From positions 114,348 to 134,347 of the forward strand of contig MU006001.1 in the NCBI GenBank assembly GCA_010093745.1: a DNA stretch of 20,000 bases. Direction: 5' to 3'. The notes under the pieces are model-generated. The model ran no database searches, had not been told where the DNA came from, and worked only from the letters and a program-made list of their open reading frames with translations. This document shows positions 1 to 20,000 of the stretch, piece by piece (within the stretch, counting starts at the first letter, position 1; every line of letters starts with the position of its first letter). Source of the DNA: Piedraia hortae CBS 480.64. Its lineage: Eukaryota. A program made the translations under genes and the position numbers.

Positions 1-2
1 AG

Positions 3-862
3 CTCCAAGTTGAGATAGAGGCTTTCCAGACGTCCCAAGACGTTCAATTGGCTGATTCTTTAGCAGATTTGATGTCCAGAATGCTCAAAGCCAAGGTTGA
101 AGGAAAAGAAGTTTGGTCAGGCAATCGCCTTCTCGAGAAAGTCTACAATATCAGCATTAAGATGAAAGAGCATGGCGTCTTTGATATTCCACACAAGGCC
201 AGTGTATCAACTTCGTGCAGCATTTTGCATCACTGGGACATGTTCCCGCGAAACATCTTGGTCATGCGGCCGAACTCTGATCAAGGCTGGAAGGTAGACA
301 TGGTCATCGATTGGGATAATGTGCGAGCCGTGCCAGCAGTGCTTACGCGGCGACCGCCTTATTGGTTATGGGACCGGACAGATAGGGATAAGATGACCCA
401 CGTCAGAAGCGACGCTAGAGGTCACAGTGACGCTGGTCTTCTTGATCCTTCGCGATATCATCCTGGAAATCGAAGGCTTTCGACCGAAGATCAGCAAATC
501 CGCAGCTATTTTGAGGGGTGGTTAATTCAGGGTCTTGGGAACATCTACAAAAGGTACAAAAAGGATGATTACTATGAGGAGGCCTACGGTAAAGGACGTT
601 GGGTTCGTCGCATCGCACGCTTCACCTTTGAGGAATGGGAGAACGAAAACATACCAATAATTGCGCATCTCGAAGATGATTGGGCAACATTCAAGCGGGG
701 CCATCCGGTCAAGCCCCCAAGGTGACCACTTTGTGGCATACCTGGGCCCTGCAGAATGACAGTAACCGAGGCGTGGCGGAAGAAGATGCTTGGATATGCT
801 GGCCGAACTTCACGAGCCCGAGACAACCTCCCCATACGTTGGAAGTGTTCGAAGATGCGTGA
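3..862 (+). CDS. 3' part of an aminoglycoside-phosphotransferase-like (APH/choline-kinase fold) protein. It is 5'-truncated by the window edge, stops at 725, and has a probable 1-nt frameshift near 715-720 that cuts off a C-terminal tail running to 862.
   Basis: The frame is open from base 3, so the TTG at 48 is not a real start. It contains the Brenner-type motif LHHWDMFPRNILV followed by VIDWD and RRPPYWLW, typical of fungal APH-like kinases. The paralog at 17215-18739 reads aag cct cta aag gtg where this copy has aag ccc cca ag gtg, and similarity continues in the 680..862 frame. Confidence 0.7.
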
Positions 863-1594
863 ATTGTGGCCATGCTAATCGGCCGTGCTACCCGAAACAC
901 CAGGAGGCACATAGGAGTGACCGCAAGAAAGCTAATTAGATCTGGTTTGCTTTGCTTGTTTTTGTATTTTTATAGTCTCCGCATTCCAATGTGTATATTC
1001 TACCCTTTACCTTAAAAGTCTCTCCCATGATACACTGCCGACCGAACTTGTCCAGCGCTCCCAAGCCCATCACGCCTATCTTGTCTAGCGATGCATCCAA
1101 TCATTTAGATACTGCCCTGCAGTACGCTAAGTGCAAGAGGAAGCTTCTGAGGAACGCGTTTTCTATCTACTGTATAAGGCAAAACGCTCAGCGCATCGCG
1201 AGAACCATGGCGGTGAAGCCTGACGAAGGTGTCATGTAAACCCATATTTCAACCGACGTCCTCCATCTTGGGGAGGACTCTCTTGATATTCCAGCAGGCC
1301 TCTGCCCAAGGCCTGATACTCTAAGCCAAGGCAAGAGCAGAAAACGAATCCCAAACTCAAAGCATCCAAGTATGCCAAGCATGCCAAGTACACATGCATC
1401 GAAACGCGCAGCCAACAACACACCATCTCCACCACATGACTTATAGTCAGTGCCCTGCGTCTATTGGCTTGGCGAAGGTCTAGTGTTAGACGTCCCATTC
1501 ATGACAAACAAGCCGTTTTTCCAACACACAAAAGCTTGAAGGGAAACCTCCACACTGGGTTCGCACCTTGGCAGGGACGCAGAAAGAAAAAAAA

Positions 1595-1709
1595 ATATCC
1601 TGCTCCCAATAACAAGTGGTTGATAACTCTCATCAGTCGTTAACGACTGGTAAGTAACCCAGACTATAACCCCATCTCAAGGGACTTCATTCACTAATGC
1701 GGTGAAAAG
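1595..1709 (+). pseudogene. Relic of a small spliced Cys/His-rich gene (copy C), including intron 1650-1709
   Basis: ISCSQ*QVVDNSH matches the spacing of TSCGKHQLSCFEH in copy A. It has a phase-1 GTAAGT donor at 1650, a CACTAAT branch and an AAG acceptor at 1709. Bases 1650-1700 align ungapped to 13202-13252 at 37/51 (hand count). Confidence 0.55.
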
Positions 1710-2264
1710 TAACGGCAAATACTGTATGGACAGCGTGAGGCTAGCCTGGACGGGAAGAAGTTTACTCCGAACAGGACACATAAAGTACCCCCACCTAAAA
1801 GGAGAGCCGTGTTCTATTAAGCAGCGGCACCTCACAGGTGTGTTAGTATACACGCGTATCTAGAGCTACAAGAAAATCTTTTTGAGTACTTGAACCCTGG
1901 TCAGGGATGTGGGTCATCACCTGCGGATCGCTCCGTGGCGAACTGCACAACAAGCCGTGCCAAAAGTGGAATTAACACATGAAGTTTCTTTGCCAAGAAA
2001 CTTAATTCACCAATGCGTTACAAGGCCCTGGTACCGAAGATGGGGAGCAGAATCTAGGAACAGAGGAGATCGAAAAAGACAACAGCGATAAGTAACTAAG
2101 TCACATCGAGAAAGTCTTTGGATGCGGTACATAGTTTGCTCCAAAAGATCCCCTCCTGCGGCCGGGAAACTGATCAAACGCACCGAGACGTCTCTAATTC
2201 TTTACACAGAAAGTCACCCGGACAGAGCACTACCAAAGCAAGTCAGCAACAAGGTTATCCCAAC

Positions 2265-4049
2265 CTACACCCCCTCCTCCTCCTCCTCTTCTAACGCCCT
2301 TGACCGTGCCAAAGTCCACATATTCTCCATTTTATTCCTTCGCAGAGCATCTCTAGCCTCACCGTCCGTCTCACAAATCTTCGAACCCCATCTCTTGAAG
2401 CCTCTCGTCGCCACACTGCCCTCCCAAATCAACCTACAAACATTTCCGCTCAAATCCTTCATCTTCCCCTCATCATCAACAGGCGAAATCCACTTCGCCG
2501 TCCCCTCCTCCTCCGCATGCGCCACAAAAGTCGTCGACCCGCCCGTCGCGTTCAGGGGTAGGACATTTTCCTCCCACCTGACCCTACTCAGCAGCAACTT
2601 CTTATACTTCTTGATCGAATGCGCACCCCCCTCAACAAGCACGAGGTTCATCTCCGGATTGAGAATCACAATCCCCGTGAGGGCGTTCTGCTTTGCATTG
2701 ATATCGACCAAGTAGCGATGTTTCCCAGAACAGAGGCTTTTTATGGCGAAGACGGCGACGAAGACGCCCTTGGCCTCGTCGGCAGCTTGTTGAGATTGGA
2801 GTTTTGCTGCTCGGGCAGAGGGGGAGAGTTGGCGCTCCGCGTTTGCGGCCTTGTGTTGCTCGGCACGCTGAGCGATTTGTGCGTTGACGAGCGTCTGGAC
2901 GGCAGTGGGGTCTTGTATTGCTAGGTCCCCGTATATGCGCATCATGTTGGATTTCTTCGCCTTCGGCGGTGGGGGTTCAACCAGTCCGAGCCGGATCTTG
3001 GCTTGTTCTTCCTTCATGTCTGCCGTGCGGCGCTGGCGGCGGAGTTTTTTCTGCTCTTTTGTCGTGAGGGGTAGGGGTTTCAACCCGGGCGTGAATTTCT
3101 CTTGAGGCGGTTGGAGAATGACGGGGTGTTGGACTAGAGCCGTGATGATGCTGTCTGGGGTGGTGATTTTGTAGTCCCCCGAGGGGGAGATGAGGCCTTC
3201 GTCCCACCATTCGGTTTCAGGAGGCAAAGGGACAAGGAAGGCTTTGTCGAGCTCGACTTCGATGGCGTGTTTGCGCGCTTCCTCGGCAATGCGAAGTTTC
3301 ATCTGCTCCAGCCGGGCTTGGTCACGGAGCGCTCGCGCCTGCGCTTCGAACTTGCCTTTTTGGTTGAAGACCAACTGCCGCGACTTGCGCTCCCCGGGCT
3401 TCTTGGTGGTTAGGCTGGGGTCATGGTTCTGAGGCTCCGGGTCGGAGTCGGGGATGCTGAGGTAGGGATTTGCGGCTGCCTTGTCGGGCCGGGGTTTCGG
3501 TGCCGTCTTTGGTTTGGGTGCAACATCTCCCAGAAGACTGGGATGGAGCCCTACCGCTAGTCCTCCCCTGGCTGTGTTGCTCTCTTCCGTACGGCGTGGC
3601 GCAAGTCCCAGACGCTGCTGCTTGTCCAGCCGTCGGTTCACCTCTGCCGTTCGCCGCTCCAGCTCTGTTTGTTGCTTCACCGACGGAGATGGAGCAGCCG
3701 CAGCAGGCGCACCTCTGTTCTTCGCCGCGAGTTTCGCTTTGATCTCTTCAATTTGCCTCTGCGCTTTGGCCTTTTTCGATTCCAAGTCATCTTCTGGGGC
3801 TGGGGGTGGGACTGGCGTTGATGCTGAAGGTGGAGGTGGAGCTGATGTTGATGCTGAGGTCGGATCTGGCACTACAGCTGGTGTTGTTGCCTTCTTTGCC
3901 GCAAGTTTTGCCTTGATGGCCTCCATTCTCGCTCTCGTTTCGGCGCGTTTGCGCTCTGCTTCCGCCTCTTCACCGTCAGCCGACCGCAGCCGCTTCGCTT
4001 CTGGCGTTTCGCTATCCATCGGAGGCGGCCGTTTGCTCATGGTCGCCAT
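2265..4049 (-). CDS. PRP3: U4/U6 snRNP splicing factor Prp3 (594 aa, intronless)
   Basis: Prp3 signature segments are present: ETEWWD, ITALVQHP, LTTKEQKKLRRQRR...QAKIRLGLVEPPPPK..KSNMMRIYG, DPTAV, and the C-terminal domain INAKQNALTG...VLVEGG...KKYKKLLLSRVRW...CRLIWEG. The first in-frame ATG is at 4049 (MATMSKRP). Confidence 0.95.
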   Translation of the reverse strand: MATMSKRPPPMDSETPEAKRLRSADGEEAEAERKRAETRARMEAIKAKLAAKKATTPAVVPDPTSASTSAPPPPSASTPVPPPAPEDDLESKKAKAQRQIEEIKAKLAAKNRGAPAAAAPSPSVKQQTELERRTAEVNRRLDKQQRLGLAPRRTEESNTARGGLAVGLHPSLLGDVAPKPKTAPKPRPDKAAANPYLSIPDSDPEPQNHDPSLTTKKPGERKSRQLVFNQKGKFEAQARALRDQARLEQMKLRIAEEARKHAIEVELDKAFLVPLPPETEWWDEGLISPSGDYKITTPDSIITALVQHPVILQPPQEKFTPGLKPLPLTTKEQKKLRRQRRTADMKEEQAKIRLGLVEPPPPKAKKSNMMRIYGDLAIQDPTAVQTLVNAQIAQRAEQHKAANAERQLSPSARAAKLQSQQAADEAKGVFVAVFAIKSLCSGKHRYLVDINAKQNALTGIVILNPEMNLVLVEGGAHSIKKYKKLLLSRVRWEENVLPLNATGGSTTFVAHAEEEGTAKWISPVDDEGKMKDLSGNVCRLIWEGSVATRGFKRWGSKICETDGEARDALRRNKMENMWTLARSRALEEEEEEGV

Positions 4050-4219
4050 GTTGTCGTCAAGGGAGAGGCGGCTTCGGGTGGGCTGACCGGGGTTAGGTTT
4101 GTCAGCCGTTATTACGCTAACCCTACTGTCGCGACTTTCCTGATCTAGACTAGCGTCGCTCACCAACAAAAATTATTCCAGACACCAAACTCTATGCACT
4201 ATTAACGAACCGTCTCGCC
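4050..4219. promoter_or_regulatory. 170-bp bidirectional promoter region shared by PRP3 and RPA190, with an inverted pair of telobox-like motifs
   Basis: Divergent ATGs at 4049 (-) and 4220 (+). GGGTTAGG at 4090-4097, CTAACCCTA at 4117-4125 and the palindrome GTCGCGAC at 4128-4135. Confidence 0.7.
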
Positions 4220-7200
4220 ATGAATGTCAGCCAGCCAGTATCGAGCTATATATCCAGCGTCAAATTCGACTTTCTAACCAACCAAGACGTGCGGGCGCTG
4301 TCGGTGCGGCGGATTGTCACGGGCGAGACGTTCGATACGTTGCTAAACCCGGTGCCCGGTGGGCTATATACGCCCGAACTCGGCCAGTTTGGAGACAATG
4401 CATGCTCGACTTGCGGCCTCATGACACCGCAGTGTCCCGGCCACTGCGGCCACATCCAGATGCCCGTCCTCTGCTACCACCCGACCTTTCTCGACCAGAT
4501 CTACAAACTCCTCCGTGCGGCTTGCCTATTTTGTGGAAAGTTGAGAATGTCCCGCGTCCAGGTGCATCTTCACCTTTGCAAGTTACGGCTAGTGGATTAC
4601 GGACTCTTAAACGAAGTTCAAGGGTTGGATGATATTCTTTTGTCGAGTGCGGAGGGGTCAGAGGACGAAGATGAGAGGAAGGAGGAGGATTCGGCGTGGG
4701 TGATGAAGAGAATGGACAAGTTCCTTGGCCGCGTGGTGCAGCGTGCGCGGGCGAATGGGAGCTTGTTCCCGCCGAAGACTGAGGCTGTGCTGAACGCGAG
4801 AAGAAAGGTCGTGGCCGATTTTCTGGCTGGGATGCTGAAAAGCGCTGTATGTCGCAACTGCGATGCTATCAACCCGGGATATCGTAAGGACCGGTTCGTC
4901 AAGATCTTCCGCAAACCGCTCAAAGAAAAGGATGCGAACAAGAACATTCAGAGAGGCCTCAAGATGAAGGATCCGACTGTAGAGATGCGGAAACAGGTCA
5001 AGATCGGTCGCAAGAGGAAGCGAGATACCGACGAAGCCATCTCAGCCATGGGGTCCACGGCGGAGAGTGAAGAGGAGATGCAGATTGATAGTGGGACTGC
5101 CATAGCGGATGGAGCAGTCGAGAGCAGAATACGCAAAGCAGCCAAGGATCCAGAGGTTTATCTGAACCCGAACAGAGTGCATGCTCAGCTCTCGCTGCTG
5201 TTTGAGCAGGATCAAGATATCCTCGCCGCAGTGTATGGCCACACACGGATAAGGCTGCGTGATCGCCCTCTAACGCCTGACATGTTCTTCCTCAAGGATA
5301 TCTTGGTACCCCCAAACCGGTACAGACCAGAGGCGCGAATGGGCAGCAACCAGCTGGCTGAGTCTCCGGATAACACTTTGTACAAAAACATACTGAAAGC
5401 CTGCGACAACCTGGCTGTTATCCAGCGAGAACTGAGTGGTAAAGACAGCGGTGAGGGGAGACTCCGTCCGAGGACGTACATGGACTTTGAGGCTACTTGG
5501 ATACAGCTGCAGGAAGCGGTGAATTCGCTCATAGATCGTGACCGAAATCCTATACAAGGTGCTGCCGGCCTACGGAATCCAGACGGCATCAAGCAGAAAC
5601 TAGAGAAGAAGGAGGGCATTTTCCGCAAGAATATGATGGGCAAGCGGGTTAACTTCGCCGCCCGCACCGTCATCAGCCCGGATCCCAACATCGAGACCAA
5701 CGAGATTGGCGTTCCGCCCGTTTTCGCCCTCAAACTGACCTATCCCGATCCCGTTACACAGTGGAACGCTGAGGATCTGCAGGAAGCTGTGCGAAATGGG
5801 CCGCTCAAATGGCCTGGTGCAGTTGCCATCGAGAACGAGAATGGGCAGGTCATCCGTCTGGACGGCAAAACCGTCGATGAGCGGCTGGCATTGGCAAATA
5901 ACCTCCTTGCCCCGTCAGTAGACGTGCGTGGGACACGGCCCAAAAAGGTCCATCGACACCTGAACAACGGCGACATTGTCATCATGAACAGACAGCCGAC
6001 GCTGCACAAGCCGTCGATGATGTGCCATCGAGCGCGAGTGCTGCCAGGGGAGAAGACGCTGCGAATGCACTACGCAAACTGCAACACATACAATGCCGAT
6101 TTTGACGGCGACGAGATGAACCTTCACTTTCCGCAAAACGAAATGGCGCGGGCAGAGGCCATGATGATTGCCGATACGGATAACCAATATCTCTCCGGCA
6201 CGGCAGGAAACCCTTTGCGTGGTCTTATTCAGGACCACATCTCAATGAGTGTGTGGCTGACAAACCGCGATACCTACTACGAGCGTAACGACTATATGCA
6301 GCTTCTCTACGCCGCTCTGCGGCCGGAGAACGGCCACTGCTCGACGGGTAAGATTGAGACGGTGCCGCCGGCGGTGATGAAGCCGAAAGCCCTCTGGACG
6401 GGGAAGCAAATCGTCACCAGCGTGCTGCTAAACCTCTTGCCGTGCCATGAAGGCGAGTACATTGGCAGCCTGTCGATGACGGGGAAGAGCACGACGGATC
6501 CAAAGCTCTGGGGTAAGGAAGGCGGCAATGAGGAGGCTGTGGTCATCTTCAAAGATGGATACCTCTGCCAGGGCATCCTTGATAAGAAACAGATTGGCCC
6601 GTCTTCGGGCGGGTTTGTAAACGCCGTGTATGAGCTATACGGGGCTACGGTGGCCGGTCGACTGCTTTCCGTTCTTGGTAGGCTGTTGACGAAGCTGGAG
6701 AGCATGCGTGGCCTCAGCTGCGGTGTGGAAGATTTGGTATTCACGCGAAGGGGCGAGGAAATGCGGCGAGAAGCACTGGCTGAGGCCGAGGTTGCCGGGC
6801 AAAAGGTTGCCGTGAAATACGTGGGTCTCCAAGATGAGAGCCCCTCCAGCGGAGACAAGGAGCTCCGTCGGCGACTGGAAGAGGTCCTACGCGATGGACA
6901 AAAGCAGGCAGCGCTGGACCAGCTGACCAACAACTACACAAAGGACATATCTTCCAAAGTCACAAACAACTGTCTGCCTGACGGCCTCGTGAAGCCGTTT
7001 CCACGCAACCAAATGCAGACCATGACCATGTCTGGTGCCAAAGGAAGCAAGGTCAACGCCAGCCAGATCAGCTGTAATCTCGGGCAGCAAGTTCTGGAAG
7101 GTCTGAGAGTCCCGGTCATGGTATCTGGTAAGACGCTGCCGTGCTTCAGGCCGTTCGAATCGTCAGCTCGAGCTGGCGGGTACATTGTCGACCGCTTTTT

Positions 7201-9298
7201 GACAGGCGTGCGTCCGCAAGAGTTCTTCTTCCACGCCATGGCTGGCCGCGAGGGTCTCATCGATACTGCCGTCAAAACCTCCCGCTCGGGCTACCTCCAG
7301 CGGTGCCTGATCAAAGGCATGGAAGGGCTGAAGGCGGAATACGATGCTTCGGTTCGTGACTCTGCCGGCCTGCTTGTACAGTTTGTCTACGGCGAGGACG
7401 GCCTAGACGTAACCAAGGCCAAGTACCTCACAGACTTCAAATTCACAGCTGAAAACCACGAGACAATCTTCCACTCGTTGGGTGTTGGCGATGACTTCCA
7501 CCGCGTGCGAAACGAAGCAGTGGCGCAACACAACAAGGATGCTGTCAAGAAATTCCGCAAAACGGGCGATCTCGGGGCTTCTGACCCGGCTTTGTCGCTG
7601 TATCCTCCCAGCGAATGCCCCGGCAGCACGAGCGAGCGCTTCTACATGGACACGGCCGAGTACCTGAAGCAGAACCCAGACAAGCTCATCCGGGACCGGA
7701 AGCAGGGCGTCGAGGGGCTCGGCGGGCTTAGCAAAAAGAGCTTCCAGGCTCTGTTGGACGTGCGATACTTCAATTCGGTCATCCAGCCTGGTGAAGCCGT
7801 TGGCGTGGTGGCAGGCCAGTCCATCGGAGAGCCCAGTACGCAGATGACACTCAATACTTTCCATCTAGCAGGTCACTCGGCCAAGAACGTGACACTGGGT
7901 ATCCCGCGTCTGAGAGAGATTCTCATGACGGCCGCCAAGAACATTTCCACGCCGACCATGACGCTGGTGCTGAAGAGAGGAGTCAAGCTGTCAAAGGCTA
8001 GACGCTTTGCCAAGACGCTCAGCCGGCTGAACTTGGCAGAAGTTCTTGATAAAGTGACGGTTAAGGAAGAGCAGGGCCGTGGTGAGATTTACGCCCAGGC
8101 AAAACTCTACCATGTGCAGCTGGACTTTTTCCCCAAAGAAGAATACGAGAAGGAGTATGGTGTGAGTGTGAAGCAGGTCGTGCGTGCCATTGAAGAGCGT
8201 TTCCTACCGGAATTGCAGACTATGGTGCGGAAAGAGCTGAAGAGAAGAGGAGACATGAAATCGTTGAAAGAAGGAGACGACGCCAAAGACGATGCACGGC
8301 CCGAAATTGGCCAGTCTGCAGGCGTCGTCGAGCAACAAGCCAGTCGACGCGAGGGCGAGAGGGACGAGAGAGATGATGCGTCCGACGCCGAAGACGAAGG
8401 CGACGCAACAAGAGCCAAAGCCCTGCAAAACCAGCAACAAGAGGGATACGACGCCTTTGAAGACGACGAAGAGCAGGAGCTGCGGGCTCAGAACCGACGG
8501 GAAGACGAAGTTGACGGAGAAGACGCTCCGCCAGAGCAGCAAGCAGACGAAAGTCTCGAAGAGCGAGTCCGCGCGGCCGAACGGACAAGCGACGTGAGCG
8601 CCATATCCTTTGACGACAACCAGTGCAAATTCACCATGGAATACGGCGCCGAGACGGCCAAGATCCTTATGCTGCACTTTGTAGAAAACGCCGCGCGGTC
8701 AGCCTCTGTGCAGCGGGTGCGTAACATCTCCACCGCCCGCGTCGACGAGGTTGGCATGAACGAGAGCAAAGCGCTCGCCATCTCCGTTGCAGGCTGCAAT
8801 TTGCCCGAAATGTGGACTCATGACGCTGTCCTCGAACTCGATCAGCTCTATACCAACTCTGTGCACGACATCCTTACCCACTATGGCGTTGAAGCCGCGC
8901 GCGCGGCCATTGTACGCGAACTCCGTGCGGTTTTCGACTCACATGGTATTGCCGTCGATCCGCGCCATCTGACCCTCATTGCTGATTTCATGACCCGCGA
9001 TGGCGGCTACCAGGCTTACTCGCGCATGTCATATAGGGATAATCCCAGCGCCTTTATGAAGATGTCATTTGAAACGACGGTGGGGAACCTCAAAGACGCC
9101 CTCCTTGCTGGTGATGCAGATGATCTAAAGAACCCCAGTGCGAGGATTGTGGTGGGGAAGTTGGGCACAGTTGGGACGGGCGGGTTTGACGTTTTGCCTA
9201 TTCATGATAAAATCGCTGCTGAGATGGACGTTGATATGGACGAGCTTGAGACGGAGACGGTGAGAATTGACGGAGAGGATGTACAGTTTACGTATTAA
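4220..9298 (+). CDS. RPA190: DNA-directed RNA polymerase I largest subunit (A190/RPA1), 1692 aa, intronless
   Basis: N-terminal Zn site CSTC...CPGHCGH, GIKQKLEKKEGIFRKNMMGKRVNFAAR, MNRQPTLHKPSMM, catalytic NTYNADFDGDEMN (~6092-6112), bridge helix AGREGLIDTAVKTSRSGYLQRCL and trigger loop EPSTQMTLNTFH..GH.AKNVTLGIPRLREI. The acidic insertion is typical of Pol I. Confidence 0.98.
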   Translation: MNVSQPVSSYISSVKFDFLTNQDVRALSVRRIVTGETFDTLLNPVPGGLYTPELGQFGDNACSTCGLMTPQCPGHCGHIQMPVLCYHPTFLDQIYKLLRAACLFCGKLRMSRVQVHLHLCKLRLVDYGLLNEVQGLDDILLSSAEGSEDEDERKEEDSAWVMKRMDKFLGRVVQRARANGSLFPPKTEAVLNARRKVVADFLAGMLKSAVCRNCDAINPGYRKDRFVKIFRKPLKEKDANKNIQRGLKMKDPTVEMRKQVKIGRKRKRDTDEAISAMGSTAESEEEMQIDSGTAIADGAVESRIRKAAKDPEVYLNPNRVHAQLSLLFEQDQDILAAVYGHTRIRLRDRPLTPDMFFLKDILVPPNRYRPEARMGSNQLAESPDNTLYKNILKACDNLAVIQRELSGKDSGEGRLRPRTYMDFEATWIQLQEAVNSLIDRDRNPIQGAAGLRNPDGIKQKLEKKEGIFRKNMMGKRVNFAARTVISPDPNIETNEIGVPPVFALKLTYPDPVTQWNAEDLQEAVRNGPLKWPGAVAIENENGQVIRLDGKTVDERLALANNLLAPSVDVRGTRPKKVHRHLNNGDIVIMNRQPTLHKPSMMCHRARVLPGEKTLRMHYANCNTYNADFDGDEMNLHFPQNEMARAEAMMIADTDNQYLSGTAGNPLRGLIQDHISMSVWLTNRDTYYERNDYMQLLYAALRPENGHCSTGKIETVPPAVMKPKALWTGKQIVTSVLLNLLPCHEGEYIGSLSMTGKSTTDPKLWGKEGGNEEAVVIFKDGYLCQGILDKKQIGPSSGGFVNAVYELYGATVAGRLLSVLGRLLTKLESMRGLSCGVEDLVFTRRGEEMRREALAEAEVAGQKVAVKYVGLQDESPSSGDKELRRRLEEVLRDGQKQAALDQLTNNYTKDISSKVTNNCLPDGLVKPFPRNQMQTMTMSGAKGSKVNASQISCNLGQQVLEGLRVPVMVSGKTLPCFRPFESSARAGGYIVDRFLTGVRPQEFFFHAMAGREGLIDTAVKTSRSGYLQRCLIKGMEGLKAEYDASVRDSAGLLVQFVYGEDGLDVTKAKYLTDFKFTAENHETIFHSLGVGDDFHRVRNEAVAQHNKDAVKKFRKTGDLGASDPALSLYPPSECPGSTSERFYMDTAEYLKQNPDKLIRDRKQGVEGLGGLSKKSFQALLDVRYFNSVIQPGEAVGVVAGQSIGEPSTQMTLNTFHLAGHSAKNVTLGIPRLREILMTAAKNISTPTMTLVLKRGVKLSKARRFAKTLSRLNLAEVLDKVTVKEEQGRGEIYAQAKLYHVQLDFFPKEEYEKEYGVSVKQVVRAIEERFLPELQTMVRKELKRRGDMKSLKEGDDAKDDARPEIGQSAGVVEQQASRREGERDERDDASDAEDEGDATRAKALQNQQQEGYDAFEDDEEQELRAQNRREDEVDGEDAPPEQQADESLEERVRAAERTSDVSAISFDDNQCKFTMEYGAETAKILMLHFVENAARSASVQRVRNISTARVDEVGMNESKALAISVAGCNLPEMWTHDAVLELDQLYTNSVHDILTHYGVEAARAAIVRELRAVFDSHGIAVDPRHLTLIADFMTRDGGYQAYSRMSYRDNPSAFMKMSFETTVGNLKDALLAGDADDLKNPSARIVVGKLGTVGTGGFDVLPIHDKIAAEMDVDMDELETETVRIDGEDVQFTY

Positions 9299-9419
9299 CT
9301 GGGGTTTATCCATTGTCTGGATACATGTCCGGTCCTTCCCTTTACTCCATCATGTTCTAGACGGCCATATTCACGTACTCACTGTAGGCGAAACTCATCT
9401 TTCGACCCAGTAGCCCCTA

Positions 9420-9677
9420 TCACTTTCTCAACCCCAGCCTTCCCTCTGCAATTTCGCCTTTGAGTGCTCAAGTCCGTTGGCAAGGAGGTTTATCCTGAAT
9501 TGCTTACCATGCGGGCACATGTTTCTTTCATGTACACCATGGTGTGCTCGAAGCAAGAAAGTTGATGCTTGCCGCAGGAAGTTCTGTATCTCCCTCTGCG
9601 CCGGTCATTGTCTCCGAGCGACAGTTGCCGTAACGATCACGATCGGGGCATTGTTCCCAGGTGCTTGAGCAAGCCAT
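9420..9677 (-). pseudogene. Relic of a small spliced Cys/His-rich gene (copy A), frameshifted, with intron 9507-9458
   Basis: A C/A-rich leader ends in aacATG at 9677. It reads MACSSTWEQCPDRDRYGNCRS, then after a frameshift RTSCGKHQLSCFEHTMVYMKE, then after another MCPH-g|GTAAGC. Intron bases 9507-9470 match 13202-13239 ungapped at 28/38, and all 10 mismatches are transitions. Confidence 0.6.
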
Positions 9678-9767
9678 GTTTGGATTCCGAGTAGATTGGG
9701 GGTGCGTTTGTGTGGGAGTTGTGAAGATTGAAAGGGCTCATTAACTCACTTGACGTTTGGAACAGGG

Positions 9768-9809
9768 ATTTATTTATTTTATTTTTTTCATTTTTATTTT
9801 TTTATATTT
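9768..9809. repeat. T-rich low-complexity tract containing TATAAA on the minus strand, ~125 bp upstream of the copy A ATG
   Basis: A run of T stretches separated by single A bases, with only one C, read directly from the sequence. Confidence 0.7.
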
Positions 9810-9920
9810 GGCCTTTCTTACCTCCCTTACAAGTTGTGGACCCAGAGCGGCAATTTTCCTCAAACTTTGGCACACTAAAATGGTGCGTGGGAAGAAAGGC
9901 TTTTTCACTATGAAGGTGAT

Positions 9921-10064
9921 GTCATAACACAAGACTGTCACCCGTTCAAGGTGACTGGTTATGACTTGTGTGGTGGGGAATGGTAGCTAAGAAAGGTGGG
10001 GTTGTTCAGCCCGCGCACTTTCCTTCTCACCAACCCCCACCACGAGTCATAACCTGCCACCTTG
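9921..10064. repeat. Long imperfect inverted repeat (9947-10064) plus a third partial arm (9921-9942)
   Basis: Left arm caaggtgactggttatgacttgtgtggtggggaatggt compared with the reverse complement of the right arm, caaggtggcaggttatgactcgtggtgggggttggt. Inner pairing gggttg/cagccc. GTCATAAC occurs at 9921 (+), 9958-9965 (-) and 10046 (+). Confidence 0.85.
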
Positions 10065-10358
10065 GTCTAGTGGATTGGTAACGGAAAATCGACCGGATCT
10101 GTCGTACATAATGTTGGAAGATAGTTGTTGCGTAGCGCAATCGTTCTGAAGATTGAGTTTTTACAAAGTTGTGTTTTCTGATGTTCAGCAACGAGCTTAT
10201 ATAAGTGGCTTCTTTGTTCAGACAGTCTCAAATATCACTCCATAGCTCCACTGTCCTCTTTATTATGCTCTTTGAGCATTTTGCTATACAAGATTTTTCT
10301 TTGTATAGTCTTTGTTATCGGGCCGAGGTATAGCACTAATACTTCTCAACAACACATA

Positions 10359-10744
10359 ATGTCCTGCTGTGAAGAACATCAGTCCACCAGACTCCTTCAC
10401 AGGTTGTACACCTCGAATTACAAGGTTCTTTTGGTCTCACACGGAACACTCATCTTCGTCTCTCCCGCAAATATGAAAGTCAGCTATAGCCATGCCGACC
10501 ACATTGTGAAACGACAAAATTGAATCCCATCACACAAGATTGCGAACCCAAAAATGACCAAAACGCACAAAACAAACCATCATTGCTCCGGCACGTGGCC
10601 CTCCGGTCGGCCGCGCCGTCCACGCCGTCACGCCCTGATACGGTGAAAGCCCTGCACGCATCCCCTCGCCAACCCCTTTTACTAGTGATTTTGTACAATG
10701 GTCATGTATCTCGAGTGGTGATTCAATATATGAGTAAACTCTGA
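10359..10744 (+). pseudogene. Possible fourth, highly decayed small Cys/His gene (copy D)
   Basis: TATATAA at ~10198, a C/A-rich leader, and ATG reading MSCCEEHQ. The intron-like segment 10591-10649 (GCACGT...CTGAT...AAG, 59 nt) ends ccctgatacggtgaaag, compared with cactaatgcggtgaaaag in copy C (60 nt). The protein motif cannot be cleanly recovered. Confidence 0.25.
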
Positions 10745-10803
10745 ACCTGTAATTCCTTCAGTAGTGGTCCAGTAGTATTGATTCACTGCAGAATCCAAGC
10801 ACA

Positions 10804-12721
10804 TTTACAGTACCGAATAAGGGGCTTCAGGCAGGCCTGGACCGAGTGGTGAGACACTACTTCTTCATGACTGAGTTCACTGCCGAACAGTTTCATTATA
10901 CAGAATTGGTTGAAGGCATGATCAAGTACGCAAAAGCCATCAGATATTCATTGGAACATTATTGGATTGAGGTTGATCATGTAGTGGTGGGTTATTGAAG
11001 AGAAATATGCCTACAATATATCTAAGCCTCACATGGTACAAATAGCTCCCCACTCTTTGTCGATGAGTACGTGTCCAGATCTTCTTGGAGCATACTTTTT
11101 CTAGATAATTGTCAGCAACATGTACGGTCATGAAGTAATTACAAACTACGTCCTGCTCGCCGATTGGGCACGGATATCAACTTGGTGAATTACTGCTTTT
11201 GGACCGATGGTACCAGCAGTTCGGGAGGCTCTCGCTGGGCGCCCATGCAATCACTCTCCATGATTCTGGCCGGCGAAAGTCGCAATGTAAGTCTTTCTGC
11301 CAAACATATTAATAAGTTTTCTCTGACAATCCACTCAACAGGAGAATTTTCACCCTTCCCTTCACTTATTCGTTGCAGCCGGCGACAAAATCAAGGGCAA
11401 TCAGATGATGGACGCCATTAAGGCGGATATGACGCGTCTTCAATGCGGCAAAATGGCCTTCAACCGCAAAGCCAGGTCAAATCGAGTCCTCGTTGGTGGC
11501 CCAGTTACGGGGCAAGTTGACAACCTGGAGGCCTCCAGCCTCTGCAGCCACACGATAAACAGCAAGCTTCCTTGCCGGACCTGCCTCTTTGACAAGCTGC
11601 AGGTGGAATCTTCGCACGATATCATCACATCTGGTACGTCTAGGGTGGTGATTACCGCACGATCATTTCCTCTTGGCCGATGGCACTCGCCACATTCTTC
11701 AGATCCAGAGGGCGACCTTCCGAGGTTAGGCAGTTGCTGCGCTTGCGGTGCGCGGCTGCAAAGCTCACAAAGCTTTTGTATGCCATTCACATCGAAGACA
11801 TCGATCTGTGGTCAATAGCTTTTCGACAGACATCCGAGAACATGATGAGGAGATGGGAAGAGATGTGGGACTTGGACGACATCAGCAAGAAGCTGAAATT
11901 GCATTCGCTTTGCCATATGTCAATGTGGGTTCGGAGATTTGGGCCGGTCATAGGGGCAATGACTGAGACCCAAGAGAGCACCAGCAAGTTTCTTCGACAG
12001 CATACAGAGCATACCAATCAGCAAGCCATCTCTATGGATGTCGGAGAAAGAGGGGTCATCACCTCTGGCGAGCGACACATCGCAGCTGGAGGCTGGTGGT
12101 GTCTCAATGGGACTCGCATGACCCGTGCAGGCGAAGGTGTTGTTAGGCTCTTTAAAACGCCACTGGTCCAGGGCTTCATGGGACTGCCAAACGACCACGG
12201 ACCAGGAACAAGGCGCCTGTGGAGCGTTAGACAAGACCCCACCTCAGCAGTCGATGACGCGCTGGATATCCTCCCTCGTCAGCGTTATGGGGTTCCGTAG
12301 CAGCGCGGTGAATACCGGAAATGCCATCGTCTGAGTGAACCACTGTCCTGCCGCGTTAGATCTTTTGTCAGGCACTTGCTATTGAAGCGCCTTTTTCAGA
12401 GTGAATTACTTCTTGCAAAACTCTCGGCATCATGTGTTGGTTGCACTGCTTAAGGAATTCCAACGATGTACGCCGCGAACCGAAATTGAGAGGGCAATCG
12501 CGTCGGAAGGATACCCTACCTTCGCTTCGAGCCAGCGCTACAGCATCTGTTCCATCCAAGATCTGTCATGTGTCGTGAACGTGCTACATCTGTGTAACAG
12601 TGGCTGAAAAAAGGTCTAGAGGACCACCGTACACCGCATAGAGAGGGATGACAGTGAGTCCCAGTCTTGTAAATGGATCCTCAACATCCATGTGCTGAAT
12701 GCAGCATGGGATGGCAATTAA
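10804..12721 (+). mobile_element. Degenerate DDE DNA-transposase gene (CACTA/Mirage/Chapaev-like), internally deleted, with stops and frameshifts
   Basis: Motifs occur in the expected order: FWTDGTSSSGGSRW (cf. W.DDTSGN.SK.W), VDNLEASSLCSH.....PCRTC (cf. GDNP..SE..SH......CR.C), GGDYRTI (cf. G.DF...), KLKLHSLCHMSMWVRRFGP....TETQES...LR....HTNQQAISMDVG (cf. K.K.H.L.H....IRRFGP....TE.FES.N...R....HSN..APSRDI), and C-terminal CVVNVLHLC...WILN. The family consensus is recalled from memory. Element termini were not identified. Confidence 0.8.
11287..11341 (+). other. 55-nt phase-0 spliceosomal intron inside the transposase relic
   Basis: GTAAGT donor, CTGAC branch and CAG acceptor. Removing it fuses the 11164 frame (...LAGESRN) in frame to ENFHPSLHLFVAA...MMDAIKADM (the 11405 frame). 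Confidence 0.8.
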
Positions 12722-13041
12722 GCTTCTCCAACTTGCTCTTGTTGGATACTTTGTAGCCGCATATCTTTAATTTAATGAGCGTCTGATCAAGGACAATGAG
12801 CTAAAGAAAACCCATGGTGGTAGTCTTCTGCACAGGCTCTTTCACGGGATAAGGTGGGGCTAAGAGATAATTTGGGTATGTGGTAGAGTTCCCAAGTTCT
12901 AAATCACCTTCGCATGACAGCGTAGGATGTATTGACCTTAGAACCGACGGTAAAAGCCACTATACTTGGATTCGTTGGCAGCTCATCATAAGACTGCTGC
13001 CAGAGTAGTGTCCAGACAATATTGTCATAGTAGTCCACTAG

Positions 13042-13443
13042 TGCATCACTACTATACGGGGTTGGCTGTGTAGGGCAATTCTCGCCTGAAAGTGAATATG
13101 GGGATAAGATAAAATCCTTCAAATACTGTGACGAGTATCGGGGCCTTTGCCAGTCACATGGCCTGGCGTACATGAAAAGCACGGTAACACTTGTATATAG
13201 TGTGAGTAGCCCAGGGTAGACCCTCTTGCCAACAGACTTAATTTACTAATGCATTTGAGGGTGACTGAGAGGCTTAAAGAGCAGCCCAAAAAGGAGGAAT
13301 AGGCCAAGGAGGCGGAGCAAGCAATCATGGCTCAAGAAGGCAGAACGGATCAGTACGACAATTTCGCGAGGGCCAAGTCAAAGGGAAAAAATCCAACTAC
13401 AGAGAGAAGCGATAGCGGTCTATGTAGTGGTTCACTGCAATAG
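13042..13443 (+). pseudogene. Relic of a small spliced Cys/His-rich gene with a K/E-rich tail (copy B), intron ~13202-13259
   Basis: KYCDEYRGLCQSHGLAYMKS (13121-13180), then after a frameshift TCI*-t|GTGAGT, a TACTAAT branch, and VTERLKEQPKKEE*AKEAEQAIMAQE. The intron is homologous to those of copies A and C. Confidence 0.6.
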
Positions 13444-13924
13444 CAGTTCGTTGGCAAGACGAGATAGGGGACCAATTAGGCGTAGGCGAAAGAAGTGAAA
13501 AAGAGGAAAGCGGAAGCCAACACGAAGCCCAAGATGATGGAAAAGAATGTATGCCAGACGAGATAGTTCAGACATATTTCCTTGGGGTCCAGGCCAGGCT
13601 ATGTTTCACAGCTTAACACATTCTGCCGGACGATTTCTATTGAGCAGCTACAACTGAAGATGTGTCAAATGTGATGGTATAATAACTTCGTATGATGTTG
13701 ATGGTGATCCTCCTTTTTCAAACTGCACTTTCCACTTCACTCCTTGATGGAAGTGTGCGAAGAAACACATGCACCATATGACACCGTCCTTGAATCAGTC
13801 ATGCAATGATGGCATATTGTCAGAAGCAGATCCATTGCATATTAATATACACAGAACTCTCGAATACTAGCCTACACTCAATCTGTCATCGTCCATCATG
13901 TTCACATATAATCAACAATCTGCC

Positions 13925-15262
13925 CTAACCAGCCCTCTTCTTCTTTCCCTGTCCCTCGCCCTCCCCGTCCTCTTCGGCCTTCCTCTTTCCACCCGTCGAT
14001 GCCACAGCCTCCTTCCTCTTCACCAACCCCGAAACATCCTTCGCGGAGGCCACAACGTCTTCAAGTCCCTTCCCTTTCAACAACTCACCCAACAAGTCTT
14101 TCACCTCTTCCTCCTCCACTTTGGGGGCATCAACCGGCCTCCTTAATTCTGCAAGACGGAGCTTCATCTCAGCAATAATCTCCTTAATTTCAGTAACTTC
14201 CTTTGAAGCCACCCCCTTCTGAGCAAGGAGCGAAGACAGATGCATTTCCGACGAACGAATGGCAAGCGAGATTTGCTCTGCGGCCTTGCTGCGGAGGACC
14301 TTTTTCTCGGGAAGAGTGACGCCACTGCCGTTCTCCGTGTTTGCGGTTTTTCCACCTTCAGCGGGTTTGGCGTTAGCATCCCCCGAGTTGTGATGGTCCT
14401 GTGTGGTTGTTTCTTTTCCCTCCTGCTCCGAAGGTATTAAAGAAGCAAACTCCAAGGCAAGCGCAAGTTTAAAGTGCGCTTCTGCAACGAGGCGACTACT
14501 TTGCGGGTAGAGATTTTTCTTGAGGGCGAGCGCTTTAGTCGCGTCATTAACTGCATCGTGGAAGCGTTCATTCTCGAGCGAGATCTCGGCTTGGATGTCG
14601 TGGATTTCGGAAAGGTGCTCTTTGATCGTTTGCCCTTGGGATTTGGAGGTGGAGCTGTCTTTTCCATCTGCGTCTCGAGCTGCATTGGTGGAACCCTCGT
14701 CCTTGGTGGTATCCTGCTTCATACCCGTACCATTCGACTCTCCCTTTGCGGTGGAGCCCTGTTTCGCATCCACATCACTAGTCTCGTTAAGTTCACCAAG
14801 CCTCCTCTCAAACAGCACCCTCGCCAGATCTAGGACCTCCCACGCAATCGCGAAATCATCATCCTCTTCTTCTTCTTCTTCCTCCTCCTGTCCCTCTTCC
14901 TCCTCAGACGCACTCTCCACATCATCATTCGTAATCTGAATCAGCCTACCGGACGCCGGGGGATGACTACCCGCCGATTTCCTAGCGGCCGAAGGCGCCC
15001 CATTAGCCGCCCCTGAGGGTTTACTCGCCGCCCCACCGCCCAGTACATCCGACTTCCCGACCGCTACTTGAAACAAACTCTTGCCGTAGCGAAAGAGTAG
15101 CTCCGCGTTCGCGGGGTTCATCTCTCCGTTGATCTCATCTTGTAGCGCGACGGCTTCGCTGTACAGTTCCGTCGCCGCGGCGTGGTTTTTGAGACTGGAC
15201 TGGTGCGCGGCACGGGTGGTTAGGTTGGCGAGTTTGGATTGGTTTTCCGTTGAGGACGCCAT
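13925..15262 (-). CDS. NASP/Sim3/Hif1-family histone chaperone (SHNi-TPR), 445 aa, intronless
   Basis: TPR1 (ATELYSEAV...GEMNPANAELLFRYGKSLFQVA), an acidic patch interrupting TPR2 followed by DDDFAIAWEVLDLARVLF, the SHNi-TPR segment EIHDIQAEISLENERFHDAV, AEAHFKLALALEF, and a C-terminal DVSGLVKRK plus basic NLS-like end. Confidence 0.93.
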   Translation of the reverse strand: MASSTENQSKLANLTTRAAHQSSLKNHAAATELYSEAVALQDEINGEMNPANAELLFRYGKSLFQVAVGKSDVLGGGAASKPSGAANGAPSAARKSAGSHPPASGRLIQITNDDVESASEEEEGQEEEEEEEEDDDFAIAWEVLDLARVLFERRLGELNETSDVDAKQGSTAKGESNGTGMKQDTTKDEGSTNAARDADGKDSSTSKSQGQTIKEHLSEIHDIQAEISLENERFHDAVNDATKALALKKNLYPQSSRLVAEAHFKLALALEFASLIPSEQEGKETTTQDHHNSGDANAKPAEGGKTANTENGSGVTLPEKKVLRSKAAEQISLAIRSSEMHLSSLLAQKGVASKEVTEIKEIIAEMKLRLAELRRPVDAPKVEEEEVKDLLGELLKGKGLEDVVASAKDVSGLVKRKEAVASTGGKRKAEEDGEGEGQGKKKRAG

Positions 15263-15302
15263 TGTTCGTGGAGGAGGAGGCGATGCGATTGCGATCAGGC
15301 GG

Positions 15303-15321
15303 CGACGCGACGCGACGCGAC
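15303..15321. promoter_or_regulatory. (CGACG)n repeat giving three tandem ACGCGA MCB-like elements just upstream of the NASP-like gene
   Basis: cgacgcgacgcgacgcgac lies 41-59 bp upstream of the ATG at 15262. MCB function is inferred from the ACGCG core only. Confidence 0.45.
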
Positions 15322-16128
15322 CGGGTTAAAGTGAGCTAGAATGCATTGGGATTAGCGTGCCAAGATACCCCGCGCTCTCCACACAAATGATCTTCGAGAA
15401 TTTACGGACTCTGCGGGGAATATAGATGGATGACTACCACCGTCTCTGAGCGTACACTGAGTGATAGTTCCGACGGGTCGTTATCGCGCTGCGGAGATGT
15501 AATGGAGGTGCTGGCCCTTATCGATGGCCAGGCACTTAGGAAAGGCTGGCATTCTCCTACATGTGAATGCAATTGGGAAGCAGCCGTTTATGTGACATAT
15601 CTCGAAGAACAAGGATCGGTGCCCCTGACTAGGTTGTGAGAGTACTTGATTGCGTATATTCCACACAATCGGTTGTACCACACAACCAGTCGATCCAACG
15701 ATAAGGAAACGTGTTAACCGGCATCAAAAACCGACGCCCCGTACGCTACCGAACCAGAAAGAACGATTGCCGAAGGGCACATTTCCATGTGCTGTGAAGG
15801 TGCAGTGGACCTGAAGCTGCTAGACAACGAACGGGGATAGAGCCATCCACACAAAGCGAGCTTATTACGCTCTTACATGCAGAAAGCACATGCTGTGGTG
15901 GACCCGTATAAAAGGCTGAGGTATTGCGAGTGTGCAAAAGATGGTGACCAAAGAAAATACAGAGCTAAGGTCACCTAGTTTTAATCCAAGATCGCAAGAC
16001 AATGAACGCCGGTGGCAATTTTCCCAGACGGTCCGATGGGTCGCATTTATATACGGTCGCGCGACCGAGCAGCGCAGACACTGCCATAATTTGCCTTTGG
16101 ATTAGTTATGACCAGATAGAAGGTTTGA

Positions 16129-16653
16129 ATTCGTGTTGATGAGCCGCAGGAGGATCTTGGTGCCAACGACCATAAACACATCGTGTTGAGCAAGTGGTAC
16201 TTTGACGATATGAAGAGACACAAGACCAAGGTGCTTGCGGTAGACGTGGGCTAGGAGAGGGACATCTCAACAGACGACTGGATCATCCACAAACTTGTAT
16301 CCCTTTCAATCGGGGAATATACAAACGAACCGCACAGAGCCGCTTTCGGGGTATGCGGAGGAGAGAACCTAGAGCATCGTTACCTCAAGAGTACGTGAAT
16401 CCACTAATTATCTTTACCCAACCGCTAATATCGACAGCTAAACATCTGGCTAAACTTCGTGCTAGAGGTAGACACCTGGGTGCTGGCCAAAGAAGTCAGC
16501 CTGGACGGCTGGAATAACAATGCTGGCCGTGCCTTGCATGATGCTTGTGATGCTAATTCCCAGCACACAGATTTCCGAGGGGTTAGCCGTGCTGGTTTCG
16601 TGGGTCGTCCCATGCCTTGGGCAAAAAGCGCCCTCGGCCGGAGGCGAGCATAG
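16129..16653 (+). pseudogene. Probable BTB/POZ-domain pseudogene with intron 16391-16437
   Basis: VLAVDVG*E...DWIIHKLV...HRAAFG..GGE resembles the start of fungal BTB domains (V.VG.E...F.IHK....FF.AAF.G.F.E). After a GTACGT...GCTAAT...CAG intron, LNIWLNF...VDTWVLAKEVSLDGWNNNAGRAL resembles the WLY...LWVLAD.L....L.N....L helices. There is an in-frame TAG at 16252 and a frame mismatch across the intron. Confidence 0.45.
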
Positions 16654-17214
16654 GTGTTTCAATCGGTTGGTACTTGTAGAGGGCAAGGATGCGCTTACGC
16701 TTGCATGACACTATCTAAAAGCGCTTCATGTGGGCCACGCGCTTGCCTGTGACAGCGTAGCCGTACGTTGATAAGTGCCAAATACCAGAATGATCGGCTG
16801 AAGCAGGGTTTGTGCATGCATAGCCGCCTTTCGCCATGATGGGCTATCAACCGCTCCGCTAACCGCCTTGTCTTGTGATTGGCTAACAGTATGCGGCAAA
16901 AAGCCGCCGACTTGATGTATTGTAGTTGTATACCTGTTGTGCGGTCTTCAATAAATTGACAAGAGGTTGCATGGTTGTCGAAGATTTATAGCACTCTTGG
17001 CCTGAATTCCTCCCCGTAAAGCCTAGAACTGTCATGTCGCATCAATATGTGGACCACAACTAGGAAGTAGTAGCACTTGCAAGCCATTGCAAGCCATTGC
17101 CTGCCACGCCTGCCCTGGCACTTCTCTTAGGCTTTTGGTGTGGGCCATGGTACTTCGCTCCCGACATCCCCAACACCTCTGATCCCTACAGACCCCCTAG
17201 ACTGCTGGAATAAC

Positions 17215-18739
17215 ATGGCCACGAGCTTCACAAAGCACTTGGAAGGGCAAATCACGCGATCAGGGCCTGGCGCCCCCAAATCTCGCAGCTCCTCCACTAG
17301 CACGGTCAGGTACAGGGGCCACGAGCCGTCTGAGACGCTCCAGGACAATATCCGGACCCTCACGGAGAGCATCGGAGCATTCGAAGACATATCGCTGCTG
17401 CATCACAAGGGAGGGGGCTATAACCGAATGATCGTTGTCCATTTAAATAAAAGCGGCCAGGTTATTAAAGAAATTTATTGCATTACACGGTTCACGGAAA
17501 CGCCAAGCGACATGTCAGTACGTGAAAAGTGTCTTGAATACGAGTATCAGGATCTAGTGACAGTGCTGGTAAGGCATGACATGCCTGGGCCCAATCTCCT
17601 CGCGTTTGACGAAAGCAGGGAAAACCCATTGAACTGTCGCTATATCTTTACCCGAATATTTCCCCAGCATTTGCCTTGAAGATGTTTACGCCAAGATGAC
17701 TCTTTCCGAAAGATTTATCGTCGACGGTGTTATGGAGTTCCTGCTCCCTGCGGAGCGTGTTGAGTTTCCTTGTACCGGCATAATGTGTGCATCCAGACAG
17801 CCCAATACCGCGATTAAGGCCTCATCCTTTCTTGAAGCCAATTTTCCCAAGCTCAGGGCTGACTAAATGCTTTTGAAACTCCTCGGGACTTTGAAATGGT
17901 GGAATCGTTCGCAGATTTGATGTCCAGCATGCTGAATGCTCAGGTCGGGTGGGGGGGATGTTGGTGGGCCCACTCCCTTGCTGAAGAATCTCTACAAGAT
18001 TAGCTTTGAGATGAAATAGCATGCCATCTTTGACTTCCGGCACAAGGCCAGTGTATCGACCTCAAACAGCATCCTGTACCATTGGAACCTGTTTCCTAGA
18101 AACGTCTTAGTTGTGCGAGCGGCTTCCCAACAAGAATGGAAAATTGACACGATCATCGACTGGGACGAGGTGCGAGCTGTACCTGCGGAGCTTGCGCGGC
18201 GGTCGCTCCCTTAGTTGTGGTACCTGACAGATTACGACAAGATGGCCCATGTCGGAAGCGACTTCGTTGCTCACACTGACGCTGATCTACGTAATCCTTC
18301 ATGATATGACGCTGGAAACGGAGGACTTTCGTCTGACGATCAGCAGGTCCGCAGTCGCTATAAGGGGGGGCTCATTCAAGGCCTTGGCAGCATCTACGAG
18401 GGATACAGCAGGAATGATTCCTATGAAGAAGCATATGGCAAAGGACGTTGGATTCGCCGCCTTTCATGCTTCGACACTGAGGACGATTTGGGCAATGAGT
18501 GTGTACCAATGTTTACGCATCTCGAAGACGACTGAGAAACATTCAAGCGGGGACATCCGGTCAAGCCTCTAAAGGTGGCCCCTTTTTGGTATGCCCGGGT
18601 CCTGCAAAATGACAGTTATCGAGGCTTGGCGGAAGGAGATGTTTGGGCATGCTGGGTGAATTCATCGAGCTCGGGACAACTTTCCCTTACATTTGAGGTA
18701 ATCAAAATGTGTTTAGAATATCATTGCTATGCTATCTAG
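17215..18739 (+). pseudogene. Full-length APH-like phosphotransferase pseudogene, paralog of the gene at 3-862
   Basis: The N-lobe has KGGGYNRMIVV and PGPNLLAFDESRENPLNCRY. From ~17850 it is colinear with window base 1 onward. There are frameshifts near 17655, 17865 and 17955, stops at 18017, 18212 and 18533, and the catalytic HWD is changed to HWN (18080-18088). Confidence 0.85.
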
Positions 18740-19162
18740 ATATCGGGCTCTCGCCCCAGAATTATTTTTGAACAAGCCTGTTTTGTGACCTGATCGATTG
18801 GAGACCCACATACGCTGAAGCTCAGTAGATACCGCCATCACCGCGAGTGGGCCAGCAGCTGAATATTCGAGTTCATCATTTACTTCTTCCTGTTCTGTTG
18901 TTGGAGTTATCAAGCAGATTTCCCAGTTAGGCCAGTATGACATAAGCAAGGCTAAGCTCGCGACTTTTCCCGACGCCCTTAATATGTACAAACGTCCTCG
19001 TGTCAAGCTAAAGGCTATCAGACCTGCTAGTCGAAGTGTCAGAGGGGACTCACAGCCCCAGAACAAAATCAGCCGATCATGCCCTCCAGGATTTTGCATT
19101 CCTTTTTTTTTCAATTCACTAAATTTCCGCAGAGCCCATGCACACTCGAACTGCCCATTCAA
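18713..19162 (-). pseudogene. Coding-like fragment, weakly reminiscent of a SNF2-type helicase C-terminal lobe
   Basis: A 149-codon open frame without a true ATG start. DRLILFWGCESPLTLRLAGLIAFSL...LYILRASG loosely resembles the K.L.F...P.T.......L......LRA segment of some fungal SNF2-like proteins, but no motif V or VI is visible. Confidence 0.2.
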
Positions 19163-20000
19163 TACTCCGATATAACACCACCCCTCGAATCACACTTCCC
19201 CCACTCCAGCTTCATGAGATCACACACCAGCCCATCCGACTCCACATGGAAGCACCAATGCAACGATAGCAATAAAGCCACAGTCTCGTACCACATCTCA
19301 TAAGCTTGTGAACCCTCTTTACCGCCCCAAGGGGCGGTATACGTGCCCGCTACAATTGGAACTCGAGGAACTCCTCATGCCACCAGCCTTGAGTGTTTCA
19401 ACAAGAGAAACTCCACCCGTGGCAAGGTATATTAAGGACTCACGTAAACGCCTGACGCTTGGACACCAGGAGAACGGTTGGCAATCGCATCTCTCAAAGT
19501 CCTGATGAAATTACGTCTAAACAATGCAGCAGGGAATGTAGAGGGGCTTGTGATGTTTGCATGAGAGACACTTCGCTCGTATCGCATAAGGCTCTTGGCT
19601 TTGGGGTCTCCCGTTGCATCTCATCATGTTCGCGTTCAAAAAATGGCCAGGGTTACGTAGCGGTTGTACCAGAGAAATAGACGTATTTCAGATACGGTGG
19701 AAAGAATGAGCAAAAAGACAGCGGCTGCTACATGCGGGCATTCATGTTGTGAAATTGCGTTTTTCCAGTGAACATGGTATTTTGGCGATTTATAATTCTA
19801 AACATACAACGCCCTTTCGAGGCCGCGGAAAAGATCGATATTTCGACAACGATCAATCATATAAGCCATGCCCAATGGAAATCACGCACCTGCATATGCT
19901 TACGACGTGATGTCGGCGAGTACGGCAAACCTTTCGCGATGAGGAAGCTGTTGGATTCAATGTTGTGAATATGCGGTATATTACGCGCATTATTAGTAAC

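Follow-up and report, generated by a model that had tools for sequence, protein, structure and literature searches.

An intron-like sequence recurs within one window

Three widely separated spots in a 20,000-nt stretch of the Piedraia hortae CBS 480.64 genome (contig MU006001.1; the whole stretch is referred to as the window) share a short intron-like sequence, which raises the question of whether they descend from a single gene and what that gene encoded. The first-pass annotation proposed an ancestral short Cys/His protein gene that was duplicated and then lost, and placed the shared strings at 9507-9470 on the minus strand (A) and at 13202-13252 (B) and 1650-1700 (C) on the plus strand. All three were found at these positions. 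The identities were likewise reproduced: 28/38 for A/B, with transitions accounting for 10 of the 10 differences, and 37/51 for B/C; A and C are identical at 26/38 positions. As a null, 33 further intron-like strings, drawn from 729 kb of the P. hortae genome, were compared with each other. The best of these 528 pairs scored 22.5, as opposed to 41 for A/B and 32 for both A/C and B/C; thus, the alignments are better than those between other short intron-like strings of the same genome. A profile made without C matched the C intron at E 0.0026 in 749 kb of the P. hortae genome. Rfam returned no match at the gathering score for the window and three loci.

Upstream exons had been described for all three copies, with a phase-1 donor in A and B. 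Cys/His peptides are indeed present in A and B, and rank, weakly, among the top matches of a profile built from 40 outside proteins (E 0.009 and 0.14 in 213 kb). The exon claimed for C (1595-1649, plus strand) did not stand up: none of seven other exon stretches matched it above shuffles and both protein and DNA profiles missed it, so that it is at most a heavily decayed exon end. As for the phase, the peptide frame places the donor of A and B in phase 0, at 69 and 75 nt downstream of the YC cysteine codon, and phase 1 requires a frameshift in each. Phase 1 itself is borne out only by the four in-frame copies, paralogues E, F, I and J (below), in each of which 73 nt separate the YC cysteine from the donor. 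The gene had two exons, and A and B are relics of it that carry frameshifts.

Anatomy of the window copies

The copies in the window are ordinary pseudogenes. On the minus strand, A consists of an exon 1 relic with two frameshifts (9508-9677; some 74% identity with copy G across 230 nt), a 50-nt intron relic (9458-9507) that has lost its branch site relative to G, and a short exon 2 relic (9420-9457). B, on the plus strand, has an exon 1 relic (13044-13201) carrying a stop, frameshifts and several changed ligand codons, a 58-nt intron (13202-13259) and an exon 2 relic with a charged tail and an internal stop (13260-13443). C is represented by its 60-nt intron (1650-1709, plus strand), which is homologous to the family intron and has donor, branch site and acceptor present.

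An exon-1-like remnant downstream of the C intron had been overlooked. It belongs to a probable fourth relic, D (1710-2095, plus strand), which adjoins C and is split by a 143-nt repeat. The decayed exon 1 (1710-1809), with stops and frameshifts, begins directly at the C acceptor and resumes at 1953-1967 with a C-x2-C motif whose last Cys codon is cut in phase 1. The intervening repeat (1810-1952, plus strand) is of the dispersed TG...CA, solo-LTR-like kind, has a 5-nt target-site duplication and occurs in full copies (92-94% identity) in L049, L050 and L116. Next come a 57-nt intron relic with a decayed donor (1968-2024), whose 3' half matches B at 25/30 positions, and an exon 2 with an open acidic tail (2025-2095), whose first two bases finish the Cys codon (phase 1). 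Exon 1 of D is the sole match of a post hoc family motif in the six-frame translation of 749 kb, and scores weakly with the combined profile (E 0.77); the intron relic reached E 0.0012 in a smaller search and E 3 in the larger one (749 kb).

Copies elsewhere in the P. hortae genome

The idea of a local family had to be given up, as there are at least 10 copies on 7 contigs. The six on other contigs are designated E to J; among them, only F has an open domain. In F, moreover, the Cys and His residues are spaced as predicted, the last Cys codon is interrupted by a phase-1 donor and exon 2 is charged. Together with the outside relatives described below, it upholds the proposal of a duplicated and then lost Cys/His gene. 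F is possibly impaired too, because its intron holds a 421-nt LTR-like insert and what remains shows no significant similarity to the family intron (mean score 11.7 against a null maximum of 15.4). In 213 kb, the outside profile gave F, E, G, A, H and B as the top P. hortae matches. Applied to 618 kb, it matched F (5.5e-16), E (0.0045), G (0.007), A (0.03) and, weakly, H (0.2) and B (0.4), missed C and D, and revealed two copies not seen before, I (4e-7) and J (2e-5), with canonical introns of 55 and 54 nt. One copy was present in 39 random 10-kb stretches, which yields a genome estimate of about 43 copies with a 95% range of 1-242. In pattern scans, 7/12, 4/6 and 12/14 matches were discarded as chance (controls 4, 5 and 10). 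Protein searches of the P. hortae genome with the B exon, the F exon or B DNA returned the queries themselves only.

The copies are homologous and share one gene anatomy. Exon 2 opens with GC or GT, finishing the Cys codon, in A, D, F, I and J, five of the eight copies whose acceptor can be recognised, and an in-frame stop lies one codon past the donor in 7/9 copies, A and G being the exceptions. They were once under purifying selection for the protein (dN/dS about 0.17 for I/J and 0.35 for A/G) and are now decaying. An intron or its relic is kept in the copies examined, and processed pseudogenes (retrocopies) were rejected for this reason. No consistent RIP signature was seen across nine regions.

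We consider it quite probable that all four window copies, A to D, are unprocessed pseudogenes, and that they derive from an unnamed family of small, predicted zinc-binding proteins of the Pezizomycotina. The gene would encode its domain in exon 1, followed by an intron of about 55 nt at the last cysteine and a variable charged tail. Copies may have been dispersed into repeat-rich spacers through duplication at the DNA level, which preserved the introns; they would have stayed functional until silent sites reached saturation, before dying out in the gene-poor P. hortae lineage. The "empty" spacers of this compact genome hold what is left of a family that had once expanded. In fungi, birth-and-death families of small genes are familiar, small secreted cysteine-rich effectors being an example. 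The present family resembles these in having many dispersed, diverged and mostly pseudogenised copies in repeat-rich spacers; it differs in lacking a signal peptide by inspection and in its Cys/His swaps.

A family across the Pezizomycotina

Relatives with the Cys/His motif do exist in other fungi: about 40, all unnamed, spread over six classes of Pezizomycotina. A search of 1.84e9 representatives gave 11 matches, of which one is F and one lacks the motif; among further candidates, 13/215 and 33/672 were relatives. The 40-protein profile left out P0012 (cluster of P0002), P0001 (own) and P0005 (no HHC), and P0010 was dropped for want of the motif. The exon-1 domain spans about 50 residues, MP..(T)HHCP..GNC..YC-x2-H-x3-C-x2-[HC]..L-x2-E-x-C-x2-[CH], and is N-terminal, followed by a charged tail or by domain repeats (more than one repeat in 8/42 relatives, by eye). 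Five ligand columns are invariant in 40/40 proteins and two other ligand positions swap Cys and His (26 H/C, 6 C/C, 6 C/H and 4 unparsed, n=42); HH, P, GN, R and Y are the conserved non-ligand residues. All nine single-domain members checked have a net charge of +7 to +14 and polar, basic N-termini which, by eye, agree with the annotation's view that no signal peptide is evident.

The domain is predicted to bind two Zn ions, through C/C/C/H and then C/[HC]/C/[CH]. The interchange of Cys and His at ligand positions suggests metal ligands rather than disulfides. Judging from composition, the protein may be intracellular and is most likely nucleic-acid-binding or a small nuclear adaptor, an assignment to which we give about half our confidence; nucleic-acid binding is predicted because the protein is basic, with Lys/Arg-rich tails. 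The statement that no named domain is recognisable holds after Pfam, NCBIfam, PDB and fold searches, none of which gave a family match. No Pfam family matches more than two of 42 members at E 0.1, NCBIfam had no match for four members, and PDB searching by sequence gave none. Two Pfam candidates were set aside: zf-TRM13_CCCH (PF11722), matched by 1/42 members (E 0.029; 14.4 bits against a gathering cut-off of 20.9), and HMBD (PF19335), matched by F only (16.9 against 23.6 bits). The TRM13 CCCH finger and similar fingers have the spacing C-x(6-9)-C-x(8-13)-C-x2-H, and the C/C/C/H order is similar to that of the first four ligands of the HHCP-GNC domain; here, unlike in TRM13, a stand-alone microprotein joins such a finger to a second site, C/[HC]/C/[CH]. 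AlphaFold2 predicted beta-hairpins in a 59-residue model (pLDDT 75.7, pTM 0.50). With this weak model as query against solved structures, RING, C1 and other zinc folds included, Foldseek gave best E values of 1.7 (PDB) and 1.1 (BFVD), and 0/48,161 chains reached Z ≥2. The best ESM Atlas scores, 0.82 and 0.78, are leads only.

The outside relatives are "hypothetical proteins" from Aureobasidium melanogenum (KAG9664309.1, KAH0349136.1), Daldinia, Aspergillus californicus, Botrytis tulipae, Physcia and Alyxoria, among others, none with a family name or function. They share with the P. hortae copies the N-terminal motif, the ligand spacing, the charged tail or repeats and a predicted intron near the domain end. 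They look intact, whereas nearly all of the at least 10 P. hortae copies are dead. Exact intron phase is not kept outside P. hortae: where DNA was seen, in metagenome loci L042-L045, the intron is in phase 2 and 2-5 nt after the last Cys position (4/4 loci, about two lineages), as opposed to phase 1 in P. hortae. Introns of 52 and 48 nt follow the domain in L042 and L043, with a charged exon 2. These data define a microprotein domain, unnamed and probably zinc-binding, that occurs in six classes of filamentous ascomycetes and now has a profile and testable ligand assignments. Among the papers listed in searches of the openly accessible literature, none deals with the family or with such an intron. 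Similar-sounding microprotein families exist in the literature, and none could be tied to the HHCP-GNC family.

In one pair, the intron is better kept than silent sites

The surprise is the intron. In one pair, two copies found without recourse to it, 28/38 non-signal intron positions are identical as compared to 1/9 four-fold sites (p ~0.001). Across copies, introns measure 54-60 nt and are 55-76% identical, with 76-78% measured for the best pair. In I and J, the intron is identical at 41/54 positions whereas no alignment is obtained for exon 2 or the near upstream flank; against the introns of A, B, C and E, those of I and J compare weakly (eight pair scores of 8.5-21.5, inside the null). 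Positive selection on exon 1 was rejected as the cause of the contrast, since the silent sites are the saturated ones. Folding seven introns jointly gave no common RNA structure (0 pairs).

The signals suggest that the family intron is spliced in P. hortae. In one RNA-like run, a contig reads 37 nt over the F donor unspliced; F exon 2 is uncovered and there is no joint, a result that speaks neither for nor against splicing. Retention of the intron would end the protein one codon past the last Cys, leaving the whole domain and no tail, and for this reason we tentatively raise the possibility that selection has kept the intron as a splicing switch. A fuller version, which we regard as doubtful, is that the intron itself is under selection as a switch that gives or withholds the charged tail of a novel two-zinc finger, with the family's own protein possibly reading it, or that it has been copied between paralogues. 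Either would explain why the intron has outlasted silent sites, exon 2 and flanks. Should the contrast prove true over more pairs, it would indicate a cis-regulatory role, or transfer of an ordinary short intron between paralogues.

Alternative explanations

The first-pass suggestion of a "conflict-type or TE-dispersed" family is a hint only, as no element boundaries were seen around any copy. A and B were also considered as terminal inverted repeats of a DNA transposon (relic 11134-12300), and this was rejected: in the self-comparison of the window they share just a 28-nt intron match. It is unlikely that the gene was an accessory passenger that spread with a transposable element, although a Gypsy-type gag-pol lies 1.7 kb from I, solo-LTR-like repeats lie within 2 kb of F, G, I and J, transposase-like relics stand beside A/B and E (by eye; no Pfam match at cut-off), and upstream of both I and J lies a shared 73-nt block (78%), present as well at two sites where no gene was detected. 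I and J lack paired LTRs or inverted ends, no alignment of the A and B flanks extends past the intron, the LTR-like repeat turns up in 6/39 random stretches as well, a long transposase frame was seen in 0/4 outside loci within the DNA around them, and past purifying selection equally fits host genes. We think it rather less plausible still that the protein serves as a metallothionein-like metal buffer rather than as a folded module binding nucleic acid or protein. Its small size, Cys/His richness and frequent tandem repeats would suit such a role, as would the heavy-metal binding domain being the best, sub-threshold Pfam match of F; the fixed ligand spacing, conserved non-ligand residues, predicted beta-hairpins and basic tails fit a folded finger better. 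There is a slim chance that the gene works with an APH-type kinase, as its small partner, in a conflict or self/non-self module. L042 carries an APH-family kinase (Pfam E 2.7e-14) about 420 nt upstream of the gene and in its orientation; a homologue of this kinase (E 5e-14) is found in the window, upstream of C/D. Another kinase relic is situated about 4 kb from I, and L044/L045 adjoin a TPR protein with a HET/TIR-like end (the end by eye). However, this concerns one outside locus only, E, F, G, H and J are without such a kinase among 13 matches, and a copy was present in 1/8 stretches around kinase loci outside the window as compared to 1/39 random stretches; the linkage is not significant.

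Two further explanations concern the shared sequence itself. An intron of the mobile, introner-like kind, which entered paralogues that had diverged before or was converted between them, would account for the intron being the best-kept part, and the I/J pattern, the silent differences reaching right to the donor and the absence of a detectable exon in C are in line with it. Such elements are known in Dothideomycetes; PMC4457414 describes them as long, near-identical, in unrelated genes and longer than regular introns of 50-55 nt. Common to both is a spliceosomal intron sequence that recurs recognisably in the genome of a Dothideomycete; here the intron is of ordinary length, 54-60 nt, with no near-identical copies and no consensus structure. 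The 4/4 genome-wide pattern matches, and all significant profile matches in 749 kb (about 4% of the P. hortae genome), are family loci with one homologous site, and we regard this explanation as very unlikely. We give the least credence to a conserved 3' untranslated element behind the stop codon in place of an intron. The unspliced reading does yield the whole domain and a stop in 7/9 copies, and F is both annotated and observed unspliced. Canonical branch sites and acceptors at 54-60 nt, an exon 2 that finishes the Cys codon in 5/8 copies and open charged tails in D, F and J speak against it, as do spliced models with tails in other fungi. Gene callers often garble the gene at just this point: P0023 is spliced with its tail and P0036 reads through, several public models run through the intron, and that of F is the unspliced 59-residue form.

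Intron-linked relics in the window

In the window, the copies are ordinary pseudogenes belonging to a widespread but unnamed family of fungal microproteins, whose gene carries a Cys/His domain in exon 1, a short intron at the last Cys and a charged tail in exon 2. The main inference of the first-pass annotation, a family of small spliced Cys/His genes, was right, and the feature is real. The intron alignments by which it had joined three decayed copies (A, B and C) were reproduced: A/B 28/38, with transitions accounting for 10/10 differences, B/C 37/51 and A/C 26/38. Since these matches were present but weak by themselves in a self-comparison of the window (E 0.34 and 1.2), a null was built from intron-like strings of the Piedraia hortae assembly, that is, consensus-predicted rather than annotated introns. 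With donor positions set aside, no pair among 15 strings (105 pairs) exceeded 13/32 identity, versus 21-24/32 for A, B and C; in gapped alignments of 33 strings (528 pairs), the best score was 22.5, versus 41, 32 and 32. As to the proposed phase-1 donor, the A and B donors are phase 0 when read in the frame that gives their Cys/His peptides, and phase 1 is present in the paralogues F, E, I, J and H described below. The upstream exon assigned to C found no support.

A dispersed TG...CA repeat occupies positions 1810-1952, with a target-site duplication of 5 nt. On its two sides are the last part of a family exon 1, a phase-1 donor now decayed, the relic of an intron, and an acidic tail that is open; together they probably represent a fourth window copy, D (profile E 0.77 only). 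The D exon starts exactly where the C intron ends, suggesting either that the gene was partly duplicated in tandem or that it had two repeats.

Relics lie in the spacers between genes, including PRP3 (2265-4172, minus strand), the largest RNA polymerase I-type subunit (4154-9298, plus) and an SHNi-TPR gene (13925-15325, minus). An APH-type kinase with an open 565-codon frame (1-725, plus, extending upstream into the stretch L016) has a paralogue with a broken frame at 17131-18700 (plus), 73% identical across 814 nt; across the assembly there are 13 matches to such kinases, spread over some 10 loci and mostly interrupted by stops. Both the window and the metagenome locus L042 have a homologous APH kinase upstream of the family copy and on the same strand; only one of eight stretches around other kinase loci has a family copy. 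Between A and B, a decayed transposase-like gene (11134-12300, plus; paralogous relic in L109), which we take to resemble Plavaka/CACTA-type ORFs, had no Pfam or NCBIfam match reaching cut-off. A solo-LTR-like repeat with TGTTG...CAACA ends (10112-10350) has copies in L062 and L121 at 87-88% identity.

Further copies in the genome

The assembly comprises 16.9 Mb in 132 contigs; according to PMC7082219, among 101 Dothideomycetes this species has the smallest assembly and the lowest gene number (7,572). A degenerate intron pattern matched four sites in the whole assembly, against 0 in the control; besides A, B and C it revealed copy E (contig C17). The exon of E led to F (C25), which has the gene structure that had been predicted: its 59-residue domain is open, its phase-1 donor falls in the codon of the last Cys, and exon 2 is charged. 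A codon pattern gave 12 matches, including G (C78; 74% identical to A across 230 nt) and H (C5). A profile of 40 proteins from outside this genome placed F, E, G, A, H and B above background in 213 kb; over 618 kb it also detected I (C6, E 4e-7) and J (C9, E 2e-5). The total is at least 10 copies on seven contigs; 1 of 39 random 10-kb stretches contained one. The donor lies 73 nt past the codon of the YC cysteine in F, E, I and J; distances in A, B and G (69, 75 and 74 nt) indicate frameshifts, and the H donor, likewise phase 1, is 118 nt past that codon. Introns of I (55 nt) and J (54 nt) are canonical. Only F has an unbroken domain; that of J has one nonsense codon. Upstream of I, Cys/His-spaced stretches in frame (L086:9133-9516, minus) are possible extra decayed repeats.

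The F intron holds a 421-nt LTR-like insert, partly read as N, with a 5-nt duplication. It belongs to a solo-LTR-like family of about 370 nt (L022, in this intron; L046, L061, L086, L088, L097, L103, L116, L117), which occurs in 6/39 random stretches and has very deep coverage in sequencing run X1. In one run, guessed to be RNA and considered for F only, exon 1 appears at low depth and 37 nt across the donor are unspliced, with no joint. Such a pattern is compatible with the annotated 59-residue form, with pre-mRNA or with DNA.

Because introns are retained, the copies arose at the DNA level, and they were once functional, since dN is below dS in both I/J (0.50, with silent sites saturated at dS about 3) and A/G (0.24 and 0.68). 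Their neighbours include LTR relics, transposase-like relics and, near I, a Gypsy gag-pol; no element boundaries enclosing a copy were found around copies in the assembly. Downstream of E, a decayed PIF/Harbinger-like transposase adjoining RRP4 was recognized by eye (L006/L018); the pieces tested had no Pfam match.

Relatives and likely function

A profile of the Piedraia copies retrieved 11 proteins at E <=0.001 among 1.84e9, and iterated searches gave 13/215, then 33/672 candidates as relatives. Every named relative is 'hypothetical'; they come from Dothideo-, Eurotio-, Sordario-, Leotio-, Lecanoro- and Arthoniomycetes, and a single one filed under a plant is probably from a fungal contig. 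The first-pass annotation had recognized no named domain, and no match was found in Pfam, NCBIfam, PDB, Atlas or fold searches. The consensus reads MP..(T)HHCP..GNC..YC-x2-HQ-x2-C-x2-H..L-x2-E-x-C-x2-C, after which there is either a charged tail or more repeats. Of four metagenome loci, two are near-identical and two closely related; in all of them the donor lies 2-5 nt past the last Cys position, in phase 2, with a charged exon 2. Public models P0036, P0037, P0025, P0028, P0039 and P0042 apparently read through an intron after the last Cys at slightly different offsets; in Daldinia, read-through models suggest phase 0, as judged from protein sequence only. The domain/tail split is therefore family-wide, and exact phase varies. 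At L044 and L045 the family gene stands tail to tail with a TPR protein of 693-713 residues, its C-terminal part HET/TIR-like by eye.

Five Cys/His columns are invariant in 40/40 proteins and two more swap Cys and His, an interchange that is the usual sign of metal ligands; eight ligands would fit two zinc sites. Net charge is +7 to +14 in 9/9 members checked, and no hydrophobic N-terminus was seen in members inspected by eye. AlphaFold2 predicts four short strands (pLDDT 75.7, pTM 0.50). Our best guess from sequence is an intracellular two-zinc module, acting in nucleic-acid binding or as a nuclear adaptor.

Conservation of the intron

The interest of the finding lies in the undescribed domain and the unexplained conservation of its intron. 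In I and J, identified without use of intron sequence, intron identity is 41/54, or 28/38 once splice signals are removed, versus 1/9 at four-fold sites (Fisher p 0.001); with identical residues only, 7/21 are unchanged (p 0.005). In this pair, neither exon 2 nor the 100 nt upstream can be aligned. A/G (intron 42/54, four-fold 3/8) and B/C (intron 39/59, exon not alignable) point in the same direction; the close metagenome pair L042/L043 shows little contrast (42/48 and 9/12).

Intron retention could possibly serve as an on/off switch for the charged tail, since a retained intron keeps the domain whole and places a stop one codon later in 7/9 copies; stops early in an intron often have other causes as well. 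Against a special role for the intron, the intron-versus-silent test is small, the F intron is without the motif, and I and J have a second common non-coding block upstream (78% over 73 nt), so that conserved islands may characterize family relics more generally. An introner-like element, as depicted in PMC4457414, failed as a candidate: we found no RNA fold common to family introns, no Rfam match and, among the four genome-wide pattern matches and the significant profile matches in 749 kb, no copy of the intron in an unrelated gene. The second block, found upstream of I and J, also occurs at two sites where no gene was detected (all four: L086:9569-9640, minus; L088:8296-8367, L096:6702-6774 and L082:6827-6948, all plus), and resembles a branch site, acceptor, 11-nt micro-exon and donor.
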